Source: Octopus vulgaris
Taxonomy: Eukaryota
Direction of reading: 5' to 3'
Length of the DNA: 64,000 nucleotides
Assembly (NCBI GenBank): GCA_951406725.2
Contig: OX597833.1
Coordinates: 69,316,001 to 69,380,000, forward strand
The stretch's first letter is position 1, and the number at the start of each line of letters is the position of its first letter. Under the pieces are notes generated by a model. It was not told the origin of the DNA and did no database searches. It worked only from the letters and a program-made list of their open reading frames with translations. Shown one piece after another: positions 1-64,000 of this stretch. The translations under genes were made by a program, and so were the position numbers.

Positions 1-362
1 TTCTCTCATTCTCTCTCTCTCTCTCATTCACTCACTCACACACCCACTGGCCTTGCTTCTGTTGGCTCTCAGACAACTAGACGCCGCCAGCTCTCTGTCC
101 AGCAACGCTGTGCAAAAATTCCTTTTCTAACAGGGCGGTTGTCGCTGATTCGCCGATTTTTCTCTCAGAAAACTACGTGACCCGATTTGAACAATAGGAG
201 CCTTTAAGCCTGAAAGTGAAGGGTTTCCTCTAGAACTTCGAGAACTTTAAATCGTATGGAGCCGAATTAAATTGTTCTAAATAATAATGCATGTGTCTCC
301 TACTAAATGTACGAAGTGCCCTTTCCTCTCGCTTGTCGACTCACTCAGACACAATCACAAAC

Positions 363-373
363 ACCCACACACA

Positions 374-427
<54 letters not shown>

Positions 428-494
428 TACGCACACACACACACATATATAAATATATATGTATGTATAGATACATAGATAGATAGACAGACAT

Positions 495-562
<68 letters not shown>

Positions 563-602
563 AGGGAGAGAGAGAGATAGATAGATAGATAGATAGATAG
601 AT
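363..602. repeat. Compound microsatellite (CA)n/(TA)n/(GATA)n
   Basis: Directly visible simple repeats. Confidence 0.95.
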
Positions 603-837
603 GTATTATGTAATTTCTGTGAGGTTTCCCGAAAAGGAATTTATTTGGATGGTATTAGAATTTACTAAGCGAATTGGTTTCTTATGGAAGACACACACAC
701 CTGCAAGGATCCGCGACGTTAAGCATATATACACATAGAAACACACACACACACACACATACATATATTTATATTTTTTTTTATATGTATAGCTCTCTAT
801 ATAGACTTGTGTGTATTTGTTTTTGGGTGTGTGTATG

Positions 838-874
<37 letters not shown>

Positions 875-877
<3 letters not shown>

Positions 878-1007
878 AATTAAGGACTGAACACGAAAAA
901 GTGGACAGTCAACATGCTAGATATAGACGTCAAATCGCCATTCTCCACAAAGATTTTGTTCTCAAATAAAATAAAATTCAGCACGACCTAAAACAATAGA
1001 TAAGACA
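875..1007. mobile_element. Short non-repetitive insert between (TA)n tracts, possible Penelope-like pLTR remnant
   Basis: ~130 bp of complex sequence bounded on both sides by (TA)n, the same context as the HHR-bearing inserts. No HHR core seen. Confidence 0.3.
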
Positions 1008-1914
1008 TATATATATATATATATATATATACATACATATAAATGTATATATATATGTATATACATATATATATATGTATATATATATGTATGTGTGTAT
1101 ATATGTGTGTATGTATGTATGTATGTATGTATGTATGTATGTATATATGTAAGTACGTATGTATACGTCATCTATTAATACGATTCAAATCAAATGTGTA
1201 TGTACAGGTATTCATACGTCTCTGTATATAAATATGTATACGTACATGTATGTATATGTGCGTGCCTATGTGGGTACACATATCCTTTCGTATTAGTACC
1301 ACAAATCTCAGCTGACGATAACTCTCTTCATGGAACATATACACATACTTAACATTTTGAATCTGATTTCTGTTTGCATTTTTGATCGAAAGAATATGGT
1401 GCCCAATGTGAAGTGTAATTCTCCATTTATGATTGAAAAAGAGTATCATACTGTTACAGGAGAGCACATATTCTCTCTAATGAAAGAGAATAAAATAAAG
1501 AAGATAACATTAAGAACAGCGGGGAATGTGAACACTAAAAGACGAAATAATTTAATAAACCAAACAATTACTGTTATGTGCTTTAAGCGGAGTTCAGCAA
1601 TATCTGTATGAAACTTATAACATAAGAAAAGATTTCTATAATACTTAATGTACTTAACTGTGAAAATATTGTAAATTACTAGTAGGATGTTCTGAACGTT
1701 ATGAATTATTGCATATTAACAAAAATATTTCTTTTATAATTGAACTAGTTACGGCATCTATTAATACAATTCAAATGAAATTTCTTTTCGTATCGATTTT
1801 CTGAGATATTAAATTCCAGTTGTAAAATTGTCTCCAGTCGCTTGTAAATTACCAATTTTATCTGTATGACTATTTGCAGGAGAAATTCATGTGTATTCGC
1901 AAGTTATACTCACA

Positions 1915-2310
1915 CAAGCAGAGGTAAAGTGCGCTAAGAAATTTGTTTACTAGCCTCATGGTTCCAGGTTCAGTCCAAATGCATGGCACCTTGGTTAAAG
2001 TTTCCTACCGAAGCCTCAGACATTGCCCTATAGTGTTTCACTTGGACGAAGCGACCCAGTGTTAATATTTTAAGGTCTGTTTCTTATTCTGTCGTTCTCC
2101 ATTGACGAACCACTAGAGCTATACACACACACACTCACATATATATATAGGACGAGTTTCTCACAGTTTCGGTCTATCAAATCTATTCACAAGGCATGAT
2201 GAGGTCCAAGTCAACGTCGGTGGAATTGCAAATAAGAACGTAAAGAATCGGAGAAAAAACAGCCAAGCATTTTATCTGGTGCCGTAACCATTCTTCCCTC
2301 TTGCTGCCCT
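1915..2310. mobile_element. Heavily decayed SINE fragments (group F1 head on +, F1 and F2 pieces on -)
   Basis: catggttccaggttcagtcc..ggcaccttgg matches the F1 head at 7140; tacgacg..cagtttc.gtcta.caaatc-like text matches the minus-strand F1 at 16277. Confidence 0.55.
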
Positions 2311-4029
2311 CTGTTTTAAACAAATATCAATAAGAGTTTCTGAACAAATGCTTCAAGTTTCATTTTTTCCGATTCAATGAAGGTGCCATTGTCTTGCTGC
2401 CCTTAAAATAATTTTCTACTTTAAGCACGATGTCAGCAATTTTGTGATTAATCGATACTATCAATTCCTGTACTTGAGTGTATCGTAGGAGACGATAAAG
2501 TACGACGCAGAACCGTAACTTCTTAAAACAGAGCCACGGCTGTGCCTATACACAGGAATATATAGCACCTGACAAACCATGTAAAACTTAACTTAACGGA
2601 TTTTATATATGTACAGTACATGATTCCTAACCAATAATGAATGTTGCAAGTTTTAGAATAGCAAATGTTCTAAGAAAAAGAAATAAACGGCTTCCTAACT
2701 ACTTTATGGATTTGATTTTTGCATTGAAGTTCAGAGCAGATATTTTACATAAAAATCATTTTAAAATGCACTGTATACGATTGCTATTTTTCAACTTGCT
2801 TAGAAAAAAAGAATATATAATTATTGCAATTATGAATCGAGCCTCTTATATTCGTTTATTTATTTTCGACTTGTTTGCTTATTTTTTTAAAGATTTGTAT
2901 TAAAAATACAGAAATGGGGAAAAACATTCATTTATAAATACAATGCTCTGCAAGAAATCGCCAGCATAAAAGTCTGTTGTACATGTGAAAAACAGTTTGA
3001 GAATTCGATTGAAACCTTTTAACTGGAATATAATTCTTATTTCTGCCGTCAGTAATTTCTCACAGAAAATGCATTTAAAATATTTAATAAAAATATATTT
3101 AATAAAATATATTTTCACACTTTGCTTTCTATTCTATTTTATTTCTAATCATTTTAAATGCTGCTTTTTTTTATATATTATTTTCATTTATTTTCGAAAT
3201 GTTTACGTGAATTTTTTCCTTCAAGAAAATTTTAGTGAATTGAACATTGTACAAAGAAAACAATATATATGTTCGCACACTTTAAAGTGGTTTGCTATAT
3301 AACACAATTTGTTGTTTTTGATATAGTATTGTTTGGCCTAAAACATTTTTATTTAATTCATATATATATATATAAAACATGGTGTCGTTTTTTTAGTTAG
3401 AATGATTTAAGCTAACTATAATAAGATAGCTTTCTTTTAATATATTGTGTGATATTTGTATATCTAGTAAATCGATTCTCTTAGATTTTATTTAGATTCC
3501 AGTATGTATTAACTTGGTGTTTTTTCTTTTCAATACAGGAGCAGTTATGATGTATGTAAATCTCATAGAATTGTCACCCGTTAATCCCCAAATCACACCC
3601 TACTGCTAAATGACATACTGGAATACATGTTCAATGTGCGACGTAAAAGACGGGATAGGAAGGATTGCAGTGACTATTATAAATGCTATAACAAGAAATA
3701 TAACCTGATCGTTCGACGACTCGTTAAATTAGGGCGAGGTCCACGTAGGATTTATAGAACACAGACAACAATTATTTATTACTTCTAGCCCTTTACTGTC
3801 TGAGTCCTAATTCCACCGTGTTCGACTTTGACTTTCAGATTTCCGTAATATATAGCATAAAGTGCCAGTCAAGCACAGGCATTGATAGTAGCGATTAATC
3901 ACAAAAATGCTGACATCGTGCTTAAAGTAGAAAATTATTATAAGGGCAGCAAGGCAATGGAATCTTCATTGCATCGGAAAATGATGCTTGAAGCATTTGT
4001 TCAGAAACTTGTTATTGATATTTATTTAA

Positions 4030-4495
4030 AAAAGAGGACAACAATAGGGAAGAATGGTTACGGCACCAGATAAAATGCTTGGCTGTTTTTTTCTACGATT
4101 CTTTACGTTCTTATTTGAAATTCCACCGAGGTTGACTTGGTCCTCGTCATTCCGGGTTCGACCAGTGAGGTCGACGGAATTGACTACTATTCCTCACACA
4201 ATCTTTCAGACCTTGTACCGGTAGCAGAAAGGATTTCTTTTTCATTATTTTATTTATTTATTTTTTTTGTTTGGAGAAGGCGGAAAGTTGGCAGATTTGT
4301 TAGAACTTCGGTGAAAATACATCGCTTTAGTTCTTCCATCTCATCAGGTTCTGAGTTCAAATCCCGCAAAGATCGGTTTTGTCTTACATCATTTCACAGT
4401 CGATAAAACAAGTACCATTTGAGCACTAGAGTCGATGAAATCAACTTGCATAATCCCCTAAAATTTATGGCATCGTACCGAAATTTGTAGCCATT
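4030..4495 (+). mobile_element. Two decayed F2 (Meta-like) SINE copies
   Basis: tacgttct..aaattccaccgaggttgactt and ttctgagttcaaatcccgc..gtcgataaaacaagtacca match F2. Confidence 0.6.
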
Positions 4496-4950
4496 CTTGA
4501 TAGAATTCTTGATAGAATTTTGTACAATTCTCAACAGAACTGTACAAACACACTACAGCATAAATTTGTTTGACCGACAAACTTGGCGCTAATGGAATTT
4601 ACACAGATTTATAATTGATTGAAGGAAATATGGCAGGGGATTTGGTGGCTCCCCATAAACAATTCCCTATCAGGAAAAAATCCAAACCAAACTTTTCTAT
4701 ATTCCACCTATGGGTTTCCTATTTACTACGCAGCATGAAACCAAGAAACCATGTCGTCCGCCCGATTATAGCTTCGATCTATGGATGAAAGATCAATACA
4801 TTCAAAGGAAAATGAAGAGGAAACAATCAGTGAAGAATCGGTAAAATTAAAAATATACAACTTCCTGGACATGCCGAGGATGTAATCTGTGAAACAGTTT
4901 AGAAGACAAGAGAGAAAGGATATGTTCAACCTCTAACGGCATTATCGAAT

Positions 4951-5213
4951 ACACACACACACGCACACACACACACACACATACACACATACACACAACA
5001 CACACACACATACATACACACTCACACACATACACACACACATACACACACATACACACACACACAACACACACACATACACACACACATACACACACAC
5101 ACACAAACACACACACATACGCACACACATACACACATACACACACACACATACACACACACATACACACACATACACACACACACACACACACGAACAC
5201 ACAGGCACACACA
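4951..5213. repeat. Imperfect (CA)n microsatellite
   Basis: Directly visible. Confidence 0.95.
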
Positions 5214-5334
5214 TTCAGATATATTTTATCTTCTTTTACTTGCTTCAGTCATTTCACTGTGGCCAGGCTGGGACAACACTCTAAAGAACTCTGAAGATAA
5301 AAATGGATACCAATAATTATAATTATCATTATAT

Positions 5335-5949
5335 ACCTTATATGAATGTAATAAGTGGGTGAGGGTAAAAAGTTGTTTTACCCTTAGTTTATACAGCAAT
5401 AAGAAAATAGAAGTATCAAGAGGTGATATGTCTATATATTTATTTGAAAAAAAAAACAATTATAACAATATACATACATGTATAACATATTATGTTTTAC
5501 ATATATATAAAATATAAAAATATATAGATATGTATTTATGTATATGTATATGTATGTATATGTATGTAAAAGTGTGTATATATGTATGTATTTTATATGT
5601 ATAACTTGAACTTATGAACTTTCTAAACTCTCTGACGAAGCCCAAAGGCACACCCGCGTACCTTAATCTTATCTACCAAATACGTCATTTCACTGAAGGG
5701 ATGGAGTAAAGTGGGGTGCTATGACCTCTTGGCTGAAACAGCTGTAAGATACTTTCTATACTCTACCTTATATATTTTAGTAATTACTGGTATACTTATT
5801 TTTTTATATATTATATATGCAAAACATATTATGTTATACATGTATGTATATTGTTATAATGGTTGTTTAAAAAAAATAATAAATAGACATAATATAATGT
5901 CTATAAGTTCATGAATACCACATCTTGATCCCCTCCATTTTCTTATTAC

Positions 5950-5950
<1 letters not shown>
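5335..5950 (+). mobile_element. HHR-bearing Penelope-like pLTR insertion with a diverged inverted arm
   Basis: ~5395-5520 is a diverged reverse complement of ~5795-5950 (shared atgttatacatgtatgtatattgttataat and cttgat..attttcttatt). HHR at 5629; right end runs into (TA)n. Confidence 0.7.
5629..5749 (+). ncRNA. Type I hammerhead ribozyme motif with ~88-nt stem II insert
   Basis: tct-CTGACGA-agcc..ggct-GAAA-cagctg-TA-aga. Stem I is only 3 bp, stem III is the palindrome CAGCTG, cleavage triplet GUA. Confidence 0.7.
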
Positions 5951-5994
<44 letters not shown>

Positions 5995-6110
5995 TTCTGT
6001 GTGTTTGTGTATATGTGTGTGTATATGTATATATATATATATATGTGTATGTGTATGTATGTATCTATGTATGTATGTATGCATGTATGTATAAGTGCAT
6101 GTGTCTATTA

Positions 6111-6141
<31 letters not shown>

Positions 6142-6839
6142 CAGAGAGAGACAGAGAGACAGAGACAGAAAGAGAGACAGAAAGATCTGGTGAGTTTGGC
6201 TGAAGCGAAGGAATTGTGGAGCCATAAAACTACCATATTTTAATATTCCTTAAAATGTCTTCAAGTATGATTGTCAGATTATGACATTTTTTTCGGTAAA
6301 TATAATTTATTTGAAATGAGAAACTTATTACTTTTAGATTTATAAAGAATGCTTGCCAAAAGAAACGAAATACATAATTATAGATGTGTTCCTGAAATTC
6401 AAAGAAAAATTGCATACCTGCAAAGCAGGTCTGTAGTTAATAATCACATGACTTCGATCAGTTTTTTTTTTTTTTTTTAATATTATTTAAAAAAGAATTG
6501 AGTTAAGATTCGTAAGAAGAAGAAGAAGAATGTTAAACGGATTTCAATCAATAAAAACATCCATGTTAACACATATACTGGGTGGCTAACATTTGAAGTT
6601 GAATGGCATAAATCCGTTTTCGTAGAATACAACTATCTCGTCGCATTCTACAGTTTACTCTTGTTTTGAGAACTGAAGAAAGTAAGTTTTCCTTCTGTAC
6701 GTGAAGGCAATTTCATGGGCAAAATGCTATCATTTCACACTACAATAAAACAATGTAGGATTTTAATGCTGATATCAAATCTTAGCGCAATGCCTGCAAG
6801 TGTAGGGTATGTGGGATACTCGATCATATGCATCCCAAT

Positions 6840-6985
6840 ACAAAACAGGTACTTATTTATCGACTTCGGACGGATGAAAGACAAAGTCGACCTCGGTAGG
6901 ATTTGAACTCTCGACGTGAAGATGAACGAAATGCCGCGCGCGAGGCATTTTGCCGCTATGGTAACCATTCTGCTAGTTCACCGCT
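6840..6985 (-). mobile_element. Decayed F2 SINE
   Basis: ggtacttatttatcgac..ggatgaaagacaaagtcgacctcgg..atttgaactc is the reverse complement of F2. Confidence 0.75.
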
Positions 6986-7020
6986 TAAATGATTTTTATG
7001 GCGACAAATACTAACGTCCC

Positions 7021-7095
<75 letters not shown>

Positions 7096-7096
<1 letters not shown>

Positions 7097-7267
7097 GGCG
7101 CAGGAGTGGCTGTGTGGTAAGTAGCTTGCTAACCAACCACATGGTTCCGGGTTCAGTCCCACTGCGTGGCATCTTGGGCAAGTGTCTTCTGCTATAGCCC
7201 CTGGCCGACCAATGCCTTGTGAGAGGATTTGGTAGACGGAAACTGAAAGAAGCGTGTCGTATATATG

Positions 7268-7298
<31 letters not shown>

Positions 7299-7510
7299 AT
7301 TTGTGCGTCTGTGTTTGTCCTCCCCAACATAGCTTGACAAGCGATGGTGGTGTGTTTACGTCCCCGTAACTTAGCGGTTCGGCAAAAGGGACCGATAGAA
7401 TAAGTACTGGGCTTACAAAGAATAAGTCCCGGGGTCGATTTTCTCGACTAAAGGCGGTGCTCCAGCATGGCTGCAGTCAAATGACTGAAACAAGTAAAAG
7501 AGTAAAAGAG
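7096..7510 (+). mobile_element. tRNA-derived SINE group F1 (CORE-like; internal TA/TG microsatellite; CR1-like tail)
   Basis: A-box-like gtggctgtgtggt, B-box-like ggttcagtccc, CORE-like cttgggcaagt, tail ggcggtgctccagcatgg..(gtaaaaga)n. At least 6 similar copies in the window. Confidence 0.9.
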
Positions 7511-8272
7511 TATATAATTCTCAGGTGTGTGTAAAAGAGTAAAAGAGTATATAATTCTCAGGTGTGTGTGTGTGTGTGTGTGTGTGCACGAACCCAGATA
7601 TTTTCATGTGCTCAATTGAAATACACCATGCTCTTGTTTCTAGTTCTATGTATCCTCTTGATATCAATAAATCACCCCAGCTAAAACGTATTACACGATT
7701 ATCACATCCAATATTATTAGAGTTCCGAGAAAGGAAGCGAAAACATCATTCCGTTATTAAAAATGCTTTCTGCCAGTGTAAGCAAATTCTTCAGATACTT
7801 ACTTTCCACATCGCAATGATTCTGAGGAAGATTGCTGAAGGATTATTGCATGTATATATAAATATTATACAAGCCTTTGAGTTATGTTTTGCAATATTCC
7901 AATGAACAAAAAACATATTACTTTGTCGTTTCCAAACTCTACCATAATTTTCTTATGTTTGCTTTTTTTCCGACATCGGAGTTTTATGAAGCAAAACACC
8001 TTTTTAAACATGGATTATGTAAGAATGTTTGAGAGAAATCATATATACAAAATATACTTCAGTACAGCAATTGTGAGTGCTGGAATTATTTTCTCATGAA
8101 ACAAGGACTTGGAATGCATTGTACATGTGTGTATACGCATGTGTGTGTGTGTGAGTGTATGCGTGTGTCTCTATCTCTGTCTGTGCGAGTGTTTGTTCTA
8201 ACTATATGGCTTCTGTTAGCAACTAACTTGTGAGCCAAGGTAAATATATGTTTCCTACTTCTTTATGCAAAA

Positions 8273-8775
8273 TACGAAGTCTGATCAAAAAGTATTAGGA
8301 CTATTATAACGGCAACAAAGCTATAGTACGCAGAGTACAGTCCCTTGGCAAAGATTGGTCTTCACCTCTAACGTGGGTGCACACTAAGTTATAACGTTGT
8401 CGTTCTCTTAAGCTTGTATATAGCAGCGCTTAGAATTAAAGTGTGTCGAGTGTGGTCGTCTCAAAATTTAGATCGCGTTGCAGCCGTGCAGGATCTCCTC
8501 GACTGTGCCGAGGAACACGCGAAAACGTTTTGAAAACGGTCATGACGGGTAAAGAATCGTGGGACTATGGTTATAATTCTGAAACTAAGGCTTAAAATGA
8601 ATCCAAAAAGAATGCGACGAGATGGATGCTCACTATCCCCCCAAAAGGTGTTACAGGAATGTATCCAAGAATGGAAACGATACCTAATGATGTGTGTAAA
8701 TTAAGAGGGAGACTTGATATGCTTTGCTTCTTCGTTTTATTAGGCCACTCTCGATACTTGTGATCAGACGTCTTA
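8273..8775 (+). mobile_element. Internally deleted mariner remnant
   Basis: TIR-like ends tacgaagtctgatcaaaaagta and tacttgtgatcagacgtctta. Translation near 8530-8590 gives LKTVMTGKESWDYGYNSETK, resembling the mariner ITGDESWVYGYDPETK motif. Confidence 0.75.
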
Positions 8776-8828
8776 CATCCACGAGAAACGAAAGCTGTTG
8801 CGCTTCGTTGTGTAATGATAGTAGTGTT

Positions 8829-9141
8829 GTGGAGGCGCATGGTCTAGTGGTTAGAGCAGTGGAATCGCGGTCAAGGGATCGCGGGTTCGAATCTCAGACC
8901 GGGCGATGTGTGTGTTTATGAGCAAAACACCTAAGCTCCACGCAGCCCCGGCAGAAGGTAATGGCGAACCTCGGCTGACTCTTTCGCCACAACTTTTCTC
9001 TCACTCTTTCCTCCGGCATCTAGCAGCTTACTTGCGACGGACCGGCGTACCGTCCAGATGGGGAACCTATACGCCAAGGAAACCGGGAATCCGGCCCTTA
9101 TGAGCCAGGCACGGCTCGAGAAGGAACAAACAAGAAGAAGC
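8829..9141 (+). mobile_element. tRNA-derived SINE group F3a (V-domain-like body)
   Basis: tRNA head ggcgcatggtctagtggttagagc..ggttcgaatc; gcgacggaccggcgtaccgtccag resembles the V-SINE domain. 12-bp TSD atagtag(t/a)gttg at 8818 and 9142. Confidence 0.85.
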
Positions 9142-9180
9142 ATAGTAGAGTTGCTGATTCAAATTCGCATATTTTAGTTT

Positions 9181-9580
9181 ACTCTTTTCTCTTTTACTTG
9201 TTTCATTTATATGACTGCGGCCATGCTGGAGCACCGCCTTTAATCGAGTAACTCGACCTCGGGACTTATTCTTTTGTAAGCCCAGTACTTATTCTATCGG
9301 TTTCTTTTGCCGAACCGCTAAGTAACGGGGACATAAACACACCAGCATCGGTTGTCAAACAATGCTAGGGGGAAAAACACAGACACACAAACACACACAC
9401 GCATATATATATATACATATATACGACGGACTTCTTTCAGTTTCCGTCTACAAAATCCACTCACAGATCTTTGGTCGGCCCGAGGCTATAGTAGATGACA
9501 CTTGCCTAAGGTGCCACGCAGTGGGACTGAACCCGGAACCGTGTGGTTGGTAAACAAGCTATTTACCACACAGCCACTCC
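9181..9580 (-). mobile_element. F1 SINE
   Basis: Reverse complement of 7096-7510. Confidence 0.9.
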
Positions 9581-10074
9581 TTGTTCGTTATCTAAATTAT
9601 TCGATTAGTAAAACATAAATACAGCTGTATCAAATCTGACGTTTGTTCTCCTAGAAACACCAGTGATATCTCTATCAAGAATATACTTGAAACGAAATGT
9701 GTTTGTGTATATGAAACTTTAGATATAGCTCTATGGCTTTTTTCGCACCTGACAGTATTGTTTCGTTTACTTGGTTTCAAATTCATTGATTTGGAATTAA
9801 AGTAATTGTTTTGATATGATGTAACTATAATAAGGCTTCGGACAAAATACTTCAGCTTTGCATATCTAATTGTTTTCGTTATTTAGATTATTCGATTACT
9901 AAAGAATCGAAGTAGGTGTATTAAATTAGAAGTTTGATCTGCCGGAAATAACTGTAACATCTCCTTGAAGCAATGTTTGAAATTCAATGTGTTTTTATGT
10001 GTGTCGGTGTCTATGAATGTGTTTGTGTATGTGTGTTTATATAAATATACGGCACTTAATATTTTAGCCAAGTT

Positions 10075-10200
10075 GCAAGACTGCAAGCTAGTAGATTCGT
10101 TGGCACGCCGAGCAAACATGCTTAACCTGTCTTTCCGTTTTGAGTTCAAATTCGACTTCGCCTTTCATTCTTTCGGGGTTGATAAAATAAGGATCAGTTG
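10075..10200 (+). mobile_element. Decayed F2 SINE
   Basis: tgagttcaaatt..gacttcgcctttcattctttcggggttgataaaataag. Confidence 0.7.
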
Positions 10201-12217
10201 AGCGAAATTCTTCGAAATTGCTGACTTTGTGCGAACTTTTAAGCCAGTACTTTAGCCAATTTGAATAGCACAGTTCCAAGTTCATTTATTTTGAAATAAT
10301 TTCATGTGAAGTTAAGGACTCTGCATCATATGATATAAATATAATTGGGCTGCGAGCTCAACATTTCAAGTTTGATGCGCCAGAAATAACAGCAAGATTA
10401 CATTCAAGTAACATCTTCTTGATCTAAACAGTGCCAGCCAGTGGCATGTTGATTGTAATAGATAACAATATGACATGTTCACAGTTGGTATGACATTGAT
10501 CTTTGATGTGGCCCGTCTGGGTATCTACCTCAGTATTGTGGACATGATGGAATTTGTTTGGTGGGTGCGTTTGAAAGAACAAGAGGACGAGCGTGTTCTT
10601 TTATCGAATACAAACCTACTAACCTATCAAATTTTCATTGAAAATGAATTTGAGATTAGAAACGAGACACTAACAGCTATCAATTTTTGAAAAGTGCAAG
10701 ACAAGCATGAATATGGAAAGAGTAAGCGGAACTACATAAGCACGTGCCAGCAGGTCAGGAAAAAACAATTGAACACGGAAATGATCCAAATTTCGAGGAG
10801 TTTCCTTGATTGAGCCTTATCACCTGTAACCCGCACTTCGATCATGCTTCCTGAAATTCTTCTGCTACGCATCTTTTCTGTCACTTGCTTTCGAATACTC
10901 TCACGCATTAGACCGTTTGACTAATATACGAATTGTTATCCACTGAGACGGAACACATCTACTGGATCACCTGTTGCTGGGATCGATGCAGAATTGTGTG
11001 TTCTTTTCTGCTGTTCAAACTCTTCCCGGTACTGTATTGGGTTAGATTTTTCTTGAGATGTAGTGTTGTCTTTTGTAGTGTTTCTGCTTCTGTTGTGTTG
11101 AGTGTGTAACGCCTAGCTTTTCTAGGTTGCTGGTGGGAGCACATTTCACTGAGTAAATGTTGTATAGAGTGTGTTTTGTATTTGTGTTGTCTTGTATTAT
11201 TATTATTATTAGCTCAATATATGTATATATGTGTGTATATGTCAATATTGATCTAAGAATTTATGATTATTTACATTTGACTAAAATAAATATGGAGAGT
11301 AGCAAAAACTGACAAAAACAAGATGGTATCTCTAATCTGTACTTATGTATATTCAAACAAAAACAAATCAATCTTTGTTTCGCATTATTATAGCACCATA
11401 TGATGCCATGTTAAAAAATCCTCATTTAATTCATTACAAATCCTCTTGCAACTGTTTCCATGACATACATGTCGACAGGAAATTAAATCTGAATAGCATT
11501 TTTATTGGATAGAAACCGTTTTACGTACAGCACGGCAAATATTAGAAACGAGAGTTATAAAAGTAGAAGTGAGAAACTTAATTAAATATTTTCGGTTTTC
11601 ATCTCCAAATATATTTAAATCTACTTCTTGTTATGTGTGATCTTTGTTACTCAATCACATTATTCAATAACATTATTGTATCTCCTATATTTTCATTAAC
11701 ACATTTGATTCGGCTTTTTTATTATTTCCCCTATCTATTGAAACTTGTTTTAAACGTGTTGTCTGTCTGTAGTGTGTTGTATTGTTCTGTTTAAAAGAAA
11801 AGGTCTCAAATATTTATTGTTTGATCTTTACAATGCGCTAAGCAAACTAGACTTTTAAACAAAATTCCCATTCTTTTAATGATTAAAAAATTGGCATGAG
11901 GTTATATATTTTTATTGTTTTTATTTCATTCAGGCATTTAATAACTTGCAGAAACAAAATTAATTTTCTAACGTAATACAGATGAATGTGACGAAATTTT
12001 ATAGAAATTTATATTACAAATCACGTTCTAAAAATTATGCCATTCAAGATATCGACATAACAATTTAAAACAATGGAATAGGATTGTTGTTTGTGTGTGC
12101 AATAACATTGCATATAACACGAATGATATTCAAACTATCAAAAGAAATAAAAAATCATAACTGAATTAAGTCTTTATTTCTTCCACATTAGGTCGCATGA
12201 GAAATGTTGCTCATACC

Positions 12218-12274
<57 letters not shown>

Positions 12275-12319
12275 AGTGAGTCAACTTTTTTGCAATATTT
12301 TGGTATCTCATTTGTTTTA

Positions 12320-12728
12320 TTATTCCTGTTACAACAAAAGCAGCCGATCATTGAGTGTACAGACTATCGTGATGCACCGTGCAACTCCACCTGTCTGCCA
12401 GTTCTTTTATCCAGCGCTGATACCAGTTCTTGTACTTCGACACGAAGAACTCTTTTCAGTGAGGCTTTCACCCCCCTCTTCGTTGACGAAGCACCACAAG
12501 TGCAGGAATCGAGTTACGGATCAGGAGATGTGATTATCCGAGAGAAGTATCTTCCCGCATTCTTAACGTGTATAAGTAGTAGTGGTTAAAGGACTTGCTT
12601 CAAGAACCCGTTGCCCAAAAATGGACTTTCCGAACACAATGTTATGCTTTGCATCTCGGGGAAGTTTGAGGGGTTAATTCACTTCAAGTTCATTCCGGAC
12701 GGTCGAATCATCGAAGCACATACTCAGT
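12320..12728. mobile_element. Rearranged mariner transposase remnants in opposite orientations
   Basis: + strand 12611-12728 gives NVMLCISGKFEGLIHFKFIPDGRII (mariner KVMLCVWWNFEGVIHFE-like). - strand ~12350-12470 gives EFFVSKYKNWYQRWIKELADRW (mariner C-terminus). Confidence 0.75.
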
Positions 12729-12738
12729 ATATATGTGT

Positions 12739-14035
12739 ATATGTCAATACACACACACATATGTCAATACACACACACACTGCCATTACACACATATGTC
12801 AATACACACACACACACTGCCATTACACACATATGTCAATACACACACACACACTGCCATTACACACATATGTCAATACACACACACACACTGCCATTAC
12901 ACACATATGTCAATACACACACACACTGCCATTACACACATATGTCAACACACACACACACACTGCCATTACACACATATGTCAATACACACACACACAC
13001 TGCCATTACACACATATGTCAATACACACACACACACTGCCATTACACACATATGTCAATACACACACACACACTGCCATTACACACATATGTCAATACA
13101 CACACACACACTGCCATTACACACATATGTCAACACACACACACACACTGCCATTACACACATATGTCAATACACACACACACACTGCCATTACACACAT
13201 ATGTCACACACACACACACACTGCCATTACACACATATGTCAACACACACACACACACTGCCATTACACACATATGTCAATACACACACACACACTGCCA
13301 TTACACACATATGTCAACACACACACACACACTGCCATTACACACATATGTCAATACACACACACACACTGCCATTACACACATATGTCAACACACACAC
13401 ACACACTGCCATTACACACATATGTCAACACACACACACACACACTGCCATTACACACATATGTCAATACACACACACACACTGCCATTACACACATATG
13501 TCAATACACACACACACACTGCCATTACACACATATGTCAACACACACACACACACTGCCATTACACACATATGTCAATACACACACACACTGCCATTAC
13601 ACACATATGTCAATACACACACACACTGCCATTACACACATATGTCAATACACACACACACACTGCCATTACACACATATGTCAATACACACACACACTG
13701 CCATTACACACATATGTCAATACACACACACACACTGCCATTACACACATATGTCAATACACACACACTGCCATTACACACATATGTCAACACACACACA
13801 CACACTGCTATTACACACATATGTCAACACACGCACACACACTGCCATTACACACATATGTCAATACACACACACACTGCCATTACACACATATGTCAAC
13901 ACACACACACACACTGCCATTACACACATATTTCAATACACACACACACTGCCATTACACACATATGTCAATACACACACACACACTGCCATTACACACA
14001 TATGTCAATACACACACATACACACACACAGCCAT
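12739..14035. repeat. Minisatellite of ~36-40 bp units atatgtcaa(t)(ac)n-tgccattacacac, about 35 copies
   Basis: Directly visible. Unit length varies through the internal (CA)n, and the three long ORFs here are artefacts. Confidence 0.95.
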
Positions 14036-14087
14036 TGAACAAGCTCTGTCTCATGTATTGTCTTAGCATGTAGTTGTTTGTGAGTAC

Positions 14088-14132
14088 ATGCAACTGACGA
14101 AGCCCAACAAGGAGGAAAAGCGTATCCAGCAT
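14088..14132 (+). ncRNA. Degenerate hammerhead-like motif
   Basis: atgcaa-CTGACGA-agcccaacaaggag-GAAA-agcgta-TC-cagcat. Core words present but stems II and III are broken. Confidence 0.3.
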
Positions 14133-14564
14133 TCTTATTACAGATGTTGTGAGATATATCGTCTGCTACTAATCAATTTTTGTTTTTGAACACTGTTCGT
14201 CCGCAAGATGTATTATCGCCTGAGGAATACCAGAATAACTTTTTTCTAACGATGGATTTACGCTTTATATGATACCGCAACGAGTGTTTAAATATATAAC
14301 TCTTTTTATTGCATATGGCAGATGATTTTGTATATGTATACATATATGTGTGTGTGTATGTGTGTGTGTGTGTATGTTGCTCTTATGTGTATGAATTGCT
14401 CTCTAAGTGTGTCGTCCGTGTGAAAGTGTACATTCGATGCATACGTGTCTATCGGTGAGTATATGTGTGTTTGGGGGGGGGGCGTGTTGTAAAATATATA
14501 AAACTTATGATTAAAAGCAACAGAAGCAGTATTCAACCGAAACGAGTATGAGAATATCCAGATG

Positions 14565-14698
14565 AACGTGGAAGTTGTGTCAGAGCACAGAATACTGTGT
14601 TATTTATCTTGAGAGAATTTCGCATAAAGACTCGTGCTGAGGAGACCCTCTCACGATAAATTACGCAATATTCTGTGTTCTAACACAATCTGCACGTT
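14565..14698. repeat. 51-bp imperfect inverted repeat (MITE-like hairpin)
   Basis: 14565-14615 vs reverse complement of 14648-14698, about 42/51 identical by hand alignment. Confidence 0.8.
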
Positions 14699-14999
14699 AG
14701 GTTCGTGATTAATATATAACTTAGACCTTTTATTACAGAAAGTTTATATTTTCTGAGGTGCAAGAACCCCCATTACGCTCGTGTTTTGATGAATGACTTA
14801 GGTAAAATATATCCCTATCACATAAAACCGAAAGTATTTAGATGTTCTCAGTAAAAAAGAACCAAAACCTTACTTCTAAGTAGACGTTTGTTTTGGAGGT
14901 GATAGCTTGACCGGCTGCAGATCTTTAATTTCACCTGTCAATACTCAGGAATCTTTATTTCACATATAACCGTCTCGATTAATGAAACTCTAAATTAAA

Positions 15000-15270
15000 G
15001 GGCGGCGAGCTGGTAGAATCGCTAGCACGCCGGGCGAAATGCTTAGCGGTATTTCGTCTGCCGTTACATTCTGAGTTCAAATTCCGCCGAGGTTGACTTT
15101 GCCTTTCATCCTTTCGGGGTCGATTAAATAAAGTACCAGTTACATACTGGAGTCGATGTGATCGATTTAATCCGTTTGTCTGTCCTTGTTTGTCCCCTCT
15201 GTGTTTAGCCCCTTGTGGGTAATACAGAAATAGAAATAGGTATTTCGTCTACCGCTACGTTCCGAGTTCT
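15000..15270 (+). mobile_element. tRNA-derived SINE group F2 (Meta-domain-like)
   Basis: ggcggcgagctgg head, B box gagttcaaattcc, body gactttgcctttcatcctttcggggtcgattaaataaagtaccag resembling the MetaSINE domain; restarts a second unit at ~15240. Confidence 0.9.
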
Positions 15271-16035
15271 CTGTTTAAAAGAAACAGACTGGCAAGTCTT
15301 TTAAGATAACTTAGGCATTCCATTCCTCGTCTGACTAAGCTATTAAACAACTAAATAAAAATCTCTTGTGATAGGATTCCATAAATTCCATTGAAGGAAA
15401 TTGGTGAAGGTCGGAGTTGGAATGTATCAGTTTTATAGAAAATGCCATGCGTCGAAGTAACTTCTTGCGTAAATTCGATTTGTCTCATTAAGTCCATCTC
15501 TTCGTTAAGATACTGAATAAATTTAATTGAATCAAATTCCTAATCTATATGTTGGTCTTTTGCCAAAAATTCAAATATACCGATATTAATTATCATCATA
15601 ACGATTGCCAAAAAAGCGACAAAGTACATTTCTGTGTCGCCCTTGTCTAACTGTAAATATTCCTGAAAGATCAATAAATTATATTGCATGGCATTTTGAG
15701 TCAATCGACCGTATCTTCAGCCTAATTAAGACTGGATGTATATCTAATCAAAATACATTGATATTCATTACCATATTTGTAACTTTCATTCAGACTGTAT
15801 CATCATTTTAACTATCAATAATTAAATGGAATGTATTCGTCCAAGAGAAAAGAATTGGTATGCATTTCATTTAAGCACTGCGTAGTTCAATTCTAGCCAT
15901 TTGGAACATAATTTGATGTCATTCTCCTGCCAAATTCTTTAGACATTTAACGGTATTGGCCAGTGGCTCTTTTAACCCATAGCTCAACAATGATACGGCA
16001 AAAATATGATCAAAGATTCCCTCACCGTGAGCATT

Positions 16036-16441
16036 ACTCTTTTACTCTTTTACTTGTTTCAGTCATTTGACTGCGGCCATGCTGGAGCACCGCCTTTAAT
16101 CGAGCAACTCGACCCCGGGACTTATTCTTTTGTAGCCCAGTTCTTATTCTCTCGGCCTCTTTTGCCGAACCGCTAAGTTACAGGGACATAAACACACCAG
16201 CATCGGTTGTCAAGCAATGCTAGGGGGACAATCACAGACAGACAAAAACACACACACGCATATATATATACATATATACGACGGGTTTCTTTCAGTTTCC
16301 GTCTACCAAATCCACTCATAAAGCTTTGGTCGGCCCGAGGCTATAGTAGAAGACACTTGCCCAAGGTGCCACGCAGTGGAACTGAACCCGGAACCATGTG
16401 GTTGGTAAACAAGCTACTTACCACACAGCCACTCCTGCGCC
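16036..16441 (-). mobile_element. F1 SINE
   Basis: Reverse complement of F1. Confidence 0.9.
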
Positions 16442-16633
16442 ATTGTGTAGTAATTTTTCGGAACAAATAATTTCTGGTCTGGAGTATCTTGTCTATATGT
16501 CATCTTTCTTAAACATGGAGCGTTATGATTTAAAAGAGAGTTTACTATTAAATAGCTCACATGTAGAACGATGATGTTGGAACACCTTTGTTTGTTTTGT
16601 AAATGTTTTGTTTCCTCCCATATGAGACTTGAC

Positions 16634-17022
16634 CGTGGAGGCGCAATGGCCCAGTGGTTAGGGCAGTGGACTCGCGGTCATAGGATCGCGGTTTCGATTC
16701 CCAGACCGGGCGTTGTGAGTGTTTATTGAGCGAAAACACCTAAAGCTCCACGAGGCTCCGGTAGGGGATGGTGGTGATCCCTGCTGTACTCTTTCACCAC
16801 AACTTTCTCTCACGCTTACTTCCTGTTTCTGTTGTACCTGTATTTCAAGAGGCCGGCCTTATCACTCTCTGTGTCACGCTGAATATCCCCGAGAACTAAG
16901 TTAAGGGTACACGTGTCTGTGGAGTGCTCAGCCACTTACACGTTAATTTCACGAGCAGGCTGTTCCGTTGATTCGGATCAACCGGAACCCTCATCGGCGT
17001 AACCGACGGAGTGCTTCCAAAA
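16634..17022 (+). mobile_element. tRNA-derived SINE group F3b
   Basis: Head shared with 8829 and 3' body shared with 58274. Perfect 12-bp TSD atgagacttgac at 16622 and 17023. Confidence 0.9.
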
Positions 17023-17187
17023 ATGAGACTTGACTGAGTCAACCTATAATAAAACACATCCCATCTGTTTACTGTGTTTTTTCTAATACTTCATTATATG
17101 ATTTCTATTTTCATGTTTAAAATGGTGAGGTAAGTTTTGAAAGACATTCGGTTATGCTGTCAAGGAAATAAATAGACTACAAATGGT

Positions 17188-17592
17188 GACGCAGGAGTGG
17201 CTGTGTGGTAAGTAGCTTGCTAACCAACCACATGGTTCCGGGTTCAGTCCCACTGCGTGGCACCTTGGGCAACTGTCTTCTACTATAGCCTCGGGCCGAC
17301 CAAAGCTTTATGAGTGGATTTGGTAGACGGAAACTGAAAGAAGCCCGTCACATATATGTATATATATATATATATGCGTGTGTGTGTTTGTGTGTCTGTG
17401 TTTGTCCCCTAGCATTGCTTGATAACCGATGCTGGTGTGTTTATGTCCCTGTTACTTAGCGATTCGGCAAAAGAGACCGATAGAATAAGTACTGGGCTTA
17501 CAAAAGAATAAGTCCCGGGGTCGATTTGCTCGATTAAAGGCGGTACTCCAGCATGGCCGCAGTCAAATGACTGAAACAAGTAAAAAAATAAA
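17188..17592 (+). mobile_element. F1 SINE
   Basis: Matches 7096-7510. Confidence 0.9.
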
Positions 17593-19719
17593 GAGAGAGA
17601 GAGTATCGCAAACGTATAAAAGATAATATAATAATAGTAATAGGATGATTGATACAAGGATACAAGTGCAGAATCTCAATACTGATTGAGGTCAGAAAAT
17701 GTGGATGTATATTTTCTCATAGTATAGCATTTAAGTTTAGTTTAATTATTCTACGTAACTGATTAGTAGACTTAATCTGACAAACGATTTTAATAAGAAC
17801 ACCTGGCCCCGGTGTTCTGTTAGGTACGAGCACTTTTATAGTCATTTGAACCGTAACTCCAGTGTGAAGTCAATTCCCCCCCCCCACCTTGCAGTAACAG
17901 CCGTCTTCACACGTATCGTTGGCGCTAATCTCTTTTCTCTAAGTAATTAAAAACAAATATTAAAAAAAAAACCATTGTTAGTATAAATCAAAAAGTTATG
18001 TTCGTTAGATCCAGTTTAAGTTGATAATATCGAAGATCGGGAATCGAACGGAGATACTTCGAAAATTAGGTTTTCTAAACGACAAAACTAATTTTCAATT
18101 AACTTTATGGCTTCTACATCAAGGAAATTCCGGCGTTAATCAATGTTATAATCAACCTTCAGACGAGGGAAAGCTTTTCCATTAAATCATATGAAAAAGA
18201 AGTAACGTGTTGCCTTTGTTTACGCCTATTTACAAGGAGAATATTTTCCTACGTGGATATTTCTTTGGAAATCAGAATGAGCTTCCTTTCTGTTTTTCTT
18301 ATCATTTTATTAAGTATATGGGATTTACAAAGAGCTCACTGATTCATAAGTGAATGTATCTACGATGACATGTAGAGGTTTTGAAGGCCAGTCCTTCTGC
18401 AAAACTGACAACATACTGGCAGTCAGGGAACCCAGTAGGCGAAAGGCCTTCGAGTGGGCAACAGTGGAGGCAACAGAATTCTACTTCGAGGTGCGAACCC
18501 TGGAAGAGCAAGTGATCCCAGGGGTAGTACACATTGGAGACAAACTGGGGCTTTATTTACACTGGTTACTTTACTTGGGTGATGGGGTCAGATTGTTGAA
18601 GGACTTGAAACGGATAATGACCTCAGGTAAAATTTACGATGACGTGTGCAGGTGAATTACAGGATGATGTACGGAAATATTATGCATTCATGAATTCATA
18701 GAGACAGGTAAATGACTTTTAATACATTTATTAATTATATGGATTTTTATACTGAATCTTGCATTTCATTAACTATTTTGAACCAAATTAAATTATTTGT
18801 GAGACATTTAATGGCAAAGATCTGTAATTATATTCATTATCGAAATAAATTCAATGTGAACAATTTCATAATTTACATAACACTGCAAAGATGTGTATTT
18901 ATTATGATAAACTATTTCCTTGCAGCTATACTTCTAATATATTATCTATTTTACGCAGACTCTTTTGGCTCCCGTAATAAATATTGCAGCGCATCATACG
19001 CAAAAGAGACGCACCGTAATTTTGTATCTAACTGAATTCAAAGTAAACCTCGAAGGAGTAATATATTTAGATGACATTATTCTACTGCAAATCTGACACC
19101 ATGCAACCAGTTAATATCTACTGGGAGGAATTATCGATTTTTTTACCGAAATATCTCATATTTTATGAAAGCACGTAAGTGAAAAATTCATGTTAAATTT
19201 AATTCTAAACAGAATCCAAAACAATACGATTTCCCGATACACTTCGAATAATGTTCCACTCATATTTGCAGATGATTACATGTACTTAATAATTTACAAG
19301 CCTTAAGAGACCCAGATTAAAATCGAGAGAAAAGATGAAGCTACGTTGAGAAAATAACAATCTGTATAAAAATGTTAATAAAAGCAAAGTCTTTAAAATT
19401 GTTGTTCTAATGTAAACTCCAAAGTCAATTACGAGAAATAAGTCGATAGATAATCGCTTCGAAACTATTGATTCATCAGAATAATTAGTTTACATTTCAT
19501 ATTTTTCTTGTCTATTTCATTTGCTTCGTCTATTTATTTATTATTGAACATTTTGTTGAAAAAGATGGCGGACACGTCCCACGGTTATAGGATGTAAATT
19601 ATTGTTATAGGGTACATCGGTGCACTGGTGTAGTGCACAAGCAAGCTTGTGATACATTCTACCAGTACGAAAAATCCACAGTAGTTGCACTATGTCCTGT
19701 ACTGAAGTACTGCAATAAC

Positions 19720-20362
19720 CCTTTCTACTATATTCACAAGGCCTGAAACTTATGGAGAGGGGACGAGTCGATTACATCGACCCCAGTACTCAACTGGTAT
19801 TAATACTTAATTTATGGAGCCCGTAAGGACGAACGGTGAAGTCGACCTCGACGAGATTTGAACTTAGAACGTAAAGAAAGACTTGATAACGCTAAGTAGT
19901 TTACCCGGCGTGCTGACGTTGCTTATTTCTTTATTGCCCACAACGCCGGGTAAACTGCTTAGCGTTATCACGTCCTTCTTTACGTTCTAGGTTCAAATCC
20001 CGCCGAGGTCCACTTCACATTTCGTCCTTATGGGCTCCATAAATTAAGGTATCGGTATGACAACTTTCGATAAAATAAGGACAAGGTGAGAATTGAGATC
20101 GATGTAATCGACTTACCTGTCCACCGAAATTGCTGGCCTTGTGCCAAAATTTGAAGCCAGTATTAATGAAATATAAGACAGCGAGCTGGCAGGATCGTTA
20201 ACATACCGGACAAAATATTTAGCTGCATTGTCACGCCGAGTTCGATTTAGCCTTTTAATCATTTCGGTGTCAATAAAATAAGCACCAGCCGAACACCGGA
20301 GTCGATATAATCGACTTTCCTCTTCCATTAATATTACTGGCCTTGTGACAAAATTTGGAACC
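19720..20362. mobile_element. Cluster of decayed F2 SINEs including a local inverted duplication
   Basis: F2 motifs on - (19720-19920) and + (20065-20362). 19806-19911 is mirrored at 19943-20048. Confidence 0.8.
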
Positions 20363-20896
20363 AAAACTGATGGAAATATTCTTCAATAGTTAATAGTCTT
20401 TATCCCTAACAAAACTTGCCTTGGTGTCGTAGACGAAGACCAACAAATGTGAAATATTGTGATGAAATACAAATCCCTTTAATGCTAGTAAGGATGTATG
20501 AGTTAACTTTATCAGTATAGTCCGAAACCCTGCCGAAAATTATATCTTTATGTTGTGTATTTAACTGAAATCAATTTATCGGAACTGTAACACATTAAGC
20601 CTCTGACAACACTCGTCAGTTTTTAAATATGAACGACGTGTGCATTTTCACCGGTTATGGATTTAGTAATTTTCCGGTGCAGGAAAGATAAACCACTACT
20701 TTTCGCTATATGTTATCAATATCGTTCACAGAACAATTAACGTAGTGAATTATTTATAAACTGTAGGAATGAAACTGAAATATTGTCTTCATAATGTATT
20801 GTTAATGTAGCGCACCATGTTGGAGCACATTGATCAATATACATTAAAGGAGAGAGATGATAACAAAATACATACTGCACAAAAGCGTAAGGTCAC

Positions 20897-21380
20897 TTTT
20901 TTTTTTCTAGTTTCAGCTCAGAGCTGCGGCCATGCTGATGCACCGCCGTTTTGTGCTACACTGTTATTACGACGAACCTCGTCTAATATGTGGCACTTGG
21001 TGAAGAATGGAGTTTGATACAGCTACTCTCATTTGCATCTCTTGCCGTGAGGTAGGTTCATCTGGGACTCTTGACAGGAAGATGTCCAACTTTGATTTAA
21101 AAACCGCTACATCTACTTTGTGCAAGTTCCTCAGACTCTTTGGGAGAATATTAAAAAGCTGTGTGCCCTTGAAACTCAGGCTGTTGCAGGAGCTGGTCCT
21201 GAAGCGTGATGGCATTGCTGGGATCTTTGGCACTATGCAGTGTCGTCCCGTTCTAGCATTAGTGTAGCTTACAATGCCAAAATTTGGCACAATTCCTTCC
21301 AGGATCTTCCAGACATATTACTGCATACCTCTCCCGTCTTCTCTCCAGGGAGTAGAGTCTTAGCTGTTTCAACCTGTTTC
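20897..21380 (-). mobile_element. 5'-truncated CR1-clade LINE 3' end (ORF2 C-terminus, 3' UTR, A tail)
   Basis: Translation RLKQLRLYSLERRRERYAVI/VWKILEGIVPNFG..QLFNILPKSLRN..FKSKLDIFLSRVPDEP, typical of the post-RT region of CR1-group ORF2. One frameshift; ends in A10. Confidence 0.85.
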
Positions 21381-21623
21381 AACGTTGTATAATATATGAA
21401 AGAACAGGACGAATATTACTAGTTTCATATTGAAATATTATTCCTCTTTCCATAAAACAGATATTGCGAATTTAAGAGGCATGAAATATAAGTGAAAAAA
21501 AAGTATATCGCAAAATGACGATAGGGACCATGACAAAACTTTCATGAAGGGCCAGTGGATTCATTGATGCTTTAACAGCAAGATTGAGGCCACGACTCGT
21601 TTCTTTTTCTCCATTTCCTTTTT

Positions 21624-21861
21624 TTACTTGGCAGCCTTCTGTGTCTTCTGGAATAGAAGGACGGACTGGATGTTGGGCAAGACGCCTCACTGTGCAATGG
21701 TAACTCCAGACCCAATGTATTCAATTCCTGGTCTTTGCGGATAACCAACTGCGAGTGGCGGGGTTTATTCGAGAGTTTTTGTTGTCTCTGGCAGCATTAC
21801 CTTCCAATTCCAACACTTTTGAAGTCGTGTACTCCATCACGGCAGCCAAGTGGACTGGGGT
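21624..21861 (-). pseudogene. H2A: Histone H2A pseudogene (5'-truncated, frameshifts, internal stop)
   Basis: Manual translation [76 protein letters not shown], collinear with canonical H2A from about residue 48 to the end. Confidence 0.93.
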
Positions 21862-22219
21862 CTGCCACGTCCTGACATATTTCTGTTTAGCTAAGGCGAA
21901 ATAATTGACAAATGTTTCGTCTTTGAATGCAATGCCTGTGATTAATTAAAGAAAGATAATGGCGTCAATTTCAGTGTTGCGAACATGTATTTACAGCTAC
22001 TGTTATAATTAACTTCAATAAGTACTTAGAATGGAATTTTAAGCCGATAAATAATCCGGATGTTGTTCAGCCTGTAGGAACAAATGTTTCGGGAACGTGG
22101 GCGATACCCCAATCTATTACGTTCCAAAGGCTTAATGAGTTTATCGAACGCAAAACTTCATTGAAAAGATAATTAGTAATAGTGCAACGAAACATGTATC
22201 AATTATAAAGATGTCTAAC

Positions 22220-22812
22220 GCGGCGAGCTGACAGAAACGTTAGCACGCCGGGCGAAATGCGTAGCCGTATTTCGTCTGGCGTTTTGTTGAGTTCAAAATC
22301 CGCCGAGGTTGACTTTGCCTTTTATCCTTTCGGGGTCGATTAAATAAGTACCAGTTACGCACTGGGGTCGATTTAATCGAGTTAATCCGTTTGTGTGTCC
22401 TTGTTTGTCCCCTCTGTGTTTAGCCCCTTGTGGGTAGTAAAGAAATAGGAATTTCGTCTGCCGTTACGTTCTGAGTTCAAATTCCGCCGAGGTCGACTTT
22501 GCCTTTCATTTTTTCGGTGTCGATTAAATAAGTACCAGGTATGCACTGGGGTCGATATAATCGGCTTAATCCGTTTGTCTGTCCTTGTTTGTCCTCTCTG
22601 TGTTTAGCCCCTTGTCGGTAGTAAAGAAATAGGTATTTCGTCGCCGTTACGTTCTGAGTTCAAATTCCGCCGAGGTCGACTTTGCCTTTCATCCTTTCGG
22701 GGTCGATTAAATAAGTACCAGTTACGCATTGGGGTAGATGTAATCGACTTAATCCGTTTGTCTGTCCTTGTTTGTCTCCTCTATGCTTAGCCCCTTGTGG
22801 GCAATAAATAGA
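22220..22812 (+). mobile_element. F2 SINE with one head and three tandem ~183-bp bodies
   Basis: Body restarts at ~22267, 22449 and 22633. Confidence 0.92.
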
Positions 22813-23313
22813 TACGAATTGTTCGCAGGTGGAGCAAAATGCTAATGATTATTTCGTTCATCTTTACATTCTAAGTTGAAATTCTGCCGAGGTTGACTCT
22901 GTCTTTTACAAAATGGGCACCTGTTAAGCAGTAAGGTTCATGTAATCGACTTAGGCGACTCCCGAAAATTGCTGGTCTCGCGCCAAAATCTGAGAGCAGT
23001 AATATATATCTCCAGCTCCCTGATTCAAAGTTTACTTCATTACACAAACAAAAGCACACACAGTTATTTACATTTCAATACAGGTATGTAGATATTAAAC
23101 AAGAGGGAAGAGACGGAGTCGGTATCCTTTGATTGATTTCCCGGAACGCTTAAGACTTGATTAATTGAAAATATCAAAAGATATGTTAGATTAACAAAAT
23201 TGATATTCCTAGAATATAAATGTGTACATATGCGTGTGTATACATATTTGCGTGCAGGCGCATGTGCAGATACATACATACATACACACACACATGCGCA
23301 CACTCACACAGAT

Positions 23314-23367
<54 letters not shown>

Positions 23368-23403
23368 CTTTATTTATTTATTTATATATTTATTTACATA
23401 TAC

Positions 23404-23439
<36 letters not shown>

Positions 23440-23986
23440 TGGAGAGAGAGAGAGAGACGCACACACATACACCCACACACACATATCTCTGTGGAACGGG
23501 TATTGTTTGCCTATTATTTTTCTGGTATTTGTAACAGTGTCATGGTGACGATGACGCTGAAAATGCTGTTTCGGTTGAAGAAAATGAAAAACAAACATAT
23601 TTCGGCCAAAATTGTTAAAACATGCTGCAGAGAAACAATTTGCGTTGGCAGCTGCGAGTTTACCATTGTAGGTTTTATCATAGGAAGAAATCAACAGAAT
23701 AATTTACACTGAATGATTATTATGGCTTGCAATTATAGCGCTGCTACCATATTAGGTTTGTTTATTCTTTACGTACCAGCTTTTGAATGATAATACTAAT
23801 AACAGTACTAGCGCCGATACAACAAATCTAAACTGATGTAGACACAAAGGAACCGATAGTAGGCTGAGGTAGTGTGAGAGAAGCGATTTGAAAAACTATG
23901 AAAGCAAGCTAAAACGAAAATAACAAGGTAGCGCTCTCCTGTAGCGACGCGACAAAAATATGTGTACAATAATATATATATGTATG

Positions 23987-24072
<86 letters not shown>

Positions 24073-24906
24073 GTATATATATATACTTATATGTGCGTAT
24101 CTGTGTATCTGTGTACGTGTGTGTGGGCGTGGGTGTGAGGTGTATATATTTGTAAGATACAAGGATCTAAGCGGAGATAAGTTTTGTAAATCCGAGGAGT
24201 TTGTGATAGGCATAAAAAAATAACAATGTACTGGAACAATAATAATTTCTTATCGCCCAAGGTCGTGGGCTTTTCCCAAATTGAAGTTCGATTAGCTGGA
24301 ATTTTTTTTTTCAATAATTAGTGTTGCTATGAATGTGAACAAAAATCAAAGTTCATGGTAAAATCCAGGCTACATACGTTTCCTGGCTTGTAGATACTTT
24401 GATGTAATAATGTAATAATTATTCAACGAGGGGTACTCTGCTAGTTACGCACTTCAGGCCGAAGATATCTTCATTATATAAAGGTAACATTGTCGTTTGG
24501 GAATCCTAAGTTAATATGTAATTTGAAATTAGTGGTAAAGACAAAAGAAGAGAATAAAAATTGAATAGAAAAATATTAAAAAATTAAGAAAACTTTGAAG
24601 AAATAAAATGGTCAGTAAGTAAGAAACACGAAGAAAGAGGTCAAATAAGCACTCCAAGATTAAATATCATCTTAATTTGTATTAGTGTGTATTTGCCCTT
24701 GTAGGATAGTTTATGGATCACACAAACAAACAAATACACACACACAAACTCTCTACAAAATCTACACAAAATACATTACTGGATCTGAGTCTATTGTAGA
24801 TAAAATTTACCGATGTTGATAGGCGGAGGGACTGAACTGAGGCCATATAATAGTAGTTATTCATAGACTCTAACTCATGACTGATACACACACACGCATA
24901 CACACA

Positions 24907-24947
<41 letters not shown>

Positions 24948-24953
<6 letters not shown>

Positions 24954-25470
24954 GAAATATTAAAATTACTAAGTCTCTCTAAAGGAGATTACGGCAGCGT
25001 TACTGGATATTAATGGTTATCGCCATACTAATATGGTAGTCCATAAATATAAAACTAAAGCGTGTGTGTGTATGTATTTAAGCATACATACACAACTATG
25101 TTATGTATATATATATATGTGTGTATATATATATATATATAATATTAGGGAGTAAATTCAAACTTACAGGGAAAATTTTCATCTCTAATTTAATATATAT
25201 ATATATATATATATATTTCGTTTTTTGATTTGGTTTGCAAGATTCTTTATGTGAGTTCGTGTGTTGAAGCTTATTGTGTTGTGTCTGGGGAGAGTAATTT
25301 TCTTTTCGTGCCTTATAATGTAACACGCCCACTGGTAAAACTTCCACTGCTTTCTTTTTTTATTTTAATAAAATTTTCGTTGCGTTTTGCAACATTTTCA
25401 ATAGTCAAAACTACTGAAAAGTTTGCAAGAAGCAACGAAAAGTTTTTTGACAGTGACCTCTGAAGAAGGA
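24948..25470. mobile_element. Patchwork of pLTR-like fragments between (TA)n tracts
   Basis: 25141-25195 (aatattagggagtaaattcaaacttacagggaaaa..tctctaatttaata) matches both termini of the 35307-35673 element. An isolated CTGAAGA-agg at 25460 may be a truncated HHR 5' half. Confidence 0.55.
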
Positions 25471-25515
25471 TTTTCTTGATTGATAGTTTCAACATTTGGG
25501 TAAACATTGTGGTCT

Positions 25516-25813
25516 ATACATACATGCTTACATACATACATACATACAAACATACATACATACATACATACATACATACATACATACATACATACATACA
25601 TACATGCATGCATGCATGCATGCATACATACATACATACATACATACATACATACATACATACATGCTTACATACATACATACACACATACATACATACA
25701 TACATACATACATACATACATACATACATACATACACACATACATACATACACACACACACATAGATACATACATACACACGCACATACATACATACATA
25801 CATACATACATGC

Positions 25814-25856
<43 letters not shown>

Positions 25857-25868
25857 CATACATACATA
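25516..25868. repeat. (TACA)n microsatellite
   Basis: Directly visible. Confidence 0.95.
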
Positions 25869-26821
25869 TGTGCATAAATAAGAACACGTGCACGATGACG
25901 CGCGCACATGCGCACAAACAGAGAAAAAAATAACGCCGCCCCAATGGCGGACAGTGTCAACATCCATTGACAAGATTACAAAAGGCAACGGAAACTTTTG
26001 AAGAAAAACAGATAAATAATGAATGAGGGGAAATCAAAGCGGTGAGTGTGTTAGAAAATAAGGCATTAATACTGTATGATTTTCTCCAGATACGACATAA
26101 TTATGGTTGATGCCTTGACACCAGAGCAGCTCCGAACAGTTTCGCGTTATGTAGAACGACATATCTGTAATTATATTAACAAATAAAAGAAAATAATGTA
26201 ACCATAGGTAAAACAACAGTGAGAGCGGAATTGTTTATATTGTCTGAAAGGTCGAGAAAAGCGATGGAAGTGTTGTAAATAATTCAGGAGAATATTGTAC
26301 TGACTGAATTCGATGCCTCTGTCATTGATGGATTGAGATTATACATTGAAGTAGATTATCTACAGGATGTCATTTTGTAGAACTGAAGACTGTGATTCCA
26401 ATGAATCCCATCCTAAGACCTAAACAGTTCTGTCCTCCTTTAGTGTTTAACACTCTCAGAATAGATTTACAGATCGGCAGCTGAAAATATATTTCGAAAA
26501 AGAAGTGGAGCAACGCTGTGTGCATACGAAGGCATTATAGAAAATGATCAATCACAAAGTTTAGTCTATTGATATCTGGTTGTAAGATGCATGTCATGAG
26601 AACCTACAATGATGTTTGTGGGAATATGATCGATACTAATTCTAAACTCAATTTTGAATACTAACCGAAAATTGCTGCTGGGCGTCCTGTAGCGAAATGT
26701 GCTCCATTCAGATATTTGAAGAATAATCTTATAATAGTACAATATCTAAAACCTCTAAATAGAACTTATTTCTTACAGATGGAGAAAAGAAAAAAGTATA
26801 AAATGCTGAGTATTAATAAGT

Positions 26822-27238
26822 AGGAGTGGCTCTGTGGTAAGTAACTTGCTTACTAACCACATGGTTCCAGCTTCAGTCCCACTGCGTGGTACCTTGGGCA
26901 AGTGTCTTTTACTATAGCCTCGGGCCGACCAAAGCCTCGTGAGTGGATTTGGTAGACGGAAACTGAAAGAAGCCCGTCGTATATATGTATATATATATGT
27001 ATATGTATGTGTGTGTATATGCTTGTGTGTCTGTGTTTGCATCCCCCCAACATCGCTTGACAACCGATGCTGGTGTGTTAACGTCCCCGTAACTTAGCGG
27101 TTTGGCAAAAGATACCGATAGAATAAGTACTAGGCTTACAAAGAATAAGTCCTGGGGTCGATTTGCTCGACTAAAGTCGGCGCTCCAGCATGGCCACAGT
27201 CATATGACTGAAACAAGTAAAAGAGAGAGTAAAGAGTA
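26822..27238 (+). mobile_element. F1 SINE
   Basis: Matches F1. Confidence 0.9.
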
Positions 27239-28351
27239 AGTAGTGCGTTTCAAGCTGGACCATCCCAGTTCAGTGCCAGCTACTTTCAGTCAACGTAGAA
27301 ATGTCTTTTTTTTTTTGTCAACTGGAATTTTAGTTGGACTTTTAAATAATTTTTTTTTTGTCTTTCATTCATTGCAACGACACCACGAGATTAAATACGA
27401 TTCAAAATTGAAAATAATGTATAGTTATTATCAAGTGTTACGTGTTTAATTAATGTTCTAATTAATATAATTTAATCAAATAAACCAATTAAAACTAAAT
27501 TTATAATGGAGATAAATCTGATATTCGTATCTATTCTTGAGCGCTCGCACAAAATAGTTAGGCAAGAAGGAAATATTTTCGAAATAATTTCGAAGAATGT
27601 ATTAATTTCTTCATCATAAATCTTTATAGGTTTCTGTCTCCATAAATATGAGCGTTTGTTTTGCTAGAAGTGCATACGAACTTGTCGTAATATTGGTGTA
27701 TTTCGCCCAAAAGGAATATTGATTTAGTAGTAAATTTCCACAGGCTTGTCATTTTATTCAATCTATACTCATCAAAAAATATCAGCTAAACACCAACTAT
27801 AACATAAGGTTTTATATTTATAGCACACTAAAACCAAAATATGTTGGATATTATAAGATGTAGATATAAATATAAACATAATATTCTTTGATATTTATCT
27901 CTCACAAAAATATCCTTAGAACCTAAAAAGCCTGCTAAGAATACTTGATGTGTAATTTTATTATCGTTCGGAAACATCTTGCATTTTATGCTGAGCTATT
28001 CTAATAACAATCCTTAACAATGTGCATGTGTACATAGAAATGGTGTTTGGTTGCTACGCTGTCTGTTGTTGATATTCTAATTCGAAAATATGATTTGGCG
28101 TTCTGTGCGCAAGCGTACGAAACAGCTGCAGGTATTTTAGTTGATTAAAGTGATTCCAGAATATATTGGCATCTGGCAGTTGTTTTATTCACATATTTGT
28201 TCCTTTAAATTGCCAATGCACAAATACTAACACACGAACACATACATGCATGTGCACGCAAACACACGCACACATAAGCATAAGCGTATATGTGTGTGTC
28301 TATATATATAAGTTTGTTTACCAACCACATGGTGCTTGGTGAAGTGTCACT

Positions 28352-28397
<46 letters not shown>

Positions 28398-28442
28398 ATA
28401 TATATGCATACATACATACATATATACGTATATATATATATA

Positions 28443-28516
28443 TGAGCATTATACTAATACATCTGTTTGTTTTGTACACCACCTGTCTTCGTCTTTTTGT
28501 TTTTTTCATAAACTCT

Positions 28517-28520
<4 letters not shown>
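28443..28520 (+). mobile_element. pLTR-like 3' fragment in (TA)n, same family as 55125-55265
   Basis: Shared cacct(g/a)tcttcgtctttt motif and (TA)n flanks. Confidence 0.5.
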
Positions 28521-28557
<37 letters not shown>

Positions 28558-29195
28558 CACACACATATGCGTGAATGTATATTATTGGGGAGAAAGTAAA
28601 AATGGATAAAGAATAGAGCCGTACAACAAGAACGACTTGAGCCTTTGAACAAGATTTCGAAGATGTCAGAAGAGCGGAAGGAATTTATAGATGATAACGG
28701 TGGAGGTGATATCTGAACACCCATTGATTAGCGTTGGCGTTAGTAAGTGAGACGGCATGACTGGAGTAAGGCGAGGGGCGTCATGTTAGTGCACGTGTTG
28801 CTGGTTGTTGTTGTTGTTAACCAACAAGACGGGTAAGGTTGATTAGGTAATGGTCTAGGGCTTAGGAGCGGGAGACCCCAGACCTTGGAAAAAAAAGTTG
28901 GTCGACTTGTTGTAGTCGAGGGCTCTTCGTTGACGCCCGACACCACTGGGAAGTGGCCCTCGATGCCGCTGAAAATGGAGATGTCCAGGTTCAAATTCTT
29001 GAACGGCTGGTGGTGGTGGTGGTGGTGGTGGAGACGGTAGCTAATAGGTTTTTTTTGACTGAAGGGACGGAACGAGGTTTGCTGTTTGTATAGGAATTCT
29101 TCTGAAGTAGACGAAATGAGGGTGAAGTGAAAGGGATAAAGAAACGCAAGCAACCACAATACTTGTAATGCTCGTAGGCATGTGAACAAACACAG

Positions 29196-29434
29196 TCGAA
29201 ATACCTATTTCTTTACTACCCACAGGGGGCTAAACACAGAGGGAACAAACAAGGACAGACAAACGGATTAAGTCGATTACATCGACCCAGTCCGTAACTG
29301 GTACTTATTTAATCGACCCCAAAAGGATGACAAGCAAAGTCGACGTCGGCGGAATTTGAACTCAGAACGTTCAGACAGACGAAATACCGCTGAGCATCTC
29401 GCCCGGAATGCTAACGTTTCTGCCAGCTCACCGC
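29196..29434 (-). mobile_element. F2 SINE
   Basis: Reverse complement of F2, including the aaatagg|tatttcg restart junction. Confidence 0.9.
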
Positions 29435-29909
29435 TTTACAGACACATATACCCTTACGCAGTCACGTTTTTCGCGCATACATACACAGACATGATCAAAC
29501 ACACAAAAATATATACAGAGTGCAAACACATACTCGAGAAGATGGTTCATACGCTTGAAAAAATAAAAAACACACACACACCCGAATGGAACTGAGTAAG
29601 TTAACGTTTTATACAAACAATGCTAATACCATACACTGAGAGGAGAGTGTGAGAATGTCTGGAGTAGACCAACATGTGGACTTGAATATTATTTGGCAAA
29701 CATCAATTTTTCTTGTGAGCATCTGGATGTGGACTTCCTCCGATGGCCGATTACAGTTAGCAGATATCTGAATATTGATTTGCACCCGATAAACATCTAG
29801 TCAGAAGAAAACTGGTCAACATCCTAGACATACACATATGTGGTGCACTTCAGCACTGTATTCAATAAGTTCATTATAATATATTTCACACATTCTGCTA
29901 TTCTTTGAT

Positions 29910-30250
29910 ATGGTTCAGCCCTTAGGCTGCGACGATGCTGGAGCACACACCCACACACAGACACACACACGTACATACACACACACACACACACACACAT
30001 GCATATTCTTGTTTTTTGTTTTATTTCCTTCGGTCCTTTGATTGCGAACATGCTGGAGCACCGCCTTTAGAGGAACAAATCGAATCCATGGTTTATTCTT
30101 TGTAAACCAAGTACTTATACTTCCGGTCACTTTTGCCGAATCGCTAAGTTACGGTGACGTAAACACACCAACAACGGTTGTCAAGCGATGTTGGGGGACA
30201 AACGCACAAGCATATACACATATACATATACACATACATACACACACACT
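29910..30250 (-). mobile_element. Decayed F1 3' fragments
   Basis: catgctggagcaccgccttt..gccgaatcgctaagttacgg..ggttgtcaagcgatg. Confidence 0.75.
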
Positions 30251-32965
30251 CATATATACATATAGATGTATACATGCAGCTCCATTAATAAATTTTGTGT
30301 GTGTGTGTGTATGTGTGCGTGTGTGTGTATAGAATCTTGTGAGTTCCATTTTCCCTTTCTATCTTTGGTTATACACGTAGATATACACACTTTATATTTC
30401 CACATGTATGCAAACATGTATACAAATGAACAAAGTCAGCTACATACATAGATATATGGATGCATATACATATATGTGTGTTGTGTGTGTGTTAGTTTGG
30501 GTGTGTCAAGGTGTGGGGGGGTGTTTGAAAATGAATCGGGGTAGCGTTTCAGAATAGCTTGCGTCTGCTAGTTTTCCACATCCAATTTGGTGTGTAGAAA
30601 GATGTGTTAAAAGACAATCACTGAAATATATGATCAGCAAGATAGACCACACGCCTACATTTAACAAATCGATTATCATTTGAATATAATAACCTCATTG
30701 ATAATTTCTTAGTAATGCGTTATCCCTGAAATAACAGATACATGTACGAAACATCCCAACATTGACCATACGATACGCATAGTTATACTCAAGAATATAT
30801 TAACTGAACGCTTTTTTTTTTTTTGGTTTATGAAACTATATTAATGTCGCAGCATAATTTATAGAGAATTTTAGCTACAATTCCCAATGTTTACTTAGAA
30901 TCTGTTTCACAGGATCGGTCGGGTGTTAATGGTGTAGTTCCATGCTCTTAAGCTTTTCATCAGTATTAAAATTCATCCATATTTTATGACACCATTTCGA
31001 AGCAGTATCTAATGTGGATATTTCATATTTTCACTTGTTTTGGGCAGTGCCGTAACCGGAAGTTCTGCGTTGAAACTGATGCACTGATGCCTGTTTTTGT
31101 CTTTAGTCCAATATTGATCAATGCAAGTATTGCATTCGTACAGTTCAGTACAATGGGCAAAGGAGGCCTCGTAATGCACATTAGTTCCTATGAATATTGA
31201 CCAGACTCGGCACTAGCTAGCAACATAACTCTTCATGATATTTGCTAAAGCATGGCTAAGTGACAACGGCAACATAATCTTCAATTAATCGATTTAAATC
31301 CATACACACGCACACACACACAAACATACACGCATACATGCGTACATACATACATATATACACATGTAGATTTTGCAGACAGGTGACATTATCTAGTGTT
31401 TAATTATTTATCAAATTATATCTAAGAGTGTGTATACGTACAAGACATTAATTGTAATACTAGCCATGATAATCTTCCTAATACATTTTATTAAACTTTA
31501 ATGAGTATCGGCTGTTTAAGCAATTTTTGTGCCTTTTCGAGTATTTTAATCTACAACAAAAAAGAGAAAAGAAATTTCCCAAGCTGAGCGAAAGTACAGC
31601 GTAACGATTACAACGCTTTCATTGGTTTATCAGTGCACCGTGCTACGTCACATTCATGGAACATATTTCAATATTTACTTGACCATTGGTTCAAATATAT
31701 AATATATTATTCAAGATCCCTTTGTAAATACGCAGACAGAATTATGATGATATTGTCTAAAGCTAAGGAAGTTTTCAAATCAAGTATATAGTCCAAGTAT
31801 TATTAAGCGTGCACACTATTTCACTTTCATTGTATTTCGAAAACCATTGTATAGACAGTAACGCCATTGTTTTTCAGACATCTTCAGTATTAGTTGACCT
31901 ACAGGTTAGGTTTTGACAGATATCATATTTACTAAAACTTTATACAGATACATAGAATTAATACGATTTGTTATATAACTGGGAAATTGTGACTATCATT
32001 GAAAGCATATATCTATATAACTTCTATCTTAATATAGATATAAACAAGTGGAAACTGTCTGGATAATTTCAATATTTAATGTACACGAATATTATGCGCA
32101 GTAAAACCATAATAACCAAAAATAGTTTGAAAACAAAACAAGAAAATTTTAATACTCAGAAAATTTTAATTAAAAAAAATTATTGTAAACATTCAAACAT
32201 TTTGGCTGAATATAAAGTAGATATATTAATGGTATATGTCATATAAAACCGCTTGAAGGACAATATATATGTGTCTTATATTTATTACTAGAAATTTCAA
32301 TATGAGTAACTAAGCTTTTCGCAATTATTCTGCTCCATAAAAAATATATTCATTATCTATTCAAACTTATATTTTATAATCACTTTCTGATTTGTTATGT
32401 CAAATTATGCTCTGCTACTTTGATCTCTTCCGTTTTATTCTGTTACTGCATGGCATTTTCTGACAGAACTAAACAACCATTAAGTTGAAAAGCATCAATT
32501 TAAATTATGTAATTTCATTTGATATTTCTATTCAAATGTAGAATCTTGGAACATATTGTTTCGTCAGTTTGGTATATCCGCATTTGCTATTTCTATGTTC
32601 CTAAATTTATTGTCGTCTGTTAATAATATTCAAAGAAGAAAGTTTTAAGAGCTTTTACACTTTAGATATATTAAATGAAATAAAGCTAAATATGGCTGAA
32701 TAGGGGAAGTTCAGAGAAAAGTTACTTTAAATAATATGCCATTATAAAGATTAAAACAAAATCTAAAGATATAGCATTTGTATATTGCGAAAGCTGCAGA
32801 TCGGATTTAAAATGTACAGGTAAATCAATTAAGTACATTATTTACCGGGAAAAAAGGAACAGTGAGAGAATGAGAGGAGTTTAATTAAATCATAATTAAA
32901 GTATAATTAGCAAACCATTTGGAAATCTAAAATCTTCAATTAATAAAATTAATTCCATATCTCCA

Positions 32966-33048
<83 letters not shown>

Positions 33049-34080
33049 CATACATATATGTATATATGTGCACACACATGCATATACATACACTCATACA
33101 CACAAATACACACACACACACTTATATCAATCGAAAGTATAAACAGCTAACGCATATTTTAAAGTTATGTATATGCTTCGCTAGAAATGTAGTTTTGAAT
33201 TATATTTCAATGAAATATTTCGGGAAGGAAGGGACAATTCCACTGTTATAATACTTCTGTCATCAATCTTCTTTTGCATACTTGGAAGTGTCACAAAATA
33301 TACTAAGGATAAACGTTCCCCTTTGTGCCATATATGCGACCAGCAGTTAGACATTTAGGAACCTGATGTGAGCGTAGTCACTCACAATGGGTTACTAATG
33401 ATACCAGTTGCATTTCATGAATGCACTTTTCGCAGTAGCTTATTCATAGGAGAAAAGAAAACATCCATAGCGTTTATCAGAGCTTTTAAAACAGTCAGAT
33501 GAAAAGAAGAGAAAAATCTTTTGAAGGGAAAGTGGGCCTGGCTCTTTTCAATGAAGAGAATGCAGCATAATCAGCGAAGAGAAAAGGTTTGGAGTTTTCA
33601 TTTGAATAGCGTATTATGTCACCTACCGACGCGATTGTACACAAATTTGATCTCCACAATCGTTTGGTAGAAATTAGTCGTTAAAATAGTACGAGGATGG
33701 AATATAAGCGAACACGTAGCAGGGAACCGATTTTAACTCCCAAAATTATGCACGTTGCAACTGTGTATTGTTCTAGAGACAGAAATGCATACAACAGTAT
33801 ATGGGTATATGTTTGTGTATGTGTGCATATGTATATGTATGTATATATATATATATATATATATATACTGAGTGAGAGAGGGATTTAGAGGATATGTTAA
33901 CCTCTGAAAGGGATGGTTACATACAATGGAAAACTGGTTTGACGAAAACAATTCAAGACGGTACTGTAGCCATGGATGCAGTCACATAACTGAAACAAGT
34001 AAAAGAATAAAAGAATATATAAATATATACACAGACAAGCATACACACAAACACACACAAATATATATATATATATATAT

Positions 34081-34598
34081 ATTAATTTATAAAAATATGG
34101 TAAAGTAAAAGAATTCACTTTACCACACACCGAACTTTTCCGAAATAGCAGCCAAAAACTTGGCTATTTCTTCAACTGCAAATAAAAGTCTCCAGACAAT
34201 GCATACTCAGAAAAATAACTCACATAGGAATAAGGGAAAAACAATGAAAGATCACATCCATATACGATACCCGAGGACAGTCTGTTTCTGGATTTGTGGG
34301 TAAAACGCCACTTTTCCTTCATCAGCTCAGAGATTTCTTTTGATTTAGATTTGAAAATACTAAGAATCAAACATACCCGTCCGATATCTGTAACATCGGA
34401 CAAACTATGCCAGACATCCAGTACTAGCGAATCCAAAAATACGAATGAGATCTATTATTCTCCCTGTCCGCCCACGTGAGTCATAGAGCATTCCATTTCT
34501 ACAGAGGTAAAAACTGCAGTTTAAATTCTTGGAGTTGAAGAAATAGCCAAGTTTTTGGCTGCTATTTCGGAAAAGTTCGGTGTGTGGTAAAGTGAATT

Positions 34599-34601
<3 letters not shown>
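34081..34601 (-). mobile_element. HHR-bearing insertion in (TA)n with a perfect 69-bp inverted terminal arm
   Basis: 34109-34177 is the reverse complement of 34533-34601; (TA)n on both sides; HHR on - at 34270. Confidence 0.85.
34270..34331 (-). ncRNA. Type I hammerhead ribozyme motif
   Basis: tctgag-CTGATGA-agg aaaa gtgg cgttttac ccac aaat cca-GAAA-cagactg-TC-ctcggg. 6-bp stem I with GU pairs, GUC triplet. Confidence 0.8.
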
Positions 34602-34664
<63 letters not shown>

Positions 34665-34816
34665 CAGTAAAACAATTAAGATTCAAGTGAGTTCCAATGA
34701 ATTCATATGAATGTGGTACTTAACTTAGAAGCACCAGAAATCTTTATGGTATTAACCATAAAATAATGTGGGGTGATTATAAACAAGAAAAAAAAGCAAC
34801 AATATTGGATTAGTTG

Positions 34817-34905
34817 TTCAGTACAATTGTTTCATACGAAGAACATATTTATTAAAAGCTGCAAATATTGCATCAAATACAAATGTCCTGTATTCATCAG
34901 CCAAA
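34817..34905 (-). ncRNA. Type I hammerhead ribozyme motif with extended stem II
   Basis: tttgg-CTGATGA-atac aggacat..tgcaa tat ttgca..atgttct tc gtat-GAAA-caattg-TA-ctgaa. Canonical core, palindromic CAATTG. Confidence 0.82.
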
Positions 34906-34963
34906 ACACATATGAGTTTTCCAAAGGGGATGTTGTCACCTCAAACATCTCAGAAACTTTATT

Positions 34964-35162
34964 TGTTCAATTCGGAATAAACAAGGAATCTTAGTGCCTG
35001 CGGATAAAACTGGTAATCTGTATCGAATAGATTACACTCTTTATAGCAAGCTAATTAAGAAGGAACTCAACTCCAAATATAAAATTAATACAAAGAAAAA
35101 TTTGAAAAAAATAAACCTAGAAATGAAGGAAATTATGAAAAGATACAATTTAACGGATAGAT
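34964..35162 (+). pseudogene. Penelope-like element reverse transcriptase N-terminal fragment
   Basis: [56 protein letters not shown]. The (P)ADK motif followed by Y..Y..L..YK is characteristic of the region preceding PLE RT motif 1. Confidence 0.75.
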
Positions 35163-35219
35163 ATGCATATATATATATATATGTATATATATATATGTAT
35201 ATATATATATGTATATATA

Positions 35220-35306
<87 letters not shown>

Positions 35307-35309
<3 letters not shown>

Positions 35310-35673
35310 TATATTAAATTAGAGACAAAACCACTATTATGCAAATCAAACAAAGAAAGACTTAAGCCAATACATAAAATAATTTATATAAATTTAACAT
35401 AGTTTAAAACTCGCCAAGAAGGTTTTGAAACCACCTGAAGAATGTCTTAAAGATGTGCTGACACGAAACGATCGTAGTGGTTATTTATAATTGTTAAATT
35501 TTAATTTATATAAATTATTTTATGTATTGGCTTAAGTCTTTCTTTGTTTGATTTGCATAATAGTGGTTTTGTCTCTAATTTAATATAATAGAATATTTTA
35601 CTATAAAATTGGATTCAATCCTGAATCTGATTTTTCCCTGTAAATTTGGATTTATTCCCTAATATTTATTATT
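35307..35673 (+). mobile_element. HHR-bearing insertion in (TA)n with an ~88-bp inverted arm
   Basis: ~35307-35394 is the reverse complement of ~35501-35590, with the HHR in the spacer. Confidence 0.85.
35429..35482 (+). ncRNA. Type I hammerhead ribozyme motif
   Basis: aaccac-CTGAAGA-a tgtc ttaaagatgtgct gaca c-GAAA-cgatcg-TA-gtggtt. Perfect 6-bp stem I, palindromic CGATCG. Confidence 0.85.
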
Positions 35674-35706
35674 ATATATATATATATACAAGCATACACA
35701 CACGCA

Positions 35707-36478
<772 letters not shown>

Positions 36479-37146
36479 ATGTGTATTGTCGTATATGTTA
36501 ATGCATATATATAATAAAAACATTTGATGATGTATATTTTTCGCGTTAATATTTGCAATACCTCTCCGTCCGTCTCTCTGTGCCGATGACGTAATACCGG
36601 TGCTAATTCTTGCCTTTTCCTTTACAAACTGAGCGTTTACTCTACGTAAACAACGACGCTATTATACACCATAAGCGAATAATACGAAAACAAGCCCAAA
36701 AACATTAAGGTAAACATTTTAATAGTCAATGAATGGAATATTCAAAAGCTAATTAGAAACAAATGCGATGTGAAGAAGAATGGCAATTAACTATATAATA
36801 ATAACGTTTCTCCTTTTGTCTTTTTTATCATGTATTGGAGGCTAACTTGGACATACATCCGTCAAACATCTTCTCTACTCTATATCCTCGATATATTGGT
36901 TTTCGTAAAGAGAATTGATTCATTAAGATTAAATAGTTCCAAAGACGCCATCAGCATGAAAAACACAATGCTCTGCTAATAACGTTTCTTGCCAACTAAT
37001 ATCTTGATTTTTGTTTGTTTTTTTTTTCTTTCCTTCTTTATTTATTTTTTCCTGTGTTTCACGAACTAAATTAAATATCACTAACTTAACTATATTTTCG
37101 TTTATGCGGATGGCGTCTCTGAACAATTTAATCTCTAGGAGAAAAG

Positions 37147-37589
37147 TATAATTATGAATTTGAGAAAAGAAAATGTCCTTAACAACTTATAAAATTTATT
37201 AATATTTATTCTTTACATGCGTGTAGTCTGCGCGCGTGGCTGAAGTAGATTGCATCGTCATCATGCGGTCTCGGTTTCCATTTTGCTATGAAGTGTTTCA
37301 GTATAAATATTTTTTTTATAGATTCGTTTTCACCGACGCCCCTTCGTGGAGTGGTGGTGGTTCCATGTGCATAGACATGCAATGTGTGGATTGTCCTTTT
37401 TCACGGTCAAAGCGAATCTATAAAAAATATTTATACTGAAACACCTCATAGTGAAATGGAAACCGAGACCGCATTATGACGATGCAATCTACTTCAGCCA
37501 CACGCGCAGCCACACGCATGTAAAGAATAAATATTAATACATTTTATAAGTTGTTAAGGACATTTTCTTTTCTCAAATTTATAATTATA
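37147..37589. mobile_element. MITE/foldback element with ~190-bp imperfect TIRs
   Basis: 37147-37335 vs reverse complement of ~37403-37589; ends tataattat..ataattata. Confidence 0.8.
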
Positions 37590-37615
37590 ATATATTTTCA
37601 TACATACACACACAC

Positions 37616-37667
<52 letters not shown>

Positions 37668-37869
37668 CAATAATAATTCTCTAAAAGAGATATAGACAGT
37701 AACTGCTCGATAACATAAGGGACTAAAGCCATCTGAATATGGCTAGGGACAGGGCAGGGTGGTGGGGGTGTTACTGTTGCATTTAGCCCCAGGCGAACAT
37801 CGACGTCACCAGAAAGGCTCGACACCGTCACGGTGTCCTTATCCCTGCAAAGGGAGGTAATTCCCCGAT

Positions 37870-37943
37870 GAAGCGGAAACCACACACGGACCATGGTTTC
37901 AAGGTGTATTGCCTATCGTCGGCGTGTGGTAGGCCTCCGCTTC
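37870..37943 (-). ncRNA. Hammerhead motif (mirror copy of 38260-38333)
   Basis: Reverse complement of the + copy. Confidence 0.7.
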
Positions 37944-38259
37944 CTCGACGAATTCTCACTCTGCAGGATATTCATATATAGATTTTCAAGCAAAATACAT
38001 TTGCTGATTTCGAAAATCTGTTCGAAAGCAATAATAATTCTCTGTTCGCCTGGGGCTAAATGCAACAGTAACACCCCCACCACCCTGCCCTGTCCCTAGC
38101 CATATTCAGATGGCTTTAGTCCCTTATGTTATCGAGCAGTTACTGTCTATATCTCTTTTAGAGAATTATTATTGCTTTCGAACAGATTTTCGAAATCAGC
38201 AAATGTATTTTGCTTGAAAATCTATATATGAATATCCTGCAGAGTGAGAATTCGTCGAG

Positions 38260-38333
38260 GAAGCGGAGGCCTACCACACGCCGACGATAGGCAATACACC
38301 TTGAAACCATGGTCCGTGTGTGGTTTCCGCTTC
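38260..38333 (+). ncRNA. Type I hammerhead motif with U4C core variant
   Basis: cacacg-CCGACGA-t agg caataca cct t-GAAA-ccatgg-TC-cgtgtg. Stem I is extended by gaagcgga/tccgcttc. Confidence 0.7.
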
Positions 38334-38488
38334 ATCGGGGAATTACATCCCTTTGCAGGATAAGGACACCGTGACGGTGTCGAGCCTTTCTGGTGACGTC
38401 GATGTTCGCCTGGGGCTAAATGCAACAGTAACACCCCCACCACCCTGCCCTGTCCCTAGCCATATTCAGATGGCTTTAGTCCCTTATG

Positions 38489-38532
<44 letters not shown>

Positions 38533-38541
38533 GTAGATAGT

Positions 38542-38581
<40 letters not shown>

Positions 38582-39006
38582 CAGATATATATAATAGAAT
38601 TGGGCCCGTAAATGGTAAGTCTCCTTGTTGGGCTGAAAGTAAAACGTTTACACATCAAAAATGGAGGAGTACATATGCAGCTGCTGAAGTAGATGTAGGA
38701 AGATATTCAGGTTATGTAAACGATTAACTGTACCTGGCTGAGTATATGAATAGCCCTGAGCCTAATTAAGAAGAGCAATATGATAATATACTTCAGATCT
38801 ACGCAAGGAACAGGTACCGAGAGAGTTGAATAATAAATAGATATAAACAGATGGATGTGTCATTTCACTACAGCTGTTTCCAACGAATTTTTAATTGATT
38901 AATGGAGATTACATCATTAGAAGAATCGTTTTTAACAGGAGAATACGTGAACCACAACATTCAAAAACATTAAAAAATCAACAGGATGTGCAGCTGCATG
39001 ATCCTT

Positions 39007-39047
39007 TGACCCTAACTGGTCATAGAATCTATGACCGGTTAGGGTCA
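39007..39047. repeat. 19-bp hairpin/palindrome
   Basis: tgaccctaactggtcatag-aat-ctatgaccggttagggtca, one GU pair. Confidence 0.85.
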
Positions 39048-39239
39048 CTTTTATTGTTTGTCGATAGGCCAAATAGTAGCTACGTATTTATTGAATTATG
39101 ATGTAACAGACAAAGTATCTTTTAAAAGACTAATGGCTGACCCGGTAATAGAGGCTAATAGATGCACACATACATGCATATACATATGAATAGCTAGACA
39201 GACAGACAGATAGAAAGACAGACAAACAGACAGACATAC

Positions 39240-39310
<71 letters not shown>

Positions 39311-39312
<2 letters not shown>

Positions 39313-39435
39313 TTTCCTTTCATCAGCACAGAATAATCGCTTCGCTAGAGATGGCGAAGTATATACTTTACAATGTAACACACACTGTCGTCATTTTTAA
39401 CCAAGCGATTAATTCTGTGCTGACGAAGTGAAATA
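39311..39435. mobile_element. Small MITE-like element with ~32-bp TIRs
   Basis: tatttcctttcatcagcacagaataatcgctt vs aagcgattaattctgtgctgacgaagtgaaata. Confidence 0.65.
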
Positions 39436-39620
39436 ACCCAGAAATCATTCGTACAAAGATATTGCTTAGAGCTGAGTGGGGACACTATCACCCTTGTTCC
39501 AAAATATAAGAACGCAGTTAGTGTGTTGATAAGAGATGGAGACGATGCTTTCCTGTGGTTAATTAGCAGTGACACAGGTCCTAATCAGGACTGCCAGTTT
39601 ATGATGTCAAATAAGCTTTA

Positions 39621-39704
<84 letters not shown>

Positions 39705-40368
39705 GTATGTATATGTATATTCTAACATATATATAACAGAGACAAACGCTTAGACAGCCTGTTAGTTTTTGACTATGGAATCGGTATTTCTATAGATTTC
39801 TTTTGAGACTAGCAAAAGATTATATAAAAATATATTCATTTCTTGCGCAACATCTTTGATTTGTATGTGCGCTATGTCACCAGTTATACATATTGTGTGT
39901 GTATGTGTCCGTGAGTGTGTGTCTGTGTGGGTCAAATTTGATTATGTCTATGAGCAAAATGAAAGTATATCTCCGAAAATAGGAAGTGATCTCTAGGCAT
40001 ATCCTGGTCAGACGCATTGCTGTAAATTTGTTTTTATATCTGATAATTTCCTTTGGAAGATTTTCTGTGTGTCATCATTTGGAATCACATTATTTTTTTT
40101 TTTCTAACTCAGGATGAGAAATATATTTTGTTGCTTATTTATTGATATGAGTATAGAATTTCGAATTCAATATTAAACGAACCAATAACGAATTCTTTAA
40201 GTGGTCAGTCAACCTGTTCGGAATTACCGCCAACTCTCTCATCTTATTCATGTCCTACTATTTTAAAAAATAATATAATATCTATATAAGTATAGCAGAT
40301 ATAAAAGTTGGAGGTTGGCTGGTTGACTTTTTTTTCCATTACGCTTTGCATCAAATAGTTAGAGAGGG

Positions 40369-40594
40369 AAAGAGGGGGTTAATATGAGAGATGCGATACA
40401 AAAACAGGGGGTTAATATGAGAGATGCGACACAGAAAGAGGATGTTAATATGAGAGATGCGATACAAAAACAGGGGGTTAATATGAGAGATGCGACACAG
40501 AAAGAGGGGGTTAATATGAGAGATGCGATACGAAAACAGGGGGTTAATATGAGAGATGCGACACAGAAAGAGGGGTTAATATGAGAGATGCGAC
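40369..40594. repeat. 33-bp minisatellite with alternating A/B units (66-bp higher order), about 7 units
   Basis: aatatgagagatgcga recurs every 33 bp, alternating tacaaaaacag and cacagaaagag. Confidence 0.92.
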
Positions 40595-40674
40595 ATGAAC
40601 GTATAAACGAGGCCGTGTACAAACACAGACGCACACATTGAAAGAAGTGGAGCAATACAGGCAAGGTAGGAACG

Positions 40675-40733
<59 letters not shown>

Positions 40734-40914
40734 GACTTATACATATAAGATACAGTGTGATGTTTACGAACACAAAACACAACTCTGATTATGCAGTTAG
40801 CATATCCACGTTAGAATTTGCAGTAACGTTTGATGCAACAACGCGTACTTCCGTTCGTTTTTTTTTCGTTCATTTCGTAAATGTTACCATATATATTGTA
40901 ACGACAATAATGAT

Positions 40915-41090
40915 TTCAAATTTCGTGGAAGGAGATAAGATGCTTACATCGGACCCAGTGCTCAACTGGTATTATTTTTGTCGATCCCGAAAGAATGAAA
41001 GGCAAAGTCGACACCGGCAGAATTTGAACTGAGAACATCATAACAACGGAGGAAATTCAGCGAAACAATTAGTCCGACTTGCTAACGATT
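40915..41090 (-). mobile_element. Decayed F2 SINE
   Basis: gaatgaaaggcaaagtcgac..gaatttgaact. Confidence 0.75.
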
Positions 41091-41369
41091 TATAACAGAG
41101 ATAAACGCTTAGATAGTCTGTTGGTTTTGACTATGGAAATGCTATATCTTATTTGATGACGTCATTTTACTTGGAATGAAAAGCAATTATTCCTATTTAA
41201 TTTTTCAATGTTTCAGCGTTTCTTATCTTTGAATTTAATTTCATTTAATACTTTCAACTTGTAAAAGACACACGGACTGTCGGAATACTGTTCAACTAAT
41301 AAAATATCTATTGCAATCGCATCGCACTCTTGTCTATTATTATTATTACTATCATTTTTATTATTATTA

Positions 41370-41883
41370 TTGTCTGAGAGAGCAGTGCATGCCAACAAAG
41401 TGATACTTGGGTAAAATATACGAAGCCCAGTATACCAATCATGACTAACCCTCTGATAAGGGTATACTAGACACATGCATCACATGTGCACGACATGGCG
41501 ATCTCATATCAAGATAAACAGTGCATGAACTTGCAGATGGGGTCCAGTTAGACCAACGCAGTAAGAAGATCCCTGAATAGGGTTTCTTCTAGGGGTGATG
41601 AAAAAAACGCCCATGTTTCCAGAGGTGAATTATGCAAACCCCAAAGAATTCCTCTCAGCACATGGCTATGATGCTCCCCCACAACTTTTGCTCATGATCA
41701 AAGATGCACATAACGTCAGTCACTAAGGGGCAACTGGTTAAGATCAAAGAACTGATAAGCAAATCTGTGGTATGGAGCATAATATTTGATGTAGCCTATC
41801 AAAACAATGTACATGTTAACACTTCCAATCAGTTAAGATCAAAAGTCATGAGAGCCACTGTCTGGTACTGCATCAGGGCATTT
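41370..41883 (-). mobile_element. ~515-bp non-coding retroposon ending in (TAA)n, inserted in (TAA)n
   Basis: 3' end gcatgcactgctctctcagacaa(taa)n is shared with 41908-42105 and 43165-43296. Confidence 0.75.
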
Positions 41884-41907
41884 ATTATTATTATTATTAT
41901 TATTATT

Positions 41908-42105
41908 GAGTGAGAGAGCAGTTCATGCCATCAAAGTGACACTGGGGTAAAATATACGAAGCCCAATATACCCATCATGACAACCCGTCTGATAAAGGTA
42001 CACCAGGCACATGCATCACAACCATATGTGCGCGACATGGTGATCTCATATCAAGATAAACAGCACATGACCTTGCAGGTGGGGCCCAGTTAGAATTTTC
42101 TTCAG
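41908..42105 (-). mobile_element. 5'-truncated copy of the same (TAA)n-tailed retroposon
   Basis: Aligns to 41370-41550. Confidence 0.8.
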
Positions 42106-42539
42106 GTTTCGCTTCTGTAAGAATATTCTCTTACAGTCTTATTGTCGTTTCGAGTCCATTTCCTCTTTTCTTTGTAGCAGCATTCGGATAGCGACTAAGT
42201 CTACCCTGGTGCACTACAGAACACTTGCCGTGCGAAAGACCTTCACTGGGGGATCGGCTGTCATGAACGTTGTTGCTATGATTTTGATTTGGCATCACAC
42301 TCATAAAGAGGGCTGTGTTGATTAGGTGTCACAACCACCGGCGCCTTCATCGAGACCCTGTCCCTGGTGAGGTTGCCAGTCAAGGCCTAGCCGTTTTTCA
42401 ACTGCCGCTACGTTTATAGTTCAAATTACAGCGAGGCCCACTTTGTCTTTCATACTTTCGGGTTCGATAAATTAAGTACTATTGAAACCTAGCCCCCTCC
42501 CCACAATTTTCAATCTTTGTACTTTTAGTACAAAGTATC

Positions 42540-42579
42540 ATTGTTGTTGTTGTTGTTGTTAGTAGTAGTAGTAGTAGTT

Positions 42580-42642
<63 letters not shown>
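42540..42642. repeat. (TTG)n/(TAG)n microsatellite
   Basis: Directly visible. Confidence 0.95.
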
Positions 42643-42979
42643 TCTTCGTAATTATTATTCTTATGTAGCATGTGTAAATTAGATATATACTTGCTTTCGA
42701 ACACCATTATCACAGCGGGAAGCTTTGATATGATGCCAAAACATACTTCTAATTACCAACAAGATAAATTGCACTAATTAATATGCCTACTCCATAATCA
42801 GGCTTGCTTATTATGCTGTTCGAAAATGCTCAGCTAAATGAAAAGTGAGCAGACTAAATTGTTTAACTTTATCTAACTGTAATCTACTTTTCCTGATATA
42901 ATTATTTTCCAATGGAGACTAATCACTCCGAAACAAGATATAGCTGGTGTTCTAACAAAGAGCTGATACATTATCGCAC

Positions 42980-43430
42980 AATTACCTATTTATTAGTATA
43001 CTGATAATATAAGTAGGTTTTTGACTGACAGAGTAACGAATATCGTATCACAGGTCTAGGTGCAGGCATAGGCCCTATTGCGACTGAGAGGAACCTTTTG
43101 CAAATGCCTTGATGCATAGCCCTATTGCAAATGCCTTGATGCAAAGCCCTATTGCGGCTCACAATGTCGCGCACATGATTGTGATGCATGTGCCTGGTGT
43201 ACCCTTATCAGACGGGTAGTCATGATGGGTATACTGTACTTCGTATATTTTACCCCAGTATCACTTTGATGGCATGCACTGCTCTCTCAGACAATAATTA
43301 CCTATTTATTAGTATACTGATTATATAAGTAGGTTTTTGACTGACAGAGTAACGAATATCGTATCACAGGTCTAGGTGCAGGCATAGCCCTATTGCGACT
43401 GAGAGGAACCTTTTGCAAATGCCTTGATGC
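42980..43430 (+). mobile_element. Truncated (TAA)-tailed retroposon (43165-43296) flanked by a ~135-bp direct duplication
   Basis: 42980-43115 is nearly identical to 43296-43430. Confidence 0.85.
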
Positions 43431-43946
43431 CAGTTCTCTTTGGCACTGTGAAGGAGTTTGCGTATGCTTCATTTTTTTTCAATATATTATTAATTTAAAT
43501 AGTTTTAAGTGGAATTTTTTGCAGGCAGCAATCATGTAAAAACCACGTAAAAGAAAATTTCCTGGGTTCGAAGAAATCGATTTTTCCCAGGCACCGAACT
43601 TTTTAGGCCTTGTGCTAGAGTTTGAAACCAATATTTCCCTCTTCTAATAATGGTGAACATAAACCATTTCCCCCATAGAAATCGCCGACGACGTGTTGCT
43701 TCAAAAGGAATGTAACAACAATTTCGCACGTATAATGATAGCTTCTCATCATCCTTAGTGTAGTGACTGATATGGTTTTGTTATGCTTATTTGCAAACTC
43801 GGGGTGACGAGAGGTTAGAGTGCAGCCCATTGTGTTCAATTCCACTGCTCATCTTCATATACTCACACCTCTCTCCCCTTCTCTGTTTATTTCTCCATCC
43901 TTCACTTTCTCTTTCCCTCCCTCTTTATGTATATATATATATATGA

Positions 43947-44025
<79 letters not shown>

Positions 44026-44958
44026 TATATATATATATATATATACATATATATTATATATATATAATGCAGGTACAGAAGTGTACCTACACGTGTGCTG
44101 TTGGCGATTTCTTCTTTTCTTTCGTTGACTATAGCCCTTTCTCCTTTCCAGCGGGCTTGCACGCAGTGTCTGTTTACCAAATTCGCTCAGAAGTTATTAG
44201 TCTGACTAGAACTATAACAGATGACATTTACTGCAGATGGAGACCTGTATTACAACTAAGTCCGAAAGTACGTGGTGCCAAATCAAGTTAATTAGACACT
44301 CTATCGCCATACTATGATGTGTGAAGTTTCATTCGTTGAAACCAACCGAATTTATCTTCCCGTTCTTCAGGGAAAGATAGTGATACCCCTAACCCAGTGT
44401 TTAACACCAAAACCTGACGTCTGATACTCTCTAGACTATCCACATGCTGAAAGATTTGCGAAGTCATTTCAAGTGAGGATAACACCCTGAAATTACAAAT
44501 CTGGAAGGCCATGAAAAAAATTCTTTAGCACTGTTCTTGAATATGCATGTGTGAAATTGGGATGCACCGAGACTGGAATATCGAATTCATCAATCAACAA
44601 AAATCTGTTAGTTCTCATCGGCTCAGAATAAAATCTGAAATTTGTTTTCTCCCTATCTTTGGTCAATCGCTCAATATATCTATCAATCAGTGTATCTAAC
44701 TACCTATATCTTCCTATATCTATCTTTCGATCTACATTTTCCTACGTATATCTATATACTTATATATAGGTATATATATTTATATATATTTACATATATT
44801 TTCTTATATCCACCTACATAAATCTATATTTGTCTATATACCAAGTTATCAAACTACCTACCTATGTATCAACTAACCTACCTACCTGTCCGTTTGTCTA
44901 GCTGTCTGTCTTTCTATTTATCTATCTATACCTTTCTCTCCGTATATATATATGTATG

Positions 44959-45019
<61 letters not shown>

Positions 45020-45025
<6 letters not shown>

Positions 45026-45310
45026 TTAGAGATAAAACCACTATTAGGCAAAACATATATATATATATATACATATAAAAGATAATGGTGTCATTGAGAC
45101 CCAAAGGCGTCAGGTAATGCTGAATAGGTGCTATAGTCAGACCTTGGTTAAGTTCTAGATTCGGTAATATTGCGAATAAAGGGTTCAACGTTGGTTCTGT
45201 GTCAGCGTGTGTATATATGAATTTTTTTTTGCCTAATAAGATAAAACAGCTGTAAGACCCTCTATCTATAAATACTCTAATATCTATACAGCCTTGATTT
45301 TTTTTATCTT
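45020..45310. mobile_element. pLTR-like fragments in (TA)n
   Basis: ttaaattagagataaaaccactatta matches 35314; aaacagctgtaaga at 45244 matches the HHR 3' half at 5736. Confidence 0.55.
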
Positions 45311-45339
45311 ATATATGTATATATATATATATATATATA

Positions 45340-45605
45340 TAATGTAAAGTATAGAAGCCATCTTAACATGGCTAACCACATAGGGGAGGGGGTGTTACTG
45401 TAGCTTTATAGCCCCAGGAGATCGTCGTCTCCAGCTGGCTTTAGACGCCATTTCAGTGCCCTTTTAGTTGGAGACGACGATCTCCTGGGGCTATAAAGCT
45501 ACAGTAACACCCTCTCCCCTATGTGGTTAGCCATGTTAAGATGGCTTCTATACTTTACATTATCGAGCGATTACTGTTTCAATCTCATTCTGAGATTTAA
45601 TAATG

Positions 45606-45606
<1 letters not shown>
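45340..45606. mobile_element. Inverted insertion in (TA)n, diverged relative of the 37667 unit
   Basis: 45340-45433 is the reverse complement of 45469-45562; shares aagccatct..atggcta, ggggtgttactgt and tagccccagg with 37726-37793. Confidence 0.85.
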
Positions 45607-45643
<37 letters not shown>

Positions 45644-48600
45644 TTAATAAGGGTGAGAGAATTAGATACTAATTTAATAGTATATCTATTCTACACCAAG
45701 TGGCCTAGTGCTCCGAGAAACCTGGATTATTATAATATTTTATAATATATTATAATATTTTTACAAAATAAATATAAGAGAGTGGTCACTATATGGCTCA
45801 CTCTAGCACCAGTTAATCCAAAAGGTTTCAACCACAAAAATACATGTTTCCCATGAAAGTCAGTACGATTGTTAGCTCACACGGACAGGGCAAATAAAAA
45901 ATAACAAAAATACAGATTATTTTGGGACAATTGTTTCGCTATTAATGAATTAAATGTAATTTTACTTACAAAAAAATCCACTTGTAGCTCCTCAGCCAAA
46001 ACTATCTGGATGAAATCCACATATATATACATATTAGCTTCTCTCATTTTATCTGTATATATAAATGTATAAAAAGTATATACTGGTTTGGTGTTTTCAG
46101 TCTGCGGTGCATTGCAGGGTACATATGTATAGCTATTTTCTCGCCTGTACATATACATATGGACATATATATATACATATACATATTTCTAAAGCCAAGT
46201 CATTCAATAAACTGGGATCATTAAAATGAGTGCCAGACTAACTATAGGCACAGACATATATTTGCCCGACTCCCTTGACGTTGATGATACAGTATTAATC
46301 GGCTGAAATAATAATATAGCACATTACATTGTCAATCGATTGTGAATAAAAGAACCGTATCTATTAATTCTAACAAATTTGTGGGAAATGATGCAATTAT
46401 TTAATTGTAAGGAAATTATGATAACAAGTTGTTCGTTTGCCAAACAGAAATCTTATTTTCAATTTACATTTTTAAGGTAATATAGTTTACTAGTGTATTT
46501 CACAACAGTTTCATAGTTACTTATATAATACGACAGGAGAATATATATGGCAGACATATTACTACCAGCCGAAATGACGGGTGGTTTGTGTCACATTTTA
46601 CAGAAGAAGAGGTCTAGAGACTGGTTGTGGAAAGTTGTCGAGACTCAATGAGGTTGATCAATAAGAAATATAACCAAAAATATTAGTGGCGTGACCATAC
46701 TGCTTCATGGTGTTTAGAGTTTTACTGTACAATGAAGAATGAAGTGTTCTAAGTAAAATATTTGAGTGTACTCGAGGGAGATTGTTTTTATCTGAAATCA
46801 ATGTCTTTAGCTGTCTTATAAAGTAATTTTTAATTCAAATATTTTGTGTACCTCGCATTTGCATTCGTAATAGATTTGACTTCTCTCCGTCACGTTACAT
46901 ACACTGAAAATATACATACAAAACAAAAAATCTTTTCTAGAAATTTCGAGAGTAATATAGTTCAGTTGCCCAGAATATATTTGAAATCACCCCTCGGATT
47001 TATTGGAGTATTTACGAGTTGGGTTGTATTTGGCTTGCTAACTACCGCTGCATTCCCAGGCGATTCAGAGCTGTCCTCTCTTCACTTACTTACGCATATC
47101 AATGTATTACTGTCCCTTATATCCAATATCACCCATCTTGTATGTAGTCATCCCAAATATCGTACCTTTTCTATTATAGAGGACCTCTCTTGGTGAGAAC
47201 ACATTTAACAAAGCTAAGATCGCTTTCCAAAACACTCCCTTCGCCCCCAAATCATGCTGACAGCCAACAAAGCTGAAATGAAGCTACAATATAGGACGAC
47301 TCTTGTATCTTGGATGGTACTCATACACGCGCCAGCGGCCTGAATTTTAACGAGGTGATAGCTACTCATCTCAATGGCATTTTATCACTAAAGGGCACAC
47401 CCTAAACTCTGAACGAGAGTTGAGCTTTTCTCTCTGTAATTTTATCGCTATTATTACAACCTCTTCTCGTAAGAGTTGGTTGCATTCGTACCTCCACAAT
47501 TCTGGTACCGCTAAATAACTGGCCTCTTCTCTTTTCACTTTTAGTGCATCAAACACATTCCCCCTTTAAACTAACCGAATCACACATCCCCTAGGACATC
47601 GTCCTTGTGGAATATCCTACCTGCCTGCATCTTACCTGCAGGTGTTGCCTTGTCACAATTTAAATGAAACATCTCTCTTATCAATACCAATGGGCAGATA
47701 GAGCTTCCAAGGGTTACAGGCTCCGTTCCATCATTCATATTTATCAGTTAAATGTAAAACAATTTTTTGTACCTATCTCTAGCTTTAAGTTCCGCACACA
47801 AAGGTACATTAACTACTTTTTGCCTATAAATGTTTTTTTTCGCAAGCTTCGAGTCCCCTGCAATATAAACTCTAGGTACTGACTTAAATAGAAATTCTCG
47901 GAGACGCCGTAATAGCTATATTCTGAAGTACTTAAAAGACAAAATATAAAAAAATAGATTTTACTCTAACAAAACACTGGTTTATATACAGTAAGCCAGA
48001 ACATGGAATCTTAATGATTATAGGTTCTGGGTCTATAATTTAATGTATCGCCTTCTCTCTATCAATATAATTTTTAATGCGAAGCTGAGCATATTGTTAT
48101 AGAAACAACTCATTGCCTCTTTACAAGAGAGAAATAGACATGTTCTAAATTAATCGATAAAGAAAAGACTTAAAATCTTTAATTTGTTAATAAACATGAT
48201 GGCGGTAGCTGATTCTTTCTGAGAAATATAAGTAAAGGAATAATTACATGACAAACAACAAGAAATCAGGAATACGAACGTTTGATACTATGGACTGTAA
48301 ACCATCACTGGAATTATTTTAAAACATTGCGCAGTATATAGAGAAGACATTTCTTTGGTAAGTATGCTATTGAGAAATAGAAAAAGAAAGAGAGAGACAC
48401 ATACACACACACACACACACATATACAGAGACATAGAAGAGACAGTTACTAATATGTTGACGAGATAAGTACTGAAAGAAAGTTGTAAATATATCAGAAA
48501 TATATTGTTGAAGAACAATAGCAAAGCAAGACAAAGAAAGTCTACTTATTTCTAAATCACCAAAGTATTAGTATTACAACAAAAGCCACATGTGTCCTGT

Positions 48601-49199
48601 TATATCAAACAGAAAAGATCCGACATCCTTGAATTAAAAGTGCATGTTATTTAATACGCTTTCTAATTATATAGCATGTAATTTACTCTGTTTTGAAGAA
48701 ACCAAAATAATGTAAATGATTTAAATAATGTAAAGATATGTTTGCGAGTCGACTTGAAGTAATGGATCGCTTGATTGGTTTCTTGAGCAGCACTGGCATG
48801 ACTTCACGATACTGCTAGGGACGGTCACTCATTTGTACAGACATCGCAACGATGGCCAACTCCTGTAATATTCATTATATCATTGATTTTGTTTTAGTGA
48901 ACCTTTATATGACGATTTAATCGGTCTCCCTATGCCCATGATTTACAACACTCCCTGAAAGTACAGATGTTGTATAATACGTCTTTAACATGGGTCTGAG
49001 TCTTCTCCGAAAACTTCGAAAACCTGCCTTACTTCCTCAGATAGGTCCTCACTCGTTATATGTGACATAAGGAATTGCTCCAACATGTTCAAATTCGCAT
49101 GAAGAATCTTATAAAATATTCGTTTGAGCTGTTCACGCTCGATATTATTTCCTTCAAACTCTCTGCTTCCACGATACTCTGTTTTCCTTCACAATAAAA

Positions 49200-49800
49200 A
49201 ATGTTTTATTATCAATGTTTGAAGACTTTTACTCCCTTTAGTGTATTATCAATGCACTCCCTAGAATTCAAATTTGTTTGATTCCCTAGTGCCTCATACT
49301 AGGCGAACCCAGCATAGAGTGAGACAATTCTTCAAACCCCTCCAGCAACTCAAATGTGTACTTGGTTATATTGGCACTGTTTGCTGCGCGTTATCATGTT
49401 GTAAAAGTGTGAGTCTTCGATTGACCAATGAGGAAAAGCGGGTTTTAAAAGCATCAAATATTTGTTGCTGTTGGGGAGCATAAAATTAGTGTTCGCAGCA
49501 TGAAGAAACTGAAAGTGAAAAACCCGCTGAAATGTCCACACCAAACAAGCATAACCTTCTGTTCAAACCACCCATGTTTGACAACAGTATCTAAAACCTG
49601 GCCTGAACGAAAACATGGATTTTTCTATTACGACCTTCCTTGAAACGTCTCAACCAGAATTGTGCAACATGTCCGTTGACTATTCTTGGGTCTTCCACAT
49701 CATTAATTTCTTTTTTCGCTGTCCTTGCACTCAATCCTTTTGTCCACGTTTAGCTAAAACGGCTCAAATTCCATTTATTTTGTTCACTGCTCAATATTGA
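49200..49800 (-). mobile_element. Decayed mariner transposase
   Basis: SARTAKKEINDV..VAQFWLRRFKEG (HTH-like), KVML, and LVNRRLTLLQHDNA (second catalytic Asp motif); many disruptions. Confidence 0.7.
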
Positions 49801-50033
49801 AGCTGTTAAATAATGTATAAACTATCAACGTTTATGTGTTTTCTGTGAGAAAATACAAAGAATAAACAATTCAGAAACGAGTGGACAAGTTTTATCGAAT
49901 TAATGATATAATATGAAGGTACAAGTTGCAGCAAATTAACACTAAAAATTGCCATATCTAACGACACCGTCCGACCAGCACCCACACAAACACATAAAGT
50001 AAACATGTTCATAGCCCGACATATACACATAAT

Positions 50034-51230
50034 TATGAGAGGAGATGGAAGAGCTTATAGGTTGGAGCTGTAAAATCTTGCATACATTAATTTCAACCCT
50101 TCGTATTGATAACTGCATCGATTTTTCCAGGTAAACTGACACCTAACTATTCAAAGAGGATATCAACAATATCTAGGAGCAACATCTCTTGAGAATAAAT
50201 AAAACTTGGCATCGTGGTGTTGTCAAGTACCAGCAGATAAGGAGTTTAGCTCCTAAGGACATTCATTTGGACGTGGTTGCTACATTAACGGATGACGCTC
50301 CAATTTTATCAACAGTTCGAAATTAGGCAGCTGAATTTAGGAGAGGAAGGGAGAGTCTTGAAGATAACCTGAGGTATTGACGTCCTACAACAAGGAAAAT
50401 ATTGATAATATTCACCGCATAGAGAACGATGACAACCGATTGACAATATATCAAATAACCATGTTATTAGCCTATCCTGTTGAGAATATTCTGCACAATG
50501 ATTGCTTCTGCTTAGTGGGTTCCACGTCTTCTGAGACCGGATCAAAAACGAACCAGGCTGATCATATCATGCGAAAATCTGAGGTTGGTTTCCTTGAACG
50601 TTTCCTAAACCAACATTAGCGTTTGGTTCATCTCTTTAAACTCACAGACAAAGAGACAATTCATTCAGTGGAAACACGCCTCGGCTGCTCCAAAAAAGGT
50701 CAAGGTTGTTGTATTTGCAGGATGGCTGACGGTCTCAGGTTTTGAGGATACAAAAAGCATTGTGGTTATTAGCCATCTTTAAAAGGGTCACACCAACAAC
50801 TGAGTATTATACCAACTTGCCGATGCAGTTACGAGATGCTCTCAACACCGAACGCCAATGAAAACTGACAGGACGATACTCTAGCACACACATCTTTGGT
50901 TTCACTGGTTGCTGTGTGTTTGACTATTGGTTTTAACTGGTTGATCTCCCTCCCTTATTCTCTTGATTTGACTCCATTTTACTATCACCAGTTCTCTGAC
51001 ATGAATAACACTTGACTGGGAACCAATATCGCAGTCATGATGACGTCAGACCTGCATTTGATGACTTGATTGGCCGAGTGGACGAAAACGAATGGGATTC
51101 AGGCATTCTAATAGCGATGGAAGGAGTGTTCGGACCGCAAAGGGGGCAATGTTGAAAAAATAAACATTATTTGCTCAAATTGCTTGTAAGTATCTTGCTC
51201 AGCTTATGAATACTTCATCCAGCCCTCATA
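50034..51230 (+). mobile_element. Near full-length decayed mariner element
   Basis: HRGVVKY..PKDIH..APILSTVRN*AAEFRRGRESLED, WVPRLL at ~50516, PYSLDLTP at ~50953. TIR-like ends tatgagagg.. and ..ccagccctcata. Confidence 0.85.
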
Positions 51231-51581
51231 GATGTGTTTGTGGCAGGATTTTCTTCTTTTGTAGATCCTTTTAATTAGACGCTGAAATCTTAACATTGTG
51301 TCTGACGGAACACAGAAGGAGACATTGTTATATATTACAAGGTGTTGAGGAATGTCCACCGTCGTTATACTGCTTCTACCCTTTGACTCCTCAAATGGAA
51401 ACCAATGAGATGCAGATTTGACTGTGGCTAAGAAATTCGTTCTCCAACTATGTCTGTCCGGCTTTAGTTTCACTGTTCTAGTGTTTTCTTCAATTGCTCA
51501 AGGCCCATCTCTGCATTTGCAAACAGTTTCCGCATTCATACGATGCGCTTCTCCACTTCAGATTCTCTCTAGTAAATATGC

Positions 51582-51659
<78 letters not shown>

Positions 51660-51661
<2 letters not shown>

Positions 51662-51885
51662 TAGGGGAGACGTTGCGTTGATGTGCATGTTTTTGTTTTC
51701 CCCCATTTTTGGGTAACCGGTATCGGTTTGTTTACGCCGAGGTTCCGGCACAAAGGAAATTGATGGAATAAGTCTCAGGCTAAAAATACGTACGGGAGCC
51801 GATTAATTTGACTAAACTCTTCGAGACAGCTCTACAACATCCGCTCGATCGAATAACTGAAACAAGCTAAAGAGAAAAAGAATAC
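51660..51885 (+). mobile_element. Decayed F1 3' half
   Basis: ggttccggcacaaagg..gaataagt..gactaaa..aactgaaacaag. Confidence 0.6.
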
Positions 51886-52339
51886 GGTATCCTTTGAAAT
51901 TATTTTACAAAGCATAAGCTTGAATAAAAATCTCAATATATAGCGATGGAAAATAAACACTGACGTAAACAAACACACAGAAATCATTGATATACACACA
52001 AAGCAAAGAGGCGCACAATAACACATTATCGCACAGTCGTGCGCACAATACCACATTATCGCACAGTCGTGCGCAGAATCTTAGCGAGGTTACATGGTGA
52101 CACACAAAACTATATTTTACGAATATTAGTAATAAATAATTTACAATTTCATTAGGCGTGTCTTTATGCTAACATATTTCTCCTTCCGTTGCTTTATGTC
52201 AATTGAGCGAATAAAATAAAGATGATTTTGTGTGAAAGTCTTACACTGCTTTAACATTTGAATAATCTATTTAGAAATAGAAATTTGTTTATGCTGTAAT
52301 ACTTTAAAATATTTCAGTGTGAAGGTGAAGTATACATTT

Positions 52340-52412
52340 ATGCATGTATGTATGTATGTATGTATGTATGTATGTATGTATGTATGTATGTATGTATCTA
52401 TCTATCTATCTA

Positions 52413-52466
<54 letters not shown>

Positions 52467-52502
52467 CATATATATACATATACATACATACATATACATA
52501 CA

Positions 52503-52536
<34 letters not shown>

Positions 52537-52679
52537 CATATATATATATACACACATATATATATACATATATATATACATATCCATCCATACATATACA
52601 TACATACATATATATATATACATATATAATTTATATTTATATATATATTTATATAAAGTAATTTGATATATGTATATAC

Positions 52680-52720
<41 letters not shown>

Positions 52721-52757
52721 TATTTTATATATATATGTATATATATATATATATATT
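52340..52757. repeat. Compound (TATG)/(TATC)/(TA)n microsatellite
   Basis: Directly visible. Confidence 0.95.
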
Positions 52758-53964
52758 CTAAATGAAAAGCGTTTATAAATATTTAGGTAGTTATCCGTAG
52801 ATATATTTTAAGTTCTTGCATTTGTGACGTATAATACTATATAGTTCACATCATAGCAATTGGCAAGCAGAGAGCTGAAGAATTTGGCAAAAATATTCAT
52901 GTAAACAGGAATAGTTTTTGTTTTCTTTATAGGATTTTGTATATATCCACTTCATGTACAAGTGTCTGCAATTTGTAATATCTTGCTGCAATTCGTAATA
53001 CATTTAACTTTAGAACATGCATAATACGCTGCCGCTACATATATCATTCATAAACATGAAATATATGGACGAAACCCAATAAGCTATCCATTGAATGATT
53101 TTAAGCTGCGTGGCTATACGCCAGATAGATTTAATTCAGAGAGAGAGGCCAAATCGAGTGAGTTTATTACCAGAGAAAATGTTAAAATATTTCTCTGCGA
53201 ACGACTGGAATTGGCGTTTATCCATCACTTGTGTTTGTTACTTCCATCGCAGTGCATTATTCCTACAGTCAACAGAAAAAAAAGTATAAATAAACTACCT
53301 GTTAGAACATTGTAAAACACGATTTTGCTTTAAATTCAATTTTTATACGTCATTGGGAATTTAATGGAATACATTATTGTTTACAAAATTTGAAAGATAA
53401 TTATTATTAAAAAATAATAGTCACGCAAAGATATATGACAGCGAAGAAAATCAATGAAATTCAAACTCTATATATAATATTTCATATTAATGGAGAGATG
53501 TACGTTTATATGAGTGTTGATGCTATGCCGAAATATCTAACGGATAGTCGACAAGTCGATGGTTGTTATGTCGTGTATAAAGTAAATATATTATCTGAGA
53601 CCAGGCTATATCGTCAATGCATAAAATTATAGCAGAATGCACAACTGTTCCACACACTAATTATAGTTCTATGCGAAACAATGGCTGCGATAACCTTTCA
53701 CAGGGTGAAGAGGTAACGGAATATAACATGGATGTTACAATTAATCACTTTTATTGACCTTATCACTTATCCATGGCGCAAGTGTCTTTGGTATTGTAAA
53801 GTCAGTACCATCAACCGTAATAGGTAAGAACACTATAGCCTTTTCAATTGCTTGATCTCATCTTTGGTTTTCTTTTTCTCTGAAAACCAACAATGAAATT
53901 AAATAAACGTAAGCCATGAAGCGAATTCAAATACCAGCAGAAAATATTTGTGATAAATATTCAT

Positions 53965-54170
53965 TTCTTTACTGCACACTGGGAGATAAACATAAAGGGG
54001 ACAAAAAAGGTCAGACATCGATCCCAGTGCGTAACTGGTACTTATTTTATCGACCCCGAAAGGATGAAAGGCAAAGTCGACCTCGGCGTAATTTGAACTC
54101 CGAACGTAACGGCAGACGAAATACCGCTAGGCATTTCGCCCGGTGTGCTAACGATTCTGCCAACTCGCCG
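53965..54170 (-). mobile_element. F2 SINE
   Basis: Reverse complement of F2. Confidence 0.85.
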
Positions 54171-54819
54171 TTTAGAGAATAGGCGAGTCTGAATAGTCCT
54201 TTCCGCAAGTATTTGTATGTTTGCCGGTGGAAATGTTTGCCGGTGGAAACAGGATTGTCTACTTTTGTAGCCTTCAGCGAGGTAAGAAAAAGAAGAAAGG
54301 AGAAATCAGACTTGCTGACAAGAATTCGATGGATATATCAAAAGGAAATAAGTAGTTGGTTTTAATATAATTGACTAAAGCATTTGATGGCAATTCGCCA
54401 GTTTGTTCGTGTTGGAATTAATGAAGTATGTCTAAAGAGTGAAATAATATAATACTATTGATTTCTAAGGAATTAACGTTTCAAATGTGACATTGCGTCT
54501 TTGGATATGCTCTGCCGATCATACGCAAAAAACATATATGTTATATTTTCCAAATATTTTTTAAATGATCGTTATATATTTGCTTCAAGGAGAATGCTTT
54601 ATTTGTTATGCTAGAAGGTGCGAGGGAGCGGGAAAATGTATATGCTGTTTTTATATGATTTTAGGGTGTAAGTGACATGAAATATAATCAGACATTAACA
54701 GGGATCTCTCTTAATATGTATGGGTGATGATGTGGTAGTGAGGGGAATGCAGAAGAGAGTGGGGTGATCTGCTGGAGTAGTAACTTTGATACAGTTGTGT
54801 GTATGATGACAGATATATG

Positions 54820-55090
54820 GCCTATTTCCTATTTCTTTACCACCCACAAGGGGGATAAACACAGAAAGGACAACCAAGGAGAGACAAACGGATTAAATCG
54901 ATTATATCGACCCCAGTGCGTAACTGGTACTTAATTTATCGACCTTGAAAGGATCATAGGCAAAGTCGACCTCGGCGGAATTTGAACTCAGAACGTAGCG
55001 GCAGACGAAATACCTATTTCTTTACTGCCCACAAGGGGCTAAACACAGAGAGGACAAACGGATTAAGTCGATTATATCGACCCCAGTGCG
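54820..55090 (-). mobile_element. F2 SINE bodies in tandem (headless)
   Basis: Contains the gacgaaata|cctatttcttt junction at ~55004-55023. Confidence 0.85.
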
Positions 55091-55094
55091 CAAT

Positions 55095-55125
<31 letters not shown>

Positions 55126-55150
55126 CCTCTCTGCTTATTTTCTCTGATTC

Positions 55151-55186
55151 CTTTCAGTTGAAGAGCGTAGGCTGGAAACGCAAAAG
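55151..55186 (+). ncRNA. Degenerate minimal hammerhead-like motif in a pLTR-like fragment
   Basis: cttt-CAGTTGA-a gagc gtag gctg-GAAA-cg-CA-aaag. Layout of a minimal PLE HHR but with several core changes. Confidence 0.35.
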
Positions 55187-55263
55187 TATTGTTCACTTTC
55201 CCGACCGTCAGAGCAAAACACTTGCTTGTATACACCTATCTTCGTCTTTTGTGTTTCTATCAA

Positions 55264-55364
<101 letters not shown>

Positions 55365-55855
55365 GCATATTTGTATTCAACTATAGGTTTTATTTCTGAA
55401 TAATGGAGTTGACTGTAGATGCAATCTGTATATTTTCCAGCACCGAAATTTTATGGAAGATAAATTAAGGGTTGTTGATAACAGTTCGCTTCGCAGTCAT
55501 CACAGTTGTTACGTGGGAATATAAAAGGTGCTTACTCCCGGTTTCATCCCTCGTCTCTTATTATTTCCGCGAATCCGTCTGTCTGACATGTATATACTTT
55601 TGAAATAGTGAAAGTTTGATATGACCTCATTGCGATTTGAAATTCGAATACAGAGATTTGGAAACAAATACCGCAGGACCTTTTATTCCCCCCAGTCCAC
55701 CCCGACAACACAAGTGGCTAAAAACTACAGGACATTTAAATAATATTGTTTTATAATGTATATCCTTTTCGAATTCCATAACGATCGATAATAATATGTC
55801 TATTCATGCAAGCACTGAAGGTTACAAAACTAATGGGGAGTTTATATACACACAC

Positions 55856-55901
<46 letters not shown>

Positions 55902-56088
55902 GTTGTATATGTCTATTTCTATGTCTGTGGCCAGACCCGCGCGTGCACAAGCGTGTGTCTGTGTGTTTGTGTGTGTGTCTATGAATGTTCAGTTATTCAG
56001 GTGTGCGTGCAATCGTATTTATATGCATATTTGTTCATTTATGTGCATTTGTATAGCTTCAAAGAAACACTAACATAGACAATTTTAT

Positions 56089-56127
<39 letters not shown>

Positions 56128-57699
56128 CATACATATATATTTATATACCTTCCATACCTTTGTATGTGTCTGTGTGCGTGTGTTAGTGTGCTTTTTTGCT
56201 TATTTTCCCATTGTGCTTGCGTTCGTGTGTATGTATGTATGAGTGGTGTCTATGCGTGTGTGTGTGTGTTTGTGCTTATGTGTCTTTATGATGGTCGCTT
56301 TGGTTGGAGTTGCATTTTAAACATTGATGTTCTATTTCTTGTTTGGAGTATAGCAGTAGAAGAACCGATGCAATATTAGTCCTCGAATACTGTGTATTAG
56401 ATTTCCTTTGAACTCGGTTATATCTATGTGTAACTCTATATGATATTTGCCAACTTTTATAGTCACAAGGTGAAAGCGTCCATTTTCTCTAAATGGACCG
56501 TTTGATGTACAAGATTCGCACGAAGCCAAAACAGTTTCAGCCATTTTTACTTCAATGTTAAAAGATGTCGTATATTTTATAAACTGGCAGTTTACCAATA
56601 CAATCATTACTTACCATTAATTTGAATATCCTTCCGAAACCCAGCAACTCAGGTCTATTATTTTGCAAAATTACATTGCAAAATTGAGCAAACATTCACA
56701 ACTAAATAATATTTTAAGAATTTTCTTCCTTCCTGTGATGTCCATTAATATAAATCTTCTTACGTATAGTTAATGTCGTCGGATTAATTTTCGTACAGTT
56801 GAAAGAAACGAGATATACATAGTCTGACTGATGGCTTTCATAGATTAAATATTTCGAATAAGTTTTTTTTTTTTCAGACGTGCGTAGAAGTTATAAAATA
56901 TATATTTTTTTATCAGATTATAAACGTATTTCTTTCAAAAGAGCTAAAAGTGTATATGGAAAAGAAAAAAATAATTGTACCACATTTTATTGATATCATT
57001 GTTGATGCCAAATAATATATTCTATAACTTGCAGGATTGTTGTCTCATGACTCACGGAACTATTTTGGTATTCTCCCAATAATTTTATATACTTACCAAA
57101 GGTTAAGTATTGTCTAAGTGCATAGATATATAAACCAAATATTAAATATACACCAACTTGAAACGGATATCAAACATAATGGATCGTCTAATATTCCATG
57201 ATGCCTTTCTGTTCTTTAGATTTAGTCATGATAACCTTAGATCGAGTATACTTAAATTGAAGGCATCTTAGATGTCTTATTACGGTTCTTTGACTTTATA
57301 GCAATTTATGGACTGCAGAATTCTGAATTATTCATGCCGCCATATGTAGATTCGTAAATTTCGAAATGCTACCCGCTTTCTCTGCAATCATAGGATTGCG
57401 GAGCCTAGGTTCATCAGTACCTAATTATACGTTAAATTTAGAACGACCAGACTGAATGCTAATTAATTATTTCTAGTTTTAATTGTCGTTTTCCTTCAGG
57501 TGTCCTTCTTGCAAACTACAGTTACAGATAAATTTCAGGAAATCATAAGATTTAACGGTGCTATTGCTGAACTTGACTCCATTGAGTAAAAATGTGAGGT
57601 GATCAAGAAAATTATATATGCCATACAGAAAACCCAAACCTGTGCATATGACATAGAAGAATATGAAAGATTATATTTTAAAATAAACTGGTACTCCAT

Positions 57700-58225
57700 C
57701 ATTCACGACGAACGGTGTTCCTGTTGATCCGGTAAACGGAACAGCGTGCCCGTGGCATTAACGTGCAAGAAGGCGACGAGCTGGCAGAAACGTTAGCGCG
57801 CCGGGCGAAATGCGTAGCCGTATTTCGTCTGCCGTTACGTTCTGAGATCAAATCCCGCCGAGGTCGATTTTGCCTTTCATCCTTTCTAGGTCGATAAATT
57901 TAGTACCAGTTTCGCGCTGAGGTCGATCTAATCGACTTAATCCGTTTGTCTGTCCTTGTTTGTCCCCTCTGTGCTTAGCCTCTTGTGGCTAGTAAAGAAA
58001 TAGGCATTAACGTGCAAGAGGTTGACCGCTCCACAGAAACGCGTAAGCCTAACGTAATTCTCAGGAGTAGTGAGTGTAACACAGAATGTGACAAGGCTGG
58101 ACCTTCTGATATAACGATACTCTTCCTTTATACGAGGTAAGTAGAGTGGAGCAATGTGAAATAAACTGCATTGCTCAAGGACAGTGAGAATCGAACCAGG
58201 GAACGAAAGCCGAATGTATAAACTA
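57700..58225 (-). mobile_element. Old F3-type SINE interrupted by an F2 insertion
   Basis: aacggaacagc..cgtg..attaacgtgcaa..ccacaga..gtgacaaggctg matches 58321-58437. Confidence 0.75.
57771..58002 (+). mobile_element. F2 SINE with 17-bp TSD
   Basis: TSD ggcattaacgtgcaaga at 57754-57770 and 58003-58019. Confidence 0.93.
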
Positions 58226-58273
58226 TAAGTCTCGTGCTTCTACAGACTTTGAAATATGTCAAACATAAATGGT

Positions 58274-58598
58274 TAAAGACTCCGCCGGTTACGACGACGA
58301 GGGTCCCAGCTGATGCGATCAACGGAACAGCTTGCTCGTGAAATTAACGTGCAAATGGCTGAGCATTCCACAGACACGTGTACCCTTAACGTAGTTCTCG
58401 GGGATAATCAGCGTGACACAGAGAGTGACAAGGCTGACCCTTTGAAATACAAGTACAACTCATTTTTGCCAGCTGAGTGGACTGGAGCAACGTGAAATAA
58501 AGTGTCTTGCTCAAGGACACAACGCGTCGCCGGGAATCGAACTCACAACCTTACGATCATGAGCCGAATGCCCTAACTACTAAGCCACGCGCCCTCAC
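58274..58598 (-). mobile_element. tRNA-derived SINE group F3c (CORE-like tgtgtccttgagcaagacac)
   Basis: tRNA head; 3' body shared with 16634; 12-bp TSD aacataaatggt at 58262 and 58599. Confidence 0.9.
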
Positions 58599-59407
58599 AA
58601 CATAAATGGTAATTTAATGAACACAACAAACACGAAAGAACTAAATCACATACAATGTTATTGTGTTTTCCTTTAAACATATATTTCGCATTGAATATCA
58701 TTTTATTTAATGTATAACTGCTAAGACTTCATCAAAATGTAGTTATGGTTTGTATCATGAATGATTCATTACTCTATGTTTTCAAATGAAACGGAATAAT
58801 ATAATTAATTTATGAAAAAATAAACAAAAACACGGCAGAATATTTTGCAAAGTAAGTTATTATATTCGAATGGTATACATTACTTAATGAAACTATACTA
58901 AAATTGAAAATTTATCACTTTTCCATATTAGATAGTTCCAGCAATACATTTGACAAAGCTTAGTTAGCAAACACTTTTGAAAATATAAATAGTTTTCACG
59001 TAATTGGTTCAATTAAATATATTTTATGGATTAATTAATTATCTCTCATGCAATTATATTTTTAAAAATTATAAGCAAATGTTGCTATTATACATTGAGA
59101 TAATGGTGTTTGGCTTTAATATTTAAAAGTATCTATAAAAATACTTTCAGCGAAAGTGGATAAAATCGTTTTAAGCACAAACATTTAATTTGCATAAATA
59201 AATTTGATTTGTAATTAAAACAGACAAGTCAACGATCGATTTAAACATTTAATACGATACAAATATGTGGATTACATATTACGTTTTGCACAATATCTTA
59301 CTAAGTTTAGAATTCTATATTACCGCGTGAGTTCAACGTAACCATTTTCCATTCCAGTCATTGCGTTCATCCAAAGAATTGAACGCTGTGTTCTTTAAAT
59401 AAATAAT

Positions 59408-59861
59408 ACTCTTTTACTCTTTTACTCTTTTACTTGTTTCAGTCATTTGACTGCGGCCATGCTGGAGCACCGCCTTTAGTCGATCATATCGACCCCGGGA
59501 CTTATTCTTTGTAAGCCCAGTGCTTATTCTATCGGTCTCTTTTGCCGAACCGCTAATGACGGGGTCGTAAACACACCAGCATCGGTTGTCAAGCAATGCT
59601 AGGGGGACAAACACAGACACACAAACACACACACATATATTCTCTCTTTTACTCTTTTACTCTTTTACTTGTTTCAGTGATTTGACTGCGGCCATGATGG
59701 AGCACCGCCTTTAGTCGAGCAAATCGACCCCGGGACTTATTCTTTTGCAAGCCCAGTACTTATTCTATCGGTCTCTTTTTGCCGAACCGCTAATGACGGG
59801 GACGTAAACACACCAGCATCGGTTGTCAAGCAATGCTAGGGGGTCAAACACAGACACACAA

Positions 59862-59894
<33 letters not shown>

Positions 59895-60072
59895 CACATA
59901 CATATATACGACAGGCTTCTTTCAGTTTCCGTCTACCAAATCCACTCACAAGGCATTGGTCGGCCCGGGGCTATAGCAGAAGACACTTGCCCAAGATGCC
60001 ACGCAGTGGGACTGAGCCCGGAACCATGTGGTTGGTTAGCAAGCTACTTACCACACAGCCACTCCTGCGCCT
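59408..60072 (-). mobile_element. F1 SINE (59645-60072) plus an adjacent extra 3' half (59408-59640)
   Basis: Reverse complement of F1 with the 3' module present twice. Confidence 0.9.
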
Positions 60073-60277
60073 ATATGTATTTTGATGAAAGCTTTCCAAA
60101 GCTTTCACTCGGATTCCTCTTGTATAGGTAACGTAAACATGCCAAGCAACAAAGGAAAAAAAAAAATTACCTGTAAAGCGGAACTTACCCGTGGTGAAAG
60201 ATATATGAGGACTCAGGAGCGAAAAATTGTTAATAAGCAATCTGCGCAGAAAATTTATTTTAAATGCCTTAATTTTT

Positions 60278-60605
60278 GGCACGTGAAAGCAGGTGGCACG
60301 TAAAAGAACCATCCGCTCGTGTCCGTTGCCAGCCTCGCCTGGCCCCCGTGCCGGTGGCACGTAAAAGCACCATCCGTTCGTGGCCGTTTGCCTACTCCGT
60401 CTGGCACCTGTGCGGTTGGCACGTAAAAAGCACCCACTACACTCACGGAGTGGTTGGCGTTAGGAAGGGCATCCAGCCGTAGAAACACTGCCAGATCAGA
60501 CTGGGCCTGATACAGCCTTCTGGCTTCACAGACCCCATTGAACCGTCCAACCCATGCTAGTATGGAAAGCGGACGCTAAATGGTGATGATGATGATGATG
60601 ATGAT
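60278..60605 (+). mobile_element. 5'-truncated SINE/LINE 3' body with ggcacgtaaaag repeats and a (GAT)n tail
   Basis: Internal repeats tggcacgtaaaagcacc; gttggcgttaggaagggcatccagccgta; tail acgctaaatggt(gat)n. Confidence 0.75.
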
Positions 60606-61154
60606 AATTTCGTGTAGAGCCGATACCAACTTTCTCTATTAAACTTGAGACTTGAAATGGAATTGGGAAAAAATATGCCACTGGTCAGGTAAACAAGAAT
60701 TATGCTAATCAAAATTAAAGCACACACTTTCAATAATATTGTTTTCTCTGAAAATGGCTGGAATTCGTCAAATAATATTAAATATATTCCTAAAGTGGTG
60801 AGCTGTCAGAATCGTTACCGCGGCGACCAAGATACTCATTGGCGTTTCATCCTTCTGAACGTTGTGAGTTCAAAACCAACTGAGGTAAACTTTGCCTTTC
60901 ATCCTATCGGGGGGAAACAGGTCGACGTAAACGTCTAATGCCTCCCTTCGAAATAGCTGACCTTGTTGCAAAATTTGAAACTGATATTAAATATACGCTT
61001 CAGCAGATCAAATACAATAGTGTATTGAAACCCCAGGTGAGATTTTAAGTACCTTCATTCATAAGTAGGATTTGAGAATAGTTATGTCCGCTCCTTAGTT
61101 ATTTGACGTAATTTCATATGAGTTTGTCACAAGTAACGTATTCCAAAATATTCT

Positions 61155-61549
61155 TTTCTTTTCTATTCTAGGCACAAGGCCCGAAAATTTGGCGGAGAAG
61201 CTAGTTGATTAGATCGACCCCACTACATAACTGGTACTTAATTTATCGACCACGAAATGATGAAAGGCAATGACAACCTTGGCGGAATTTGAACTCAGAA
61301 CGCAAAGACAGACGAAATACCCGTTTCTTTACTACCCACATGAGACTAAACACAGAGAGGACAAACAAGGACAGACAAACGGATTACGTCGATTACATCG
61401 ACCCCAGTGCGTAACTGGTACTTAGTTTATCGATCCTGAGAGGATGAAAGGCAATGTCGACCTCGGTGGAATTTGAACTCAGAACGTAGCGGGAGACGAA
61501 ATACCGCTAAGCATTTCGACCGGAGTGCTAACGTTTCTGCCAACTCACC
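61155..61549 (-). mobile_element. F2 SINE with two tandem bodies
   Basis: Junction gacgaaata|cccgtttcttt at ~61311-61330. Confidence 0.85.
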
Positions 61550-62439
61550 ATCTTACGTACACTATGAAATATTACTTCACTAATCTAGTGATTGCTAAGA
61601 ATTTGCTGAGGCATCATTCGATCCGTGCGTCTAAGCAGGAAGAGAGATAATGCCAGCATAATGATTAGATGTGAGCGTATTTGCATAAGTTCTTCGCAGG
61701 TGTTACGGGGAACATGCAAACAAACAAATGCTTAAATGAATGAGTCAGCGTTGATAAACTGCCACAAAAACAGACTAATCTGAATATATAAAACTGGTTA
61801 AAGTTGATATCCATTCATGTAGCATTAAATTATATTCCAGTAAATTGTTTAACTAAAATTCGCCCCTAATCACCAGTTACCGCAAATCCTCCAACTGTAG
61901 TTGAGTGAGTGCTATATGTAGTGGTTCAACAAATGCTAATTAATTAAATAAATTAATTAATTTATATTACATAAAATGAGTTGTGCATCAAGGAGAAGTA
62001 AACCTACGCTGAAATCTCATCAAAGGTTGCAAAAACTCCGAAATTCTAATTAATTAATCTTTGAATTAAACATGCAGTGACGAAACGTTCGCTCAAGGAC
62101 TAATATTAATGGAATCTAATCTCATCAAATATGATAATTTCCATTATTTTATTTGAAGCTCTCGCAAAAATGCATATTATAAAGGAAAGGAAACTTGAGA
62201 AATGACCTGCTTCGTGACACGCAGGTCATATGTCAAATATGTTATCATACATACAGAATATTTCTTTCCACGCTGCGTTTACCTGTACCGTCGATGTTTC
62301 AATATCCTGTGATGAGAGGCAGGTGTATTATGAAAGGGTTCGAATAATAAAAGCCTCGCATTTTATATCCTCTTCTCACACAAATACATGCTGCTATGAT
62401 CTCGCCATACCTCTCTTCGAGTATACATAAAGAAATTAC

Positions 62440-62633
62440 TCAAATATCCGAAGTAAGTAACATATATGTCCTTAAATCTCCTATTAGGGTGTCGTAATAA
62501 TAGGATCCTTCTCGTGCAGTTTCAGCGACAATGTTCTTCTCAAACGTACATATAACGTACCAGTTAGAGTAATCTTTTGCATTAAGACACTCATTTTCAC
62601 TCCTTGTATAAATGGTAACCCAGGCATCATTCA
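62440..62633 (-). mobile_element. Older R4/Dong-like LINE 3' fragment
   Basis: MMPGLPFIQ..MQKITLTGT..LRRTLSL, similar to 62898-63032. Confidence 0.65.
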
Positions 62634-62661
62634 CATTATTATTATTATTATTGTAATTATC

Positions 62662-62733
<72 letters not shown>

Positions 62734-62760
62734 GTTATTATTATTATTATTATTATTACT

Positions 62761-63032
62761 TTTTTTTTTCTTCTTTCAAATTTGCTTCCATTTCTTGCCG
62801 AGTGTCTTCCCGACTCCTAGGGCAAAGAAACTCACAGTAGTTCGTTCATTTTTTTTTTTTTTTAAGTTAAATTAAAATACATGAGCAGCAACAGTTCTCA
62901 CATCGACAATGCTCTTCTCAATACGTGTGATGTACCAGTTAAGACAATCTTTTGCACTTCTTGCAGGGATGGTAAGCCAGGGATCATTCTCATATAATTT
63001 TCGGTTCCCTTCTTGATCATTCCTAGTGCTCC
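62761..63032 (-). mobile_element. R4/Dong-like (RLE-type) LINE 3' end inserted in (TAA)n
   Basis: 63032-62898 encodes GALGMIKKGTENYMRMIPGLPSLQEVQKIVLTGTSHVLRRALSM*, the typical C-terminus after the RLE domain; (ATT)n on both sides. Confidence 0.85.
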
Positions 63033-63099
<67 letters not shown>

Positions 63100-63303
63100 A
63101 TTTCTGTTTCCCTCTTCATATTTACTTTCTACAACCATAACCATGTCTCATTACTAGTAGTTGCCTTTGATCCTTTTGCCGATGAAATAAATACCAGATG
63201 AGCTACGGGAGCGATTTAATCAGCCATCCCCCGAAACTTCTACCTGTGGGGCAAAATTTGAAACCTACATTATTGCTAAAGCTTATATTAAGCGCATCAT
63301 TAA

Positions 63304-63520
63304 GGCGGCAAATTGGCGACGTTGTTAGCACACTGGATTAAACGGTTAGCGGTTTTTTCGTCCGTCATTACGTTCTGAGTTCAAATCCCGCAGAGGTCGA
63401 CTTTGCCATTCATGTCTTCCGGGGCGAATAATATAACTACCAGTAGAACATTGGGGTCACCGTAATCGATTTACCCCGCCCCAGAAATTGCTAGCATTCT
63501 GCCAAAATTTGAAACCAATA
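63304..63520 (+). mobile_element. Decayed F2 SINE
   Basis: ggcggcaaattggc..ttacgttctgagttcaaatcccgcagaggtcgactttgcc. Confidence 0.8.
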
Positions 63521-64000
63521 TTAAGCGCAGCATTGCTAATATTTCTAAGATACTCACAGCTGTCGATTTTATCCTCTCTCATTGCCATTTTATCACTGAA
63601 CCATATTGTTTTCTAATGCCCTTTAGTATCATTCCAGTTACTGTCTTTATTATCATTTTCTTCGTCCCTCCTTATAAAAGCAACAGCTTTTATCCAGTAC
63701 AACCCTAGCAGTGCCGGATGCGGTGCCGTTCCATGCTTGTAAAACAACAAATAAATATTTTCGCCCCGTGCAATTTTTGTGTCATATTTATTTTTATCAA
63801 GTGTGTTTGAGAGCGAGAACTCTAGTGAACCAATTCTGACTAATATTAAACTTATACTATATAAATATGTTCGTCTTCCTTGTCTTAATAGTTCCTTATT
63901 TACTCTGAACTTACCAAGAATAGCGGAATGAAAACCAATTGTGTTAGTATTCAGACACAAATCATCAACAATTTAAAATAGAAAATGATATATGTTTGGT

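Follow-up and report, generated by a model that had tools for sequence, protein, structure and literature searches.

The stack analyzed here very probably arose when hammerhead-bearing Penelope-like elements (PLEs), or non-coding derivatives of such elements, inserted into one TA microsatellite in three independent events, each with 5' truncation. The known biology of PLEs that target TA and carry hammerhead ribozymes (HHRs) explains the locus. Penelope-like families of Octopus vulgaris have recently been active, according to the available part of one report (PMC13282606), and the locus contributes PLE and hammerhead families so far unlisted in this repeat-rich animal genome. These families escape Rfam, the peptide encoded in the second unit escapes Pfam, and the locus accounts for hairpin repeats liable to be misfiled as MITEs. 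In the literature, which was covered in part, we found no account of hammerhead PLE stubs that lie stacked within a single microsatellite, and repeat libraries may hold the families.

Our evidence is drawn from the window (the whole 64-kb stretch of DNA that was analyzed), from proteins and metagenomes in public collections, from four sequencing runs and from the literature. The window is AT-rich overall and rich in microsatellites and dispersed repeats, a composition that is reminiscent of cephalopod genomes. Three TA-bounded units follow one another (Table 1), and all joins between them pass through TA tracts of 60-150 nt. The initial annotation had described three different HHR elements in one (TA)n, which the layout and the hammerhead scans bear out; we assign the units to different families given that the best local match between any two of them has an E-value of only 0.26. 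The (GATA)n noted there as about 700 bp long after the stack is also present, at the length given in Table 1. An exact 14-nt direct repeat brackets the whole stack (34036-34049 and 35689-35702), and a long target duplication may have left it behind; it has only two exact matches in the window and three more with one mismatch, and its context is of low complexity.

Table 1. Features of the stack and related loci (window positions, except for the last line, which names loci of Hydra relatives)
Feature	Position	Strand	Remarks
Left (TA)11 tract	34061..34082
Unit 1, whole	34083-34600		TA-bounded
Unit 1 sense copy	34083..34528	-	445 nt; no Hydra coding match
Unit 1 tail	34083-34105	-	23 nt; this end only
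Unit 1 arm	34106-34181	-
Unit 1 structured core	34182-34528	-
Unit 1 type I hammerhead, predicted	34267..34335	-	core 34325; GUC triplet; model E 0.006
Unit 1 inverted copy of 34106-34181	34529..34604	+	76 nt, 97%, head-to-head
(TA)30 tract between units 1 and 2	34601..34660
Unit 2, whole	34661-35161		TA-bounded
Unit 2 hammerhead arm	34661..34925	-	3' end of very abundant repeat family (run contigs)
Unit 2 type I hammerhead, predicted	34813..34910	-	core 34900; GUA triplet; model E 0.003
Junction letters between arm and RT piece	34926..34935		about 10 nt
Hydra-clade PLE ORF fragment, putative	34936..35161	+	75 open codons around DKT; ends in TA
Interrupted (TA)n between units 2 and 3	about 35162..35306
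Unit 3, whole	35307-35672		TA-bounded
Unit 3 inverted copy of 35503-35590	35307..35394	-	88 nt, no mismatch, head-to-head
Unit 3 sense copy	35395..35672	+	hammerhead; arm 35503-35590
Unit 3 type I hammerhead, predicted	35425..35485	+	core 35435; GUA triplet; model E 1.6e-6
Unit 3 tail	35591-35672	+	82 nt; this end only
Right flank: TA, short CA/TA mix, TA, GA	35673-35763
(GATA)n	35764-36478		about 715 bp; 3' of right-flank TA/CA/GA mix
Fourth hammerhead element	45640-46020	-	core 45995; R1 match 45917-46005
GAGCACT loci	L003, L010, L017, L025, L031, L033, L047, L051, L052, L055, L057, L065, L066, L072, L073, L075		3' tails

A descriptor scan of the window found the CTGANGA...GAAA...GTH core with three stems, in the type I arrangement, once in each unit and at one extra position (45995, minus strand). 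Cleavage is predicted after 34276, 34822 and 35476 in units 1, 2 and 3, respectively; stem II is weak and stem III palindromic in unit 1, and stem II is long in unit 2. When the 1378 non-repeat bases were shuffled 1000 times under a Markov model, the same scan gave one hit in 12 shuffles and two hits in none, and 20 shuffles of the entire 64 kb gave 0-2 hits each. We also built a covariance model, R1, solely from 32 hammerheads at other organisms' loci; the stems covary in its training alignment, in which 89% of cells are paired. Applied to the 64 kb, R1 returned four matches at E<0.01, namely units 1-3 and the 45917-46005 match, and the next had an E-value of 0.47, all of these E-values being rough. 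Rfam gave 0 matches at the gathering score in the window and no hammerhead among its 30 weak matches. Given that the minimum-energy folds of the isolated motifs of units 1-3 differ from a hammerhead (z of 0.16, -0.16 and -0.26), the cleavage activity of these predicted ribozymes as monomers is uncertain.

The coding sequence lies in unit 2, where the peptide ILVPADKTGNLY sits in an open frame (34934-35164) on the plus strand, opposite to the unit 2 hammerhead. A full HMMER search returned 68 protein matches (best E-value 1e-7, 41% identity), which at the position of the window's DKT read DKT in 59, DKS in 6, another triplet in 3 and DKG in none; the window peptide itself carries ADKT, that is, DKG modified to DKT. 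One of these matches (P0056, from Apostichopus japonicus) starts like the published Hydra-1_Ajap, as judged by eye. An alignment search yielded 290 relatives, 120 of them among the matches listed, and the 80 of these with 660-780 residues formed our full-length set. Within that set, drawn from the matches listed, [AS]DK[TS] was present in 78 sequences, YxDD in 74, the CxCx5C linker in 54 and R[WM][KR] in 49. The window copy is without those parts of the PLE ORF that would hold the clade's RWK motif, CxCx5C linker and CCHH-free endonuclease. A profile built from the 80 sequences matches at an iE of 1.9e-15 over positions 78-168 of 701, of which the ORF fragment takes up about 92-168; the remainder of the ORF does not lie elsewhere in the window, where the next best profile match has an iE of 0.08. 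Searching proteins through a word index with the short peptide as query retrieved nothing among 123 candidates, and Pfam gave no meaningful match for the peptide or for 11 relatives. The Hydra clade is defined by DKT, the CxCX5C linker, canonical HHRs and (TA)n insertions (PMC8557442), and Octopus bimaculoides has a listed Hydra family in the supplement to that paper, both available in part. From its motifs and the identities of its matches over 75 residues, the peptide is assigned to the N-terminal section of the RT of a Hydra-clade PLE, and the Penelope-like RT proposed in the initial annotation thereby gains a putative clade. Placement in the Naiad clade was rejected, because Naiad has a DKA motif and no canonical HHR. 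When units 1-3 were compared with 79 Hydra loci at the DNA level, the sole useful similarity was a stretch of 26-31 nt at the DKT codons.

We mapped unit 2 with the contigs of 4 sequencing runs out of 24 listed. The arm and the RT piece are repetitive in all four, and the arm is deeper by one to two orders of magnitude; in run X1 the summed depth, which is not a copy number, was about 1e4-2.5e5 for the arm and 2e2-9e3 for the RT piece, and the other three runs showed the same pattern. Loose contig ends in the four runs place the divergence of other arm copies behind 34924-34925, and contigs show other arm copies terminating in TA at about 34790 or 34700. Since the arm copies continue differently at the junction, the join in unit 2 is not the usual form of the arm family. 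Among the contig pieces listed for the four runs, none crossed the junction or joined the two parts, and as far as those pieces show, the arm-ORF linkage is confined to the window copy; 2301 further pieces stand outside them. The initial annotation had tied the HHR arm to a Penelope-like ORF, with the arm as the ORF's own pLTR: a PLE RT is indeed joined head-to-head to the arm, but the pLTR identity failed to find support, with no bridging piece among those listed and arm copies that diverge at the junction. Within the junction letters, an 8-nt stretch matches the arm family at the break in reverse complement (noticed by eye and post hoc) and is possibly a short fold-back.

The hammerhead arm of unit 2 is antisense to the ORF, and the sense 3' end of the ORF copy is missing. 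Our orientation sample comprised 79 metagenome loci of Hydra relatives, with 63 ORF ends that have at least 150 nt of flank. The descriptor scan placed a sense hammerhead within 350 nt of the ORF end in 39 of the 63 and an antisense one in none, and R1 matches in the 79 loci were in the sense orientation in 71 of 73 cases, a count that includes the 32 training sequences. Given the sense orientation of hammerheads near the relatives' ORFs, the unit 2 arm is genuinely inverted with respect to the ORF, with the two pieces joined by their 5' ends. The arrangement of unit 2 is a published PLE structure and no new kind of fusion; the 3' part that the ORF copy lacks would either have gone through a subsequent deletion or not have been copied at all.

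Units 1 and 3 have the form of EN+ PLE insertions, with a type I hammerhead close to the 3' end, a head-to-head inverted 5'-truncated copy and a tail on one side. In PLE insertions, a 5'-truncated copy in inverse orientation and a tail at a single end are frequent, and Penelope-13_HM is annotated with an inverted copy and an antisense HHR (PMC8557442); head-to-head is the most frequent junction (PMC3846280), and two RT start sites produce the tail of a PLE studied in vitro (PMC11167929), as stated in the accessible parts of these sources. Unit 3 has short relatives next to TA elsewhere in the window: a 50-nt copy at 25141-25193 contains both of its ends, and one of them is found again at 45020-45055. 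The near-perfect arms suggest that units 1 and 3 are young. Neither unit has a coding match to the PLE profile in the window; from their TA target and hammerhead form, we infer that Hydra proteins may have mobilized them. A MITE reading of these units was rejected, given that their arms are asymmetric, with a tail at one end only, and enclose a hammerhead.

In the mechanism that we propose, a PLE protein with RT and GIY-YIG endonuclease would nick (TA)n and copy its RNA from the 3' end, as published for PLEs. Copying would end early, and a shorter inverted second copy would join head-to-head, leaving a tail at one end such as that seen in units 1 and 3. Unit 2 would have arisen through the same junction type, here between the inverted 3' arm and a 5'-truncated ORF, the ORF copy being short of about 530 codons and of its 3' end. 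Stacking would follow because the target is common to several families and persists to the left and right of each insertion. Counterpoints to this PLE reading are the tails, which measure 23 and 82 nt compared to the published 30-40, the lack of a coding match in units 1 and 3, the arm-ORF linkage confined to the window copy of unit 2 and the GAGCACT motif of Hydra 3' tails (described below), which all three units lack.

For the 347-nt core of unit 1, the fold z-score is -4.14 when the hammerhead strand is folded and -0.51 for its complement. Its degenerate stems hold 19 G-U pairs on the hammerhead strand versus 1 on the other (10:0, p 0.002; 9:1, p 0.02), and six control palindromes in the window split 18:15 between strands. 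Given that DNA decay should be symmetric, the one-sided G-U pairs point to selection of the unit 1 fold at the RNA level, as judged from one copy. Among 24 matched Hydra 3' regions, 4 had a sense z of -3.3 or below and 1 had the one-strand pattern, at a rough 14 shuffles each. Animal retrozymes are HHR-bearing, 150-450 nt long and proposed to be PLE derivatives (PMC7229834; bioRxiv 10.64898/2026.07.22.740005; both available in part), and unit 1, as a non-coding RNA within this range with a type I HHR, fits their size and, in its predicted fold, their structure. Retrozymes are recognized by tandem repeats with at least two hammerheads; unit 1 is a single copy in the window, with one hammerhead only and no tandem repeat at this locus, and we therefore do not class it as a retrozyme.

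Clustering was evaluated within the window on 8 TA-bounded insertions, picked by eye, and 30 TA tracts, in a window selected for its cluster. The 8 insertions fall in 4 of the 30 tracts, with a P of 0.002 under uniform targeting. The corresponding P values were 0.025 for a rich-get-richer model, 0.027 for targeting proportional to tract length and 0.55 for length squared, with the caveat that present tract lengths partly result from insertion. Feedback is indistinguishable from a preference for long tracts, because the two probabilities are about equal (0.025 and 0.027). The initial annotation held that each insertion leaves TA on both sides and so creates new targets; TA-bounded insertions do cluster, but length preference fits as well as the creation of new targets. 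At other organisms' loci, chosen for their Hydra ORF, 11 TA tracts have good flanks; combined scans placed different PLE/HHR units to either side of 4 of these (L004, L012, L036 and L065), and a single regex alone found hammerheads on both sides in none of the same 11.

Several further elements occur in the window and in the relatives' loci. A second TA stack (44943-46020) holds a unit 3 stub at 45020-45055, an unassigned 250-nt piece, a palindromic element at 45342-45607 and the fourth hammerhead element, whose fold is confined to the ribozyme strand (z of -4.2 versus 0.8) and whose stem III loop is common with unit 2. The 45342-45607 element forms one TA-bounded family with 37666-38490, with nested inverted repeats (334 nt, 99%) and no R1 match. 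Further large palindromes lie at 37147-37589, 39311-39435, 19806-20048, 14565-14698 and 25367-25448; the second of these has a CTGACGA core at 39420 that failed the hammerhead scans, and the third is built from a dispersed repeat. Minisatellites are present at 12753-14023 (37 nt, 35 copies) and 40369-40595 (33 nt, 7 copies), and an open frame at 20967-21317 on the minus strand resembles the C-terminal end of a LINE protein. Among Hydra 3' tails, a GAGCACT motif is conserved about 80-170 nt past the hammerhead core in 16 of 27; it is often repeated just ahead of the ORF start, with a complementary GCTC before it, is present in the 45995 element and absent from units 1-3, and is a possible cis signal for the RT. 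An inverted repeat is present in 13 of the 79 Hydra loci, and inverted ORF pieces lie 5' of Hydra elements at the starts of three contigs (L009 3-85, L013 1-132 and L061 1-186).

We considered that unit 2 could be a chimera whose arm and RT piece derive from different families, joined either through template switching or when a deletion removed the DNA between two adjacent insertions. The lack of a bridging piece or joint among those listed, the arm copies that diverge behind 34924-34925, a depth that falls about a hundredfold across the junction and about 10 unassigned junction letters all speak for such an origin. However, head-to-head polarity is expected from one PLE insertion, and no TA lies between the pieces, unlike what two separate TA-targeted insertions would leave; the contigs are moreover too short for the at least 1.6 kb from the RT start to the 3' end, and the 2301 pieces outside those listed weigh on the same side. 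A chimera is therefore unlikely in our estimation, and the arm and RT piece probably share a family origin, given the polarity and the missing TA. Misassembly at the TA repeats is a very improbable cause of the stack, or of the ORF cut-off at 35161: the unit joins all lie in TA tracts of 60-150 nt and the contig check covered unit 2 alone, but the arm-RT and head-to-head junctions are free of microsatellite, the 14-nt repeat around the stack suggests that its outer flanks belong together, and similar stacks occur in independent assemblies.

A different reading, compatible with three independent PLE insertions, alters what unit 1 is. Instead of an inert pLTR stub, it may be a non-autonomous RNA of the retrozyme kind whose rod-like fold is under selection; TA-targeting PLE proteins would move it in trans, and it would insert as a single copy. 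The 45640-46020 element and the arm of unit 2 might be of the same nature. The fold and G-U bias of unit 1 on the ribozyme strand, the even split of the controls, the single Hydra 3' region of 24 with a one-strand pattern, the excess depth of the unit 2 arm in all four runs and the size, HHR and proposed descent of animal retrozymes are consistent with this. Conversely, a lone hammerhead and no tandem copy offer no route to a circle from the locus, the window contains only one copy of unit 1, and 4 of the 24 Hydra 3' regions also reach a sense z of -3.3 or below; for the arm, 5' truncation alone yields surplus 3' ends, and summed contig depth is not a copy number. We offer this reading tentatively, as one that is probably wrong. 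Turning to the target itself, the TA tract could be a self-reinforcing landing pad, in which insertions lengthen or multiply TA targets and occupied sites thereby attract more. Clustering that is poorly fitted by uniform targeting (P 0.002) and better by rich-get-richer targeting (P 0.025) agrees with such feedback, as do the second stack at 44943-46020 and a plant DNA transposon with an average of 9 TA units at empty sites and 15 per side at filled sites (PMC4486113, available in part). The length-proportional (P 0.027) and length-squared (P 0.55) models do without feedback, though, and the window was chosen for its cluster, the 8 insertions were picked by eye and tract lengths are partly products of insertion. 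Feedback of this kind is conceivable here, though we lean against it.

Beyond three hammerhead PLE insertions, a broader hypothesis, which is speculative and quite improbable as a whole, is that unit 1, the 45640-46020 element and perhaps also the arm of unit 2 belong to a set of hammerhead RNAs in this genome that are SINE-like, non-tandem and selected for their fold at the RNA level, and that proteins of Hydra-clade PLEs would move into TA. Their insertions would enlarge TA and lead to self-reinforcing stacks, and head-to-head joining would let the hitch-hikers gain pieces of the master ORF. If true, this would provide a monomeric, microsatellite-targeted counterpart of retrozymes, a direct link from PLE machinery to non-autonomous hammerhead RNAs and a testable feedback between insertion and microsatellite growth. 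The PLE-hammerhead RNA link has so far been argued from co-occurrence and pLTR similarity, in the available part of one source (bioRxiv 10.64898/2026.07.22.740005).

Collectively, the locus most resembles Hydra-clade PLEs as described in the portion of PMC8557442 at hand (Penelope-13_HM, Hydra-1_Obim): it shares DKT in the N-terminal part of the RT, a canonical type I hammerhead close to the 3' end whose stem III is short and palindromic, a (TA)n target and a 5' inverted, 5'-truncated copy with an antisense HHR, and unit 2 has the layout of Penelope-13_HM. It differs in that unit 2 keeps 75 codons only, its stem II is much longer than in the listed Hydra HHRs, and units 1 and 3 are without a coding part; Hydra-1_Obim differs by eye from unit 2 in both protein and HHR and is a different family. 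Like EN+ PLE insertions (Adineta vaga Penelope, PMC3846280; Poseidon PAc, PMC11167929; each seen in excerpt), the units show a head-to-head inverted repeat, a one-ended tail and an AT-rich target, although here the tails are 23 and 82 nt, a target duplication is unreadable inside TA and unit 2 is without a sense 3' end. Metazoan non-LTR retrozymes, as far as the available text of PMC7229834 and bioRxiv 10.64898/2026.07.22.740005 describes them, are likewise non-coding, low in GC and 150-450 nt long with a type I hammerhead, whereas each unit here lies in TA as one copy with an inverted arm and not as a tandem repeat. MuTAnT, a TA-targeting Mutator-like element of Medicago (PMC4486113, in part), also inserts into (TA)n and is bordered by TA left and right, in longer tracts than at empty sites, but it is a DNA transposon with true terminal inverted repeats and without ribozyme or RT, unlike the units of this stack.
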